In this document: piece by piece, positions 1 through 64,000 of the stretch
Position numbering within the stretch: position 1 is the stretch's first letter
Layout of the letters: each line of letters begins with the position of its first letter
Assembly: GCA_965215565.1 (NCBI GenBank)
Contig: CBDCDZ010000004.1
Span: forward strand, 2,304,001-2,368,000
Source of the DNA: Trueperaceae bacterium
GTDB lineage: Bacteria; Deinococcota; Deinococci; Deinococcales; Trueperaceae
Length of the DNA stretch: 64,000 nucleotides
Direction of reading: 5' to 3'
Notes under the pieces: model-generated
The model's input: only the letters and a program-made list of their open reading frames with translations
Database searches by the model: none
Told to the model about the DNA's origin: nothing
Position numbers and translations under genes: made by a program

Positions 1-109
1 CAGCGAGTTTCGGCGCGTGAGGTTAGCGCGGAACGCGGCGTGTCCGGTATGCGGGGATGCGCCGCGCATCCGCGCACTGGTGGACTATGAAGACTTTTGC
101 GAGGTTTGA
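1..109 (+). CDS. moeB: 3' end of ThiF/MoeB family adenylyltransferase (partial)
   Basis: Frame 2 reads SEFRRVRLARNAACPVCGDAPRIRALVDYEDFCEV*, the typical MoeB/ThiF C-terminal CPVCG...DYExFC zinc-site tail; not in the ORF track. Confidence 0.75.
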   Translation, partial: SEFRRVRLARNAACPVCGDAPRIRALVDYEDFCEV

Positions 110-130
110 GCGCGGACACTCAAAGGGGTT

Positions 131-472
131 ATGAAAGATTCGAGCTTCGGCGCGCGCCCGCCGCTACGCCCCTGGGCGCTCCTGCTGAGCCTGCTGGTGG
201 GCGGTGGCTTCGCTTTGAACCTCTACGGCGCTTGGCAACTGCTCGCGCCGCTCGTCGTCGGCGCGCTCATCGGGCGCTGGTGGGCGCTCGCGCTGATGAC
301 GCTATTTTTAACGCTCGACTTCTACGTTTTTCCTCTCTTTGAGGGTGCGCCGCTCAACTTGGGTGCCGACTCGCTTCGCTGGGACGTGACGCTCTGGCTC
401 TTCGTCATGTGCGTCACTTGGATTGGGGTAGCGCTGGGCAAGGCGTTCGCGGCGCTTCAAGAGCGAGGTTGA
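131..472 (+). CDS. Small hypothetical membrane protein
   Basis: 113 aa, several hydrophobic segments, AGGGG RBS-like motif upstream. Confidence 0.7.
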   Translation: MKDSSFGARPPLRPWALLLSLLVGGGFALNLYGAWQLLAPLVVGALIGRWWALALMTLFLTLDFYVFPLFEGAPLNLGADSLRWDVTLWLFVMCVTWIGVALGKAFAALQERG

Positions 473-560
473 TGTCGGAACTGCGTTCCATCTTCCCGTT
501 GCTCTGAGAAGTTCCGTACATTCTCGAGCGTTTCGAACATTCTAGTGCTAGACTGAGCGC

Positions 561-1280
561 GTGATTTTAGGAGTGATTAGCGACGTTCACGCGAACATTT
601 TGGCGCTCGAGGCGGTCTTAGCCGTTTTGAAAGATAAAGGTGCAGACACCATCGTGTGCTTGGGTGACCTCGTCGGTTACGGTCCCTCGCCCAACGAGAC
701 CATCGACCTCTTGCGCCAAGAGGGGGTCATGTGCACGCTCGGCGCGGCCGACGAGCAAATTGCTTTCGACTTCGCCAAATCCCAGAAGCAGCGCGCGGGC
801 GTTGCCGACGAGATTTTGGAGTGGACGCGCACCGTTATCGAGCCGCGCCACGTAGAGTTCCTGCGCAACCTCCCCTCACAGCAGCGCCTCAGCACGCCTG
901 TCGGCAGGCTGCGCTTCTTCCACAGCACGCTCGGCAAGACCGGCGGCGCACGCCTCGACTTAGACCAGGACGTGATCGGTCTGACGAAGCTCTTAGAAGA
1001 GTACCGCTGCACAATTCTCGCCATAGGTAAAACGCACGTCCCCTTCTACAAAAAGCTGCCGATGGGCTGGATTATCAACCCAGGCTCGGTGGGTTTGTCT
1101 CTCAACGGCGAGCCGGGGGCAGACTACGCGCTTTTAGACATCAACGAGGGCTCAGTTGAGGTCAAGATGGACAAAGTCGAGTACGACTTCGCTGCGGTTG
1201 CGTTTGACATCGTAGCGTGGGGTTTGCCGGGGACGGTGGCGGAGGCGATTCAGCAGGGGCGGATGCCAGACAAGGTTTAG
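561..1280 (+). CDS. Calcineurin-like metallophosphoesterase (YfcE/MJ0912-like)
   Basis: ISDVHAN, CLGDLVGYG, INPGSVG motifs; TGcTAGACT 6 nt before GTG (leaderless). Confidence 0.9.
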   Translation: MILGVISDVHANILALEAVLAVLKDKGADTIVCLGDLVGYGPSPNETIDLLRQEGVMCTLGAADEQIAFDFAKSQKQRAGVADEILEWTRTVIEPRHVEFLRNLPSQQRLSTPVGRLRFFHSTLGKTGGARLDLDQDVIGLTKLLEEYRCTILAIGKTHVPFYKKLPMGWIINPGSVGLSLNGEPGADYALLDINEGSVEVKMDKVEYDFAAVAFDIVAWGLPGTVAEAIQQGRMPDKV

Positions 1281-1324
1281 TCCACACATCTGTAAATTTT
1301 GAACCGTTAAACTAGGGTTTCACC

Positions 1325-2284
1325 ATGTTACGCACCGCGCTCTATATCTATTTGTTTGCACTCTGCCTCTATCTTGTCTTGCGCTTTGCTTTCGGGGACA
1401 GTCTATGGTGGCTGTCTCTGCTCAACACCTTCGCACCGCTGCTCTTTTTACCCCTGCTCGCAGTTCTGCCCGTCGCTTGGTTCAAGGGTTGGCGCTGGTG
1501 CTCGGCGTTCACTGGCCTCCTCATCAGTGCAGGCTTGCTCTGGTTTGGCCCAGTTATCTCACTGAGCAGTAAGGACGAATCGGCGGGAGAAACACTCGAG
1601 GTCATCACCTATAACATGCGTATCACTTCTGAGGAAGTGGAGCCTTGGTTACGGCAAATAGACGCAGACGTCGTGATGTTACAAGAGGTGCCAGAAGGAT
1701 TGACGGAAGCGATTCCCACTTTACTCGAGCAATACCCCTACCAGCTAGACCAACCTGAGTGGAGCAATATGATTCTATCGCGTTATCCGCTGAGCGAAGC
1801 TGAAGCGGCGACCGATATACCTATGCAGCGTGCCGAGGCAAATATTGACGGGCGCAGAATTGCGCTCTACAACGTTCACTTTCGGTGGCCTATCGGCGAG
1901 CCTCGCTTCTCATTCTTGCCCTGGTTCGAAGTCAACGCTTTTTCACGCTACGATGACAAGGTGAGAAATCAGCAGATTGAGACGCTGATAGGTCAGTTGC
2001 AAAGAGAGTCTCTGCCTTACATCGTGGCGGGAGATTTCAACATGAGCCAGCACGCCGCTATATACGGGCGCGTGGCTGAGGTGATGCAAGACGCTTTTCG
2101 TGAAGCGGGAAGAGGTTGGGGGAACACGTGGCCGACTGAGTTGCAGAGCGGTTTACCTGTTCCGCTTTTGCTGAGGCTCGACTATATTTGGCACAGTGAG
2201 GCTTTTACTACGCAAGAGGTTGGGCGCGGTCCTGAGCTAGCGTCGGATCATCTGCCTGTTCATGCGGCGCTCGAGCTGCGCTGA
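1325..2284 (+). CDS. Membrane-anchored endonuclease/exonuclease/phosphatase family protein
   Basis: N-terminal TM helices; TYN, LQE, GDFN, LDY, SDH motifs. Confidence 0.9.
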   Translation: MLRTALYIYLFALCLYLVLRFAFGDSLWWLSLLNTFAPLLFLPLLAVLPVAWFKGWRWCSAFTGLLISAGLLWFGPVISLSSKDESAGETLEVITYNMRITSEEVEPWLRQIDADVVMLQEVPEGLTEAIPTLLEQYPYQLDQPEWSNMILSRYPLSEAEAATDIPMQRAEANIDGRRIALYNVHFRWPIGEPRFSFLPWFEVNAFSRYDDKVRNQQIETLIGQLQRESLPYIVAGDFNMSQHAAIYGRVAEVMQDAFREAGRGWGNTWPTELQSGLPVPLLLRLDYIWHSEAFTTQEVGRGPELASDHLPVHAALELR

Positions 2285-2299
2285 CCAAAAGAAAAAGAG

Positions 2300-2322
2300 A
2301 AGGCGGACTTTCGTCCGCCCTT
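2300..2322. terminator. Hairpin between convergent genes (probable terminator)
   Basis: GGCGGAC-TTTC-GTCCGCC with an A-rich tract on the left (U-tract on the minus strand). Confidence 0.6.
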
Positions 2323-2342
2323 AATAGCCAGAGATTGAGCTT

Positions 2343-3521
2343 CTAAGCGAGCGCCACCGCCATCGCCAACGCCTCACCGCCGCCGATGCAGATTGACGCC
2401 ATGCCGCGCTCCTGGTCACGCTGCTTCATTGCGTGCAGGAGCGTTACGACGATGCGCGTACCCGACGCACCGATAGGGTGACCTAACGCCACCGCGCCGC
2501 CATGCACATTGATCTGGTCGTGCGAGATGCCGAACTCCTCCATCGCCGCCATGCTCACCACAGCAAAGGCTTCGTTGACCTCAAAGAGCCCGTAGTCTTC
2601 GGGCTTGGTTCCTTGCTTTTCAAAGAGCTTTTTCATCGCGCCGACCGGCGCGATAGTAAACCACTCGGGGTCGATCGCGTTGGCGGCGTAGCCTTCGATG
2701 GTGGCGAGAATGGGCATTCCGTTCGCCTTAGCATACTCGTCACTCGTGACGACAACCGCTGCTGCCCCATCGTTGATGCCCGAGGCGTTCGCCGCTGTCA
2801 CGCTGCCGCCGTCGCGCTTAAACGCAGGGCGCAGCTTAGAGATTTTATCATTGTTGAGTTTTGAAGGCTCCTCATCTTCAGAAATCACGGTGACGTCGCC
2901 CTTGCGCCCCGTGACCTCGACCGAGACCATCTCATCGTCGAAGCCGCCGTCCTTGTTCGCTTTAGCGGCGCGTTCGTAGGACGCTGTGGCGAACTCATCC
3001 TGGTCTTCGCGGCTGAAGTTGTATTTATCCGCACACATCTCTGCGCACGCACCCATGTGCTTGTCGTTGTAGACGTCCCATAAGCCGTCGTTCACCATGT
3101 GGTCTACGAGCTGTTTGTCCCCCATCTTCAAACCGCCCCTAGCCCCGGGGACGAGGTAGGGCGCGTTGGTCATGGACTCCATGCCGCCCGCGACGACGAC
3201 GTTGGCGTCGCCTACCATGACCGCTCTCGCCGCTTGAATGATCGACTCCATGCCGCTGCCGCAGACCTTACTGACGGTGACCGTCGGCGTGTGCTCGCTA
3301 AGCCCGGCGTAGATCGTCGCCTGGCGCGCGGGGGCTTGACCCATGCCTGCGGGGAGCACGTTGCCCATGTAGACCATGTCCACGTGATCGTTCTCGACTC
3401 CGGCGCGGCGCACGGCCTCTTTGATGGCGGCTGCGCCAATTTCAGACGCTTTGAGCGGGGAAAGAACGCCTTGAAAGGACCCGAAGGGGGTGCGGACTGC
3501 GGACGCGATAACTGCTTTCAT
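2343..3521 (-). CDS. atoB: Acetyl-CoA C-acetyltransferase (thiolase)
   Basis: KVCGSG, NEAF, GHPIGASG, CIGGG thiolase motifs; GGAGG RBS. Confidence 0.95.
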   Translation of the reverse strand: MKAVIASAVRTPFGSFQGVLSPLKASEIGAAAIKEAVRRAGVENDHVDMVYMGNVLPAGMGQAPARQATIYAGLSEHTPTVTVSKVCGSGMESIIQAARAVMVGDANVVVAGGMESMTNAPYLVPGARGGLKMGDKQLVDHMVNDGLWDVYNDKHMGACAEMCADKYNFSREDQDEFATASYERAAKANKDGGFDDEMVSVEVTGRKGDVTVISEDEEPSKLNNDKISKLRPAFKRDGGSVTAANASGINDGAAAVVVTSDEYAKANGMPILATIEGYAANAIDPEWFTIAPVGAMKKLFEKQGTKPEDYGLFEVNEAFAVVSMAAMEEFGISHDQINVHGGAVALGHPIGASGTRIVVTLLHAMKQRDQERGMASICIGGGEALAMAVALA

Positions 3522-3990
3522 TGTTGCCTCCTCTTGAATTTGTGCTCAAAGTAGAGTAATCTCTACTACGTTTTCAGGTTGTCGTTACAGAGAGAGTATA
3601 GCCAAAAGGTAGAGCGAGACCTGTTGCTGAGACTCTATTTGGTACACATACGGTTCGGCTCTACGTACCTGCCACTGCATCTTCACCTCCGCACATTCAC
3701 CACTGCATATCCATCACTTCCTTCGGAGAAGCCGCCAACAAAAACGGGTACCTCGAAATAGTCAAGAGGTATTCCAAAGCGCTCGAGTCCTCGGCACCTT
3801 TTCTAATCCCTCGTCATGCGAAATTCTGTACAGGTGCTCGCACGCACGTTATTTCCATTATCCTAATTTTAGAGCGCGCCGGGTCCCCCGCTTCGTGCGA
3901 GGTTGTCCTTGTACGCAAAGGCAGGCAACACGTCGCACCGAACCGAGACGAGGCTCGCCAGATGACCTACATCTAAGAGGAGTAAAGAGA

Positions 3991-5646
3991 ATGACCAACA
4001 AATTACATGTGGCGCTTGGCGTCCTTCTACTCGTGTTTCTAGCCTCTTGCGGGGCGTCTGTTCCATCAGACAACCCTGCTGACCTCGAGCCTTCGGCGGC
4101 GAACCTCATTCGAAATGGCGACTTTCAGAGCGGCGCGGACGGTTGGGCTGTTCTCGCCAACCGTGAGAAGACCCTGTCCTACTCGGATAACGGGGTGGAC
4201 GAGTACGGGCGCTACTGCGTCTGGGTTGGTGACGGGGGGAGCGAGCCCTACGACATCTACCTCTATCAGAGAGACCTCGAGCTGAGAAAGAACGCTACCT
4301 ATACCCTGAATTTCAGCGCCCTTACAGGAAACAGCGGAACAGCTCGGTTCAGCGTCAAGGTAGGCGGCTCTTCGGGCGACTTCACGCCCTACAGCACTAG
4401 CGCGCATGAGGTAGCGGGCGGCGAGAAGCAGGCGAAGCAGATCACGTTTTCAGTAGCAGAAGACGCGGCGGCGCAGCTCGAGTTTCAGCTAGGGGGAAAG
4501 TCCGAGCCCCAGTATTTCTGCTTCGACGATGTTTCGCTGAGCGCGGCGGGGCAAAGCGGCGCAGAGGGCGGTGAGAATGACGGTGCGGAGAATGAAGACG
4601 CCGCTGGCGTGACATTGCGCGAGCTAGCGGACGCTAAAGGCGTGCTCATCGGCGCGGCTCTTAGGGCTGATCCGCTACGCAATGAGGCGGCTTACCGAGA
4701 GATTGCCGGGCGTGAATTCAACCTGCTCTTTCCCGAGGGCAGCTTCCTCATCTCGGAGATGCACACGGCGCAAGACCCCTACAGCTTGTCCCATGACCTC
4801 ACTGACCTGGACTATCAGATTGACTTCGCCCTTGATAACGGCGCACAAGTGCAGGCGTTTCACCTCGTGTGGTTTTTAGAGGCGAGTTGGGCTCCGTGGC
4901 TTAACAACATTCCTCAAGACAGACGCCGGGAGTTTATCCGCAAGCGCATCCGCGACGTGATGACCCGCTACGACGGCAAAGTCAACGCCTATAACGTCGT
5001 CAACGAGGCGTTCGAAAAAGACGGCACGCTGCGCGGCGCGACCTCGCAGGGCACCAAAAACTGGCTCTACGAGGAGAATCCAGAGGAACCTTACGGCTAC
5101 ATCGAGTACAGCTTTAGAGAAGCGCGTAACGCTGATCCTGACGCCAAACTCTTCTACAATGATTTCGGCATGGAGTTTGACGGTCCCAAGTGGGACGCGG
5201 TGCTCGAGATGGTCACCGACTTCAAAGCGCGCGGCGTACCGATTGACGGCGTCGGCTTTCAGGGTCACCTCAACATGAAGTGGGGTCCGCTGCCCGACCC
5301 CGCCGAGCTAACCGAGCGTATGCGGCAGCTTGACGCGCTAGGGCTCGAGGCGCGCATCACCGAGTTCGACGTAGGCATCGAAACAGGCGGTCAGTGGGTG
5401 CACGAGAACAAGAGCGAGGCGGAACGCTTAGCTATCCAGACGCAGTATTATAAGGACTACCTTAACGTCTGCTTAGAGGCTCCTAACTGCACCACCTTTG
5501 CGACGTGGGGCTTTACCGACAAGCACTCGTGGATTACTCAAGAGAGGTGGGGCGGCTCGCCTGCAGCGAAACCCCTTCCTTATGATACAAATTACCAGGC
5601 TAAAGAGGCTTATGGCGCGCTGCAAGACGCGCTGCTAGGACGCTAA
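3991..5646 (+). CDS. Lipoprotein GH10 endo-1,4-beta-xylanase with N-terminal CBM4/9-like module
   Basis: Start moved to ATG 3991 (GAGGAG RBS); lipobox LASC; VVNE acid/base, YND, GFQGH, ITEFD nucleophile, TWGFTD motifs. Confidence 0.9.
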
Positions 5647-7196
5647 TGCCCATTCTCCGACACCGACGCAATCAAGTCCTGCTTGAGATGGTAGAGCTTC
5701 TCGGTGAGCGATACGTGGTAGATGTGCGGGTTGACCAGCCGCTTCACCCCCGAGTTGAGGTGCGCCACGTCCCGCTCACGCTGTTCACGCATCCCCTCGA
5801 TGTCGGGCAAATCGCAAACGAGCTTGCCCTCCTCGAGCACGTCTATGAGCAGGGGCTCGACGCGGCTTATACTTTCCGGGCGGAGGGCGCGGCGCTTCGT
5901 CGCGTCCGAGGGGTGATAGAGCGCCAAGCGCTCCCCTTCTTGCGGCGTCTCGTCCGCGAGACCGACTAAGTCCGCTGTCGCATTGCCCCGAGCGTCGTAG
6001 ACGCGCCAGACGCGCTTGTTGCCGGGATTGGGCGTTTTGGCGGGCGAGTCTGAGACTTTGATGGCGGGCTGCCAATCGCCCCCGTCACGCACCGACACGA
6101 GTTTGTAAACGCCGCCTAGGGAAGGGTCACCTTCGGAGGTGATGAGCCGCGTGCCGACGCCGTAGGTGAGGCGTTCCATGAGCGCGTTCGGATCGACGCC
6201 GTACGAGGACGCTTCTTGGGCAATCTGCGTCAAAATCTGCCAGATGACGAGTTCGTCCAAGTTGCTCGACAGCACGATGGACACGTCGGGAAAGCCCGCA
6301 TCGTCGAGCATCTTCGCTGCTTGAATGCTCAAGTACGCCAAATCGCCCGAGTCGAGGCGGACGCCCACGGGCTGATGACCTTTGCGTTTAAGCTCTTCAA
6401 ACACCACAATGGCGTTTGGCACGCCGCTGTGAAGCGTGTCTACCGTGTCGACGAGGAGCAGACATTCGTCGGGATAGGTCTCGGCGTAGGCGCGAAAGGC
6501 GTCCTCTTCACCCATGCCCAGCGCGAGAAAGACCTGCACCATGCTGTGCGCGTGGGTGCCTTTGGGGGGGTAGCCTAAAACGCTCGAGACCCCCGTGTTC
6601 GAGCTGAAGTCCGCCCCGCCGATAAGCGCCGCCCGCGTGCCCGCGTTCGCCCCCTTGTCCTGGGCGCGGCGCATCCCGAACTCCAAGAGGAGCCCGCTTC
6701 TCGCGCTATCTCTGATCCGCGCCGTTTTCGTCGCGATGAGCGTTTGATAGTTGAGTTGCGCCAAAAGCGCGGTCTCCAAAAGCTGCGCGATGATTAAAGG
6801 ACCCTCCACTACCGTCAGCGGCGTATGTGGATGGACCACGCGCCCCTCGGGAACCGCTCGCAGGGTCAGACTTTCAAACGTGCCATGTTTGCGCAACCAC
6901 GCCAAAAAGTCGTTACTGAAAAGTTGCGCTCCGGTACGCCCCTTTTGTGAGCGCAAGTGCTCGACCTCTTGCTCAGAAATGCGCGCCTCGTTCATCCAGT
7001 CGAGCAGCCAGCCCAGCCCCGCATTCACGCAAAAGCCCGCCTGGTGCGTGCCGTAGTTCGGGTACTCGCGGAAGAAGTGATCGAACTGCGCGGTTTTCTC
7101 GTGCAAACCCATACGGTAGTAAAGCTGCGCCATCGTGAGCTGGTAGAAGTCGGTAAAAAGGAAGCCTTCGGCGATGCGCCGCTCTTGGAAGGTCAT
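5643..7196 (-). CDS. pncB: Nicotinate phosphoribosyltransferase
   Basis: [35 protein letters not shown] motifs; start moved to ATG 7196. Confidence 0.95.
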
Positions 7197-7258
7197 GGCT
7201 ATAGCATGACATAAAAAGCATGACATAGAACTAGAGAGGTGAGCGAGACCACATTTGT

Positions 7259-7287
7259 AGCAATGAGTTCCGAGCAATGAGCAATCC
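7259..7287 (+). repeat. GCAATGA heptamer repeat arm (inverted partner at 7933-7957)
   Basis: AGCAATGAGTTCCGAGCAATGAGCAAT; same element intact at 19906-19999. Confidence 0.7.
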
Positions 7288-7290
7288 AGT

Positions 7291-7365
7291 CGAGCTGGTT
7301 ATGTAATCTCGCGTAGCGAACGATTACGAAGTTTTCGCGGAGGCGAAACGGTGAGTCTAAAGCTT
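7291..7365 (+). repeat. ~75 bp direct repeat, copy 1, flanking the IS1 remnant
   Basis: CGAGCTGGT..TATGTAATCTCGCGTAG..GATTACGAAGTTTTCGCGGAGGCGAAACGG..GAGTCTAAAGCTT; copy 2 at 7841-7929. Confidence 0.85.
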
Positions 7366-7840
7366 GGTAGTGGCTCAACACGAACTGCTAAGCTAAGGGA
7401 TGGTTACTCAGACAGTACAGTGTTATCACTGCGGCAGCGAGAACGTAAAGAAGAACGGCAAAGCCCCTAATGGCAAACAGCGCTACCACTGTAAGGAATG
7501 CAACCGAGCGAGTTTAGAGAACCCAAATTACGGCTACAGTAAAGAGAGAAAGGAAGAGATTCTTAAAGCTTATCAAGAGCGCTCTAGTATGCGCGGTGTC
7601 GCTAGAACGTTTGGGATATCACGTAACACACTGGACGCCTGGCTCAAAAAAAGCCAAGATAACGCCTCCCCTTAGCGATACACTCATAGCTCCTAAAGTA
7701 CCTGAGCTGTAGAGCTTGAACACGTTTGTAAGCTGCAAAGCTAAAAAGCTCTGGATATGGCTGGCTCTTTGCCAGACCAGGCAAGTCGTTGCTTGCGTCA
7801 TAGGAGGACGCGGTAGCGCTACCAAGAAGCTTTGGGGCAA
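7366..7840 (+). mobile_element. Truncated IS1-family element (intact InsA-like ORF 7400-7675, degraded InsB)
   Basis: GGTAGTG left end; CxxC...KNGK..GKQRYxCKEC zinc finger plus HTH; A7G slippery site at 7646-7653; InsB remnant WIWLAL..TRQVVA..IG.R with stop and truncation. Confidence 0.85.
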
Positions 7841-7929
7841 CGAGCTGGTCTCGTCTTATGTAATCTCGCGTAGGCTGCGAACTGGATTACGAAGTTTTCG
7901 CGGAGGCGAAACGGTTGAGTCTAAAGCTT
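7841..7929 (+). repeat. Direct repeat, copy 2, flanking the IS1 remnant
   Basis: Near-identical to 7291-7365 with small insertions. Confidence 0.85.
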
Positions 7930-8130
7930 TTCACTCATTGCTCGTTGCTCATTGCTTTCAACTTCTCTACGCTTTTAACTTCTCTATTGCAAAGATATTC
8001 ACGTCGTATTCACGCAATTTCAGGCCAGACCCGATCTATTGACCTCTTCTATTAAGATTGTGTTAAGGTATCGAAATTAGCCCCCGTCACAATCCTCTCC
8101 TCACAACTCACCGGGCTAAAGGAGGTCAAG

Positions 8131-8562
8131 ATGGCTGCAACTTTATTAGTTGGCATCGACGGCAGCGAGTGTGCCGCACGCGCGGCGGACTTCGCTGCCG
8201 GGCACGCTCAGCAGATCGGCGCTGAGTTGCACCTCGTCGGGGTCATCGAGTGGTCGAACTACGCCTTTTTGACACCCGAAGAGCTGGAGACGCGGCACAA
8301 GGACCGCGAGGAAGACGAAGAGCGAGCGAATCAGGTGTTGACGCCCCTTAAAGAGCAGTTGGCTCAAAACGGGGTCAACGTTCGGACCTCGGTGCGCTTC
8401 GGTCACCCGGCAAAGATTATGAGAGAGGTCGCTGAAGAGGAAGGGGTGAGCCAGATTTTTATAGGAAGACATGGACGCTCGAGGTTTGAAACCGCCCTCT
8501 TTGGCAGCGTCACGAACAGAATTTTACAGCTCGCGCCCGTTCCCGTGACGGTTGTTCCCTGA
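8131..8562 (+). CDS. Universal stress protein
   Basis: LVGIDGS, GxP, GRHG, FGSV, PVPVTVV motifs; AAGGAGG RBS. Confidence 0.92.
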   Translation: MAATLLVGIDGSECAARAADFAAGHAQQIGAELHLVGVIEWSNYAFLTPEELETRHKDREEDEERANQVLTPLKEQLAQNGVNVRTSVRFGHPAKIMREVAEEEGVSQIFIGRHGRSRFETALFGSVTNRILQLAPVPVTVVP

Positions 8563-8636
8563 TGCTCTCCCCCGTATCTTCTCCCGCGTCACAAGGCTCC
8601 AAGTTCTCGCGTCTTTATCTCTTTAGGAGGTCATGG

Positions 8637-10208
8637 GTGAAACGTTCGTACAGACTACTCGCAGTGTTACTGAGCCTGCTTATGATAGCAGCCGCGTTTG
8701 CACAGGAAGAGGAAGGCGGGGGCGGCATTGACGCGGCGATCAACAGCATTCTCTCGCCCGCCGCCAACTTTCTCTCCGCCATCGTCTTCTTCGCTATTCC
8801 GTTGGGAGGCGGCGCAGAACTACCTATCATCGTTGTGTGGCTCATCGTCGCGGCGGTCTTTTTCACCTTTTACTTTAACTTCATCAACTTTCGCTCCACC
8901 CCGCAGGCGTGGCGGCTCATTCGGGGCGACTACTACAACAAAGACGACGCAGGCGAGGTCACGCACTTTCAGGCGCTCGCCACCGCGCTTTCGGGCACCG
9001 TCGGGCTCGGTAACATCGCGGGCGTTGCGGTAGCGATTTCACTAGGCGGACCGGGCGCTACTTTCTGGATGATCGTCGCCGGGCTTTTTAGCATGGCGAC
9101 GAAGTTTGTCGAGTGTACGCTAGGCGTCAAGTACCGCCGCGAGAACGAGGACGGCACCGTCTCGGGCGGACCGATGCACTACCTCAGCAAAGGACTCGCG
9201 GGCAAGGGCAGAGAGGGCTTAGGTAAGGGTCTGGCGACCTTTTTCGCCATCTGCTGTATCGGCGCGTCACTAGGCGGCGGCAACGCCTTCCAGTCGAACC
9301 AAGCGTTTCAGCAACTCGTCAACGTTACGGGCGACCAGGCGTCCTGGTGGGCGGACAAGGGTTGGCTCTTCGGTCTTATCGTCGCGATTCTTATCGGCAT
9401 CGTCATCCTCGGCGGCATCAAGAGCATCGCGAAAGTCACTGAAAAAATTGTTCCCTTTATGGGCATCACGTACGTGCTTGCGGCACTTGTCATCCTCATC
9501 GCGAACTACCAGCAGATTCCAGAGGCGTTCGGGGCTATCTTCACGGGTGCGTTCACGGGCGCAGGCATCACGGGCGGCTTCGTCGGCGTGCTCATCCAGG
9601 GTTTCCGCCGCGCCGCGTTCTCCAACGAGGCAGGTCTTGGCTCCTCAGCCATCGCCCACTCCGCCGTGCAGACGGATGAGCCCATCACCGAAGGTCTCGT
9701 CGCGCTGCACGAGCCCTTCATCGACACGGTCGTGGTGTGCACCATGACCGCGCTTATCATCGTGATCACCGGAGTTTACACCCAAGGCGACTTAGGCGGC
9801 GTACAGCTTACCTCGGCGGCGTTCGCGGCGAACATAAGCTGGTTCCCCTACATCCTCGCGCTCGCCGTGATTCTGTTCGCGTTTTCCACCATGCTCTCGT
9901 GGTCGTACTACGGCGTGAAAGCGACGACGTACCTCTTCGGTGAGGGAGCCATGAAAGAGAACATCTACAAAGCCATCTTCTGCGTGTTTGTCATCTTGGG
10001 CGCAACGATCAGCTTGGACGCGGTGTTGGCCTTTTCCGACTCGATGATCTTCCTCATGTCCCTCCCTAACGTCATCGGACTCTACATCCTCGCGCCCGAG
10101 ATCAAGACGGCGCTCAACTCCTACTGGGAACGCATCCAAAGTGGCGAGATCAAGACGCAGGCGGAGCGGCAGCAGTTGCAGGGGGCGAGTCAAGGCGCGA
10201 GCGACTAG
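8637..10208 (+). CDS. Alanine/glycine:cation symporter (AGCS family)
   Basis: GTVGLGNIAGVA, GGPGA.FWM, GGPM, FSNEAGLGS, IDT.VVC motifs; start moved to GTG 8637 (AGGAGG 6 nt upstream). Confidence 0.93.
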   Translation: MKRSYRLLAVLLSLLMIAAAFAQEEEGGGGIDAAINSILSPAANFLSAIVFFAIPLGGGAELPIIVVWLIVAAVFFTFYFNFINFRSTPQAWRLIRGDYYNKDDAGEVTHFQALATALSGTVGLGNIAGVAVAISLGGPGATFWMIVAGLFSMATKFVECTLGVKYRRENEDGTVSGGPMHYLSKGLAGKGREGLGKGLATFFAICCIGASLGGGNAFQSNQAFQQLVNVTGDQASWWADKGWLFGLIVAILIGIVILGGIKSIAKVTEKIVPFMGITYVLAALVILIANYQQIPEAFGAIFTGAFTGAGITGGFVGVLIQGFRRAAFSNEAGLGSSAIAHSAVQTDEPITEGLVALHEPFIDTVVVCTMTALIIVITGVYTQGDLGGVQLTSAAFAANISWFPYILALAVILFAFSTMLSWSYYGVKATTYLFGEGAMKENIYKAIFCVFVILGATISLDAVLAFSDSMIFLMSLPNVIGLYILAPEIKTALNSYWERIQSGEIKTQAERQQLQGASQGASD

Positions 10209-10243
10209 GCGTTTCGTTTAGTACGAATTGAGAACCGAGTTGC

Positions 10244-10339
10244 GTAGGGGGGATTCATGAATCTCCCCTACTAAGCATTGCGTTCGTATGTAAATGTTTA
10301 GCGGCGCTATGTAGGGACGGGTTTCAAACCCGCCCCTAC
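10244..10339. repeat. Pair of GTAG-family REP-like palindromes
   Basis: GTAGGGGGGATTCATGAATCTCCCCTAC (10244-10271) and GTAGGGACGGGTTTCAAACCCGCCCCTAC (10311-10339). Confidence 0.8.
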
Positions 10340-10569
10340 TCAACCGAAGAGGAGTGAGCGATAGTCCTCGAGCGAATAACCTTCGCAGGCATTCGGGTGA
10401 ATCTCTTTCCATAGTCAGCACCGCCAGAACTCCAGCAGTACAGAACCGCGCCCTGCTCATGGAGGTTTTTGACGTGCTTGATAACACTCGGCATAGGTAT
10501 ACGTTTCGCGCCGTAATTTCTGACCAGCGTTTCGTCAACATCCACGTAAATATAAAGAGGTCTGCTCAT
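10336..10569 (-). pseudogene. Small HAD-like hydrolase, apparently internally deleted/frameshifted
   Basis: YVDVDETLV (HAD motif I) and CWSSGG (motif II), then the frame breaks; a plausible C-terminus EIHPNACEGYSLEDYRSLLFG* lies in another frame. Confidence 0.6.
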
Positions 10570-10587
10570 ATTAGGTCTAATCCTCGG

Positions 10588-11811
10588 CTAATCGCTCAAA
10601 TGCCCCAACTTCTCCACCTTCGTCGCCAAATAGCGCTCGTTGTACGGATTTTCACCGACGTGGAGCGGCACGCGCCCAGAGATTTCGATGCCGTAGCCTT
10701 CTAGCGCGACGACTTTGCGGGGGTTGTTAGTGAGCAGCTCGAGCCTCTCCACCCCCAAGTCGTGCAACATCTGCGCGCCCACGCCGTAGTCTCTTAGGTC
10801 GGGCGCGAAGCCCAACTGCTCGTTTGCCTCCACCGTATCCGAGCCTTCATCTTGAAGCGCGTAGGCTTTAATTTTATTCAAAAGCCCGATACCGCGCCCC
10901 TCTTGGCGCAAGTAGACCAAGACGCCGCGTCCTCTATCGGCGATCATCTTGAGGGCGGCGTCGCGCTGAAAGCCGCAGTCGCAGCGCAGGCTGTGTAGGG
11001 CGTCGCCCGTCATACACTCGGAGTGCATCCGCACCAAGACGGGCTCCTCGCCGCGCACATCACCGAGCGAAAGCGCGAGGTGTTCGGTGTGGTTGACCTC
11101 GTCCTGGTAGCCGTGCAAGGTGAACGTCGCCCAGGGCGTCGGGAGCTTAGCCGAGGCGACGCGCTTGACGAAGCCGTCGCCGCGCAGCCTGTAGGCGATG
11201 AGGTCGGCAATGGTGCCGACTTTGAGGTCGTGCGCTCTGGCGAAGTCTAAAATCGCGGGCAGGCGCATCATCTCGCCGTCGTCGTGAATGAGTTCGCTGA
11301 TGGCTCCGGCGGGCTTGAAGCCCGCGAGTTTGGCGAGGTCCACCGCCGCCTCGGTGTGCCCGGCGCGGCGCAAGACGCCGCCGTTTCTTGCTCTGAGCGG
11401 AAAGACGTGACCGGGGCGGGCGAGGTCGGCTGCCGCCGCACCTTCTTTAACTGCTGCAAGAATCGTGGTGGCGCGGTCTTTGGCGGAGATGCCCGTGTCC
11501 ACACCCTCTCTCGCTTCGATGGAGACCGTATACGCGGTGCTGCGCCGCGCCGTGTTGTGCTCGACCATCGGGGGCAGTTCTAAGTGGTCCGCTAAAGCGT
11601 TCTCCATCGCCAAGCAGATCACGCCGCCCGTGTGCCGAATCATAAACGCGATGAGTTTAGCCGTGACCTTTTCAGCCGGGATGATGAGGTCGCCCTCGTT
11701 CTCGCGGTCTTCGTCGTCCACAATAATGACGGGTTTGCCCGCTTGTAAGTCGGCTAAGATGTCGGGGATGCTCGAGACACTAGAATGCTCAGGTGACACA
11801 TTAGGCGACAT
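10588..11811 (-). CDS. ribBA: Bifunctional DHBP synthase / GTP cyclohydrolase II
   Basis: [47 protein letters not shown]; start moved to ATG 11811, overlapping the ribE end. Confidence 0.97.
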
Positions 11812-12511
11812 AGTGACTCTTCCCCGGTCGCTTCTCTTTTTTCGGACGCTTCTGTTTCGTTTCGTCCGTTGCTCCCTCCGCTTCACGCATAAGCGTGAGT
11901 CGCTCTAAATATTTCGCTACCAAGTCCGCCTCTAAGTTGACCTTGCTCCCGCTCACTAGCTCACCTAGCGTCGTGACTTCTAAGGTATGCGGAATAAGCC
12001 AGAGCGTGAACTCGTTCGCGGAGAGTTCGGCGTCAGAACCCGCCGGGCCGCCCACGTCTACCACCGTCAAGCTCACGCCGTCTACGGTGATGCTCCCTTT
12101 CGGAATGAGGTAGCGCGCGAGTTTCGCGTCGGCTTGGACCGTGATGACGAATGCGCCCGCTTCTTTGCGGACACTCAAAACTTCCCCTAGCACCTCGACG
12201 TGCCCGCTGACCATGTGTCCCCCGAAGCGGCTATCGGCTTTCATAGCGCGCTCTAGGTTGACGCGCGCCCCCTCTTTCCAGCGAGGCGCGGTTTTCGCTA
12301 CGGTCTCTTTAGAAAGTTCGACCGTGAACGCATCAGCGCCGTAAGCGCCGACAGTGAGGCAGCACCCTGAAACTGCGATAGAGTCACCCAGTGCTAGACC
12401 TTCTACAACCTCTTGCGCCTGAATACTCACACGCACGTCGCCGCCCGCTCTTCCTGCGACCTCGTCGACCTTGACGACCTGGCCGACTTCTTCCACGATG
12501 CCCGTAAACAT
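11801..12511 (-). CDS. ribE: Riboflavin synthase (alpha chain)
   Basis: MFTGIVEE N-terminus, [29 protein letters not shown]. Confidence 0.97.
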
Positions 12512-13006
12512 CTACTTCACTCCTTGTTCTGAACGTTCTAGCGCGTCAATTTTACGCAGCAAGTTGGCGGTTTCGACAGCCGCTAGCAAGGCTTCCACGC
12601 CTTTGTTACCCGCTTTCGTCCCGGCTCGCTCGATTGCTTGTTCAATCGTATTCGTGGTCAAAATGCCGAACGCGACGGGCACGCCCGTCTCTAAGTTGAG
12701 CCTGGCGAGCGACGAACTCGCGCCGCCCGCGACGAAGTCGTAGTGATCCGTCGCGCCGCGAATCACCGCGCCGAGGCAGACAATAGCGTCGTACTTTGTT
12801 GTCGCGGCGAGGCGCTGGGCGACTAAGGGGACCTCGAAGGAGCCGGGGGCGACGTAAAGCTCGAGCTTATCGTCATCGCCGCCATGCTGCGCGAACGCCG
12901 TGCGCGCCCCCTCGACCAAGCGGTCCACGATAAAGTGGTTCCAGCGCGTCGCGATGAGCGCAATCCTCAAGTCCGTCGCAATGAGGTCAGCCTCGACGCG
13001 CTTCAC
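12512..13006 (-). CDS. ribH: 6,7-dimethyl-8-ribityllumazine synthase
   Basis: RWN, PGSFEVP, GAVIRGATDH, NKG motifs; GGAGG RBS. Confidence 0.97.
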   Translation of the reverse strand: MKRVEADLIATDLRIALIATRWNHFIVDRLVEGARTAFAQHGGDDDKLELYVAPGSFEVPLVAQRLAATTKYDAIVCLGAVIRGATDHYDFVAGGASSSLARLNLETGVPVAFGILTTNTIEQAIERAGTKAGNKGVEALLAAVETANLLRKIDALERSEQGVK

Positions 13007-13194
13007 GGGCGTTCCTCCAAGTAGCTTAGCTCAGCGGATAGGACCGCAGGCGAGTAGACTCCGCGTATCCAGGGCGAACGCTCGAGCCCTGCCGGAAGAG
13101 CAGATGCACCGCGCAGCCTCTTCTGACGACACGGCAAAATACCCAGTCTAGGTACACACATATCTATAGCTAGCCTGCAGGTACAGACTAGCGT

Positions 13195-13418
13195 CCTCCT
13201 TCTCTCATCCGGACTTTAACCGTCGGTCTCGGAGTTTCACCGAGTCGGGCCTGAAGGGGTAAGTTGTCCAGGCTTCGCGGACTTCTAAAGGCATCCTTTC
13301 GCTAAAGTTGGGCTTTGCCCAACCGTCGTTGTCAACACTGAACACCAACAACTACAGCGCTGACAACAAGGACGCTCCAATTACCGCCGGTGGGGAATTT
13401 CGCCCCGCCCTGAAGGAT
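13195..13418 (-). ncRNA. FMN riboswitch (RFN element) with a large insertion
   Basis: Minus strand ATCCTTCAGGGCGGGGCGAAATTCCCCACCGGCGGTAA...AGTCCGCGA...CGGTGAAACTCCGAGACCGACGGTTAAAGTCCGGATGAGAGAAGGA upstream of ribH. Confidence 0.95.
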
Positions 13419-13815
13419 GGCTCATGCCAAAGTCAAGTCTAGCAGACGAGCAAATCAGAGTGCGTCAGTAGACATACGAGGACAGGGCGTACGCATATAC
13501 GCCAATTCTTTGAAAGAAGTCGCTGTGAACCTCTCGAAACGAAAACAGAGTTCGCTCGGAGAGGGTATAAAGCCGAATTCTATCCCTTGAAAAGCGACAT
13601 ATCGAATGAGAATAGGACGTCACGAATATATGCGTAAGCCCTACCTACATACGAAGAGGGTCGTGAGCACGTGTTGAAGCGCGTTGAGGTTTATTTTCCG
13701 TACGAGTAGAAACGTCCTGTAGCGTAGCTGCCGCGCCGAAAGAAGCCCGAACTCGGTCCTTTAGACGAGCAGTCTGTTCGTACGATGTAGAAAAGACGTA
13801 AAAAGAGCGAAAATC

Positions 13816-14643
13816 TCAGCGCCGGAACTGAAAGTTCCCCGCCGCGCCCATCCAACTTACCGCGAGGGGTTCGCGCAAGCTGACCCACTGCGGCAGCAAG
13901 ATGACGCCCGACACGGGCGCGTCCGGGCTCAGTTGCCCCGCGTCCCCCTCTAAAATGCTCAGGTTAAAAGGTGCCTTCGCCGTGAAGCGCTGCCCCCCTT
14001 GCGAAAAGGTTACGTCGGCTTGCCACGAGGTAGGCGCGAGCGAGGTGACGACGAAGTAGAGCGGTCTGTAACCTTCGACCTCATCTAAAAAATCGTCCAG
14101 AGCGAGGCGTTCGTTCGGCAGGGCGAGGGAAAGGAGCCCGGCGTCCACTAAGAGGAGCGAGGTCTCGGCGCGGGCGGGACCCCACCCGTACAGCATCAAG
14201 CCCGACACCCCGCGCCCTAACGAAACGGCTTCCGAACGGTTGCTTTGACGGGGCGATGAAAGCGTACGGACGCGCACACGCAACGTTTTCCCATCAGGTA
14301 ACGTCACGCGCTCTTCAGTCACTTTGATATTAAGGAGCGCAAAGGCGTCAGGCGGCGCGTACCACCCTTGGGCGACCGGCGCAGAGAGGCTGGCGTTATC
14401 CTCTTGCCGTCTGCCTTGCGCACTTTGCCACAGCACGTCGGGCGAACCTACGAACACGGTGAGGATGCCCGCAGGCGTGCGCACGGTCAGACCGTTCGCG
14501 CTCGCGCTCGAGCTGTACCCCGCCGCTCGCGCCACCTCTTCAAGCGAGGGAAAGGTCTCCTCTGCGCGCTTAATTGCCGACACGCTCTGCGCTTGGGAAA
14601 AGCTATAGAGGAGTAAAAAGAGGGTGAAAAGAACGCGCTTCAT
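13816..14643 (-). CDS. Secreted hypothetical protein
   Basis: 275 aa with a signal peptide (SQA-Q). Confidence 0.75.
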   Translation of the reverse strand: MKRVLFTLFLLLYSFSQAQSVSAIKRAEETFPSLEEVARAAGYSSSASANGLTVRTPAGILTVFVGSPDVLWQSAQGRRQEDNASLSAPVAQGWYAPPDAFALLNIKVTEERVTLPDGKTLRVRVRTLSSPRQSNRSEAVSLGRGVSGLMLYGWGPARAETSLLLVDAGLLSLALPNERLALDDFLDEVEGYRPLYFVVTSLAPTSWQADVTFSQGGQRFTAKAPFNLSILEGDAGQLSPDAPVSGVILLPQWVSLREPLAVSWMGAAGNFQFRR

Positions 14644-14910
14644 TGCCGCCTAGCCTAGCAAGTCCACGGAGATGAAGAGACGGAAAAGTTCATCTTCGCA
14701 CCCTCTCTCGTCCGAGATTTGCTATAGTAGATTCATCGTGATCCAGAGGTTGACTTTTGGCTTCTAAGCCTGCACACCAGCGAGGATTATCATAGTCCCC
14801 TCGCGCCGTGCTGCACTGGGCTTAGCTGCCCTCTTCTCTGCTGTTCCCTTAAAAAATTCACTTGGCTTGCTCTCCCGTATCCGACGGGCGAGGGCGTAAA
14901 GGAGTGTCCT

Positions 14911-16623
14911 ATTAACAAGGTCCACGGCAAACTTTCAGGTCTCAAGAAAAACCAGGTTAAACGCCTCAGCAACCTCTACCGCCGCAAGGTGGAGCCGAGC
15001 ATGGCGGTAAGTCTAGAACTCGCGAGGGCACTGGGCGAGCTTTCGCTCGAACTCAACAAGCCCGTCTCTGTTTTAGTAGACAGACGTGGGCGCGTCGTCA
15101 CCGTCGCGGTGGGCGACGCGCAAGAGACGCCGCTGCCCCCGCTCGCGGGCGAAGCCGAGTCGCGCCTCTACGGTCTGCGGCTCGTCCACACGCACCTCAA
15201 ACCGGGTGGGCTCTCAGGCGGCGACCTCTCGGCGCTCTTTTTGAACCGCTTGGACGCGGTGATCGCGGTGGACGTTTTCGAGAATAACAAGGGCAGCACC
15301 GAACTCGGCGACGTTCACTTCGCCCAGGTCGCGCCGCCGACCTCTTCGGAGGAGGACTGGGTCATCGAGCCGCCTATGCGCATCCGCGAGGCGGAAGGGC
15401 TGGACATCCTAGACCTCATCCGCTCGTTGGAAGAGGAACTCGCCCGTAGCGCCAACGCCCGCGAGACCACGCGCACCTCGAAAGAGCGCGCAGTCCTCAT
15501 CGGGCTCAACACGGGCGAAAGCGCCTTTGAGAGCGACGCCCGCTTGGACGAACTCGCCGAACTCACCCGCAGCGCTGGCGCGACGGTGGCGGTTATGAGC
15601 CGTCAGCAGCGTAGCAGCCCCGATCCGCGCACGCTCATCGGGCGCGGCAAGCTGCAGGAGTTGGTCTCCAAGGCGTACCACGAAGACGCCGACCTCCTCA
15701 TCTTCGACCGCGAACTCAACCCCGCGCAGGCGCGCGAGATCGCCGAGGAGACGAAGCTCAAGGTCTTGGACCGGACGCAGCTTATCCTAGACATCTTCGC
15801 GCAGAACGCCCAGGGGCGCGAGGCGCAGGTGCAAGTCGAGCTGGCGCAGCTTCAGTATCAGGTGACGCGCCTCTCGGGGCGCGGTCAAGCGATGAGCCGT
15901 TTGGGTGGCGGCATCGGCACGAGAGGTCCGGGCGAGACAAAGCTCGAGGTGGACCGCCGCCGCATCCGCGACCGCATCACAGCGCTCGAGGGGGAAGTAG
16001 ACGACATCTCGAAGCGCCGCAGCGAAAAGCGCAAGGGGCGCACGCAGTCCGAGGTGCCGGTTGTCGCCCTAGTTGGTTACACGAACGCGGGGAAGTCCAC
16101 GCTCTTTAACGCGGTTTCGAAGTCCGAAGTCTTGAGCCAGAACAAGCTCTTCGCGACGCTCCGCCCCACGACGCGCGAAGGCTGGCTGCCCGCCTTGGGC
16201 GAGTGGGGTGCGAAAGTCCTCTACACCGACACGGTGGGGTTCATTCGCGACTTGCCGGGCGAACTGGTCAACGCCTTTCGCGCGACCTTAGAGGAGCTTC
16301 ACGACGCGGACATCTTGCTGCACGTCGTGGACGCGGCGACGCCCGGCGCACCGGACAGAGTCACAGCGGTCAACCGAATCTTGGACGAGTTAGGGCTCGA
16401 GGTCTCGCGCACCGTCGTCCTCAACAAGGCTGACCTCGCGGACAAGCCAACCCTCTGTCAGCTAGAGGAGCGCTACGACGCGCTGAGCGTTTCCGCCGCG
16501 ACGGGCGCAGGCTTAGACGCCCTCAAAGCTCACCTCGCTAAGCTCATTGAGGGACCGGAACACGTGCCCTTGCCCAGCGACGAACACGCGGCGTACGGAG
16601 TGGTCAACGCTTCCTACGACTAG
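14911..16623 (+). CDS. hflX: GTPase HflX (long N-terminal form), predicted ATT start
   Basis: GIGTRGPGETKLE, GYTNAGKST, LFATL, DTVGF, NKAD; in-frame ATT 6 nt after AAGGAG adds INKVHGKLSGLKKNQVKRLSNLYRRK. Confidence 0.93.
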   Translation: MNKVHGKLSGLKKNQVKRLSNLYRRKVEPSMAVSLELARALGELSLELNKPVSVLVDRRGRVVTVAVGDAQETPLPPLAGEAESRLYGLRLVHTHLKPGGLSGGDLSALFLNRLDAVIAVDVFENNKGSTELGDVHFAQVAPPTSSEEDWVIEPPMRIREAEGLDILDLIRSLEEELARSANARETTRTSKERAVLIGLNTGESAFESDARLDELAELTRSAGATVAVMSRQQRSSPDPRTLIGRGKLQELVSKAYHEDADLLIFDRELNPAQAREIAEETKLKVLDRTQLILDIFAQNAQGREAQVQVELAQLQYQVTRLSGRGQAMSRLGGGIGTRGPGETKLEVDRRRIRDRITALEGEVDDISKRRSEKRKGRTQSEVPVVALVGYTNAGKSTLFNAVSKSEVLSQNKLFATLRPTTREGWLPALGEWGAKVLYTDTVGFIRDLPGELVNAFRATLEELHDADILLHVVDAATPGAPDRVTAVNRILDELGLEVSRTVVLNKADLADKPTLCQLEERYDALSVSAATGAGLDALKAHLAKLIEGPEHVPLPSDEHAAYGVVNASYD

Positions 16624-16676
16624 TTCTTACGACTAGGTGCAGCACCCTCACGGTTGTACCCCTTGAACGTCTTCCT

Positions 16677-16701
16677 AAGAGGTCTTTTGAGACCTCTTTT
16701 T
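16677..16701 (+). terminator. Rho-independent terminator after hflX
   Basis: AAGAGGTCT-TTTG-AGACCTCTT followed by TTT. Confidence 0.8.
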
Positions 16702-16707
16702 ATCTTT

Positions 16708-16933
16708 TAGCAGGTATCAAAGTCTGTCTCACTGCGTTCGGAACTGGTCAGAGTGTACGTAGTCCTGCGAAGCAACACTCTCATTTTGTGAAACGCTGTT
16801 TCACTGCGCGAAAACTTCGTAATTAGCACGCACTTTAAGGGATGAAATTCCGCTAGCTCTGCGAGCTGAGACCTTTGGCGTTGCCAAAACTTCCGTAAGC
16901 GTTCAACTGTCTCAGTGTGTCGTGGAACTGCTA
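16708..16933 (+). mobile_element. MITE-like element, family A
   Basis: TAGCAGGTATC...GTCTCAGTGTGTCGTGGAACTGCTA; homologous to 18120, 32131, 41908 and 45397. Confidence 0.75.
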
Positions 16934-16970
16934 TTTCTACGAAAAGATAGTGTCGTCCTCGAGGACGACA

Positions 16971-17912
16971 CTACTGCCGCTCGACTCTGACGATTTCAGC
17001 CACCTTGTAACCGCCGCGCAACTCCGACGTGTAGATGAAGTCGCGTCCGTTCGGCAGGTACGCGATCGCTTCTTGTTGCGGGAGCTGCGCGGCGTTTAGG
17101 ACAGCGTAGTCTTCCCCCTCTACCATCTCGCGGCTCGCTTTGAGGGGTTCGCCCGAGAGGTCGGTGTAGAACTCGAGCACGTCTCGGTAGGTCAGCACTA
17201 AAAACGCGCTGCCGTCCGGCGAGATGTCCATCGAGGTAGCGACGCTGCCTAAAGTCGTGCCGCTGAGCTTAGAGAGGTCCAGTTCGCCGACGAAGGTGAG
17301 CGTCTGCGGCTCGGCGTCGGGCGCAGCTCTGATACGCTCGTGCGAAATCTTGTAAAGCCTGGCTGGAGCAGGTAGGAGCAAGTACACGCGCCACGACTTG
17401 CTCAAGAGGTAGAGGTCGCCGTTCGGGTGGACCGCCATCGCCTCGACGTCGTGCTTGCCGTCAGGGAAGCGCAGCTTGAGGTGCTTGTAGAAGTCGGTGC
17501 GCTTCGAAAACACCTCTTCTTCCGGGACGTAGACCACGTCGATATCGTCGCGGTTGCGCCGGTTGTCGCCGATGTTGCCCATGTAGAGGCAGCTCGACGC
17601 GCCGCAGGGTCCTAGCGTCAACTCCTCCATATCCTTAAAGGTGCGCTTCACGTCGTTGATCTGCGACTCTCTTAACGACGTGCCGCGCATGTCCGTATAG
17701 TAAAAGTTGAAACCGCGACTGCCCGAGTCGTTGATGTGGTAGAGCCTGTCGGGGAAGCGCTGTGAGACAGCGACGCCGCTCGCCTCGCCGAGCAGCTCGG
17801 GGTCCAATGTGCCTAAAACTGTGCTCGGCAGCAGGGGCACGTCCCCTCTGCCGCTGAGCGAAGTCAGCAAGGTGAGCCCGGCAAACGTGAAGAGAAAGAG
17901 GCGGCGCAACAC
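16971..17912 (-). CDS. Exported hypothetical protein (probable beta-propeller)
   Basis: Signal/anchor sequence; EASG, HINDSG, DMEE, IGDN, DVEA, QEAI repeats typical of a propeller-type family. Confidence 0.75.
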   Translation of the reverse strand: MLRRLFLFTFAGLTLLTSLSGRGDVPLLPSTVLGTLDPELLGEASGVAVSQRFPDRLYHINDSGSRGFNFYYTDMRGTSLRESQINDVKRTFKDMEELTLGPCGASSCLYMGNIGDNRRNRDDIDVVYVPEEEVFSKRTDFYKHLKLRFPDGKHDVEAMAVHPNGDLYLLSKSWRVYLLLPAPARLYKISHERIRAAPDAEPQTLTFVGELDLSKLSGTTLGSVATSMDISPDGSAFLVLTYRDVLEFYTDLSGEPLKASREMVEGEDYAVLNAAQLPQQEAIAYLPNGRDFIYTSELRGGYKVAEIVRVERQ

Positions 17913-18119
17913 GCCCTCTATCCTAACGCGAAGCGGCGAAACGTTCGGAGGAAGATTAACGAAGTGTGAGGTGTGGAGTTTCGGACAGTTGTCGGAAAGC
18001 GTTGCACCTCTTCTTCATTGCACCTCTTGTATTCAGCACGTTTTATTCAGCACGGCGAATCTCAGCTTGAAGGGGTGCGAAACGCAAGAACCTCGATTAT
18101 AAAGGTGTCCCGTTTCGTA

Positions 18120-18277
18120 TAGCAGGTATCATCTGGTCAGAGTGTATGTAAGTTTTGCGAAGCAACACTCGCACTTTGTAAAATGACGTCTATCACGCAC
18201 TTCAAGGGATGAAATCCCGCTAGTCCTTACGGACAGAGATCTGCGCTCAACTGTCTCAATATGTTGTGGAACTGCTA
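18120..18277 (+). mobile_element. MITE-like element, family A
   Basis: TA|TAGCAGGTATCATCTGGTCAGAGTG...GTCTCAATATGTTGTGGAACTGCTA. Confidence 0.75.
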
Positions 18278-18344
18278 GTATATACGCGAATGCCCCTCAC
18301 GGCTCCTGCGTTACCGCATACACAAAACGTGGTACACCACCTAA

Positions 18345-19838
18345 TTATATGCCGCTCACATTCACCTCACGCCCCAACGCCTCTAGCTCGTTGGCTAAGG
18401 GCTCGGCGCGTTCAGCTAAGACCGCGTTCAAGATAAGCTCGATGGCTTGCTCCACCGCCTGGTCGAAGTCGTTCGTTTCGATGACGGGGACGCCCTCCTC
18501 TTCGGCGCGCTCCACCATGAAGTTCTGCAGGATGCGGATTTCGCCAAAGTGCTCCAAGTAGACCGCGCTGGTGCGTCGCTGCCGCGTCTGCAGCTCGCGC
18601 ACGCCGAAGTAGCTGCGGTGCCGCTCCTCGTCGGTGACCCGCAAGACGAGTTCGATGACCGTGGCCCCGTCGCGTTCAGGCAGGGGCATGAAGCCCGGCA
18701 CGAGGTGAATTCCCTCGAGTACCAAAGAGGTAGTCTCTTCGATGTTGCGGTCCAAGATGGCTAGGAGCGCGGTGGTGAGCTGCTGCACCTGCCGCTGAAA
18801 GCCGCGCACCACGCGCTTGCGCTTAGGCTTGGCGTTTTTGAGTTCGCTCGGGAGCAGCTCGGCGCGCCACGCGGAGAAGCTCGAGGCGTGCAGCGCCGGG
18901 CTCAGCTCCGCACTGATCAAGGAGCGCAGCGCCTGGCGCACCGAGTCCGACGAGACGATGCGCGGAATGCCCAGCCGGTACGAAAGCTCCGAGGCGAGAC
19001 TCGACTTGCCGACGCCCGGCGCGCCGCCGATCAGTACGATGATGGGCTTGTCGGGGCGGCGCACGCTCCGCATTAACTCGTAGCGGCGGGCGAACTCCTC
19101 GCCGGCTTCTCCTAAGAGAAGCGCCCTGACCGCGCGGCGCACCTCGTCGCGCTTGACCTCTCGCTTGCCCCTGCGCCAGAGCACGTTTTCGGCGCGCTTA
19201 GCGAGCTGGTGCGACAACTCGGGACCGAGCCCTACCGCCATCAACGATTGAGCGAGGATGCCCCTCGAGTAAGGAAACCGCGCCCCGTTGGGCTCTAAAA
19301 CGACGAGTTCGCCCGGCTGCTCCGTCTTCGCCTCGTAACGCGTGCGGGCGGCGCGTCCTAAAAGCGCCTCTAAACTCAGCGCGACTTGCTGCATCAGCTC
19401 GCGCTCCGTGACCACCTCGGAGCCGTTCGTGCGGAACGTCCGCTCGACCTGGCTAGCGACGGCGTGGGCGTCTTTGAACGAGACGTCCAGCTTTTGCAGC
19501 GATTTGGCGAGGGTGCGCCTCGAGAAGGGCGTCTGCTCGCCTTCTAGCGCCACCATAATCGGCACGAAGGGCGGCGTTTGCCGAGTGAAGCGTTCGGCGA
19601 CGTCAGCGCCGAAATCTTTCTCGAGCACCTGACTTACGTAAGTCACTAAGTCACCCAGCGCTACATTCTTCTCGCCCTCGCTGCGCAGGTGCTTCTCGGT
19701 CTGCCGCGCCACCATGATCGCCTCGTCGGTGGGCATCCCAACGCCCTGGAGCGATTCGACGACTGCGCCCAGCGTAAAAGCGTACTTCTCCCTGTCGCCG
19801 CCCTTATCGCGCACCACCCTGAAGTCGCGCCGCTTCAC
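18345..19838 (-). CDS. ATP-cone-containing 2-phosphoglycerate kinase-like P-loop protein
   Basis: Repeated PFSR..LA.SL / PYSRGILAQSL cone motifs; LIGGAPGVGKS, SSDSVRQ, LEGIHLVP. Confidence 0.85.
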   Translation of the reverse strand: MKRRDFRVVRDKGGDREKYAFTLGAVVESLQGVGMPTDEAIMVARQTEKHLRSEGEKNVALGDLVTYVSQVLEKDFGADVAERFTRQTPPFVPIMVALEGEQTPFSRRTLAKSLQKLDVSFKDAHAVASQVERTFRTNGSEVVTERELMQQVALSLEALLGRAARTRYEAKTEQPGELVVLEPNGARFPYSRGILAQSLMAVGLGPELSHQLAKRAENVLWRRGKREVKRDEVRRAVRALLLGEAGEEFARRYELMRSVRRPDKPIIVLIGGAPGVGKSSLASELSYRLGIPRIVSSDSVRQALRSLISAELSPALHASSFSAWRAELLPSELKNAKPKRKRVVRGFQRQVQQLTTALLAILDRNIEETTSLVLEGIHLVPGFMPLPERDGATVIELVLRVTDEERHRSYFGVRELQTRQRRTSAVYLEHFGEIRILQNFMVERAEEEGVPVIETNDFDQAVEQAIELILNAVLAERAEPLANELEALGREVNVSGI

Positions 19839-19905
19839 GCTGACGCCTCTTTCAGATATGTTGCGCGTAGCCCCCGGTGCATAAGGGAGGCTACCATGTT
19901 AAGGA

Positions 19906-19999
19906 AGCAATGAGTACCGAGCAATGAGCAATGAGTTAAAAGCCTTTAGACTCGTTGCTCATTGCTTTTAACTCATTGCTTCCTTTAGACTCATTGCTA
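19906..19999. repeat. Inverted array of GCAATGA heptamers
   Basis: GCAATGAGTACCGAGCAATGAGCAATGAG...CTCGTTGCTCATTGC..CTCATTGC..CTCATTGC. Confidence 0.8.
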
Positions 20000-20004
20000 A
20001 GGCA

Positions 20005-20616
20005 CTAAGCCGCCTCCAACACGTCCAAAAAGTTTTTGAGCACATTGCCCGTCATACCCCAGATGACGCGCTCTCGCCAAGGGTAGTAGTAGAGGGTGCG
20101 CGGCGTCCCCTCTAAGTAACGAATTTCGGTGCGGGGCGCTAAGGTGCGCAGCTCGGCGAGCGGCACCGTGAACGCTTCTTCGACTTCGGCGGGGTTGAGC
20201 GTCAAAGGCTGGGGCCAGTTCACTACGCCGACGATGGGCGTCACCACGTAGCGCGCGGGCGAGGGCAGCTCGCTCAGCTCGCCTAAGAGTGCGTCCTCGC
20301 CCACACGTAAGCCAACCTCTTCGAGCGTTTCGCGGCGCGCGGTCTGCGCCGCAGTTTCGCCGGGGTCACTGCGCCCGCCCGGAAAGGAAATCTGCCCGGC
20401 GTGGTTCGAGAGCGTCGCGGAACGCACCGTGAAAAGCAGCTCGAAACCGTCCGGTCCGCGCAGGAGCGGCACGAGCACCGCCGCTTGGCGAAAGCCGTTG
20501 ATCGACATCGTTTCGCGCTCGGCGTGTTTGAGGTTGGTCCTGAGTTTAGAAACTACCTCGTCGTCCGTCAGATCGGGCGCTCCAGAAGAGGCGTTGGGCG
20601 TTGCATCAGCGCTCAT
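20005..20616 (-). CDS. CoA pyrophosphatase (Nudix, NudL-like)
   Basis: AAVLVPL, HAGQISFPGG, ARRETLEEVG, IWGMT. Confidence 0.92.
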   Translation of the reverse strand: MSADATPNASSGAPDLTDDEVVSKLRTNLKHAERETMSINGFRQAAVLVPLLRGPDGFELLFTVRSATLSNHAGQISFPGGRSDPGETAAQTARRETLEEVGLRVGEDALLGELSELPSPARYVVTPIVGVVNWPQPLTLNPAEVEEAFTVPLAELRTLAPRTEIRYLEGTPRTLYYYPWRERVIWGMTGNVLKNFLDVLEAA

Positions 20617-20634
20617 GTAGACACTTTGGGCACG

Positions 20635-21237
20635 TCACGTCGTCACCTCGGCTAGGGCCCTAGCGTCCGCCGCCTCGCGGAGCGCGAGTTCCGGGTTGAC
20701 GCCCGCAGCGCGCGCGTAGTCCACTACCGCGAGCAGCAGTTCGCCAACCTCTTTGTCTGCCGACTTCACGACCTCCTCTTTCGAGCCCTCCGCCCAGCCC
20801 AGCTTCTTGCCAAGCTCGTGCGCCCGCATCAGCGCGGGCAGCGCGCGCGGCACCGTCTCGGCGGGCGAGACTTCACCCCTCTTCTCAGTCGCCTTGATCG
20901 CTTGCCAATTCGCCAAGACCTCAGCGGCGTTCTCTGCTCTCGCGTCCGCGAAGATATGCGGATGCCGCCGAACTAACTTGGCGACGATCGCCTCTTCTAT
21001 AGCGGCGTAGTCGAAGCGCCCGTCCGCTTCGGCGATGACCGCGTGAAAGGCGACTTGCAAAAGCACGTCACCGAGTTCGTCGGTCATCGCTGCGTCGTCA
21101 CCCGAGGAGATGGCGTCCACAGCTTCGGCGGCTTCCTCGAGCAGATAGGGTCTCAGTGACTCGTGCGTCTGCTCCTTATCCCACGGGCACCCGTCCGGCG
21201 CGCGCAGGCGGCGCATCGTCTCTAGTAATCGTTGCAT
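20635..21237 (-). CDS. mazG: MazG-family nucleoside triphosphate pyrophosphohydrolase (short)
   Basis: GCPWDKEQTHESL, EEAAE, ELGDVLLQV, RRHPHIF; leaderless TAGACT. Confidence 0.92.
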   Translation of the reverse strand: MQRLLETMRRLRAPDGCPWDKEQTHESLRPYLLEEAAEAVDAISSGDDAAMTDELGDVLLQVAFHAVIAEADGRFDYAAIEEAIVAKLVRRHPHIFADARAENAAEVLANWQAIKATEKRGEVSPAETVPRALPALMRAHELGKKLGWAEGSKEEVVKSADKEVGELLLAVVDYARAAGVNPELALREAADARALAEVTT

Positions 21238-21371
21238 AAGGCAGTCTACCGCGCAGATGTCGAGAGAGAAAGGTTAAAGAGAAAAGAGGAAAGTTCCAAT
21301 CTTATCCTCTTTAACCTTTTCTCTTTCCTCTCACTCCTTTCAACCGTCTTTCGCCTCAGTCTTTTTCTCTT

Positions 21372-22136
21372 TTAACTTAGCTTGATCGCCGCCCAGTGCC
21401 GCCCCGTCTTGCCCGCGTCGCGCCGATGCGAATAGAAGCGCGCGGCGTCGCTGTAGGTGCACCAACCCGATCTCCAAACATTTTCAGGAAGAACGCCCGC
21501 ACGCCTCAGCGCCCAGCGGTTCGCCGCCGCGATATCCAACCGGAAGCGTCCCTTGTCGTCAGGGTAGGAGACGTGCTCGGGAAAGCCCGCGTCCGCGAAC
21601 GCCTGCGCGACCTCCTCCCCGACTTGGTAGCGCGGCGCGCTGATACCTGGTCCGGCGGCGACGCGGATGTTGCGGGGGTCAGAGCCGTAAAGCGCCCCCA
21701 TCTTGCGAACGACTTCCCCCGCGATTCCCTTTACCGTACCGCGCCAGCCGCAGTGCGCCGCCCCCACAACCCCTTTCACGGGGTCGTGAAACAGGAGCGG
21801 CAGACAGTCCGCTACGCTAACCACGAGGAGCAGTTTCGGGTCGTCCGTCACCGAGGCGTCCGCTTCTCGCTCGAACCAAGTCGGCGCGCCTTTGATAACG
21901 CGCGCGCTGTGGACTTGATGGAAGGCGCAAACCTCTCCTTCGGTCACGCCGAACGCCGCCATGACCCTGCGGCGGTTCTCCGCAACCTGCTCAGGCGCGT
22001 CGCCGCTGCTGAGCCCCAAGTTAAGACTGTCGTAAGGTACCGCGCTGACGCCGCCTGTTCGTACGGTGAAGCCGTGCGGCACGCCTAAATTGGGCGCAGT
22101 GAGGAGGTCTAAGGTGGACGTGTCGGCTGTGCGCAT
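21372..22136 (-). CDS. pgeF: Peptidoglycan editing factor / YfiH family
   Basis: SLNLG, QVH, ADCLP, HCGWRG, FYSHRR. Confidence 0.93.
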   Translation of the reverse strand: MRTADTSTLDLLTAPNLGVPHGFTVRTGGVSAVPYDSLNLGLSSGDAPEQVAENRRRVMAAFGVTEGEVCAFHQVHSARVIKGAPTWFEREADASVTDDPKLLLVVSVADCLPLLFHDPVKGVVGAAHCGWRGTVKGIAGEVVRKMGALYGSDPRNIRVAAGPGISAPRYQVGEEVAQAFADAGFPEHVSYPDDKGRFRLDIAAANRWALRRAGVLPENVWRSGWCTYSDAARFYSHRRDAGKTGRHWAAIKLS

Positions 22137-22639
22137 GGCCCAAGTTTAGCTCGAGCTAAAGCCGTAACGTGCAAGTGCGAGGGTTTGTAAAACCCCCTTC
22201 GCAACACCCATTTCACCCGTTCGGCATATTTGTAATGAAATTTTCAGGGCGATGAGCCTGGTCTCGAGCACCCGGCGTCTCCCAACCACGCTTGTTTCTT
22301 ACCAGCCCTCTTATTTCTTAGAGGTCAACACAACCCGGTCAAAGCGCGCACCACACCCCTTTTTTTCAAGAAGGTTTGTGACGAGCGGCATCCCACCTCA
22401 ACGGGTTTCCCTCTCGAGAAATGAGTGAAGAGGTGGAAACAGCGTGAGGCAAGAGATTATAGGTCTACTAGGGGACGTCGCCCGCGCCCGTTCGACTCCG
22501 ACATCCAGTTATTCGAGCCGTGCGACCTAAACGTGCCGCCGCACGGGAGGTTGCGTCACAATAAGCTCGAGTGACAAAGCGAGTCGCAGGGACGAACCAG
22601 CAACTTGAATGACTTAAAGACAAGGCAAAGGAGAGCACG

Positions 22640-23539
22640 TTGAATACAGCGAACAGAATATGGAGCGGTACGAAGGTTTTCGGTTGGACAGTTTTACTTC
22701 TCGTCCTCCTAGCAGGCTGCAGCACCTTTTCGGAGGAGGAACCGGCGCTTTTAGTAGACGGTAAAAATGCCGAGGTTGCGGCGCAGGGGTCACCCACCGT
22801 TTCGGGCAAGCTCAGCCTGAGCATCCGCTCCTACCTGCCGATTTCAAAGGTTGAATACTACCTCGGTCCGACCAACGGGAGACCGTGGAAAGTCGCCACC
22901 GAACAACCCTTCGCCGCCGAGCTTGACACGGCGACGCTCGAGGACGGCGAACACACTATTTCCGCGCTTATCTACGTGGGTAGAAACGTCGTTGAGCCTG
23001 CGCCGCTTCTCATCGTCGTTGACAACTCGGACGACGACTCGAGCACTCCCCCCGACGACGGTGCGGGAACAAACCCTCCGCCCTCAGACCCGGAGCCTAG
23101 CCCGCCTTCAGATACACCACAAGGGGACACGCTGTCTCGGATGCTCGCGCTCGTCAACGAGGCGCGCAGCACGGGTTACGACTGTGACAGCAAAGGAAGT
23201 TTCGGTCCCACAAGTCCCCTCGAGCTAGACAGCCGCCTCTCTGCTGCTGCCCAAGTACAGGCTGACTATCTCGCTACGCGATCAGTCGAAGGTCTAACCC
23301 ACACAGGTCCGGGCGGCAGTGCAGTCAGCGACCGCGTCTCCGCTGAAGGCTACGTCTGGTCAACGGTAGGCGAGAACATCGCGGCGGGTCAACCCACACC
23401 GGAAGTGGTGACACAAGGGTGGCTCGAGAGTGACGGTCACTGCAGCAACATCATGAATCCTTCCTATCAAGAGATCGGTCTCGCCGTCGCTGGGGACAAC
23501 AGTCTCAGATGGGTCCAGGTGTTCGCTGCGCCCCGCTAA
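22640..23539 (+). CDS. Lipoprotein with an Ig-like domain and CAP/SCP domain
   Basis: Lipobox LAGC; Pro/Asp linker; LVNEAR, GENIAAG, WLESDGHCSNIM. Confidence 0.88.
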   Translation: MNTANRIWSGTKVFGWTVLLLVLLAGCSTFSEEEPALLVDGKNAEVAAQGSPTVSGKLSLSIRSYLPISKVEYYLGPTNGRPWKVATEQPFAAELDTATLEDGEHTISALIYVGRNVVEPAPLLIVVDNSDDDSSTPPDDGAGTNPPPSDPEPSPPSDTPQGDTLSRMLALVNEARSTGYDCDSKGSFGPTSPLELDSRLSAAAQVQADYLATRSVEGLTHTGPGGSAVSDRVSAEGYVWSTVGENIAAGQPTPEVVTQGWLESDGHCSNIMNPSYQEIGLAVAGDNSLRWVQVFAAPR

Positions 23540-23559
23540 AGGTCACGTTCGTTACGAAG

Positions 23560-23593
23560 ATGGTTCAGTCCTCAAATGAGACTGAACCATTTT
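23560..23593 (+). terminator. Probable terminator
   Basis: ATGGTTCAGTC..GACTGAACCAT followed by TTT. Confidence 0.7.
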
Positions 23594-23912
23594 GCTGTGA
23601 GGGAATACCGCAACGCGAAACTCACGCGAAGGTCTGGCGAGGGGGCTGAGAAGGATGGTCGGGGGGAAGCGTTGCTCGAGCCTAGCGAATGGTGAAACTA
23701 AAACTATCTTGGGCGTCGTGCGCTGGGTAGCAAAGCCGTAGCCCATCCGGGTGTACGCTGAACTCTGCGGCTGAATAAGACAAAGTTCAGGGCAACTGAG
23801 CTTATATCGAGCAGCCTACTACATGCAAAAACCACCTAGAACCAGACTATATTTATCTACTTTTTAGTCAAAGAGTGCGACTTGGCTAAACGTCAGTCAG
23901 GAAGGACTCTTT

Positions 23913-25229
23913 ATGTCAACCTCATTCGAAAGCTTCAATCTTCACCCCCGCGTCGCCGCCGGTCTCAAGACCGCTGGTTACAGCACGCCTACCCCCATCC
24001 AACAGCGCGCTATACCGAGTGTTTTAGAGGGGCGCGACGTGTTGGGTTTGGCGCAGACCGGCACGGGCAAAACCGCCGCTTTCGCGCTGCCGCTCCTCCA
24101 CCGCCTCCAGGACGGTCCGAGGGGGCGTATCCGGGCGCTCATCGTCGCGCCGACGCGCGAGTTAGCCGAACAGATTAACGACGAGATTCGCCTGCTCGGG
24201 AAGAGCACGAATTTGCGGAGCGCTACCGTGTACGGCGGCGTGGGTATGACGCCGCAGATACGCGCTCTGAAGGGCAACGCCGAAGTTATCGTGGCGTGCC
24301 CTGGGCGCTTGCTAGACCACATAGAGCGCAACAACGCGGACCTCTCTAAACTAGAGGTGCTCGTTTTGGACGAGGCGGACCACATGTTCGACATGGGCTT
24401 TTTGCCCGCGATTAAGTCCATCGTCAAGCGCGTGCCGCACGGGGCGCAGCGCCTCCTCTTCTCCGCCACGATGCCTGACGCGCTGCGGCAGCTCGCCAAA
24501 AGCATCTTGAACAATCCTATCACCGTAGAGATCGGGCAAGCCGCGCCCGCTGAGACCGTCACGCACGCGCTCTACCCGGTGGCGCGCCATCAGAAGACCG
24601 CCATGCTCAAACACCTCTTGCGCGCCCACGATACCCGCTCGGCGCTCGTCTTTACCCGCACGAAGCACGGTGCGAAGCGCCTCGCGGCGCAACTCGACAA
24701 GGACAACTTCTTCGCGACGTCGCTCCAGGGCAACTTGTCGCAAAACAAGCGGCAAAAGGCGCTAGACGGCTTTAAGCGGGGTGACGTTCACGTCTTAGTC
24801 GCCACCGACATCGCCGCGAGAGGCATCGACGTGTCGCGCGTCTCGCACGTCATCAACTACGACATCCCCGACACACCCGAGGCGTACACCCACCGCCTTG
24901 GGCGGACCGGACGCGCTGAGCGGAGCGGCGAGGCGTTCACGTTCGTCACGCCGGACGATGAGAGCGCCGTTCGCGCCATCGAGCGCTCGCTTGGGGAACG
25001 GATAGGGCGCGTCACCCTCGACACCTTTGTCTATGAAAGCGCGCAGGAGAACCGCACCACTTCCGACGAGTCGCCCCCCTCTCGGCGCAAGCAAGCGGGG
25101 CGCGGAGGTGGGCGCTCGAACCGTCCGTCACGTTCAGAAAGCGCGAAAGGGCGGGGCGTGGGTGGAGAGGGCGCAGGCGGGCAGCGCTCACAGCGTCGCC
25201 GCCGCAAGAACGTCAAAAAAGAGGGGTAA
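23913..25229 (+). CDS. DEAD-box RNA helicase (RhlE-like)
   Basis: Q motif, AQTGTGKT, PTRELA, DEAD, SAT, ARGID, HRLGRTGR, basic tail. Confidence 0.95.
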   Translation: MSTSFESFNLHPRVAAGLKTAGYSTPTPIQQRAIPSVLEGRDVLGLAQTGTGKTAAFALPLLHRLQDGPRGRIRALIVAPTRELAEQINDEIRLLGKSTNLRSATVYGGVGMTPQIRALKGNAEVIVACPGRLLDHIERNNADLSKLEVLVLDEADHMFDMGFLPAIKSIVKRVPHGAQRLLFSATMPDALRQLAKSILNNPITVEIGQAAPAETVTHALYPVARHQKTAMLKHLLRAHDTRSALVFTRTKHGAKRLAAQLDKDNFFATSLQGNLSQNKRQKALDGFKRGDVHVLVATDIAARGIDVSRVSHVINYDIPDTPEAYTHRLGRTGRAERSGEAFTFVTPDDESAVRAIERSLGERIGRVTLDTFVYESAQENRTTSDESPPSRRKQAGRGGGRSNRPSRSESAKGRGVGGEGAGGQRSQRRRRKNVKKEG

Positions 25230-25386
25230 TACCCTTTCCGGTTAAATACGCTACTCTGTAGCGTATTTAATCCCGAGCGGATGCGAGTAGAAATAGTGAC
25301 GGATTCCGGTGAGCACGGAATCAACTCCGGCTCCAACGAAGCACGCAGTGTCGGAGTTTATGCAGTAATCAACCGGAATCCGTGTA
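25230..25386. repeat. Deinococcus-type small intergenic repeat / MITE
   Basis: TACCCTTTCCGGTT...CCGAGCGGATGCGAGTAG...ACGGATTCCGGT...AACCGGAATCCGTGTA with nested inverted repeats; the resemblance to Deinococcus repeats is from memory. Confidence 0.6.
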
Positions 25387-25599
25387 ACATGGCGGAAAAG
25401 CTCGAGGTCTTAGGGGGGAGACGCGCCTAAGAGGTTCGGGCTCAAGCCCGGTAAACGCGGCGCTGCAAAGGATGCTTGGCTGACTTCGTGGTCATCAGCG
25501 TTCATCTTAAAATAGTCCCAACTCTAACGTCACACTACGAGTTTGACTATGAATCTGAACATAGACCTCGCAGCAACAAGAAGTTTGGAATTTTGATCT

Positions 25600-26364
25600 A
25601 TGAGTTTAGCAGCGCCTTCTAACCCAACTGTCCTCATCATCGAGGACGAACCCACGATGGCGGACATCCTCGCCGAAAACCTGAGCGAAGAGGGCTACGA
25701 CGTGGAGGTCGCGCCCAACGGCAACGCGGGCTTGCAGACGTGGCGTACGCTTCAGCCCAACCTCGTCGTTTTGGACGTCATGCTCCCCTACAAAAGCGGC
25801 TATGAGGTCTGCAAAACGATGCGCGAGAGCGGCGACACGACGCCCGTCCTCTTTTTGAGCGCCAAAGGTCAGCCCGAAGACCGCGTGCAAGGACTCCTCG
25901 CAGGCGGTGACGACTACCTCCCCAAACCCTTTCATCTACCCGAGTTCTTGCTCCGCGTTCAAAATATGCTCAAACGTCAAGACTGGGGGCGACAAGCGCA
26001 GAACGGGCAAGCGCAAAGTGAACGTCCAACTGAAGCGGTGCTTCACTTCGGCGGGCATGAGGTCAACTTTCGCACCTGGACGGTGACCTTGGCGAGTGGA
26101 CGGAGCGAACTCCTCAGCGAGCGTGAGCTAGGTATCCTCAAACTCCTATCTGAGCGTGAGAATGAGGTCGTGAGCCGTGACGACATCTTAGATGAGGTCT
26201 GGGGTGACGACACTTTTCCGTCAAGTCGTACGGTAGACAACTTCGTGATGCGGCTGCGCAAGCTCTTCGAGCCAGAACCCTCGAGCCCCGTCTACTTTCA
26301 CACCGTGTGGGGCGTGGGGTACAAGTTCACGCCGGACGGTATGGAGCAACCTGGTAAAATATAG
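25600..26364 (+). CDS. OmpR/PhoB-family response regulator
   Basis: IIEDE, LDVMLP, FLSA, DDYLPKPF, RTVDNF..LRK, TVWGVGY. Confidence 0.95.
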   Translation: MSLAAPSNPTVLIIEDEPTMADILAENLSEEGYDVEVAPNGNAGLQTWRTLQPNLVVLDVMLPYKSGYEVCKTMRESGDTTPVLFLSAKGQPEDRVQGLLAGGDDYLPKPFHLPEFLLRVQNMLKRQDWGRQAQNGQAQSERPTEAVLHFGGHEVNFRTWTVTLASGRSELLSERELGILKLLSERENEVVSRDDILDEVWGDDTFPSSRTVDNFVMRLRKLFEPEPSSPVYFHTVWGVGYKFTPDGMEQPGKI

Positions 26365-26367
26365 ACA

Positions 26368-26383
26368 GAAGGTATATACTTTC
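26368..26383. promoter_or_regulatory. Palindromic operator overlapping the -10 of vapB
   Basis: GAAGGTATATACTTTC; TATACT lies 5 nt before the ATG. Confidence 0.6.
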
Positions 26384-26385
26384 TT

Positions 26386-26670
26386 ATGGAACTGAACACG
26401 GTTGAAAAAGATAAGCAGCGCAATGAGAAACAAGACGAGACCGCCAAGTTGTTCAAGAATGGTAACTCCCAGGCGGTCAGACTGCCCAAAGCCTACCGTT
26501 TTGAAGGGGACAAAGTCTTTATCCGCCAAGAAGGAGATAACATTATCTTGTCGCCCTATAAGAGCCCTACCGAACGACTCATCGAGAGCTTAGCGATGTT
26601 TACAGACGACTTTCATCTCGAGCGCAACCAGCCTACTCGGGTCGAAGAGCGTGAACCCTTTGACCCATGA
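26386..26670 (+). CDS. vapB: AbrB/MazE-type VapB antitoxin
   Basis: AKLFKNGNSQAVRLPKAYRF motif; ATGA overlap with vapC. Confidence 0.93.
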   Translation: MELNTVEKDKQRNEKQDETAKLFKNGNSQAVRLPKAYRFEGDKVFIRQEGDNIILSPYKSPTERLIESLAMFTDDFHLERNQPTRVEEREPFDP

Positions 26671-27071
26671 CCTATCTGCTAGACACCGACATTTGCATCT
26701 ATATTCTCAACCGAAGACCGACTCAGGTCGCCGAAAAATTTAGAGAGGTCGGGGCTGAGAACATCGCGCTGTCTAGCATCACGATTGCCGAGCTGTATTA
26801 TGGCGCGGAGAAAAGCCGCTCAGGTGAGCGCAATAGGCGAGCACTGGCGCAGTTCATCGCGGCACTTATCACTGCTGATTTTGGCGCGGAAGACGCCAAA
26901 GTTTACGCAAAGCTCAGAGCAGGCCTCGAGCGTCAAGGCACACCCATCGGTCCCTTGGACACCCTTATCGCCGCGCACGCGCTCAATTTAGAGGCGACTT
27001 TAGTCACGAACAACACCCGCGAGTTTTCAAGAATCCCTGACCTTCTCGTAGAAAATTGGGCTGATGTCTAA
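26667..27071 (+). CDS. vapC: VapC PIN-domain toxin
   Basis: YLLDTDICI, ELYYG, IGPLDTLIAAHA, LVTNN.REF. Confidence 0.95.
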   Translation: MTYLLDTDICIYILNRRPTQVAEKFREVGAENIALSSITIAELYYGAEKSRSGERNRRALAQFIAALITADFGAEDAKVYAKLRAGLERQGTPIGPLDTLIAAHALNLEATLVTNNTREFSRIPDLLVENWADV

Positions 27072-28464
27072 ACTAACGGATGACAAAGCTAAGCTCGAGA
27101 CCCTGCTCGAGCACACCCTCCACACCGCCACCGAATTTTTAACCTCTTTAGACGAGAGAAGCGTCGCTATCTATCCTAAAGAGCAAACACATCAACCTCT
27201 CCCTAGTGAAGGACTAGGCGCAAAAAAGGCGCTCCAAGACTTTATGACTCGCTACGGCGAGGGACTTTCAGGTAGCGCAGGCTCGCGCTACTTCGGCTTC
27301 GTCACAGGCGGCGCGACGCCTGCGGCATTAGCGGGAGATTGGCTCACCTCGGTGTTTGACCAGAACGCGACGGGCTACGGCGATTCAGTTGCGCCCCTTG
27401 TCGAGTTGGAAGCGATTGCGATGCTCTTGGAGCTTTTCGGCTTGCCCAAAACCTTTAGCGGCGTGTTCGTTACGGGTGCAACGATGTCGAACATAACGGG
27501 TTTGGCGCTGGCGCGGCAGTGGGTGGGCAAAGAGCGCGGTGTGGATGTAGCGGAAGAGGGGTTGCGTGAGCCCATCCCCGTTCTAGCGGGAACGCCTCAT
27601 TCCTCTGTTTACAAAGCCTTAGCGATGCTGGGAATGGGGCGGCGTAGCGTCGAGAAAGTCGCCTGTTTAGAAGGGCGTGAGGCGGTGGATGTGGAGAGGT
27701 TGGAGGAGAGGCTCGAGCACCACAGTAGTCAAGGTCAACCCTGCATTGTCATCGCGAGCGCAGGTACGGTCAACACCGTAGATTATGACGACATCGCCGC
27801 GATTGCTAAGCTGAAAGAAAAATACCCTTTTTGGCTCCATGTGGACGGCGCGTTCGGCGGTTTTGCTGCCGTGTCACCGAAAACTTCTCACCTCGTCGTA
27901 GGCTGGGAACACGCCGACTCGGTTACGGTGGACAACCACAAATGGCTCAACGTCCCTTACGATTCCGGTGTGCTGCTTACTCGCCATAAAGAGTTACAGA
28001 CTGAGGTTTTCCAAAACGCTGCTGTTTACTTGGGCAACCCCTCGGATGAGCCCAACTTCGTTCACCTGACGCCGGAGAACTCGAGGCGTTTCCGCGCCCT
28101 GAGCGCTTGGATGACGCTGCAAGCGTACGGAAAAGAAGGCTACCGTGAGATAGTCGAGCGCTGTAGCGAGCTTGCTGAGCGGATGGGGACGTGGATTGAA
28201 GATTCACCTGAGTTTAAGCTACTCGCACCTGTGCAGATGAACGGCGTCTGCTTTACGTTGAGTGGCGAACCCACCGCTGAAGACATCGACGCTTACTTGA
28301 AGAGGTTGAGCGACGAAGGCGAGGTTTTCCTCACGCCGACGAACCTCTTCGGGATACCCGCTATTCGCAGCTCCATCAGCAACTGGCGCACCAATGAAGA
28401 AGACCTCGAGCGTGCTTGGAGCGCTATGCAACGCGCCCTCAAACCTGAGAGAATTGGGGCATGA
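27064..28464 (+). CDS. Group II PLP-dependent (aromatic/glutamate-type) decarboxylase
   Basis: YFGFVTGG, GATMSN, HSS, AGTVNT, HVDGAFG, DNHKW (PLP lysine). Confidence 0.9.
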   Translation: MSKLTDDKAKLETLLEHTLHTATEFLTSLDERSVAIYPKEQTHQPLPSEGLGAKKALQDFMTRYGEGLSGSAGSRYFGFVTGGATPAALAGDWLTSVFDQNATGYGDSVAPLVELEAIAMLLELFGLPKTFSGVFVTGATMSNITGLALARQWVGKERGVDVAEEGLREPIPVLAGTPHSSVYKALAMLGMGRRSVEKVACLEGREAVDVERLEERLEHHSSQGQPCIVIASAGTVNTVDYDDIAAIAKLKEKYPFWLHVDGAFGGFAAVSPKTSHLVVGWEHADSVTVDNHKWLNVPYDSGVLLTRHKELQTEVFQNAAVYLGNPSDEPNFVHLTPENSRRFRALSAWMTLQAYGKEGYREIVERCSELAERMGTWIEDSPEFKLLAPVQMNGVCFTLSGEPTAEDIDAYLKRLSDEGEVFLTPTNLFGIPAIRSSISNWRTNEEDLERAWSAMQRALKPERIGA

Positions 28465-29486
28465 GCCTATTTTTAGACGCCGCCAACGGCGCAGACACTT
28501 TCCGCGCTCCCATCTGGATCATGCGCCAAGCCGGGCGCTACCTCCCCGAATACCGCGCCATCAAAGAGAAGTCGAACTTCTGGGAGATGTGCCGCACGCC
28601 CGAGTTGGCCGCCGAGATCACCCTGCAACCGATTCGCCGCTTTGGGCTGGACGCTGCCATTTTATTTCAAGACATCATGACGCCGCTGCCGCCAATGGGC
28701 GTGAACATCGACTTTCGCCCCGGTCCGGTGTTTGAGGAGCCGATTCGCTCGGAAGAGGCGGTGGACGCGCTGCACGTTCCTGAAAAAGACGAGATTGCCC
28801 CTTACGTCGCAGACGCGATTAAACTCATCCGCGCGGACTCGCCTGTGCCCCTCATCGGTTTCGGCGGTGCACCGCTAACGCTGGCGACGTACATGATTCA
28901 GGGCGGCGGCTCCAAAGACTACGAGGACTTTCGGCAGTTTTTGCGCTACGCACCAGGGGCGGCGCACCGGCTCTTGGAGAAACTCACCGACGTCACCATC
29001 CGCTACCTCACCATGCAGCTTGAGGCGGGGGCGCAGGCGGTCCAGCTTTTCGACTCGTGGGCGGGCTTGCACACGGCGCGAACTTACGCTGAATTTGCCA
29101 AACCCTACAACCAGCGCATCTTCGACGCCCTCGCCGCTTACGACATCCCGCGTCTCTATATCGCGGTAGACGCCTTGCACCTTTACGGCGAAATCAAAGA
29201 CCTCTCGTGCGAAGTCGTAAGTGTAGATTGGCGCGTGCCGCTCTCGCACCTAAGACCGCTTCTACCCGGTAAAACGCTGCAAGGCAACTTAGACCCTGCC
29301 GTGTTGCTCGCACCACAAGAGGTCATAACCGAGGAGGCGGAGCGCGTGTTGCGCGAAGGCTTGGGCGGAGCGCATATCTTTAATTTAGGTCACGGCATCA
29401 TGAAGCAGACCGACCCGGAGAAGGTCAAGCATCTGGTGGAGACGGTCAAGGCGTTTGATAGGTGCACAGTTTTAGCGCAGCAATGA
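28461..29486 (+). CDS. hemE: Uroporphyrinogen decarboxylase
   Basis: PIWIMRQAGRYLPEYR, FDSWAG, QGNLDP, FNLGHGI. Confidence 0.97.
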   Translation: MSLFLDAANGADTFRAPIWIMRQAGRYLPEYRAIKEKSNFWEMCRTPELAAEITLQPIRRFGLDAAILFQDIMTPLPPMGVNIDFRPGPVFEEPIRSEEAVDALHVPEKDEIAPYVADAIKLIRADSPVPLIGFGGAPLTLATYMIQGGGSKDYEDFRQFLRYAPGAAHRLLEKLTDVTIRYLTMQLEAGAQAVQLFDSWAGLHTARTYAEFAKPYNQRIFDALAAYDIPRLYIAVDALHLYGEIKDLSCEVVSVDWRVPLSHLRPLLPGKTLQGNLDPAVLLAPQEVITEEAERVLREGLGGAHIFNLGHGIMKQTDPEKVKHLVETVKAFDRCTVLAQQ

Positions 29487-29592
29487 ACGACGTAAGAGGT
29501 TGGCTCGAGGAAGTTAGCGCCTCAGCATTTCGGCCTGTCAGGAAAAACCTGAAATGCTGATAGGCTTTCCTCCTAAGAGGTTGGCTCGAGCC

Positions 29593-29610
29593 CACACAAT
29601 ACCTTGTGTG
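29593..29610. promoter_or_regulatory. Inverted-repeat operator upstream of the second TA pair
   Basis: CACACAA-TACC-TTGTGTG abutting TGaTAAAAT, which lies 5 nt before ATG 29623. Confidence 0.7.
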
Positions 29611-29622
29611 ATAAAATCAGAC

Positions 29623-29823
29623 ATGGCGACGAACTTACAGATTGACGATGAACTGCTCTTAGAGGCGCAGAAACTAGGCGACTTCAAAACCAAAAAGGAA
29701 ACAGTCAATCAGGCGCTCAGAGCGTTTATCGAGCACCACAAGCAGTTGGAGATATTGGAACTCGAGGGGCAAATTGAGTATTACGACGACTACGACTACA
29801 AGAAACAGCGGCGAAGACGGTAA
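29623..29823 (+). CDS. vapB: RHH-type VapB antitoxin (DUF2191-like)
   Basis: MATNLQIDDELLLEA...TKKETVNQALR..; start moved to ATG 29623. Confidence 0.9.
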   Translation: MATNLQIDDELLLEAQKLGDFKTKKETVNQALRAFIEHHKQLEILELEGQIEYYDDYDYKKQRRRR

Positions 29824-29825
29824 GT

Positions 29826-30239
29826 GTGGCAGTGAAGGTCATCGTTGACACCTCGGTGTGGTCACTCTTTCTAAGGCAGCGCAACCGCCCCGAGCCAGAG
29901 GTTGCTGCGCTAAAAAAACTCATTCGCGCTCAGCGTGTGCAGATGCTCGGCGTCGTTAAGCAGGAGTTACTGTCCGATGTTAAAGAGTCAAGGCGCTTCG
30001 ACCAATTCCTTTCCGTGCTAAAAGGCTTCCCCGACCTCCTTGCAAGTAACCATGACCACATTACGGCGGCGAGCTGTTACAACACCTGTCGAGCGAGAGG
30101 AATTCAGGGCTCAGCGGCTGACTTCTTGATTTGCGCTCAAGCCATCAACCACGACCTACCCTTGCTCACGACGGATAGAGACTTCTCCTATTTCGCCGAG
30201 CATCTACCTCTCGTCCTCTACTCAGAAAGGCTCAACTGA
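29826..30239 (+). CDS. vapC: VapC PIN-domain toxin
   Basis: VDTSVWS, QELL, DFLICA, TTDRDF. Confidence 0.92.
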   Translation: MAVKVIVDTSVWSLFLRQRNRPEPEVAALKKLIRAQRVQMLGVVKQELLSDVKESRRFDQFLSVLKGFPDLLASNHDHITAASCYNTCRARGIQGSAADFLICAQAINHDLPLLTTDRDFSYFAEHLPLVLYSERLN

Positions 30240-31168
30240 TGCCTAGTCGCCGCAAGCGCGTCGTCAACCTCATGCGTGAAGGACAAGAAAAGCTCATCGC
30301 GACCTTTGAAGAGATTGACGGTGAGGGAACCTTTGAGCCGCACACCTGGGAGCGTCCCGGTGGTGGCGGTGGTTGGGCGAGAGTTTTAGAGGGGGGCAAG
30401 GTTTTTGAACGCGCAGGCGTCAACTACTCCGTGATTCAGGGTAAAGAGGTTCCCCCGAGCCTCGCCGCACATCACCCCGGCACGGAGGGCAAACCTTATT
30501 TCGTCACAGGCATCTCGATGGTCTTGCATCCGCGCAACCCTTACGCGCCCGCCTTTCACGCCAACTACCGCTATTTTGAAGTGGGTGAAGCAGGCGACGA
30601 GAGCGACGTGTGGTGGTTCGGTGGCGGCGCGGATATGACGCCGAACTATCCTTTCGAAGGGGACGCCGTTCACTTCCACCAAACGCTCAAAGCGCAGTGT
30701 GACCGCCATCCGGTAGGGGACTACGCCACGCTCAAAGAGACGTGCGACACCTACTTTTATATCAAGCATCGTCATGAAATGAGAGGTATCGGTGGTATCT
30801 TCTTCGATGAGCTTTCGCCGGTGGGTCAGGGCAACTGGGAGACGGATTTTTCTTTTGTGAGCGATGGGATTGAGACGATTTTAGAGGCGTATCCTCCCAT
30901 CGTCCGCAAACGCCTGGATACTCCTTACGGTGAACGTGAAAGACAGTGGCAACTCTATCGGCGCGGGCGCTACGTCGAATTCAACCTCGTGTATGACCGG
31001 GGGACGCTCTTCGGCTTACAGACGAGTGGCAACATCGAAGCGATTTTGATGAGTATGCCGCCCTTAGCGCACTGGGCGTTTAATGTTCAACCTGAAGCGG
31101 GCACGCCGGAAGCGAAGATGCTCTCTTTTTTGCAGCCGAGGGACTGGGTGAAGGAGCCGGTCAGCTAG
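30239..31168 (+). CDS. hemF: Oxygen-dependent coproporphyrinogen III oxidase
   Basis: GGGG, HPRNPY, HANYRYF, WWFGGG.D.TP, RGIGGIFFD, RRGRYVEFNL.YDRGTLFGL. Confidence 0.97.
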   Translation: MPSRRKRVVNLMREGQEKLIATFEEIDGEGTFEPHTWERPGGGGGWARVLEGGKVFERAGVNYSVIQGKEVPPSLAAHHPGTEGKPYFVTGISMVLHPRNPYAPAFHANYRYFEVGEAGDESDVWWFGGGADMTPNYPFEGDAVHFHQTLKAQCDRHPVGDYATLKETCDTYFYIKHRHEMRGIGGIFFDELSPVGQGNWETDFSFVSDGIETILEAYPPIVRKRLDTPYGERERQWQLYRRGRYVEFNLVYDRGTLFGLQTSGNIEAILMSMPPLAHWAFNVQPEAGTPEAKMLSFLQPRDWVKEPVS

Positions 31169-31340
31169 TCAGCATAGGTGAAGGCACAGGTGATCGCTGA
31201 ACAGGTGAAGGCTAAGAGCCTATAGAGCTTTGCTCTAACCTGTGCGACCGGCTTTACGCCGTAACCTGTAAAAGCCTTGAGCTTTGCTCTAACCTGTGTC
31301 AGCTTGTCAGGTTTTTGCCTTTCCTGAAGTGCTGACTAGC
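31164..31340. repeat. Inverted-repeat-bounded element
   Basis: GCTAGTCAGCA...TGCTGACTAGC 11-bp perfect ends; internal repeat GAGCTTTGCTCTAACCTGTG twice; related TCAGCAYTTC..GAARTGCTGA hairpins at 29522-29560 and 57507-57545. Confidence 0.65.
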
Positions 31341-31359
31341 TGAAATGCTAAACTACCCT

Positions 31360-31890
31360 ATGCTCAAACCTCACCCTTTCACCGTAGACGACTTTATGGT
31401 TATGGTCAATGCGGGGCTTTTTGAGGACCAGCGCGTCGAACTTCTTGATGGGATGATTGTTGATACGAGCCCCGCTGACTCTAACCATGAATACACTATT
31501 GACAAATTGGGGAAACGTTTTTACCAGATGCTACCCGAGGATACACTGCTGCGCGTGCAAAATTCCATCGATATTGTACGTTCTGAGTGGCTCCCCCACC
31601 CTGATATCACAGTTATCGAACAGAAATATTCTCAGTCGCGCCCCACGCCGAAGAATGTGTTCTTTCTCGTTGAAGTCGCTAACACGTCGCTCCAACTCGA
31701 TCTAGGACATAAGCGCAGTATCTACGCGAAAGTCGACATCAAGGACTATTGGGTTGCCGATATCAACACCGAACGGTGGACCGTTCACCGCGAGCCCAAA
31801 GGCGAGCGATACGAAACAGTCTTTGAGGTTCCTTTCGGCGAAGCGTTCGCGCCCTTAGCCTTTCCTAACGACGTTCACGTGTGGCTCTAA
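31360..31890 (+). CDS. Uma2-family (DUF820) endonuclease-fold protein
   Basis: RVELLDG.I, PD, LVEVA.TS...D...K...YA...I.DYW; start 31360 after TGcTAAACT. Confidence 0.9.
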   Translation: MLKPHPFTVDDFMVMVNAGLFEDQRVELLDGMIVDTSPADSNHEYTIDKLGKRFYQMLPEDTLLRVQNSIDIVRSEWLPHPDITVIEQKYSQSRPTPKNVFFLVEVANTSLQLDLGHKRSIYAKVDIKDYWVADINTERWTVHREPKGERYETVFEVPFGEAFAPLAFPNDVHVWL

Positions 31891-31896
31891 ATCTAA

Positions 31897-32325
31897 GTGG
31901 TTCTCGTTTACGTTCAGCATTTTCTCAGCGATGAAGGGCGGCGCTACTTTCCCACTTGGCTGAAAGAAACGGCTGACGCGCTTCGCTCATTTGAAGGATT
32001 TGCATTAATCAGGCAGCTCGAGCATATTGAGAAGACACAAACGCGCTACTTGGCGCTCGAGTTCACCTCTTTAGACCTCTTGCGCGTTTAGTCTAAGAGC
32101 CAAGAACACGACGCGCTCATCGCGAAGCTATAGCAATTAACATAAGTATTGATTGGAATAGCGCAAGTATCATTCTCAAATGTGCGTGCTGCTTACGAAG
32201 TTTTCGCAAAGCGAAACGGTGTTCTACATCGTGAGAGCGTCTCAAACCAAATGATACTTGCTATAGAACCTTACCGCTACCAGAAACAGCGCTCGCAAGT
32301 TTTTGAAGTAGGGAAGCTTTTGTAA
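31897..32325 (+). pseudogene. ABM-like small protein disrupted by a nonsense codon and a MITE insertion
   Basis: Reads ...LDLLRV*SKSQEHDALIAKL[insert]EPYRYQKQRSQVFEVGKLL*; removing the insert plus one TA restores the frame. Confidence 0.75.
32131..32263 (-). mobile_element. MITE-like element, family A, with TA target duplication
   Basis: aagc-TA-[TAGCAA...TACTTGCTA]-TA-gaacc. Confidence 0.8.
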
Positions 32326-32334
32326 GCTCTCTTA

Positions 32335-33300
32335 CTAGGACTGCCGCCCCAGCTCGCCTTGCGCCGGGCGCTCCCCGCGCAAAAACGCCACGACTTGCCA
32401 CGCGACGACGGGAAAGCTCACTAGGGACAAAAACCAGTACGCGAAGAGCGTGTAGCCGAGACCTACGAGCGTCGCCTGTTCGGGGCTCATCTGAGAGCCG
32501 AGGAGCGCCACAAATGCGGCGTCGCGCGTGCCGATGCCGCTGACTGTGACGGGCACGAGCCCCGCTAGAATCGCCAGCGGAAACACAGCGTAGGCGAAGC
32601 CTAAGCCTAAACCGGTGCCGAACGCTTGCGACAGCGCGAAAACAGTAAAACCGCCCAGCGACCAGGTCAGCACCGACGCGCCCAGCGTTTGTGTGATGGC
32701 GGCGCGGTTTTTAAGCCAGCGGGTGAAGACGCTGCGTAAGTCCTGCAGGATTTGCGCCACCTTATCTGGCAGGGGCAACTTCTCTACCGGCAACAAGGTC
32801 ACGACTAAGAAAACGCCCAAGACGCCCCCCAAGAGACCTATCCCGGCGACGAGTCCCCAAAGCGTGCCGTTTACCAGCAAGCCGAAAAGTCCGAGTGCAC
32901 CTAGAACGCCTAAATCGACAAGGCGCTCCAAGATCACTGTTCCCGTTCCTTTGCTGAGCCCGCCATGTTCGCGCAGATAGACGGCTTTGGCGACGTCGCC
33001 CGACTTCGAGGGCAAAAAGCTGTTTAGCACGTTCGCCATCATCACAGCGCGAAGCGCGACGAGAAAGGGGAGCTGCGTATCTTGCGCCCGCAGTACGCCG
33101 AGCCAGCGAAACACGCTGGTGAAGGGCAGCGCGCAGGTGAGAAGCGCCGCTAACAGCAGCCAACCCCAGTTGGCGTTACTGAGCAGTTCACCCGTTTGCG
33201 CCAAGTCGATGCGGGCGAGCAGCCATACAACGAGCCCGGCTGAGACGAGGACGCTCACGAGCCCTAAGAGAGTACGTTTATTGTCGCGCATCATGGTCAT
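32335..33300 (-). CDS. UPF0104 / lysylphosphatidylglycerol-synthase-TM family (AglD2-like flippase)
   Basis: RW, NSFLPSKSGD..K, ERLVD, PVTVSGIGTRD motifs; polytopic. Confidence 0.9.
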   Translation of the reverse strand: MTMMRDNKRTLLGLVSVLVSAGLVVWLLARIDLAQTGELLSNANWGWLLLAALLTCALPFTSVFRWLGVLRAQDTQLPFLVALRAVMMANVLNSFLPSKSGDVAKAVYLREHGGLSKGTGTVILERLVDLGVLGALGLFGLLVNGTLWGLVAGIGLLGGVLGVFLVVTLLPVEKLPLPDKVAQILQDLRSVFTRWLKNRAAITQTLGASVLTWSLGGFTVFALSQAFGTGLGLGFAYAVFPLAILAGLVPVTVSGIGTRDAAFVALLGSQMSPEQATLVGLGYTLFAYWFLSLVSFPVVAWQVVAFLRGERPAQGELGRQS

Positions 33301-33360
33301 AAGTTGTCGCTTTCTATGTGTAGTCTTACTACTTTTTATTGGACGTCTTTGTTGAATGTT

Positions 33361-34083
33361 TTACTTATGGGATTTGGCGAAAAAGACGCCGATGCCAGCG
33401 GCGAACGCGAGTGACAGCGCCGCATTCATCTCTAGTACCTCTTCTAAAAATACCCATTCTTGGGATATGCTACCCCGGCTGTCGATGAAGAGCGCTATGA
33501 GCGCTAAGCTTGCGGCTGACGCAACGTAGAGCCAAGCCGAGCGCGGCGCGAGGATCGCTTCAAGGATAACGTGTAGTCTGCGGCGTAAAAGCCACGCGCC
33601 CAAACCGAGCGGCAAAAGCACGCTAAGCGCAAAGCCAGCGTACCCAGGTATGCCTAGTTTCAGAAACTCCAAAACCGCGACGCGGCTAAAGTCGTGCAGG
33701 GCGTCTAAGGTCATACCGTTGGGTAAAGTTGGAAAGGGCAAGCCAGGGAAAAACCGCTGACCGTAGCTTATCTCTTCTAGCACGCCTACGAAACAGAGCC
33801 CGGCGAGGGCGCTCATCCCTCTAAAGCGGTACGCGCGGCTGCGTAAACCGAGCGCGAGGATGCCGACCCCCAAGAGGTAAAAGGCGAGACTCAAATTTTC
33901 GATCAGGGCGTCCTCGAGCACCAACGTCTTGCGAAGCTCAGGAAAGAATGCGTAAGCTATTCCGCAGAGACCAAAGCTGAGGGCGAGCAGCGCTACGTAG
34001 AGCATGACGGGCCACCAGGTTTGGGACACGCCGCGCTGCCTGGAGCGGCGGGAGGAGGGGGTAGAAAAGGATGACTGGCTCAA
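33361..34083 (-). CDS. Polytopic membrane protein
   Basis: ED..IENL, EEISYGQR, EEVLEM motifs of a conserved uncharacterised membrane family. Confidence 0.75.
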   Translation of the reverse strand: MSQSSFSTPSSRRSRQRGVSQTWWPVMLYVALLALSFGLCGIAYAFFPELRKTLVLEDALIENLSLAFYLLGVGILALGLRSRAYRFRGMSALAGLCFVGVLEEISYGQRFFPGLPFPTLPNGMTLDALHDFSRVAVLEFLKLGIPGYAGFALSVLLPLGLGAWLLRRRLHVILEAILAPRSAWLYVASAASLALIALFIDSRGSISQEWVFLEEVLEMNAALSLAFAAGIGVFFAKSHK

Positions 34084-34390
34084 GCTAAAACCTCACGCAA
34101 TCCGTATGACATTATACTAAAGTAAAGTTTAGATGTCGTACTTTTGACATCTAAACCGCGCGGAAAAGAGCCTTTAGCTGGGCGTATTATGCCGTTATCG
34201 ACGCGCGTTGATTCAAAGATGCTACCTCTGGCTAAGGGCTTCTCAGCGCGTACCCTCAGACGCTCTCAATTTACGCCATCATTCTTTCAGTTCAGTATTA
34301 CTATGACGAAGTCATGACACTGCCATGATATTTCGCAGACACTTGTACAAAACAAGTGTCTGAACTCGAGGTGTCGTTGCAGCGTCCGCG

Positions 34391-36097
34391 CTAGCGGTTG
34401 AGCGGAACGCTCCGCTCTAGCTCAAACCTCTTCGTCTGATTCAGTTTAGCGAGTTGTTCGCTATCCAGCGTGACACCTGACACACCTAATTCCTGGCTTT
34501 GAAAGTAGCGCGACTGCGGTACGTAACGCACAAAGAACTCGTCACCTAGCGAGAGCGAGGTGATGTTCATCTGTCCGTCTAGCGTGAAGGCGTCTAGGAG
34601 CGTCACCTTGTCCTCTGCGAACGTGACCTGCCGCCGGAATGATAGGGGCGCGGGGCGCTGCCCCAGCATGAGCGTCTTACGAATCTGCCCTTTCAAGAGG
34701 TGCGCGAGCTTAGGGGACCACCCCGTCAAGAGGAGCACACCGCGAAAGGCTAGATTTTTAGTGAGGTTGAAGACCTTGTGCGAGGGCACCCACTGCGCCT
34801 TGCCTGAGATTTCGAAGCCCTCTTCCCCCTGCTGCACCTTGAAGCTCGGATCGATCCACTGGCTCGTAAAGGTCTTGCCCTCGTCCGACTGACCGATGAG
34901 CCCGCAGTCGTTGAAGACGAGTTCGCCTTTGCCGTCCTCGCCGGAGCGGTTGAAAACTTTCAGCACGCCGCCCTTCGCGAGGTTGGCGATGGCGTAATAG
35001 CCCTGCGCGTTCTTGACGTAGACGCGGCAGCCGGGGAAAAACTCTGTGAACGGCTCGCGCTGGAAAGGTAGCGCGGGTCGGTCGTCCGGTTTATCCGCGT
35101 AGTCTAAGTACGCGAGCAAAAACTCCGGTACGCGGTAGACCAAATAACGGTCCGAGATGATTTCGGGCGGCACGAGCTTGTCCTCAGCGAGCCCGCCCAA
35201 GAGGTGCTCGGCGATGGAGCCCGCCAGCGGGATATCGTCCGCCATCACCTCGAAGCCGTGGCAGTAGAAGTGGAGCGTGTTGCGGCTGCCCATGCTGCCC
35301 GCGTAGAAGCCGTTCGGGTAGGCGAAGTAGCTGCACTTCTCTACGGACGCCTTCATCACCTCTAGAAGCCTGGGATCGGGGTTCGTCTGGTAGATTTTCG
35401 CCAAGAAGGAGACCGTCGCCGAGAGGTAGCCGGGGTCGATGCCGTCGTACTCAATGGACCAGCCCTCGTCGGTGTGATAGCTCAAGAAGTCGGTCCAGAC
35501 CTTTTCGAAACCCTTTTCGAGCGCCTCATCGCCTAAGAGTTCGTACGATTTCCAGACCGCTAAGCACGCCATCGCGTGGTGGTTCGCCAGGTGGTCCTCT
35601 TCGGACTCGCCTGCGGCGATGAAGTGCGCGGCCTTTCTGACCGCCTCCGTGACCTTGTCGCGTACGCCCTTGGGCACTTCATCGCCGAGGATGTTGAGCG
35701 CTTCGATGGTCGTGTAAGTCGTAAAGGCGGTGGGTCCAACCCAGCCACGCTCGTAAGGATAAAACTCGTCGAACGAGCCGTCCTTGTGCTGGATGTCCAC
35801 CCAGAAGGAGAGCCCTGCGACGGTCCAGTCGCGGACCTTATCGTTCTGATAGTAGATATTGCCGGGCATATCATGCTTATAAACGAGCGCCAGCGCGTGC
35901 ACGGCGAACTGACGCACGGCGTCGGGGAAGTCGGAAGTCTTATCCAGCCAGTAGTCGCGGTGCAAGCAGCCGTACGTCGGCGAGGTCGGCGTGCGGTCCT
36001 GGTTGCTCAAAATCCTGGGAATCTGCTGCAGCGCCTTGTGCGCGTAGGTGTCTCTGAGCGCCGTTTGGCGGTCGAGCGTTGCCCCCGAAGTACTCAT
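34391..36097 (-). CDS. Conserved hypothetical protein, predicted alpha/alpha-toroid
   Basis: 568 aa; QHKDGSFDEFYP and EGWSIEYDGIDPGY motifs; 4-nt overlap with the GT2 gene. Confidence 0.8.
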   Translation of the reverse strand: MSTSGATLDRQTALRDTYAHKALQQIPRILSNQDRTPTSPTYGCLHRDYWLDKTSDFPDAVRQFAVHALALVYKHDMPGNIYYQNDKVRDWTVAGLSFWVDIQHKDGSFDEFYPYERGWVGPTAFTTYTTIEALNILGDEVPKGVRDKVTEAVRKAAHFIAAGESEEDHLANHHAMACLAVWKSYELLGDEALEKGFEKVWTDFLSYHTDEGWSIEYDGIDPGYLSATVSFLAKIYQTNPDPRLLEVMKASVEKCSYFAYPNGFYAGSMGSRNTLHFYCHGFEVMADDIPLAGSIAEHLLGGLAEDKLVPPEIISDRYLVYRVPEFLLAYLDYADKPDDRPALPFQREPFTEFFPGCRVYVKNAQGYYAIANLAKGGVLKVFNRSGEDGKGELVFNDCGLIGQSDEGKTFTSQWIDPSFKVQQGEEGFEISGKAQWVPSHKVFNLTKNLAFRGVLLLTGWSPKLAHLLKGQIRKTLMLGQRPAPLSFRRQVTFAEDKVTLLDAFTLDGQMNITSLSLGDEFFVRYVPQSRYFQSQELGVSGVTLDSEQLAKLNQTKRFELERSVPLNR

Positions 36098-37071
36098 CTT
36101 GGCTCCCTGTGCCTTGCGTTAGTTTTGTCGATAAGATCAGCGAGCATCCCGGTGGTGAGCACCTGAATCGCCGATACGAAGAGGATAATCCCTAAAACGA
36201 GCAGTCCCTCGCCGGAAAAGAGGCGGTACAGTAGAACTAAAAAGCTCGCGACGAAGAGCGTCAAGCTGATCGGCACGAACACCCTGAGCGGGTTGAAGTA
36301 CATGACCGTGCGCACGACGAGCTGCGTAAAGCGCACCGTGTCCTTGATGGGGCTGATTTTGGAGTCGCCCGCGCGGTGATAGTAGTCGATGGGCACGTAC
36401 TTCACGTTGTAGCCGTCCGAGAGCATAGCGAGCGTGATGGTCGTGGTGAACGAGAAGCTGTCGGGCAAAATGTGCATGAATTTCTTGACCGTCGTCTTGC
36501 GCATCACGCGCAGCCCAGAGTTGAGATCAGGGATGCTGGTGTCTGAGAGGTAGTTGGCGAGTTCGTTGAGCGCGCGCTTGGCGGGCTTGCGAATCGCGGG
36601 AATCTGCACGTTCTGCCCGGTCCGCGCGCCCACGAGCATGTCGCCGTCGCCTAGCGCCTTGACGAGTTCGGGTAGACGCTCGTTCGGGTAGGTGCCGTCG
36701 GCGTCGGTGATCGCCATAAGGTCGTACTGAGCGTTCTTGAGACCGGTCTTGAGCGCTGCGCCGTAGCCCTGGTTGACAGCGTGCTGAACGGCTTTTACAT
36801 GAGGTAGCGAGATTTTAGCGATGAGTTCGCCCGAGCCGTCCGTCGAGCCGTCGTCCACCAAGATGACTTCGTAGGTCAGCCCCGACTCGTTCATGTAGCG
36901 CGTCACATCGTGGACGGTCTCCTCGAGCGCCCCGATCTCGTTATAGACCGGAATGACGATAGAAACCGCTAGCGAACGTTCGGTCTGACCTTTCGGCAGA
37001 ACGTCCGCCGAGGGTTGCGGCGGCGCTTTAGGCGCTTCCGAGGTTCGCGGTGATTCTGATACTGAGTCCAT
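36094..37071 (-). CDS. GT2 glycosyltransferase (polyprenol-P-sugar synthase type)
   Basis: IPVYNE, VDDGSTD, NQGYG, DADG, DLNSG.R, two C-terminal TMs. Confidence 0.93.
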   Translation of the reverse strand: MDSVSESPRTSEAPKAPPQPSADVLPKGQTERSLAVSIVIPVYNEIGALEETVHDVTRYMNESGLTYEVILVDDGSTDGSGELIAKISLPHVKAVQHAVNQGYGAALKTGLKNAQYDLMAITDADGTYPNERLPELVKALGDGDMLVGARTGQNVQIPAIRKPAKRALNELANYLSDTSIPDLNSGLRVMRKTTVKKFMHILPDSFSFTTTITLAMLSDGYNVKYVPIDYYHRAGDSKISPIKDTVRFTQLVVRTVMYFNPLRVFVPISLTLFVASFLVLLYRLFSGEGLLVLGIILFVSAIQVLTTGMLADLIDKTNARHREPR

Positions 37072-37879
37072 AAATCATCTCCAAGTTGTGGGAAGTCTTT
37101 CGCGTAGGTCTCATGACCTTACGAAGTGCATCCGTGCTGCGATACGTGCGGTTGGGTCAGGGGACGCGCAGCGGCTCAAAGCGAGCGCCAACATGTAGGC
37201 GAGTATAACGTGTAAAGACGTGGGAATCGCAAGGGGGTCCATCCGCCGTTCTCTCATACGGATTGCGGGGGCGCTTCACCCTCATGAAATCCTCTAAACG
37301 TCCTTGCAGACGACGCCTAAATCTTATGGTCAGGTCCTGTGGACGAACGCCGCTCTTTCGTGAGGGTGCACCCTCACTCTTCACCTTTTCTTAACATGGG
37401 CGAGCGGATTCGTTCGTCTCGAGCCCTAGCGGTTAAAAGCGCACGCCCTAGCGCTGACGATATGCTACCTTAATAGTTGCATGTTCGAGACCGCCACGTG
37501 TGCACCGACAGAATCGGGAGGCTCGTCCGTTCAGCGTCGGGGTCATTCGCCCTTCTGGTTGGAGAGCACCGCCGAAGGCTACAGTCCAGCCTTGGCCCAG
37601 TGGGACGGCTTAGTGGTGAGATAATCGGTGGTGAGATAAACTGATAAGATATCCGAACATGAATTGCCACTGTCCGCAGGTGAGTCTCGCTGATACGCCT
37701 AAACGTGCGGTGAACTCGAGCTTACAGCTACGGGTTAAAGACCGCGCCGTGAACGCATTCAAACGCGACGTGTACGAGCGAACATAGCAAATATAGCGCG
37801 AATAGCGCAGAGTGATGATTTGATGACCCATCTTCTTTCACAGCACGCGGTTAGAGCACCGCAGCGCGACTAACGTTTC

Positions 37880-39031
37880 GTGCTCACGTCCGCTGTGTCC
37901 CCAACACCAACCCGAAGGATACGGGTTCTTTTCGTCTTGACAAAACTCAACAAGAACGGCGCAATCTTGAGCGTGCTAAGCACGATGAGGCATCTAGAGC
38001 CCAGTCGCTTTGAGCCCGTCCTATTTCTGGCTGAGCGCCCCGCTGACCCCGACTACTGGGACCCTCTTTTAAGGGGAATTCGCGTAGTTTACGGATTAGC
38101 GCCTGAGCGCACCTGGCCGCAGCGCTCTCCCGCTTGGTTAGGGCGACTTATCGGCGCGGCGCGGCGCGCGCACGTTTTAGTCGGCGCGCAAGAGGCGTCC
38201 TCGACGTACTTCGCGCTGCTCGCCGCCAAGCTCACGCACCGCCCCGTTTTAGGGCTTATCCAAAACTCGCTCCCGGACCACTTGGAGCATCTCCCCAAAA
38301 TTCACCGCCACCTCGTCAAGTTTCTCTATCCGCACCTTACGGGCGCGGTGGCAGTTTCTGACGGCGTCAAAGAGAGCTTGGAGCGGCTTGTGCCCGCGCT
38401 GGAGCAGCGCATCACGACGGCGTACAACCTCATCGAAGTGGAGCGGATTCGCGCAGCGTCGCGCGCGTCTATAGTGGGCGCTGCGCCGCCCTCTCACCCT
38501 TACATCATCGCGGTGGGACGACTCAGCTATCAGAAGGGATTCGACCTCTTGATCCGCGCGTACGCGGCGCTTAGGGCGCAAGGTCTTGAACATACGCTCG
38601 TCATTTTGGGTGACGGCTTAGAGGAAGACAACTTGCGGCGGCTCGCCGCGCAGCTCGGCGTCGAAGCGCACGTTCTCATGCCCGGCTTTATCGACAACCC
38701 GTACCCCTGGGTTCGCGGCGCGGCGGTGTTCGTCTCGAGTTCGCGCTACGAGGGCTTCTGCCGCGTCATCGCCGAAGCGCTAGCCGTCGGCACGCCCGTG
38801 GTTGCCACCGACTGCCCGAGCGGCCCCGCTGAAGTCTTGCGGGGCGGGCGCTACGGCGTCCTCGTCGAGAGCGGGGACCCGGCTGCGCTCGCCGAGGGCG
38901 TTCACTCGCTCCTCTGCGACCCGGCGCGGCTGCGAGCCTTGGGCGAGATAGGGCCTGCCAGGGCGAAAGCGTTCGCAGTGGGTGCAGCCCCGCACGCCTT
39001 CGAAGAGGCGATTTTGAGGGCGCTGTCTTAG
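37880..39031 (+). CDS. GT4 glycosyltransferase
   Basis: VGRLSYQKGFD, NPY, SRYEGFCRVIAEAL, TDCPSGP.E. Confidence 0.93.
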   Translation: MLTSAVSPTPTRRIRVLFVLTKLNKNGAILSVLSTMRHLEPSRFEPVLFLAERPADPDYWDPLLRGIRVVYGLAPERTWPQRSPAWLGRLIGAARRAHVLVGAQEASSTYFALLAAKLTHRPVLGLIQNSLPDHLEHLPKIHRHLVKFLYPHLTGAVAVSDGVKESLERLVPALEQRITTAYNLIEVERIRAASRASIVGAAPPSHPYIIAVGRLSYQKGFDLLIRAYAALRAQGLEHTLVILGDGLEEDNLRRLAAQLGVEAHVLMPGFIDNPYPWVRGAAVFVSSSRYEGFCRVIAEALAVGTPVVATDCPSGPAEVLRGGRYGVLVESGDPAALAEGVHSLLCDPARLRALGEIGPARAKAFAVGAAPHAFEEAILRALS

Positions 39032-39352
39032 TCGCTTTTAGGCTTAGCGGTTGAGGGAGAAGTTAGAAGCAAGAAGTTGGAAGTTAGAAGCGATTCTCCC
39101 TGCGTTTCACTGACGTTCGATACGCTTCCTGTCCCGTTTTCTCACGAACAGTGTAAAGCTGTCCTAAGTCGCCGTGTCTTCCTAGTCTCATACTGGGTGA
39201 CATGACCGATCCCAAGGGTGAAACAGTAAAACGAGGGAATGGTGTCTTGGCGGATGAGTCCACTGGACCTTGTAGAACCGGCGTTACGAGAGGAACCTGG
39301 CGCTCGACATCAAGTTCCGCCTCCTCTAAGCGTGGTTTTCGAAGGGCGCGTC

Positions 39353-40525
39353 ATGGCTGAACGCACTCGTCTCCTCTTGTTCACGGGTAAGGGCGGCGTC
39401 GGCAAGACCACCGTCGCGGCGGCGACGGCGTTGAGGGCGGCGCAGCGGGGCTACAAAACGCTCGTTTTATCCGTGGACCCGGCGCACAGCCTAGCGGACG
39501 CGCTCGCTATACCTTTAGGACCCGAGCCTCGAGAGGTGAGGGAAAACCTCTTCGCGCAAGAACTCGACGTGTACTACTCGATGAGCAAGCATTACGGCAG
39601 CGTCCGCGAACTGCTCCTGACCGTCTTCAAGTGGCAGGGCGTCGGGCGCGTGGAGGCGGAGGAGTTGGCTGCGTTGCCGGGGATGGAGGAGGCGTCGGCG
39701 TTTTTATGGCTCGAGCAGTTCTACCGCGAGGGCTTTTTCGACCTCATCGTGGTGGACAGCGCCCCCACGGGCGAAACCCTGACCCTCCTGACACTGCCCC
39801 AGGTGACGCAGTGGTGGCTCACCAAAGCGCTGCCGATGCAGAAGATGGCGTTCCAGTCGTTCGGCATGATGACGCGCATGACAACGGGCATCCCTTTAGA
39901 CGAGGGCTACCGCGAGTTGGATGACCTCTTCACGCGCTTAGAGCGCATCCGCGAGGTGGTGAGTGACCCTGAGGTCAGCTCGATTCGCTTGGTGACCAAC
40001 CCCGAGCGCATGGTGATTCGCGAGGCGCAGCGCACCTACACCTACTTGCAGCTCTACGGCTACCTGGTGGACGCCGTCATCACCAACCGCATCTTGCCGC
40101 CTATCAAAGACGAGATATTCGCGCCTTACCTAGAGGCGCAAGCCGCGCATTTGGAGGAGATCGAGGCGACGTTTGCGCCGCTGCCGAGCTTCCGCGTGCC
40201 GCACCTGGGGCGCGAAGTCTTCGGCTTGGACCTTTTGGAGCGCGTCGGCGAGGCGCTCTGGGGCGACATGGACCCGACTGACACGCTCTACCACGAGCGC
40301 CCTTACCGCGTCACCGAAGAGGGCAGGCGCTACCGCCTGTCACTTCACCTGCCGCTCTTAGAAGACGCGCCCGAAGTCGAGCAGATGGGGGACGCCCTGC
40401 TCATCCGCGTAGGCAAGCGGCGCAGGCACCTCGTGCTGCCGCGCTTTCTCGCGTATTACCAGATGCGGGAGTATGCGTTAGAGGACGAGTGGCTGAACGT
40501 TTGGTTCGAGGAAAGCCGGTCTTGA
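39353..40525 (+). CDS. ArsA/Get3-family ATPase with C-terminal HSP20-like domain
   Basis: GKGGVGKTT, SVDPAHSL, DSAPTG, NPERMV; start probably ATG 39353. Confidence 0.92.
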   Translation: MAERTRLLLFTGKGGVGKTTVAAATALRAAQRGYKTLVLSVDPAHSLADALAIPLGPEPREVRENLFAQELDVYYSMSKHYGSVRELLLTVFKWQGVGRVEAEELAALPGMEEASAFLWLEQFYREGFFDLIVVDSAPTGETLTLLTLPQVTQWWLTKALPMQKMAFQSFGMMTRMTTGIPLDEGYRELDDLFTRLERIREVVSDPEVSSIRLVTNPERMVIREAQRTYTYLQLYGYLVDAVITNRILPPIKDEIFAPYLEAQAAHLEEIEATFAPLPSFRVPHLGREVFGLDLLERVGEALWGDMDPTDTLYHERPYRVTEEGRRYRLSLHLPLLEDAPEVEQMGDALLIRVGKRRRHLVLPRFLAYYQMREYALEDEWLNVWFEESRS

Positions 40526-40580
40526 AGTAGAGAGAACCGCAGACTGCCACTAGTACCGTCCCTACGCGGTATAGACCCTC

Positions 40581-41561
40581 TTAATTGCCGCTCTCTTCCC
40601 TGAAGGGACGCTCGCTCTGCGGCTCGTCCTCGGCGTCCGCTCCCTCGCCCTGCCGCCGCTGCGACTCTTCAAAGAAGTAACGGTAGGTCTGGTTGTTCGG
40701 CTCGAGCTGCGAAGCGTTTTGATAAAAGGTCTCAGCGGCGGCGTAGTTGTTCGTTTCGAAGGCGGTGCGCCCCAGATAAGCCCACGCCGCCGGATAGCGG
40801 TCATTCAGGCTCGTCGCCCGCGCGAACTGCTCGCGGGCGGCGCGCCGTTCGCCCGCTTCGTAAAGCCGAACACCCTCTCTAAAGGCCGTAACCGCCTCCG
40901 TACCGTAACGCGCGCGCTCCTGAGCGAGCCTCAAGAAATACTCGGCGCTGGCGTCGTCCGGTTTAAGCTCGGCGACCTCTTGCCAATAGGTGATCGCTCT
41001 TTCGGGGCGGTTTGTTTCCAAGAGGATGCGCCCTGCCCAGGTGTACGCCTCGGGGTCTTCGGGAACGAGGTCAATGACCTCTGTGTAGAGGCGGAGCGCC
41101 TCGTCTTTGTCGTTTCGGCTGTAGCGCTCATACGCTAGCTCCGTGCCGACTTCGACGGCTTGCTCTCTCATCACGCGCGTGAGCGTGCCGCCCGCTTCTA
41201 AGTAGGCTTGCCAGTTTTGAAACGCGGGACCGTAAAAGTTTGTCACGCTATAGACCTCGGCTAAAAAGCGTAGCGGCTCGGGGCTGTCCGGGGCGAGTTG
41301 CGCCGCCTCGCGCCCGTAGCGAATCGCCTCTCGGAAGAGGGGCTGATCGGGGCGGTACGTGTCGTAGGTTTGGAGCGCTTCGGCGGCGTTCGCCTGGGCG
41401 CGGTCTAGGGTGCGCCTCGCCTCTTGTGAAAGTGGCGCGCTGATCTGGGCGGACGCAAAGGAGATGCAGAGCGCCAAACCTATGGTGAGCCAGCTCGAGC
41501 CTAAGCGCCGAGCACGCGCGCGCCTCTGCGCTACGTCATCCATTCTATCGTCTCGCTTCAT
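40581..41561 (-). CDS. Exported TPR-repeat protein
   Basis: Signal peptide; several A...P...A...LG/AG TPR patterns. Confidence 0.85.
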   Translation of the reverse strand: MKRDDRMDDVAQRRARARRLGSSWLTIGLALCISFASAQISAPLSQEARRTLDRAQANAAEALQTYDTYRPDQPLFREAIRYGREAAQLAPDSPEPLRFLAEVYSVTNFYGPAFQNWQAYLEAGGTLTRVMREQAVEVGTELAYERYSRNDKDEALRLYTEVIDLVPEDPEAYTWAGRILLETNRPERAITYWQEVAELKPDDASAEYFLRLAQERARYGTEAVTAFREGVRLYEAGERRAAREQFARATSLNDRYPAAWAYLGRTAFETNNYAAAETFYQNASQLEPNNQTYRYFFEESQRRQGEGADAEDEPQSERPFREESGN

Positions 41562-41907
41562 CTTTACGTTCTCCTCTACTCAGCACTTAGGTGTTGACAA
41601 GGTAGTTTGAGCACCGTAGTCACGCCGCTACATATCGCGGAACTCGCTGGGGCGGACGCCAGACCACGCTTCCTTGACTGAGAGTGTAGCAAATCAACCT
41701 CAGCTCGACCGTATGTAAAGGATGAAGGGCGCGTTTAGATTGCTCCGCTCTTGGTCACCGGCAACTCACCACGTACTGTGCGAACAGTGACACGATATCT
41801 GTAAGAGGTTGAGCAAGGGGTACAACCCCCTGTTTATCATATAGAAACGGCGCAAGAAGCGCACGTTAGCATTCGACTTGAAACTACTACCTCTATGTAA
41901 ATACCTA

Positions 41908-42148
41908 TAGCAGTTCCACTTATCGTTGCTTGAACGGAGTTATTCCCGGAGGGAAACTTCGTAAGCGAAGCAACACTTCTCCGCAGATCTCAGCCTGTCA
42001 AGGCTAGCGGAATTTCATCACCTAAAGTGCGTGCTAATTACGAAGTTTTCCGATTACGAAGTTTTCCGCAAGAAAGGAAACGATGTTCTTTTTAGTGAGA
42101 GCGTTGCTTCGCATGGCTTCGCCCAAGCTGACCAGATGATAGCTGCTA
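41908..42148 (-). mobile_element. MITE-like element, family A (inverted)
   Basis: TA|TAGCAGTTCC...CTGACCAGATGATAGCTGCTA; contains a tandem ATTACGAAGTTTTCCG duplication. Confidence 0.75.
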
Positions 42149-42698
42149 CTACTTATGTGAATACGAAGCGAGACGCCTTCTGCTAACCAGATACCAGACG
42201 TGCCGAAAACTCGTCAACATCCACGTCTCGCACTTATCCGGTAGATGTATGTGACAATCCTACGCGGGGGGTCTCTTCTCGTGAGGTATCTTGTAGAGCG
42301 TTTCGCTTAGTTTTGTGAAAGCACCTCTTCTCCTGGTGGACGTTTCACCGAGTCGCCTTTTTACTGCTACGAAACACCGCACGTGACACTGCGCGAAACA
42401 CCACTACGAAACAACTGTGAAATATTCGCCTCTGTAAAGTAGCTGGAGGATGCTTATATGAAAGGTAATCATATGAATGTAGCGTTAGAAATATGGTTTA
42501 CACTAAGGTAAAGTACGGGCGGAAGAGATTGCGCTTAGGTTGAGCGGCGAGACTTATCTAAAGCTGAGCGAGGGATTTAGGCGGCAGGGCTAAGCTGCGA
42601 AACTGAGCAGCAAAGCTGGGCAGTGAGACTTCAATAGAGAGTAGGCTCATGAGGCTGAAACGGAAATATAACGGCGCGAGCATTGTGAGCGTCAAGCG

Positions 42699-43949
42699 GT
42701 GAATATCTGGTTCGTCACCATGAATTTTCCTATCTTGGCAGAAACGTTCGCTATCAGCGACGTACGCACCCTTAAAGACGCCGGGGTTGACATCTCTGTT
42801 CACGCGCTGCGCTCCGCGCAGAGCGCCGCGCCCAAGTTGACCGAACAGCGCTTGGCGGACGTGCCGATCACGCAGAGCCACGCGGGGGCGATATTGGAGG
42901 GCGTGGCGCTCATGTTCAAACGCCCTAACGTCGCCTTTGCGCTGCTCGCTTGGATCACGCGCCACAGCCTCAAAGGTCCGAAGCGCAGCAGGCGCTTGGA
43001 GCAGCTCGTAAAGAGCGCGCTGCTCGCGCCGCGCACGCTGCAGCTTTTTGACGCACTCGAGCGGAGCAAACCCGACGTTGTCCACCTCTTCTGGGGACAT
43101 TATCCGGCGATGTTCGCGTACCTCGTGCAGCGCTATCACCCAGAAATCGTCAGCTCGGTCTTTTTGGGCGCGTATGACCTCAAAACGGCGTATGGCGGCA
43201 GCGCGCCTGTAGCGCGCCAGGCTGACGTCGTCTGGACGCACGCGCACGCCAACGTCGAGGAGATTAAACGGCTTGGGGTAGGCGGGAGCCTCATCCACGT
43301 CGCGTACCGGGGCGTCGATCTGACGCGCTTTAAGGAGGTGGATTGGCAGCGCAAGGTCAAAAGGCGCATTGTGACAGCGGGCAGGCTCGCCTCGTTCAAG
43401 AAGATGGACGACGTGCTTAGAGTCTTTCAGCAGACGCTGGAGAGGTGGCCCGACGCGACTTTGGTGGTACTCGGCGACGGACCTGAGCGCGAACGCTTAG
43501 AGGCGCTCAGCCGCTCGCTCGGCGTCGCTCACGCAGTTACCTTCCGGGGTCACGTCGCGCACGAGGACGTTTTCGTAGAGATGGCACAAGCTGAAGTCTT
43601 TTTGCTCATGTCGCAGCACAGCGCGGAGCGCCTGCCTAACGTCGTTAAAGAGGCGATGGGCTGCCGCTGCGTCTGCGTCACGACGCGGACGCCCGGTATC
43701 GAGGAGCTGCTCGTTCACGGCGAACACGGCTTCGTGGTGGCGCGAGGCGACGTGGCGGACGCCGCTCACCACGTCGCGGAGGTCTTCGCCGATATGGGTG
43801 TGGCGCAGCGGTTGACAGGAGCCGCTTACACGCACCTAAAGCGCCACTTCGACATCCACAGGCTCGCAGAATTTTATAAGGACACGTGGCGTACGCTCCT
43901 GAGCGAGAAAGGGACGCGCGACTCAGCAGCGGAGCCTCAAAGCAGATGA
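42699..43949 (+). CDS. GT4 glycosyltransferase (WcaL-like)
   Basis: FP..AETF, AGRL...K, GDGPER, ERLPNVVKEAM, GIEEL. Confidence 0.9.
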   Translation: MNIWFVTMNFPILAETFAISDVRTLKDAGVDISVHALRSAQSAAPKLTEQRLADVPITQSHAGAILEGVALMFKRPNVAFALLAWITRHSLKGPKRSRRLEQLVKSALLAPRTLQLFDALERSKPDVVHLFWGHYPAMFAYLVQRYHPEIVSSVFLGAYDLKTAYGGSAPVARQADVVWTHAHANVEEIKRLGVGGSLIHVAYRGVDLTRFKEVDWQRKVKRRIVTAGRLASFKKMDDVLRVFQQTLERWPDATLVVLGDGPERERLEALSRSLGVAHAVTFRGHVAHEDVFVEMAQAEVFLLMSQHSAERLPNVVKEAMGCRCVCVTTRTPGIEELLVHGEHGFVVARGDVADAAHHVAEVFADMGVAQRLTGAAYTHLKRHFDIHRLAEFYKDTWRTLLSEKGTRDSAAEPQSR

Positions 43950-44081
43950 GAGGATGCGCCCCGCACTCCCTCTAACTGAGTATAGCGGCTCACCGCGCCG
44001 TCAGCGCCCCTTGCATGTTATCTTGCGTTAAGCTCTAGCCCCGCCTCCTAAAGAGCTTGGGGCGCTCTCGAGCGAGACCTC

Positions 44082-45290
44082 ATGCGCATTATCTACCTCC
44101 ATCAGTACTTTCACACCCCCGCCGTCGCGGGCAGCATCCGCTCTTACGAGATGGCGCGGCGCTTCGTAGCGTGGGGTCACGAGGTGCACCTCATCACCTC
44201 GAACCGAGAGGGAGGGGGCGCGTACAGGAGCGAAGAGGCAGGCGTTCAAGTCCACTGGCTTAGCGTGCCTTACTCGAATATGCTGGGTACCTATGGGCGC
44301 ATCCGGGCATTTTTTCAGTTCGCTTGGCGCGCAGCGCATAGAGCGGCGGCACTAGAGGGCGATCTCATCTTCGCGACGAGCACCCCACTGACCATCGCCC
44401 TACCCGCCGTCTACGCGGCGAAGCGCAAGGGCGTGCCGATGGTTTTTGAGGTGCGCGACTTGTGGCCCGAGTTGCCCGTCGCGGTGGGCACGCTTAGAGG
44501 GTATCCGCTCATCGCGGCGGCGCAGCATTTGGAGCGTTTCGCCTACCGCAACGCGGCGCACGTCGTCGCGCTCTCACCGGGGATGAAAGCGGGCGTGGTG
44601 CGCACGGGCTACCCGGCGGAGCGCGTTCACGTGATTCCGAACAGCGCGGACCTAGACCTCTTCGGCGTGCCTGCGGCGGCGGGCGCTGAGTTTCGCGCTC
44701 AATACCCTTGGCTGGGGGAGCGCCCCCTCATCCTCTACGCGGGCACGCTCGGCGCGATCAACGGCGTCGGCTACTTGGCGCGGCTCGCCGCCGCACTCCA
44801 AGAATGTGCGCCCGAGGTGTGCTTTTTGGTCATCGGTCACGGACCTGAAGAGGAGAAGATTCGCGCCCTAGCGCGCGAGCTAGGTGTGCTAGACCAGGCC
44901 TTTTTCATGATCCCCAAAGTTCCCAAATCCGCTATGCCCGCCGTTCTCTCAGCGACGACGGTAGCTACCTCGCTCTTCATCGACTTAGAGGAGATGTGGG
45001 TCAACTCAGCGAACAAGTTCTTCGACGCGCTCGCCTCGGGCACGCCCGTCGCGATCAACTACGGCGGCTGGCAGGCAGACCTTTTAAGCGAGCACGGCGC
45101 GGGTTTGGTCTTGGACCCTCACGATATAGAGGGTTCAGCGCAGCGGCTGCTCGAGAAACTCGGCGACGAAAGGTGGCTAGCCCGAGCGGGAGAAGCGTCG
45201 CGACACCTCGCCGAGACGCACTTCTCGCGCGACGAACTCGCGAAGCGGTTAGAAGAGGTGTTGGTGCGGGCGCTCGAGGCTTCACCATGA
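44082..45290 (+). CDS. GT4 glycosyltransferase (WbuB-like)
   Basis: HQYF.TP, TSTPL, FEVRDLWPE, YAGTLG, NSANKFFDALA. Confidence 0.92.
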   Translation: MRIIYLHQYFHTPAVAGSIRSYEMARRFVAWGHEVHLITSNREGGGAYRSEEAGVQVHWLSVPYSNMLGTYGRIRAFFQFAWRAAHRAAALEGDLIFATSTPLTIALPAVYAAKRKGVPMVFEVRDLWPELPVAVGTLRGYPLIAAAQHLERFAYRNAAHVVALSPGMKAGVVRTGYPAERVHVIPNSADLDLFGVPAAAGAEFRAQYPWLGERPLILYAGTLGAINGVGYLARLAAALQECAPEVCFLVIGHGPEEEKIRALARELGVLDQAFFMIPKVPKSAMPAVLSATTVATSLFIDLEEMWVNSANKFFDALASGTPVAINYGGWQADLLSEHGAGLVLDPHDIEGSAQRLLEKLGDERWLARAGEASRHLAETHFSRDELAKRLEEVLVRALEASP

Positions 45291-45396
45291 GGGGCTGAAC
45301 ACGCCTATCTCTGCTCTCAACCTCTTCGAACACCACACCATCTTTTAGTGAGGCAGTTATTCCGCAGCGAAACAACCTTCCTAGACCTCTTCTGTA

Positions 45397-45492
45397 AGCA
45401 GTTCCAAAACATACTGAGACGGATGAGCGCAGCTTAACGGAACCTCATCTCAGAATGTGCGTGATTTTGTCTCAGTGTGTCGTAGAACTGCT
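45397..45492. mobile_element. Short MITE-like element, family A, with right-type ends on both sides
   Basis: AGCAGTTCCAAAACATACTGAGAC...GTCTCAGTGTGTCGTAGAACTGCT (24-bp imperfect TIR). Confidence 0.75.
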
Positions 45493-45712
45493 GACGGATT
45501 AGACCCGAGCCAACGTTTAGGTAAAGCAGACGAACCGCCGTCCCGGTCCACTTCGTAAAATTCTATCGCTCCTCTCACCCGTAAAGGCGGTAGGGTAACG
45601 TCGGTATGAACGCACACTCCTCTCAGCTTACGTGCTCCGGCGGCGAGCCGCCTCTCACATCGAAACGTTCGGCATTGAAACGCTCAGCATTACAACGTTC
45701 AAGAGGTCCGCA

Positions 45713-47482
45713 GTGAGCCTCGACGCTTGGTTCACCCTGAGCCTCGTGCTGGGTCTAGTCGGTTTGCTCAGCGCCACGAAGATAAGCCCCGACATCATCT
45801 TGAGCGCGGGGCTCACCCTCCTGCTCGTCTTCGGCATCCTCACGCCCGAAGAGGCGTTTTCGGGCTTCGCCAATCCGGGCGTGATCACGGTGGGCGTGCT
45901 CTATATCGTCGTGGCGGGCTTGCAGGAGACGGGCGGCGTCCACTGGTTGTCGCAGCGGCTCTTGGGCAAGCCTAAGTCGCTCGCCGACGCGCAACTCAGA
46001 CTCATGACGCCCGTCACGCTCATCAGCGCGTTTTTGAACAACACGCCCGTCGTCGCCATGCTCATCCCGGCGGTGAACGACTGGGCGCGGCGGCATGGGC
46101 TCGCCGTCTCCAAGCTGATGATTCCCCTCTCCTACGCCGCTATCTTAGGCGGCACCTGCACGCTTATCGGGACGAGCACGAACCTAGTCGTGAACGGGCT
46201 CCTGATCAGCCGCGCGGGGCTACCCGGACTGGGCATGTTTTCGCTCGCCTGGGTGGGCTTGCCGACGGCGATTATAGGCTTCGGTTTCATCCTCTTCGCG
46301 GGGCGCTGGCTTCTGCCGGACAACGCCTCGAGGACGCGGTGGCTCGACAACCCCAAGGAGTACAGCGTCGAGATGCTCGTCGAGAGAGGCGGACCGCTCG
46401 TCGGGCAGACCATAGAAGACGCGGGGCTGCGGCAACTCCCCGGCATGTATCTGGCTGAGATCGACCGGAAAGGTCAAATTCTGCCCGCTGTCTCGCCGCA
46501 GGAGACCCTCCACGCGGAGGACCGGCTGCTCTTCGTTGGCATCGTCGAATCGGTAGCGGACCTGCAGAAGATTCGCGGCATCACGCCCGCCACGAACCAG
46601 ATTTTTAAGCTGGGCTCCCAGCGTTCAGAGCGGATGCTCGTCGAGGCGGTGGTCTCGAGCAGTTGCCCGCTCGTCGGGCAGAGCATCCGCGAGGGCAACT
46701 TCCGCTCGTATTATAACGCGGTCATCATCGCCGTAGCCAGGAACGGCGAGCGGGTCAAGCGCAAAGTCGGCGACATCGTCTTGCGCCCCGGCGACACGCT
46801 GCTCCTAGAGGCGAAGGCGTCTTTTGTGGAGCAGCAGCGCAACTCGCGCGACTTCTTCTTGGTCAGCGGCGTCGCCAACTCCACGCCGCCGCGCTATGAC
46901 CGGGCGCTCGTCGCGGTGACGATTCTAGCCGCGATGATCCTCACCGTGATCGTCGGGTTGCTGCCGATTTTAGAGGCAGCGATGCTCGCCGCAGGACTTA
47001 TGATCATCACGCGCTGCTGCACGGGCGCGGTGGCGCGTCGGAGCGTCGACTGGCGCGTGCTCATCACCATCGCGGCGGCGTTCGGCATCGGCGAAGCGTT
47101 GGAGGTGACAGGCGCGGCGCAGTCGCTGGCGAACAGCCTCGTCGGGTTCGCAGGCAGCGAGCCGCTCGCGGTACTCGCTGTGCTCTACGCGGTCACGGCG
47201 CTCTTCAGCAGCCTGATTACGAACAATGCGGCGGCGGTACTCGTCTTCCCTATCGCGCTCTCTTTGGCAACTGACCTGGACGTGAACCTCATGCCCTTCG
47301 CCATCGGCATCATCATGGCAGCGTCCGCGAGCTTCGCGACGCCCATCAGCTACCAGACCAATCTGATGGTCTACGGACCTGGCGGCTACCGCTTCAGTGA
47401 CTACCTCAAGATCGGCTTGCCGCTCAACCTCTTGACCGCGATTATCGCGCTCCTTATCATCCCACGTATTTGGTCTTTCTAG
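45713..47482 (+). CDS. SLC13/DASS permease with TrkA-C domains (putative sulfate/anion transporter)
   Basis: SAFLNNTPVV, GGTCTLIGTSTN, TNNAAA, ATPISYQTNLMV; start moved to GTG 45713. Confidence 0.92.
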   Translation: MSLDAWFTLSLVLGLVGLLSATKISPDIILSAGLTLLLVFGILTPEEAFSGFANPGVITVGVLYIVVAGLQETGGVHWLSQRLLGKPKSLADAQLRLMTPVTLISAFLNNTPVVAMLIPAVNDWARRHGLAVSKLMIPLSYAAILGGTCTLIGTSTNLVVNGLLISRAGLPGLGMFSLAWVGLPTAIIGFGFILFAGRWLLPDNASRTRWLDNPKEYSVEMLVERGGPLVGQTIEDAGLRQLPGMYLAEIDRKGQILPAVSPQETLHAEDRLLFVGIVESVADLQKIRGITPATNQIFKLGSQRSERMLVEAVVSSSCPLVGQSIREGNFRSYYNAVIIAVARNGERVKRKVGDIVLRPGDTLLLEAKASFVEQQRNSRDFFLVSGVANSTPPRYDRALVAVTILAAMILTVIVGLLPILEAAMLAAGLMIITRCCTGAVARRSVDWRVLITIAAAFGIGEALEVTGAAQSLANSLVGFAGSEPLAVLAVLYAVTALFSSLITNNAAAVLVFPIALSLATDLDVNLMPFAIGIIMAASASFATPISYQTNLMVYGPGGYRFSDYLKIGLPLNLLTAIIALLIIPRIWSF

Positions 47483-47544
47483 CAGGTCTCACACGGATGA
47501 AGCGTGGTGTGAGGCTCGAGCCCTGTTTGCACAACCCGCCTAAG

Positions 47545-47767
47545 TACACTGTCCGCTAAAAAATGAACCATGTCATTCTGAACGTAACGAAGTGGAGTGA
47601 AAGAATCTCGTCTTCCATTCCCAACTAGCCGAGATTGCGAGTTACGAAGTTTTGACATAGTCAACCGAGACCCTTACGCCTTCGCCGAAGCTTCACGTCA
47701 CCCCGTTCCCGCTGGCTACTTCGTGAACGGGGTGACAACAGTATCGCATCCCTTACTTAACGATGTA
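47545..47767. repeat. Palindromic intergenic element, family B
   Basis: TACACTGTC..CTAAAAAAT..CATGTCATTCTGA.CGTA..AAG.GGAG.GAAAGAATCTC shared (inverted) with 60238-60397. Confidence 0.75.
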
Positions 47768-47913
47768 CTAAGTGTCAAGGTATAAACAAGAGGCTGTTAA
47801 TTTAGCTAGCGAACACGGCGATGGACAGCACGAAAAGCACTTACATTGACCCAACGCCCATCTCGAGTTGAACTCGAGCCCTCCACCATACGAAATACAT
47901 TCGAAGGAGCCCC

Positions 47914-48747
47914 ATGAACTCAGCCACAGCTCTAACAAACGAAACTTTGCAAGCCCTCGTGCCGGAACTACTCGAGGTAGCCGAGCGCGCTGGCGACACC
48001 GTTTTAGAGGTCTACAACCGCGCCGACGTAGGTGTGACCTACAAAGAGGACGACTCGCCGCTGACCCAGGCGGACTTGGCTTCGCAGAAGGTGATCGCCG
48101 AGGCGTTGGGGCGGCTCACGCCAGACGTGCCCATCCTGTCCGAAGAGTCTAAAGCCGCGCCCTTCGAGACGCGCCGAGACTGGTCCGCCTTCTGGCTCGT
48201 GGACCCTTTAGACGGCACGAAGGAGTTCGTCAAGCGCAACGGCGAATTCACCGTCAACATCGCCTTAATTGATCAGGGTGCGCCGCGCTTCGGCGTCGTG
48301 CACGCGCCCGTGCTGCGCACAACCTACTGGGCTGACTCGTCTTTGGGCGCGTTCAAAGTGGAGAACGGTGAGCAGAGGACGATTCGCGCCGCGCCGCACG
48401 CCCCAGGCGAGCCGCTCAAGGTGGTGACGAGCCGCTCTCACGCGGGCGAGGAGACGGAGGCGCTCTTGGTGCGTTTAGAAACTTACGCACCCGTCGAGCG
48501 TCTCTCCATCGGCAGCTCGCTCAAGCTCTGTTTAGTTGCGGAGGGCGCGGCGCACCTCTACCCGCGCTTCGGTCCGACGATGGAGTGGGACACCGCCGCC
48601 GCGCAGTGCGTGGCGGAGACTGCGGGCGCTCAGGTGGGCGACTTGGCGGGCGGACGTTTGCGCTACAACAAGGAGAACCTGCTCAACCCCTACTTCGTCG
48701 TCAGCTCGAGCCCAGAGCTTTATCAGCGGACGATTGCCGAGGGGTAG
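47914..48747 (+). CDS. cysQ: 3'(2'),5'-bisphosphate nucleotidase
   Basis: K.D.SPLT.AD, SEE, WLVDPLDGTKEF, GEFTVNIAL, SRSH, GSSLK, EWDTAA. Confidence 0.96.
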   Translation: MNSATALTNETLQALVPELLEVAERAGDTVLEVYNRADVGVTYKEDDSPLTQADLASQKVIAEALGRLTPDVPILSEESKAAPFETRRDWSAFWLVDPLDGTKEFVKRNGEFTVNIALIDQGAPRFGVVHAPVLRTTYWADSSLGAFKVENGEQRTIRAAPHAPGEPLKVVTSRSHAGEETEALLVRLETYAPVERLSIGSSLKLCLVAEGAAHLYPRFGPTMEWDTAAAQCVAETAGAQVGDLAGGRLRYNKENLLNPYFVVSSSPELYQRTIAEG

Positions 48748-48838
48748 CGAGGGTCAAGAGCGCAATTACAGAATAGAGGAGGCAGAATCCAGACACCTTC
48801 ATTCTACATTCTCCCTTCCCCTTCTCTTATTCTTCCTT

Positions 48839-49978
48839 TCACACAGAACCCGGCATCACTTCGGCCAGAACACGTTCGAAGCGCTCTACTGTCGCCTCGG
48901 GCGTGAACTGCGCGGCGCGGCGCGGTCCCCTTTCACGCAGCGTCTGTAGCCGCGCCGGATCGCACAGCAGCGAGCGGACGCCCTCGGCGAGCGCCGCCGG
49001 GTCTTCGTTGGGCACCAAGACGCCGTAATACCCGTCCTGCAAGACCTCAGCGGGACCGCTCGGGCAGTCGGTGGCAACCACGGGCGTACCGACGGCTAGC
49101 GCTTCGGCGATGACGCGGCAAAAGCCCTCGTAGCGCGAACTCGAGACGAACACCTCCGCCTTCTCCATCCAGGCGTACGGGTTCTCCTGAAAGCCCGGCA
49201 TCACCACGTCGTCCTCTAAACCGAGTTCTTGAACGAGCGCCACAAGGCGCGCTTTCGCTTTGCCTTGACCCACCAAGACGAGTCGGTGGCGCAGCGCCGG
49301 TTCACGTCTTTTAAGTTGCGCGTAAGCGCGGAGCAAGAGGTCGAAACCTTTTTGGTACTCGAGCCGCCCCACTGCTAAGATGTAGGGTCTGGCGGCGTCT
49401 GCTTGGGGCACGTCCTCCTGCGAACGCGCCTGCGTTTTGGCGATGTCGAGCGGGATATAGACGGTGCGGGTGCGCCCCTCTAGCTGCGGCACGAGGCGCG
49501 TGACGCTCTCCTTGATGCCTTCGGAGATCGCGACGGCGCGCGTCAGGTGCGGATAGATGAGCTTCGTCAGCGTCTTGTAGCGGGCGGGCATCTGGGCTAG
49601 GTGCTCGGGTAAGGAGTTGCGCACGAAACCCACCGAGGGCTTGCCCGTGAGCTTCGCGGCGACAATGGCGAGAAACGTCGGAGCCATCTCGAGCCCGCCG
49701 ACGATCACGTCAGAACGCCGCGCCGCGCGCAGAAGTTTGGCGAAAACCTGCGGGACGTGCTGCGCATTGGGTTTGCCCTCGCTCACGCCGTAGGTGACGG
49801 GCACCCCGGAAAGCAGCTCGTGCCAAGGCTCGTCGCGGCGCTCCAAGACGAAGAGCGCGGGCGCATAGCGCGCGGGGTCTAGGTGCTTCATCGTCGTGAG
49901 CGTGCTGAGGACCGCCCCGTTGCGCTGCAGCGCGCTCAGGATGAAGAGGACGCGAACTCTGCTTGTCTCAGGACCCAT
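48839..49978 (-). CDS. GT4 glycosyltransferase (paralog of 37880-39031)
   Basis: NGAVLS, NSLPEHL, VGRLEYQKGFD, SRYEGFCRVIAEAL. Confidence 0.93.
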   Translation of the reverse strand: MGPETSRVRVLFILSALQRNGAVLSTLTTMKHLDPARYAPALFVLERRDEPWHELLSGVPVTYGVSEGKPNAQHVPQVFAKLLRAARRSDVIVGGLEMAPTFLAIVAAKLTGKPSVGFVRNSLPEHLAQMPARYKTLTKLIYPHLTRAVAISEGIKESVTRLVPQLEGRTRTVYIPLDIAKTQARSQEDVPQADAARPYILAVGRLEYQKGFDLLLRAYAQLKRREPALRHRLVLVGQGKAKARLVALVQELGLEDDVVMPGFQENPYAWMEKAEVFVSSSRYEGFCRVIAEALAVGTPVVATDCPSGPAEVLQDGYYGVLVPNEDPAALAEGVRSLLCDPARLQTLRERGPRRAAQFTPEATVERFERVLAEVMPGSV

Positions 49979-49979
49979 C

Positions 49980-52115
49980 TTAAAAGCGCCGCCGCTTTGA
50001 AAAGAGCTTGCGCGACACGTTTTGAGGCAGCGTGAGCACGCGGAGCGCTAAGACCTTCTTCTCCCGGTTGAGCCGCTGCGCCTGCTCGTACACCCACAGG
50101 GTGAACTTAGCGGGCAGCCCGGAGAGCGCAACCGAACCCTCGAGCCACGAGAAACCCCAGGCGAGGTCCTTATAGAACAAGCTCGGCACCGTCTTTGTAT
50201 TTGCGGTGCGCGAATCCTTGACGCGCACCGCGACGTCTTTGGCAATCTTGTAGAGGCCAAAGACGCTCAGCGGTTTGGCGAGCTTGACCGCCCGGAGTTC
50301 GTTCGGATCGTCGCTGATAGGAGCCCAAGCGAGCGCCTTTGCCTCGCGGCGCGTCGGGTTGCCAATGAGCATCCCCGTGACGAGGTGCGCGCAGCGCTTG
50401 AGGTCATCTGCGCCCTCATGGACCAGGGGCATTTTAGCGAGTTCGGCGGCGAACGTCGTGACGGTGCGGTGCACCTGCTCTAAGAACGCTTCGCGCTGCG
50501 GGTACGGCTTGAGCTTCGAAAGAACCGGCTTGACTTCGCCGTCACGGTGCTCATACCCTCGCGTACTCCCGTGGTCCGCCATTGTGAAAATCTGATCGAT
50601 GAGCCCTTTATTCTGAAAGAGGTACTTGATGCCCGAACTCGCCACGCCCTGCTCGAACTCCTCCAACCAGAAGCCCCGCGCTTGCCCGTACTCGGTGGCG
50701 GAAAAGCGCGTTTTAGAAATCCCTAAATAGTAACCGAGTGTATGAGGTTGCCCCGCTCGCCCCAAAATCTTTCTGAACGACGCCTGTGTGCGCAGCGTCC
50801 AGCCGATGTCCACGAGCGCCCACTTGTCATCTCTCAGCAAGCCCTCTTGCTCGAAGTAGGCGAGCGCTACCTCCCTCGCCTCCTTCGCGCGCTTCAATAT
50901 GGCGGGGGCAACTTCGGGGTCGTAGATAAAGGCCCAAAACCTCGCTTCGCTCTCGTCGTCAAGCTGAGCGTCCCAAGTTTCAGGTGCGAAACCGTGTCGG
51001 CGGAGCGGTCCCTCTAAATCCTCCGGCTTGAGGTCCAAGCGCTTGAGGTTGTGCCGAGGCGCGGATGACTGACCTGTCAAGACGAGAAACGCTAGGTCAT
51101 CCCCCTCCAGTGACGCTACTGACGGCAGATACCAGGCTTGCCTCGAGCCGTAGAGGTAGTGAAGCTCGGGCGTCTCGAGCGTCTGAGCGAGTTCCTGAGC
51201 GATCTTGTGCATGATCTGCCCGTCTCTAGCGACGAAGTGCAACCGCTCGGTGCCCCGCTGCTTCGCGTCTTGCAGCGCCCAGAGGACGAAACTCGTCAGA
51301 AGCGGCGCGACGACGTTCGCGGCGATGTCGGTGACGGCGGTGTCGCCTTCGTCTTCGCACATGAGCCGCGCCGCGCGGCAGAGCCCGGCAAGTTGCGCGT
51401 AAACCCAGGGCGGCGCGTGCGAGTCGTCCAGAATGGCCCTTTCGAAGCGGTTGAGGTGCGACACGTCAAAAAGCTCCGCCTTGATACCCAGCTTGCGCGC
51501 CGCTAAAAAGTCGCCCACCATGCTGTCGCCGCAGTGGTGCAGGTCTTTCGCCTCGACGCCTTCGCGCTCTAAAACGTGCTTAAAAAGCTCGCCGGTGCGC
51601 TTGGTCATCTCCAACTCAGAGGAGACGTATAAGGGGTCATCCGCCGTCGCGACGCCATGCTCGAGCAAAACCTCTCGGATGACCTCTTCGGAAAGGTACA
51701 TGTCCGAGATGAACACGACGCGCTGACCCTCATCTTTAAGCTGCGCGACGCGCCGCTTCGTGCGGGCGATAGGGCGGAGCGAGGCTTTCTCTAAGCGCAC
51801 CTCTTCGGCGCGCATCCAGTCCGGTGAAATGCGCCACGCCTCCAACTCGGTGAAAGCGCTGTAGATATCCTCCAAGTTGATATCGCCTTTAGAGGTCTCC
51901 CGGTGCGCCCGCTTCTCGGCGGCGACACGCGCCTGCGCGAGTTCGCTCACCTCTTCTTGTCCGAACGCCTCACCACGACACGCGGTGAGGACCCGCCTTG
52001 CAAGCGCGTAGAAGAGGTCGGCGGGACGGGCGAACGTCCTGACGACGCACGTGTCGAAAACGTCGAAGGCGTAGACCTTCGTAGTGGAGGTGGGGTTCGT
52101 CGTGGAGTTCGTCAT
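49980..52115 (-). CDS. HAD phosphatase fused to a PRT-like domain; probable polysaccharide ribofuranosyltransferase
   Basis: FDVFDT, ISDMY, K, GDS...D (HAD motifs I-IV), then FVARDG, YGSR, LVDIGW; start probably ATG 52115. Confidence 0.75.
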   Translation of the reverse strand: MTNSTTNPTSTTKVYAFDVFDTCVVRTFARPADLFYALARRVLTACRGEAFGQEEVSELAQARVAAEKRAHRETSKGDINLEDIYSAFTELEAWRISPDWMRAEEVRLEKASLRPIARTKRRVAQLKDEGQRVVFISDMYLSEEVIREVLLEHGVATADDPLYVSSELEMTKRTGELFKHVLEREGVEAKDLHHCGDSMVGDFLAARKLGIKAELFDVSHLNRFERAILDDSHAPPWVYAQLAGLCRAARLMCEDEGDTAVTDIAANVVAPLLTSFVLWALQDAKQRGTERLHFVARDGQIMHKIAQELAQTLETPELHYLYGSRQAWYLPSVASLEGDDLAFLVLTGQSSAPRHNLKRLDLKPEDLEGPLRRHGFAPETWDAQLDDESEARFWAFIYDPEVAPAILKRAKEAREVALAYFEQEGLLRDDKWALVDIGWTLRTQASFRKILGRAGQPHTLGYYLGISKTRFSATEYGQARGFWLEEFEQGVASSGIKYLFQNKGLIDQIFTMADHGSTRGYEHRDGEVKPVLSKLKPYPQREAFLEQVHRTVTTFAAELAKMPLVHEGADDLKRCAHLVTGMLIGNPTRREAKALAWAPISDDPNELRAVKLAKPLSVFGLYKIAKDVAVRVKDSRTANTKTVPSLFYKDLAWGFSWLEGSVALSGLPAKFTLWVYEQAQRLNREKKVLALRVLTLPQNVSRKLFSKRRRF

Positions 52116-52289
52116 AGCGCTGCTCCGAGTGTACCCCGTAAGGCGGGGGTGTGCGTAGAAGAGGTGGTAGGTGGGGCGAAGATAACAGGAGACAACATCG
52201 CCTCCAAGTGTAGCGGAGAGCCTCGCGCTTGTCTGTGCTAATAGGCTCAACTTACGCGCTATGCGCCGTTTTATAGGGTAAGGTGAAGG

Positions 52290-52850
52290 GTGAACAGCGC
52301 AAACAGTAAAGAAGGGCTAGACGCCTTCGAAGAGCACGACCTCGGCACCTTGAGCGTCAAACTGCGCACGGATGGGTCTGATTCGGCTCATGATATTATT
52401 ATCCTTTCCGCGCCGAGCCGCGCGACGAGAGCCGTGTGGCTTTTCGGCGCGGCGGGCTGCCTGGTGTTCCTCTACTCCGCCGCGCTGACGCTGGGCTGGT
52501 TTACGCCCTCGCCCAACCTCTCGTTCGGCAGATTGCCCACGCTCCCCGAGACCTTCTTCTGGCTCTTGCCCCTCGTCCTCTGCGCCTTTTCACTCTCGCT
52601 GGCGGTGGGCGGCACGCGCGTGATTCTCTCTGGGGAGGGGCTCGAGCTGTCCGGCTTCTGGCCCAACCGCGTGAAACACGTCTACACCTGGTCAGACCTC
52701 CTTTTAGTGCGCTTCTGGGATGAACAAACCCGCAGCCGCGAAACGCTCTACGGCGTGCGCTTCCGCTTCAAGGGGGCGAATCTGACGCTTTTTGTGGGGA
52801 ATAAAAAGGTGTGGGAGGGGTTAAAAGAGAGGTTTGAAGAGGTTGGTTAG
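52290..52850 (+). CDS. Hypothetical membrane protein (2 TM plus PH-like tail)
   Basis: 186 aa; TAAGGT 5 nt before GTG. Confidence 0.7.
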   Translation: MNSANSKEGLDAFEEHDLGTLSVKLRTDGSDSAHDIIILSAPSRATRAVWLFGAAGCLVFLYSAALTLGWFTPSPNLSFGRLPTLPETFFWLLPLVLCAFSLSLAVGGTRVILSGEGLELSGFWPNRVKHVYTWSDLLLVRFWDEQTRSRETLYGVRFRFKGANLTLFVGNKKVWEGLKERFEEVG

Positions 52851-52877
52851 AGGGTGGAACTTGCGCCGTAATCGGCT

Positions 52878-52947
52878 TTTAGCTCTTAGCCTTTAGCAGT
52901 TAGCTTAAAAGCTCGTACTGAACGCTAATACCTAAAGGCTAATGGCT
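52878..52947. repeat. Inverted heptamer array (TTAGC/GCTAA type)
   Basis: TTAGCTC TTAGCCT TTAGCAG TTAGC...GCTAATA CCTAAAG GCTAATG; similar at 60162-60230. Confidence 0.7.
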
Positions 52948-52987
52948 TTACGCCTATTTGCCGAATTCAAGCACAGAGGAGACTACA

Positions 52988-53683
52988 TTGCCTAACAATC
53001 TCACTGGAATTATCGGCGCGATGCCCGAAGAATTAGAAGAGCTTTTAGACGTGCTGGAAAATACGCAAGAGGAACAAAGAGGCGCGTTTACGCTCTACCG
53101 GGGAACCTTGGATGGGCAAGAGGTCTTGCTCGCGGAGTGCGGCGTCGGCAAGGTCAACGCGGCGGCGCTGACGCAGCTTCTGGTTACGCAAGAGGTTGAG
53201 AGGGTTATCTTTACAGGCGTTGCGGGGGCGGTTGACCCAACTTTGAAAGTTGGCGACATCGTCGTGAGTACCGACGCGCTGCAACACGATACGGACGTGA
53301 CCGCGCTCGGCTACGAGTTGGGGCAGATGCCGGGTGAGCCGCTCGCGTGGGGGGCGGATGAAACGTTGCGCGACTTGGCATTAGAAGCCGCGCAGTACTT
53401 GGAAGAGGTCAAAGTCCTCGCCGGGCGCGTCGTCTCGGGTGACCAGTTCATCGCCGACGCGGATAAGGTAGCGCAAATACGTGAGACCTTCGGCGCGGCG
53501 TGCGCCGAGATGGAAGGGGCGGCGGTGGCGCAGGTGTGCGCGAAAGCAGCCATACCTTTTGTGATTATCCGCAGCATCAGCGATACGGCAGACCATGACG
53601 CGGAGGTGAACTTTCGGGAGTTTACGCCCTTAGCGGCGAAAAGGGCGAAGCGGGTGGTACGGGGGATGTTGGGGAGGCTTTAA
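52988..53683 (+). CDS. mtnN: 5'-methylthioadenosine/S-adenosylhomocysteine nucleosidase
   Basis: GIIGAM.EE, GVGKVNAA, TGVAG, SGDQFI, EMEGAA, RSISD.AD; TTG 52988 after AGAGGAG. Confidence 0.95.
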   Translation: MPNNLTGIIGAMPEELEELLDVLENTQEEQRGAFTLYRGTLDGQEVLLAECGVGKVNAAALTQLLVTQEVERVIFTGVAGAVDPTLKVGDIVVSTDALQHDTDVTALGYELGQMPGEPLAWGADETLRDLALEAAQYLEEVKVLAGRVVSGDQFIADADKVAQIRETFGAACAEMEGAAVAQVCAKAAIPFVIIRSISDTADHDAEVNFREFTPLAAKRAKRVVRGMLGRL

Positions 53684-53685
53684 CG

Positions 53686-54363
53686 TTATTCTTTGACAGG
53701 CGCTATACCCAGCAAGACGGTGAACTTCTTGTTGGACTTTTCTTCACTTGAGGAGGTCTGTTCGAGCCTCTCACAGAGCGCAATCATTTCGCGCTGCACG
53801 CGCTTAGCGTCCTCTTTAGAGAGCTGATAATCCCTAAATTCGATGAGGACGGCGGGTGTATGCTCCTCTTTCAGGTAGTTGAGGAGCGTTTTGGGGTCCT
53901 CCGTGCCGGGTCCGCTGTGATGAGCTATCTCGCCGGAGGGTCCTAGAACGTAGTAGTCGCCCTCGAACTCGTCCTCGAAGGGTCTCACCGTAGCAGCAAA
54001 GTGTTGGTTGAAGCGCTCGAGCAACGGTCCATATTGGCGGTCCATCTCGCCCGCGATATCGCCGCCGACAAGGTGCGCTTTGGGCACGAAGAACGTTTGG
54101 GCGATGCTCTGGTAGAGCTTGACCGCCTTGCCCCAACGCTTGCGCTCACCCGTGCAGGTGACGAGACCGAGCTTGAGGTAGCGCGTCACGTGGTAGTGGC
54201 AGCGTTTAGGGTCTTCGTCTATATGCCGCGCAAGCTCCCCGATAGTCAATGGTTCTCGCATCAGAGGAGATAACCGCCGCTGATGCTCCAAGTTTCCCAA
54301 AACCTCAACCGCAGTAGCGTCTGTTACGGTTTTCACGTCCCTATTCAGCTCTGTCTCTTTCAT
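53686..54363 (-). CDS. Winged-helix (ArsR-like) regulator
   Basis: TIGELAR...HYHV......GLV...GK.VKLY; divergent from the hydrolase. Confidence 0.8.
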   Translation of the reverse strand: MKETELNRDVKTVTDATAVEVLGNLEHQRRLSPLMREPLTIGELARHIDEDPKRCHYHVTRYLKLGLVTCTGERKRWGKAVKLYQSIAQTFFVPKAHLVGGDIAGEMDRQYGPLLERFNQHFAATVRPFEDEFEGDYYVLGPSGEIAHHSGPGTEDPKTLLNYLKEEHTPAVLIEFRDYQLSKEDAKRVQREMIALCERLEQTSSSEEKSNKKFTVLLGIAPVKE

Positions 54364-54483
54364 CCTGAATTGATTCTAAGCTAGAGTTTTATTAGAAATT
54401 CAATTTCAGTTCTTTGCGCCGCTGTGCGACAAGGGATAACGCGCTGCTGACTTGAGTGGGAGAGAAAAGAGAAGAGGTCAAAA

Positions 54484-55557
54484 ATGATTGTGAGGGCTCT
54501 AAGAGGTTTCGGCGTAGGTGTAGGCGTGCTCGCTATCTTGGTTCTAGCGGTCTTTTCAATGCTGAGCGCGATACGCGGACGAACCCCTGCCATCGCAGGT
54601 GAAAACAGCGTCGCGACGGTGGAGATGGTAGAACTCGGCGGCGTAGAACAGTTCGTAGTGACGCGCGGCGTGGACCGCAGCAAACCCGTTTTGCTCATGC
54701 TCCACGGGGGTCCCGGTCTACCCTCAACCCTGCTCAGAAGCCTCATGTCACCCGAACTGGAGGAAAACTTCGTAGTCGTTATGTATGACCAGCGTAACGC
54801 GGGGCGCTCGGAAAAGGGCAACATTGAGGACATGACCGTGGAGCGGCACGTCGCGGACGCCCTCGAGCTTACCGATATCTTGCGCAAGCGCTTCGCTCAA
54901 GAGAAAATCTACCTGCTCGGTCACTCCTGGGGTGCACACCTCGGTCTCTTCGTGGCGCAAGCTGCGCCTGAAAAGTACCACGCGCTCGTCAACACAGGGC
55001 AAGCGCTCGTTACCGACGTTTCAGAAATTTGCGAGGTGTTCATTCGCTCGAGTGTCATAGGCACAGCACTAGAGGAGGAATACATAACCGGGTTGCGCGA
55101 GCAAAGAGAGTTGCTCAACGATCTATGGCAGGAAGGTAACTGCGTCAATGAGGTCGTCGCACCTCTAGGGGGCGAGATTCATGGTGAGACGAGAGAGGCG
55201 CTCAGGGTACTGCTCCCCGCGATGCTGCGTGCTCCAGAGTACCGTCCTCTGGATATTTTGAAAATCATGCGCTTCAATAACGAACATCGGTGGGCGCTCA
55301 CGGATCAAGCCTTTGAATTGGGGACAAATGTCGCGGAACTCGGGCTGCCCGTCTACTTCTTCTTGGGACGCTACGACTACGTGACCCCTTCACTCGCTGC
55401 AGCCGAATTTTTCAACAACCTAGAAGCGCCTTCCAAAGAGGTTGTTTGGTTCGAGGAGTCCGCCCATTTCACCTTCATGGAGGAACCTGAGAAGTTCGCT
55501 CAGGAACTCGTACGGGTTAAGCGTGAGGTGCGGGCGGCTGAGGTGGCGCTTCGCTAA
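54484..55557 (+). CDS. Membrane-anchored alpha/beta hydrolase (prolyl aminopeptidase-like)
   Basis: HGGPG, YDQR..G.S, GHSWG, GRYD, SAH. Confidence 0.9.
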   Translation: MIVRALRGFGVGVGVLAILVLAVFSMLSAIRGRTPAIAGENSVATVEMVELGGVEQFVVTRGVDRSKPVLLMLHGGPGLPSTLLRSLMSPELEENFVVVMYDQRNAGRSEKGNIEDMTVERHVADALELTDILRKRFAQEKIYLLGHSWGAHLGLFVAQAAPEKYHALVNTGQALVTDVSEICEVFIRSSVIGTALEEEYITGLREQRELLNDLWQEGNCVNEVVAPLGGEIHGETREALRVLLPAMLRAPEYRPLDILKIMRFNNEHRWALTDQAFELGTNVAELGLPVYFFLGRYDYVTPSLAAAEFFNNLEAPSKEVVWFEESAHFTFMEEPEKFAQELVRVKREVRAAEVALR

Positions 55558-55583
55558 AGGAGCTGAACTCGGGCCCTACTGTC

Positions 55584-57443
55584 TCAGAGCTTCAACAGGT
55601 ATAAAAGCGCCGCCGCGTCCCACGCCTGCGGACGGCACGCCACCGGATAGGGCACGGGCGGCGCGTCTGTGCGTTCATATCCTGCGACGAGTTCAGGCAA
55701 CCGCTTATCTATTTGGCTCGCTGCTAGGTCAAACGTCGCTTCACGAATCTTGGCGACCTCTTCCGAGAAGCCGTAACGCGACAAGCCCCCTGCAATGAGC
55801 GCCGTGTCGTGCGGCCAGACCGAGCCGTTGTGATACGAGACGGGATTGTAGCGTTTCTCGCCCACGCCGAGCGTGCGAACGCCCCAACCTGACCAGTTCG
55901 TATCCGAGAAGAGGGTTTTAACTAATGCAGGCGCGACCTCTTCAGGCACGACGCCCGTCCAGAGGAGTTGCCCCGCGTCGGAGTTATGCACTTTGAGTGG
56001 ACGCTTTTCACCGTCTAGCGCCATCGCGTAGGTCTGCATATTCTCTAACCAAAAAGTTTCGTGGAACTTGGTTTTGAGCGCGTCGGCTTTTTCTATGTAG
56101 CGGCTCGAGCCCCCCTCATCCCCTAACTCGCTATAGAACGCAGCCGCAGCGCGGTACGCCGCGTAGGTGTAGCCCTGCACCTCGCTCACCGCCAACGCAC
56201 CTCTTGCCAACGCCCCGTCCGCATGGCTCATCGAGTCGTGCGAGTCTTTCCAGGACTGAACCGAGAGCCCTTTCGCGCCTTCGAAGTCCGCCACGCCCTG
56301 AAACTCCACAAAGCCGTCGCCATCTACGTCGCCGTCCTCTTGCAGCCATCTGAGCGCCGCTTCCCAATTTGCTCTCAGCTCTTCAACGAGGTTAAAGTCG
56401 CCCGTCTGCTGCCACACCTCATGGAGCAGCATCACAAAGAGCGCGGGGGCGTCTACGGTTCCATAGTAGGGACTATGCGGGGTTTGCTGCGTGCGCGTCA
56501 GCTCGCCGAAGCGGAGTTCGTGCATGATCTTGCCGGGGGCTTCGGCGCGAAAGTCGTCGTAGCTTTTGCCCTGATAGCGGGCGAGGTAACGTAGCGTGCC
56601 GCGCGCCACCTCGCTCTGATGAGGAAGCATCATGAACGCGGTTAGGAGCGCGTCGCGTCCGAACGCCGCGACGTACCAAGGAATGCCCGCCGAGGGATAG
56701 AGCCCGCATTCGGTGTAGAGCAGCAGGGCGCGGAGGTCATCCACTGCCTGGTCTAAGACCTCTTGGTGGCGTTCGCTTTTTGCTTGTAGGGAGAAGCTTT
56801 CACGCCACGATTCATACGAGAGGTCGCACGGCTCGCTCCTCTCTAAAGGGTTGTCTAAAGAGATTTGGACGCGCAGCTCTGAGCGCGCTTGAGGAGAAAG
56901 CTCGAGCCTAAAGACCACGCCTTCTTCGGTGCGCTTAATGGGTGCGGGCGAAACCTCGACAGAGGTCGTGAAGTCTAAACCGTCTTTTGCTCTATAACGA
57001 AACCTCACACCCTGTTCTTCTGTCTCACGAACGACGCTGTCACGCTCAGCGACGCGCCACGCCCGCGCTTCGAAGAGGTCCGCGAAGTCAGATTCAAGGT
57101 CTAAAGCAACCTCAATAGTCTGTGACTCTGAACTGGTATTTTGGAACTCGAGCACATCCTCCAACCCTTGCGCCGACACCTTCAAAGTGCGCTGCACGCC
57201 GACCATTTGCGACGGTCCCTCGATCTTCGCGTAATGAGCGCTGAACTGGTCCGGTCTAGCGCTATGCGTGAGAAGCGTCTGAAACGCCTTGTCAAAGCGC
57301 CAGGCGTAGCGGCTCAAGAAGCGTGTATCACGGTTGTAGAGCCCGTGTTCACTCTCTAAAACCTGTCCGTCTTCTCGCCCCACAAAAAAGGTGTAGTTCT
57401 CTTTTAAGACCAAATTGTCGTTCGTATCGCGTTCGATGTGCAT
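55584..57443 (-). CDS. Amylo-alpha-1,6-glucosidase / glycogen-debranching family protein
   Basis: DTRFLS, AGIPWY..FGRD, PGKIMHELR, QSWKDS, YHNGSVWPHD, RLPEL, PQAW. Confidence 0.92.
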   Translation of the reverse strand: MHIERDTNDNLVLKENYTFFVGREDGQVLESEHGLYNRDTRFLSRYAWRFDKAFQTLLTHSARPDQFSAHYAKIEGPSQMVGVQRTLKVSAQGLEDVLEFQNTSSESQTIEVALDLESDFADLFEARAWRVAERDSVVRETEEQGVRFRYRAKDGLDFTTSVEVSPAPIKRTEEGVVFRLELSPQARSELRVQISLDNPLERSEPCDLSYESWRESFSLQAKSERHQEVLDQAVDDLRALLLYTECGLYPSAGIPWYVAAFGRDALLTAFMMLPHQSEVARGTLRYLARYQGKSYDDFRAEAPGKIMHELRFGELTRTQQTPHSPYYGTVDAPALFVMLLHEVWQQTGDFNLVEELRANWEAALRWLQEDGDVDGDGFVEFQGVADFEGAKGLSVQSWKDSHDSMSHADGALARGALAVSEVQGYTYAAYRAAAAFYSELGDEGGSSRYIEKADALKTKFHETFWLENMQTYAMALDGEKRPLKVHNSDAGQLLWTGVVPEEVAPALVKTLFSDTNWSGWGVRTLGVGEKRYNPVSYHNGSVWPHDTALIAGGLSRYGFSEEVAKIREATFDLAASQIDKRLPELVAGYERTDAPPVPYPVACRPQAWDAAALLYLLKL

Positions 57444-57553
57444 AGATGTGCCTCACTGAATTTAACATGAGTTAGTTTGAAGTGACCACTTAACCTGATA
57501 AGCGTGTCAGCACTTCAGGCTTTTCCTACCTAGCCGAAGTGCTGACCAGCTTC

Positions 57554-58996
57554 TTACTCCTTCGACCCCCCATACGATACCCCTTCTAAAAAGTATCGCT
57601 GAAACACCACGAAGAGGATGATGATGGGGAGTGCGCTCAAAATCGCACCCGCTAAGATGAGCCCCCAGTCGCCCGTTGTGCCGTAAATCTCCCGGAAGGT
57701 GAGCAAACCGATGGGCAGCGTTTTGATGTCTTCGGGCGTGGTCAGCACGATGAAGGGCCAGAAGAACTCGTTCCAGGCCCCCTGAAAGCTGAGGATCGCC
57801 ACCGCGCCCAAAGCGGGCCGCGCCATCGGCAGCACGACGCGCCAGTAGCGCTGCCAGTGGTTCGCGCCGTCGATCATGGCGGCCTCTTCGACCTCGTTGG
57901 GGATGGACTCGAAAAACTGCTTCATCAGAAAGACCATCGCGGCGGCGACCAACGCCGAGCCGCTCGCCCCGCCGATGATCACCCCCCAGATGGAGTTGAG
58001 GAGCGTCTGCACGCCGAAGAGCTGCGTCAACCCAAAGATGCCGTCGCGCAAAACGAGATAGTTCGAGATAAAGGTGACCTGACCGGGGATCATCATGCTG
58101 AAAAGCAGTGCGAAGAAGATGAAAGTTTTCCCTGGAAACGCGAGCCGCGCCAGCGCGTAACCTGCCATCGACGCGAACAGCAGCGTCGAGAGCACCCGTA
58201 TGATCGCGACAAAAAACGAGTTGAGCGTCCAGGCCCAGAAGAGGCTCTGTCCGGTGGTGACGCTCTTGACCTCGTTGAAGACGCGCACGTAGTTGCGAAA
58301 CACGTAGCCGATCGCGCCGGGGGTGATGGTGTCGTAGGAGACGACACGGCCTCGGCGCTCGAGCCGCGAAGGTGCCAACGTCGCGTCAATATAGCGCTGA
58401 TTGACGGGCGCGGTAATGTCCACAGGCAAGGTCTCCACCTCGGGGCCATCACCCGGATACGTCACCGTGAATTCATAAGACACAATCTGCCCTTGGACGC
58501 TCTCACCACGTATCTCGCCGCTGCCGGGCTCTCTGGACGTTTCCCTAACGTCGCTCAGTTCGGCGTAGTCGGCGGCGAACTCAATTTGCTGCGCGGCCTG
58601 CAAGCCACCGCTGCGGCGGCGCGACACGACCACTTCAGGCGTCTCGGGCTCCTGCCCTTCGGGGACGAAGTAGGTGACGCTAAAGGGCACCTGTGCGCCG
58701 GGGGCGAAGCCGCCGAACCAGCGTCCGCCCTCGCCCGCCGCGCCCAAGCGCCCCGCCGCCGACCAGTTGGCCGGGGAGAGCTGCGGGATGTTGAGCGTCG
58801 GAGGGTAATCCAAGGGGTTGGTTTTGAGGCTCGAGAACGCCGCGAAGAGGATCGGGCCCAAGAGGACGACAGCGAAAAAGAGCATCGCCAGGTAGACCAG
58901 CCCGGCCCGCGCCCAGCGGCGGCGGGCGTGCCAGCGTTCGAAGTCAGCGCGAGTGGCAAAAGAACCTGCGCCCCGTGGTGCGTTACGAACGGCCAT
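57554..58996 (-). CDS. Carbohydrate ABC permease (MalG type) with a large extracytoplasmic insert
   Basis: EEAAMIDGA, WNEFFWP; ~190-aa loop after TM1. Confidence 0.93.
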   Translation of the reverse strand: MAVRNAPRGAGSFATRADFERWHARRRWARAGLVYLAMLFFAVVLLGPILFAAFSSLKTNPLDYPPTLNIPQLSPANWSAAGRLGAAGEGGRWFGGFAPGAQVPFSVTYFVPEGQEPETPEVVVSRRRSGGLQAAQQIEFAADYAELSDVRETSREPGSGEIRGESVQGQIVSYEFTVTYPGDGPEVETLPVDITAPVNQRYIDATLAPSRLERRGRVVSYDTITPGAIGYVFRNYVRVFNEVKSVTTGQSLFWAWTLNSFFVAIIRVLSTLLFASMAGYALARLAFPGKTFIFFALLFSMMIPGQVTFISNYLVLRDGIFGLTQLFGVQTLLNSIWGVIIGGASGSALVAAAMVFLMKQFFESIPNEVEEAAMIDGANHWQRYWRVVLPMARPALGAVAILSFQGAWNEFFWPFIVLTTPEDIKTLPIGLLTFREIYGTTGDWGLILAGAILSALPIIILFVVFQRYFLEGVSYGGSKE

Positions 58997-60090
58997 CAGC
59001 GCCGCTCCGAGGGGATGAAGACGCGCTGAATGAGCACCACGATGAGCGTCAAGACCGCCAAGAACATCGCCGCCGCCGACGCGAAGCCGACCTCGGGCAG
59101 TTGCCCGCCGGGGAACATCCGGTTGTAGACGAAGTACGCCAAGGTGATGATCGACTCGAGCGGCGCTGCGTCGCCAAAAATAGCGACCTGGTCAAACATC
59201 TGCAAGGTGCCGATGAGCCCGAGCGTCACCACTAAAAAGGTCACGGGCTGCACGGAGGGCACCGTGATGTGGCGAAACTGCTGCAAAGCGGTCGCGCCGT
59301 CCAAGGAGGCCGCCTCGTAGTAGGACTTGGGCACGTCTTGAAGCGCGGCTAAAAACATCAGCATAAAGGTGGGCATGGTCGTGAAGATGTTCTGGAACAT
59401 GATGACGATGAGCGGCAGCCCGATCAGTCCGACGCTCTGCTGAGTGTTGAGCCAGATAAAGCCGATAGGCGCAATTTCCCTCGGCGCGATCACGCCGCTT
59501 ATATTGAGCAGAAAGGTCCCGGCCAGCGCCACCAAAGTCGAGATGACCAAGAGGGCGGGGTCGAGCCAGCCGGCGGGCAGGTTGCGGGCACGTTCAAACC
59601 ACACCTGCGCGAGTTGGGCGACTACCAAGATGGCTAAGAACACGGTGATAAGAGGTAGATAGGTGAGAAACTGCGTGACGAGATAGTTGATGAGGCCGGT
59701 GCGCTGAAAGAGCCACAGAAAAATGAGCGTGATGACGACGCTGCTGGTCACGCTCGGCATGTAGAACGCGGCGCGGAAAAAACCCAAGCCGCGCACCTTT
59801 TGGTTGAGAACGGACGCCATCAGCAGTGCGCCGATGGTCTGCAACGCCGTCACGACGGTTGCGAACACGACCGTGTTGAAAAGCGCGCGCAAGAAGTTGT
59901 CACTCTGAAACAGATTGATGTAGTTTTGCAGGCCGATAAATTCCAAATTGTTGATGTTGAAGAGGTTGTAGTTGGTAAAGCTAAAGACAACTGCGCGCAC
60001 GAAAGCATAGATGAAAAAGACGCCTAACGTGAGCAAGAAGGGCGCGAGGAAGAGGTAGCCTGCTAGCGCGTCCCGGAACCGCTGATTCAT
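58996..60090 (-). CDS. Carbohydrate ABC permease (MalF type)
   Basis: YLFLAP, GLQNY, YEAASLDGA, Q.FD. Confidence 0.94.
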   Translation of the reverse strand: MNQRFRDALAGYLFLAPFLLTLGVFFIYAFVRAVVFSFTNYNLFNINNLEFIGLQNYINLFQSDNFLRALFNTVVFATVVTALQTIGALLMASVLNQKVRGLGFFRAAFYMPSVTSSVVITLIFLWLFQRTGLINYLVTQFLTYLPLITVFLAILVVAQLAQVWFERARNLPAGWLDPALLVISTLVALAGTFLLNISGVIAPREIAPIGFIWLNTQQSVGLIGLPLIVIMFQNIFTTMPTFMLMFLAALQDVPKSYYEAASLDGATALQQFRHITVPSVQPVTFLVVTLGLIGTLQMFDQVAIFGDAAPLESIITLAYFVYNRMFPGGQLPEVGFASAAAMFLAVLTLIVVLIQRVFIPSERR

Positions 60091-60237
60091 GGGGTCTCAC
60101 CTCCAAAGCTAGGGGATTTGAACTCGTGATTGATGAGCGAAGTCACGCCGTACAGAAGGCTGTTAGCGGTTAGCCCTCAGGTATTAGCTAGAAGCCTTTG
60201 CTAAGAGCTAATCGCTAATACCTAACGGCTCGTTTAA

Positions 60238-60397
60238 TACACTGTCAACTAAGTTTTGCGTCATAATTGTCGCCCTGAGCTTGTCGAAGGGTCTCGTCTC
60301 GCAATCTCTGCTAGGGGAGAAAACGAATGCAGAGATTCTTTCGCTCCGCTTTGCTACGCTCAGAATGACATGACTTATTTTTTAGCTAACCCTGTGT
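60238..60397. repeat. Palindromic intergenic element, family B
   Basis: TACACTGTCAACTAA..GCCCTGAGCTTGTCGAAGG..AGATTCTTTCGCTCCGCTTTGCTACGCTCAGAATGACA..TTTTTTAGCTAAC. Confidence 0.75.
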
Positions 60398-60446
60398 TCA
60401 ACCTGCTTTCATTTAGCTATACAACAGCGAGTAAATTGAACATGTT

Positions 60447-61670
60447 CTACTGCGCCCGCTGGACTAGCGCGTCAACCTCGCTCTGCGCCTGCTCTAGGGC
60501 GGGCGTGACGTCGGCTTGACCCGTGGCGACGGCGTTGATCGCGGTGTTGATGGGCGTCACGAAGTCGGTGCCGACCGCGCCGAACTGATAGCTCTGGACG
60601 TTGCCGCGCGTCGCGCCCTCGTAGATAATCTTGTTAGCTTGAGCTTCGGGCGTGTCCTCTTGAAAGTAGGGGTTGTCCTCTAAGCTTTCACGGCTGGGGA
60701 TGGCGAGGCCGTTCTCCAAGACCCACTGCTGCGCCTCCTCGCTGGTTAGCGCCTCTAGCACGGTCAAGGCCGCCTCTTGGTTAGGCGAGTTGGCGTTGAC
60801 GCCATACGCTACCGTATAGGTGTAGTTGCCGGTCTCACCGGAGGGCGCGACGGGCAAAAAGGTGGTGCCGTACTGCAGGTTCGGAGCCGTGTCGCGCAGG
60901 TAGCCCAAAATCCAGGCCCCTTCGATCGCCACCCCGGTGTTGCCCGTGCCGAAGCAGCCCCCCGCCCAATCCTGACCTAAATCGGTAGAGAGCACGGCCG
61001 CGCCTCCTTGCACCAGTCCGGTGTAGTAGTCGAAGGCGTCTACAAAAGCTTCGTCTTGCAGGCTCGTGGAGCCGTCCTCCGAGAACGTCTGCCAGCCGTC
61101 GGCGAAGGCGAAGGGTCCCATGCGGGCGAGGTCGGCGACGACGCACGCGCCCTCGACGTCATTGCCGAGTTCGCTGACGCCGCTCAGCTTCTCAGCAAAA
61201 GACTCCCAAGTGTCGTTTTCATTCGGATAGTCAACGCCCGCCTCGTCGAACAAGTCTTCGTTGTAAAAAACCGCCAAGGTGTTGAAATCTTTGGGGATGC
61301 CGTAGACCTGACCGTCCAAGGTGAAGGGTTCCATGAGCGTGTCTATAAACGGCTCCGTGTCTATAACGTCGTTGAGTGGAAGGACCGTGCCCGTCGCTAA
61401 GATGCCGGGCGCAGTCTCGGCGGGGATGTAGAAGATGTCGCCCGCCGTGCCCGCAGAGAGGGCGTTGAAGAGCCCGGCGTTGTAGTCACCCTCGACGGGC
61501 TCGTACTGAACGGTGATGCCCTCAGCCTGCAAATCTTCACCAATCACCTCGTTGATGAGGCGGTTGACGATAGCCGGGTCTTGCCCGCCGTAACCGGTGA
61601 TGCGGACGGTTGTTTGACACAAGGCAGTTGAAGCTAAAAGTCCCAAAAGTAGCATTACAGCAAGTTTCAC
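60447..61670 (-). CDS. Sugar ABC substrate-binding protein
   Basis: Signal peptide; GDIFY, DGQVYGIP.D, FYNEDLF..AG, EGAW, IPS. Confidence 0.93.
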   Translation of the reverse strand: MKLAVMLLLGLLASTALCQTTVRITGYGGQDPAIVNRLINEVIGEDLQAEGITVQYEPVEGDYNAGLFNALSAGTAGDIFYIPAETAPGILATGTVLPLNDVIDTEPFIDTLMEPFTLDGQVYGIPKDFNTLAVFYNEDLFDEAGVDYPNENDTWESFAEKLSGVSELGNDVEGACVVADLARMGPFAFADGWQTFSEDGSTSLQDEAFVDAFDYYTGLVQGGAAVLSTDLGQDWAGGCFGTGNTGVAIEGAWILGYLRDTAPNLQYGTTFLPVAPSGETGNYTYTVAYGVNANSPNQEAALTVLEALTSEEAQQWVLENGLAIPSRESLEDNPYFQEDTPEAQANKIIYEGATRGNVQSYQFGAVGTDFVTPINTAINAVATGQADVTPALEQAQSEVDALVQRAQ

Positions 61671-61746
61671 AGTGTTCCTCCAGAGTGGGTAGAGTGCGAA
61701 GTTTAGGCGGACGGGTGGACATTACAGTTGGAGCAAATTCACCTCC

Positions 61747-62733
61747 TCACCTCTTCCTCGAGGTCGTACTGCGCACCACGAGTTGCACGGGCAGAGTTTC
61801 ACTGCGAACCGGCTCACCGCGCAAGCCTTCTTGAAGGAGCGTCACCGCGGCGGCGGCGATCTGCCGAATGTCTTGGCGCACCGTCGTGAGCTTGTCCGCC
61901 ACACCAGGCAGGTCGTCGAAGCCGACGACGGACACGTCCACAGGCACGCGCAAGCCCACGTCCTCTAACGCCGCAATGACCCCCAGCGCCATCTCATCCG
62001 ACGCGGTGAACACCGCGCTAAAGCGCAGACCTCTTTCAAATGCCTTGCGAAGCGCCCGGTACGCGCCCAAAGAGGTGAATTCGCCGTCTAAAAGGTGGTC
62101 TTTAGAGAACTCGAGCCCCGCCTCCCCCAGCACCTCCTTGAAACCCTCATAACGGTCAAAGGACGCCTGCGAGTTCATAAACCCGCTCACGTGGACGATG
62201 TCTGTGTGACCCAACTTGAGCAGATGTCTCGCCGCCTGCCTGCCTCCGTCAAGGTCATCGGGCGCAACCGAGCGCACCTCTTCACCGTGACCGATGAGAA
62301 CGAAAGGCACCTCTTCTCGCTGCAGGTGCGTGACGCGCGGGTCATCTTCGTACGCGCCTAAAAGCACCACGCCGTCGGTGAGATATTCGGGCAGCCCGTC
62401 CGCCCTTGAAGGAATTTCAAACAGCCGAAAGCCGTCGTTCTGCAGTTCCTCGACGAGATGCTCTAAAAAGAGCATGAAGTAAGGGATTAAAACCATGCGC
62501 CGCTCGCCCGTCGCCACATGAAGCCCGATGCGCTTTCCCTGGTTCGCGGAGAGTTCGCGGGCAGCAGCGTCTGGTTTGTAGCCGAGTTCTTCAATCGTGG
62601 CTAGCACTTGCGCTTTGGTCTGCGCCTTCACGCCGGAGCGCCCATTCAGTACGCGGCTCACCGTACCCGTCGAGACGCCCGCCGCTTTCGCAACGTCGGC
62701 GATGGTTGCTTTATTGGGTTTAGATAGCGCCAT
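61747..62733 (-). CDS. LacI-family transcriptional regulator
   Basis: TIADVAKAAGVSTGTVSRVLN, D.MALG, VP.DVSVVGFDD, LTTVRQ. Confidence 0.96.
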   Translation of the reverse strand: MALSKPNKATIADVAKAAGVSTGTVSRVLNGRSGVKAQTKAQVLATIEELGYKPDAAARELSANQGKRIGLHVATGERRMVLIPYFMLFLEHLVEELQNDGFRLFEIPSRADGLPEYLTDGVVLLGAYEDDPRVTHLQREEVPFVLIGHGEEVRSVAPDDLDGGRQAARHLLKLGHTDIVHVSGFMNSQASFDRYEGFKEVLGEAGLEFSKDHLLDGEFTSLGAYRALRKAFERGLRFSAVFTASDEMALGVIAALEDVGLRVPVDVSVVGFDDLPGVADKLTTVRQDIRQIAAAAVTLLQEGLRGEPVRSETLPVQLVVRSTTSRKR

Positions 62734-62787
62734 GTGGACCTCGAGCCCATCCTTAGTTGAGAAGTGAAGTTACCACTTCTATATTTT

Positions 62788-62801
62788 TGTAATCGGTTAC
62801 A
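62788..62801. promoter_or_regulatory. LacI-type operator O1
   Basis: TGTAATCGGTTACA, just downstream of the minus-strand promoter. Confidence 0.85.
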
Positions 62802-62816
62802 GTTTTACTTTAGCGG

Positions 62817-62846
62817 AGTCTATGCCTTTGCAGTTTAATTTGTCAA
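62817..62846 (-). promoter_or_regulatory. Sigma70-type promoter for the LacI/ABC operon
   Basis: TTGACA-N18-TAGACT on the minus strand. Confidence 0.75.
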
Positions 62847-62947
62847 GAGGTCGAACCGATTTGCGCGGTCTTCTGTCGAATTAACAACGCTATTCGCTCT
62901 AAATTCAGATGGGCAGAAGCTGGCGTCGAACTGGAAAAATACGTTTT

Positions 62948-62961
62948 CGTAACCGATTACA
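62948..62961. promoter_or_regulatory. LacI-type operator O2
   Basis: CGTAACCGATTACA, an inverted near-copy of O1, 160 bp away. Confidence 0.8.
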
Positions 62962-62976
62962 AAAACGCTGTTAAGC

Positions 62977-63021
62977 AAAAGAACTCGAGCCACAACATAA
63001 TCGAGGAGTGGCTCGAGTTCT
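62977..63021 (-). terminator. Probable terminator of copZ-csoR
   Basis: 14-bp perfect IR AGAACTCGAGCCAC/GTGGCTCGAGTTCT followed by a T tract on the minus strand. Confidence 0.65.
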
Positions 63022-63067
63022 CTAAGTTAAGGGCGGATAAACGAGTTGCGTAATCTTTAGAGGAGCG

Positions 63068-63385
63068 CTACACCCGCGCCTGATACTTCAGGGCTTCCAT
63101 CAACTCTTCGACAATCGCCTCTGCGTCGCCCCGCTCCGCCGCCGTGACGACGTGGTCGCGGATGTGCGAGCGCAGGACCTGGTCGTTGACCTTGCTGAGC
63201 GCCCCTTGCACCGCTTTGACCTGCTTCAAGACGTCTACACAGTACACGTCGGGGTCTTCGAGCATTCGCAAAACCCCCTCCAAATGCCCCTTCGCGCTCT
63301 TCAAACGGCGTGTCGCGTCTTGGCGCGTGGCTGGGTCGAGGTGCAGACAGCCCTCTTGGTGCGATTCTTTTGCCGGGGCAGCCAT
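63068..63385 (-). CDS. csoR: CsoR-family metal-sensing repressor
   Basis: RRLKSAKGHLEGV.RM, YCVDVLKQ..AV.GAL, H..DHV. Confidence 0.92.
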   Translation of the reverse strand: MAAPAKESHQEGCLHLDPATRQDATRRLKSAKGHLEGVLRMLEDPDVYCVDVLKQVKAVQGALSKVNDQVLRSHIRDHVVTAAERGDAEAIVEELMEALKYQARV

Positions 63386-63388
63386 CTC

Positions 63389-63613
63389 CTAGAGGGCGCG
63401 TTGCGTGTCGAGCGTGGCGTTGTAGCCTTCTTCTTCCACCATGCGGATGAGGAGTTGCACGTCGGGTGAGCCTTCGACCATCGCGGTGCCATTTTCGAGG
63501 TTTACGGTAGCACTTTCCGTGCCGGGGACGCCCTCGAGCGCCTCTTTGACCGCCTTCTGGCAGTGCTCGCAGGTCATTCCCTCGACGTTGAGTTTGATTT
63601 TTCTTTCTGGCAT
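63389..63613 (-). CDS. copZ: CopZ-like copper chaperone (HMA domain)
   Basis: VEGMTCEHC, EEEGY; start ATG 63613 after AGGAG. Confidence 0.92.
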   Translation of the reverse strand: MPERKIKLNVEGMTCEHCQKAVKEALEGVPGTESATVNLENGTAMVEGSPDVQLLIRMVEEEGYNATLDTQRAL

Positions 63614-63627
63614 TGTATACTCCTGAC

Positions 63628-63645
63628 ATACCCCTGGGGGGGTGG
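63628..63645. promoter_or_regulatory. Putative CsoR operator
   Basis: ATACCCCTGGGGGGGT C/G-tract pseudo-palindrome upstream of copZ. Confidence 0.7.
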
Positions 63646-63862
63646 GTTGGTGTTTAAGCATCATGAGCTATGACGAGTATAGCAAGCGTTTTGGAGACCG
63701 TGGGTTTGCCTCGCAGCAAAACGTGGCTTTATGGGTAGCACTGCAACCAACCCTTATAGCGCTAGGGAGAGGGGAGGTTGCTTTTAGTAGCTCAGCCATT
63801 ATCAGCCATTGTCAGCAATTGAGAACTCAACAGCCGATTTTTAGCTTACTTTAGGGGGAACC

Positions 63863-64000
63863 ATGCAAGACGTTCAAACGATGCTTCAAACGCACCCAAC
63901 ACCGATAAACCTGGACGCGCAGACCTTGGCGGAATGCGTCAAAGCGTGTTTCGACTGCGCCTCAACCTGCACCTCGTGCGCCGACGCCTGTCTCGCGGAG
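63863..64000 (+). CDS. Four-helix-bundle copper storage protein (Csp/DUF326), 5' part
   Basis: MQDVQTMLQTHP...ECVKACFDCASTCTSCADACLAE; Cys every 3-4 residues; runs off the window; not in the ORF track. Confidence 0.85.
   Translation, partial: MQDVQTMLQTHPTPINLDAQTLAECVKACFDCASTCTSCADACLAE

Follow-up and report, generated by a model that had tools for sequence, protein, structure and literature searches.

The hflX gene in the 64,000-nt stretch of a Trueperaceae genome analysed here (below, the window) almost certainly initiates translation at ATT (14911–14913, plus strand), as comparative evidence indicates. The resulting long-form coding sequence (14911–16623, plus strand) runs from this ATT to TAG at 16623 and would yield a protein of 570 aa; its 26 N-terminal codons (14911–14988, plus strand), supported by conservation and by a structural model, are lost if GTG at 14989 is called as the start. 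The non-canonical start of hflX appears to be undescribed, and we have found no report on the hflX start codon in the literature searched, mostly open papers; the kind of start, infC-like, is already known.

The hflX locus and its start codon

The protein matches the HflX family TIGR03156 at residues 193–545 (15487–16545, plus strand) with 428.8 bits against a cut-off of 216.75, and this core carries three Pfam domains, GTP-bdg_N, GTP-bdg_M and MMR_HSR1, preceded by about 190 extra N-terminal residues. The gene is single-copy in the genome. Riboflavin genes lie upstream of it on the minus strand, and the flanking ORFs at 13816–14643 (minus strand, 275 aa) and 16971–17912 (minus strand, 313 aa) match no Pfam or NCBIfam family.

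The first-pass annotation of this DNA had pointed to a perfect AAGGAG 6 nt before an in-frame ATT, and this layout is found exactly: AAGGAG at 14899–14904, the spacer TGTCCT, and ATT at 14911–14913. The Shine–Dalgarno (SD) sequence AAAGGAG (14898–14904, plus strand) is predicted to form a duplex of –8.3 kcal/mol with the 16S tail of the same genome. The upstream in-frame stop is TAG at 14728, and from there to GTG at 14989 the frame contains no ATG, GTG or TTG; the only near-start codons past this stop are ATT at 14731 and CTG at 14770, both lacking an SD. Genome-wide, an SD hexamer followed by ATT at 5–9 nt occurs at the 5′ ends of 29 long frames against 11.6 expected. Taken alone, the motif is therefore a modest excess over chance, and the predicted ATT start is decided by conservation.

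A sequencing error has been ruled out as the source of the ATT. It is present at the hflX start in both congeners, and contigs of the runs X1 and X2 differ from region 14600–15200 in no letter, so no ATG emerges at 14911 (the two runs come from one sample, possibly the source of the assembly, and are not independent of it).

A genome-wide habit of ATH starts was considered and rejected, as the SD-anchored excess is about 400 for ATG, GTG and TTG versus about 30 for ATH, duplicates included. Several other putative unusual starts were noted. In the genome of the window, infC has ATA and rpsL has CTG, as in Deinococcus; for dnaA, an in-frame ATG is available and ATC seems dispensable. A PhoH-family gene (G000:C4:4046467, minus strand) has ATC behind AAGGAG; ATC, ATA or ATT is found in all 16 loci of this family of bacteria (two by eye; L279, L281–L295, L305), and no ATH start is seen at that position in nine loci from other families. 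The aspartate kinase gene (G000:C4:1995996, plus strand; L280) has ATT 7 nt past AAGGAGG, with GTG two codons further on.

Conservation of the weak start

The N-terminal part of the protein was matched in 299 of the 301 Deinococcota genomes searched, and hflX was fetched from 134 of them (the best matches plus picks spreading over genera); one locus at a contig end was dropped, leaving 133. Codon 1, homologous to ATT 14911, is ATA in 45 genomes, ATC in 44, TTG in 11, GTG in 10, ATT in nine, ACG in seven and ATG in seven. It is always of a start type, ATA/ATC/ATT/ACG in 105 cases and ATG/GTG/TTG in 28. GTC, GTT and CTC, which are present at internal hydrophobic columns, never occur here, and given that the codons would read as Ile, Thr, Leu, Val or Met, being a start-type codon is their sole common property.

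The distribution differs between families. All 56 loci of family f1, to which the window belongs (ATC 31, ATA 20, ATT 5), and all 35 of f2 (ATA 22, ATC 11, ATT 2) are non-canonical, and f5 has ACG in seven, ATC in two and ATA in one; f3 is mixed (ATT 2, ATA 2, ATG 4), and all 24 loci of f4 are canonical (TTG 11, GTG 10, ATG 3). Families f2, f4 and f3 seem to be Deinococcaceae, Thermaceae and Marinithermaceae, respectively. Exclusion of the unpublished genome G252 (locus L038, ATC) gives 104 of 132 non-canonical loci, 55 of 55 in f1, and 22 of 32 for the leader ORF considered below, leaving the conclusions unaffected. In f2, ATA makes up 22 of 35 starts and only 11 of the 877 internal Ile codons (1.3%) of the same genes.

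Conservation of the protein begins at codon 1, column entropy falling from 3.3–4.1 bits upstream to 0–1.6 bits at residues 1–6. Residues 3–25 are strongly conserved, and Gly6, Leu22, Tyr23 and Arg25 are invariant in all 133 genomes. The 26 added residues are thus the conserved N-terminus of long-form HflX that the first-pass annotation had proposed, and the extension is present in the 133 orthologues compared. Among the 105 non-canonical loci, 48 have an in-frame stop no more than ten codons upstream and lack a canonical start in between, and in 36 codons 2–31 contain no canonical codon at all.

Published Deinococcus deserti data bear on the same question. HflX of this species is Deide_19040, for which PMC4007540 gives a mapped transcription start site (TSS) 246 nt before the annotated start, with a –10 box; the GTG used as the annotated start appears to correspond to homologous codon 4. 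A tryptic peptide covering homologous residues 26–39 and preceded by Arg was recorded twice, with scores of 22 and 39 (PMC4007540). It therefore excludes a start equivalent to 14989 in D. deserti, one of the two internal sites (14989 and 15001) weighed in the first-pass annotation, and is still compatible with GTG at codon 4. An N-terminal HflX peptide is found neither among 12 peptides in the supplements of PMC2830850 that were searched nor among the 23 rows listed from PMC4007540.

Translation from elsewhere (GTG 14989, ATG 15001, codon 4 or a site far upstream), with the Ile codon internal or untranslated, would agree with this missing peptide and with the codon-4 annotation in the D. deserti material covered, as well as with two features of the 105 non-canonical loci: GTG stands at codon 4 in 15 of them, and 16 have a canonical codon no more than ten codons upstream. 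These alternatives, however, vary in position, codon 4 in the window being GTC, and they leave unexplained the strong conservation of residues 3–25 and the occurrence of ATG, GTG or TTG at exactly codon 1 in 28 genomes, while the D. deserti peptide rules out codon 27. We consider this explanation extremely improbable; an upstream canonical start and an internal Ile have been ruled out by the in-frame codon content, by conservation, and by the alternatives being unconserved.

In five loci (L056, L060, L116, L117, L207) ATC or ATA is found with no SD and with a –10 box 5–6 nt upstream, possibly reflecting leaderless non-AUG initiation. Genus g14 of f4 has TTG 9 nt past a –10 box, a near-leaderless layout.

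Changes of codon 1 were traced by parsimony over a tree built with FastTree from 132 full-length proteins, leaving out one partial sequence and the start column. There are 28–29 changes among non-canonical codons and two to canonical ones, the root being reconstructed as ATA or ATC. For comparison, 29 invariant four-fold columns show 672 third-base changes that start from A, C or T within the non-canonical clades, canonical clades being excluded, and 313 of these (47%) yield G. At most two canonical outcomes in 31 changes correspond to P ~1e-6 at this rate, and to 5e-4 at a flat one third. Since the start codon always gives fMet, selection would act on initiation and not on the residue, and the weak hflX start has very probably been kept by it.

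A scan of GTDB with a degenerate motif yielded at least 117 stretches, of which 106 contain long-form hflX, nine do not, and two are at an edge; after removal of three Deinococcota-like loci, 103 loci from other phyla remained among the matches listed. The scan is biased by its own motif and towards long-form hflX, and its listed matches include no named cyanobacterium and one Firmicute; their sources are Desulfobacterota, Acidobacteriota, Nitrospirota, Myxococcota, Entotheonella, Heliobacteriaceae, Seleniivibrio and others. Codon 1 is ATC in 29, ATT in 21, ATA in 20, CTG in two, ATG in 24, GTG in four and TTG in three of these matches, that is, non-canonical in 72 of the 103 listed; the position is exact in 86, and in 17 a start-like codon displaced by one or two codons, the nearest available, was taken.

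The strength of the SD depends on the codon. Among the listed matches from other phyla, an SD of –4.5 or better precedes all 70 ATH starts and only seven of the 24 ATG starts, with median energies of –9.4 and –2.2, respectively; the Deinococcota medians are –9.3 for ATH and –2.2 for ATG. The SD is weaker on the ATG side in nine of nine independent pairs of ATG and non-canonical loci. Judged from these sequences, hflX genes have either a good SD or a good codon and seldom combine the two.

That annotation misses this start, as had been suspected, is supported by 120 database homologues: 117 are over-extended or cut by varying lengths. The names of the three beginning at the right residue are NCBI ones, which indicates that annotation aware of homology does at times recover the long-form start. 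Long-form HflX cloned from such records (117 of 120 sampled) would lose or gain N-terminal residues beside an uncharacterised domain.

The extra N-terminal domain and the hflX leader

This extra domain, approximately residues 27–165 (14989–15405, plus strand), has a predicted JAB/MPN-like fold, and its coding region begins at GTG 14989, the start that a gene finder picks. No Pfam or NCBIfam match was obtained for 14989–15405. An AlphaFold model of residues 1–190, built from a nine-sequence alignment, has pLDDT 86.9; residues 1–26, predicted as a strand (4–6) and a helix (13–24) with pLDDT 81–93, precede the MPN-matched part. Every row listed by Foldseek is an MPN-domain chain (best E 5e-4, TM 0.32), and VIA-align gives a best Z of 6.3 (rmsd 3.7, 111 aligned) and RadC at Z 5.7; the matches are individually weak by both methods. 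The modelled domain thus resembles JAB/MPN domains weakly but consistently.

It contains a His-x-His…Ser-x-x-Asp metal motif, with His93, His95 and Asp105 each present in 131 of 133 Deinococcota and in 95–96 of the 99 others among the matches listed. The His-x-His…Asp spacing is, we believe, one residue shorter than in the JAMM motif. Column 51, which we take to be the site of the catalytic Glu of JAMM, is Pro in the window, Glu in 45 of 133 Deinococcota and Gln in 97 of the 99 others listed; the putative catalytic Glu is absent here. No report linking HflX with JAB was found in the literature searched, mostly open papers.

Upstream of the gene, an extended –10 box TGcTATAGT (14720–14728, plus strand; both congeners have TATAAT at this position) is the predicted hflX promoter, with transcription starting near 14735 and a leader of about 175 nt. 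A sigma-70 scan requiring a –35 box returned nothing in the leader. In one of the congeners (L002) the leader is lengthened by an insertion of some 105 nt directly before the SD.

Nine nucleotides past the –10 box lies a candidate leader ORF, VIQRLTFGF (14738–14767, plus strand), consisting of GTG, eight further codons and TAA, with no SD. All three genomes of the genus agree in its length and end, and its start codon alternates between GTG and ATG. In f1, an ORF of 5–20 codons is found 8–12 nt past 23 of 33 strong –10 hexamers located 120–320 nt upstream of hflX, versus 180 of 2177 for the same combination genome-wide in the genome of the window; in other f1 genera the ORF has 7–18 codons. 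In genus g12 of f2, a six-codon ORF starts 9 nt past a –10-like box in 11 of the 17 loci for which 1.5 kb upstream was available; residue 2 is hydrophobic and residue 3 Lys or Asn, and ATG/GTG and TGA/TAA are exchanged. None was seen in seven loci with 300 nt upstream, and beyond Deinococcota the leader ORF follows 0 of 20 hexamers. The patterns were set after the first cases had been seen, and related genomes are not independent. Leader ORFs are recorded in L002, L003, L016, L123–L127, L131, L133, L137, L139 and L141. By likeness, the mapped D. deserti TSS would have a similar leader context.

The leader contains no intrinsic terminator that we could find; its predicted fold (z –1.16) is no better than that of shuffled sequences, and masking of the leader ORF barely changes accessibility of the ribosome-binding site (RBS) in 10 of 12 leaders, with no RBS switch predicted from it. 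The RLR-type arrest motif, as in rli80, is absent from the ORF of the window and from the 11 six-codon ORFs, Rfam gave a single chance match (E 0.71), and no report on the Deinococcus hflX leader was found in the literature searched, mostly open papers. We regard the ORF as a candidate leader peptide, a lead and not an established attenuator; it points to a possible undescribed control element on hflX mRNA.

Possible role of the weak start and comparison with known systems

On balance, and with limited confidence, we favor the possibility that the weak start makes HflX output depend on start-codon proofreading by IF3. AAAGGAG would be the docking site of the 30S subunit, from which the 570-residue protein would be started at AUU 14911, with fMet-tRNA reading AUU, AUC, AUA or ACG at this position in different genomes. 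IF3 would reject most such initiation complexes, keeping HflX scarce, and a shortage of free IF3 compared with 30S subunits would raise HflX along with IF3. Under this proposal hflX would be co-regulated with infC rather than form a closed loop, and the leader ORF in Trueperaceae would likely add a second, ribosome-sensing layer upstream. Repression by IF3 has been described for Streptomyces sigR, which has a GTC start (PMC5472188). Leaderless initiation is inhibited by IF3 (PMC9031893), and hence some hflX forms with ATG and no SD may stay IF3-sensitive.

The feedback loop suggested in the first-pass annotation is possible and not our default reading. By reasoning, ribosomes split by HflX would release 30S subunits over which IF3 is spread more thinly, a positive coupling; the feedback would turn negative only if HflX retained 50S and delayed subunit joining. 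A joint reading goes further: long-form hflX would join infC as the second gene of pan-bacterial extent in a subunit-handling regulon that is read by IF3 (and here also includes rpsL and the PhoH-family gene), with an HflX self-loop in which 50S is held, joining slows and IF3 has time to reject AUU, while the leader peptide of Trueperaceae and Deinococcus gates the mRNA, so that HflX is made only when ribosome stalling coincides with lax proofreading by IF3. As a whole, we regard it as unlikely.

In 30 Deinococcota, infC starts with ATA in 20, ATT in three, ATC in two and GTA in five. The five GTA genomes belong to f5, the family where hflX has ACG, and the apparent GTA stands behind a strong SD in each (L323, L325, L326, L330, L335). 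Where hflX is canonical, infC stays non-canonical in 10 of 10 Deinococcota and 12 of 13 other genomes (infC had no match in five of 30 outside genomes), so the two starts are not tied; covariation between them was sought and not found except in f5, a single lineage. According to PMC5499595, AUA in an extract of E. coli from rich medium gives 0.95 of AUG and barely responds to IF3, AUU alone responding clearly. ATT makes up nine of the 133 Deinococcota hflX starts, and AUA is the commonest (45).

Every sequence result here also fits plain damping. The ATT start may be a fixed damper that senses nothing and keeps a ribosome-splitting enzyme scarce, stress control being transcriptional or exerted via the leader ORF. 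A strong SD with a poor codon and ATG with no SD would be two low-output routes, and ATH would persist because leaving it needs two coordinated changes. Absence of covariation with infC agrees with damping, as does the description of the ebpA ATT start as an output attenuator (PMC4447247). On the other hand, a weak SD would be an easy damper, yet 105 of 133 Deinococcota loci and 72 of 103 listed matches elsewhere have retained a strong SD together with the odd codon. In E. coli it is IF3 that damps such codons (PMC5499595), some IF3 dependence being hard to avoid. A fixed damper is, in our view, rather unlikely to be the full explanation.

Stress data were considered as well. Upon irradiation of D. 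deserti, hflX reads rise from 2222 to 9506 at the TSS and from 568 to 1917 in the gene body (PMC4007540). Induction thus appears at the TSS, as a fixed damper would have it, and a translational switch is unnecessary for it; radiation-controlled read-through, also considered, is not seen in these TSS and gene-body reads. In D. radiodurans, HflX protein increases with mitomycin C independently of IrrE (PMC8533742). This rise on genotoxic stress runs against a further explanation, where the odd start senses the nutrient state via ppGpp, IF2 or initiator tRNA and lowers HflX in starvation. The latter accounts for ATA, hardly affected by IF3, given that nutrient limitation or ppGpp penalised all non-AUG mRNAs in E. 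coli extracts, AUA falling to 0.56 of AUG (PMC5499595), but this is a single in vitro system from another phylum, and we deem the explanation quite improbable. Regulation through IF3 remains the reading that we prefer.

Several known systems resemble hflX. Leader-peptide attenuation by rli80 is reported for Listeria hflXr (PMC6310831), and attenuation by the hexapeptide MsrDL for msrD (bioRxiv 10.1101/2021.11.29.470318). The common feature is a short ORF ahead of a ribosome-rescue gene, in Deinococcus-like genomes also of six codons; unlike these systems, the hflX leader has no RLR motif, intrinsic terminators and RBS switches were sought in it and not found, and its ORF is near-leaderless. 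ATT starts are also reported for E. faecalis ebpA (PMC4447247) and E. coli pcnB (PMC2830850). Like sigR, ebpA and pcnB, hflX is a non-initiation-factor gene with a rare start, sigR being a case of IF3 repression of a stress gene; those examples are genus-level and experimental, whereas hflX spans phyla and is known from sequences. In Deinococcus, odd starts include dnaA (ATC), rpsL (CTG), infC (ATA) and Deide_03051 (Baudet et al., 2010; PMC2830850), a paper whose main text does not name hflX. Phylum and codon class are shared with hflX, but the hflX pattern reaches far outside the phylum.

A further close parallel is infC with its AUU/AUA/AUC start and translational autocontrol (Butler et al., 1987, as cited in PMC2830850; PMC5499595). 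Both genes have an SD-led ATH start across phyla and a product that keeps ribosomal subunits apart. Unlike IF3, HflX is not a proofreader, so any loop would be indirect; its SD is weaker (median about –9 versus –11 to –18 kcal/mol, in slightly different windows), and in some lineages hflX has returned to a canonical start, unlike infC in those checked. To our knowledge, conserved non-AUG starts in bacteria concern few genes, and across phyla mainly infC. A second cross-phylum case, on a ribosome-splitting factor, would allow for a direct test of whether initiation senses subunit supply, and genetically tractable Deinococcus suits such a test.
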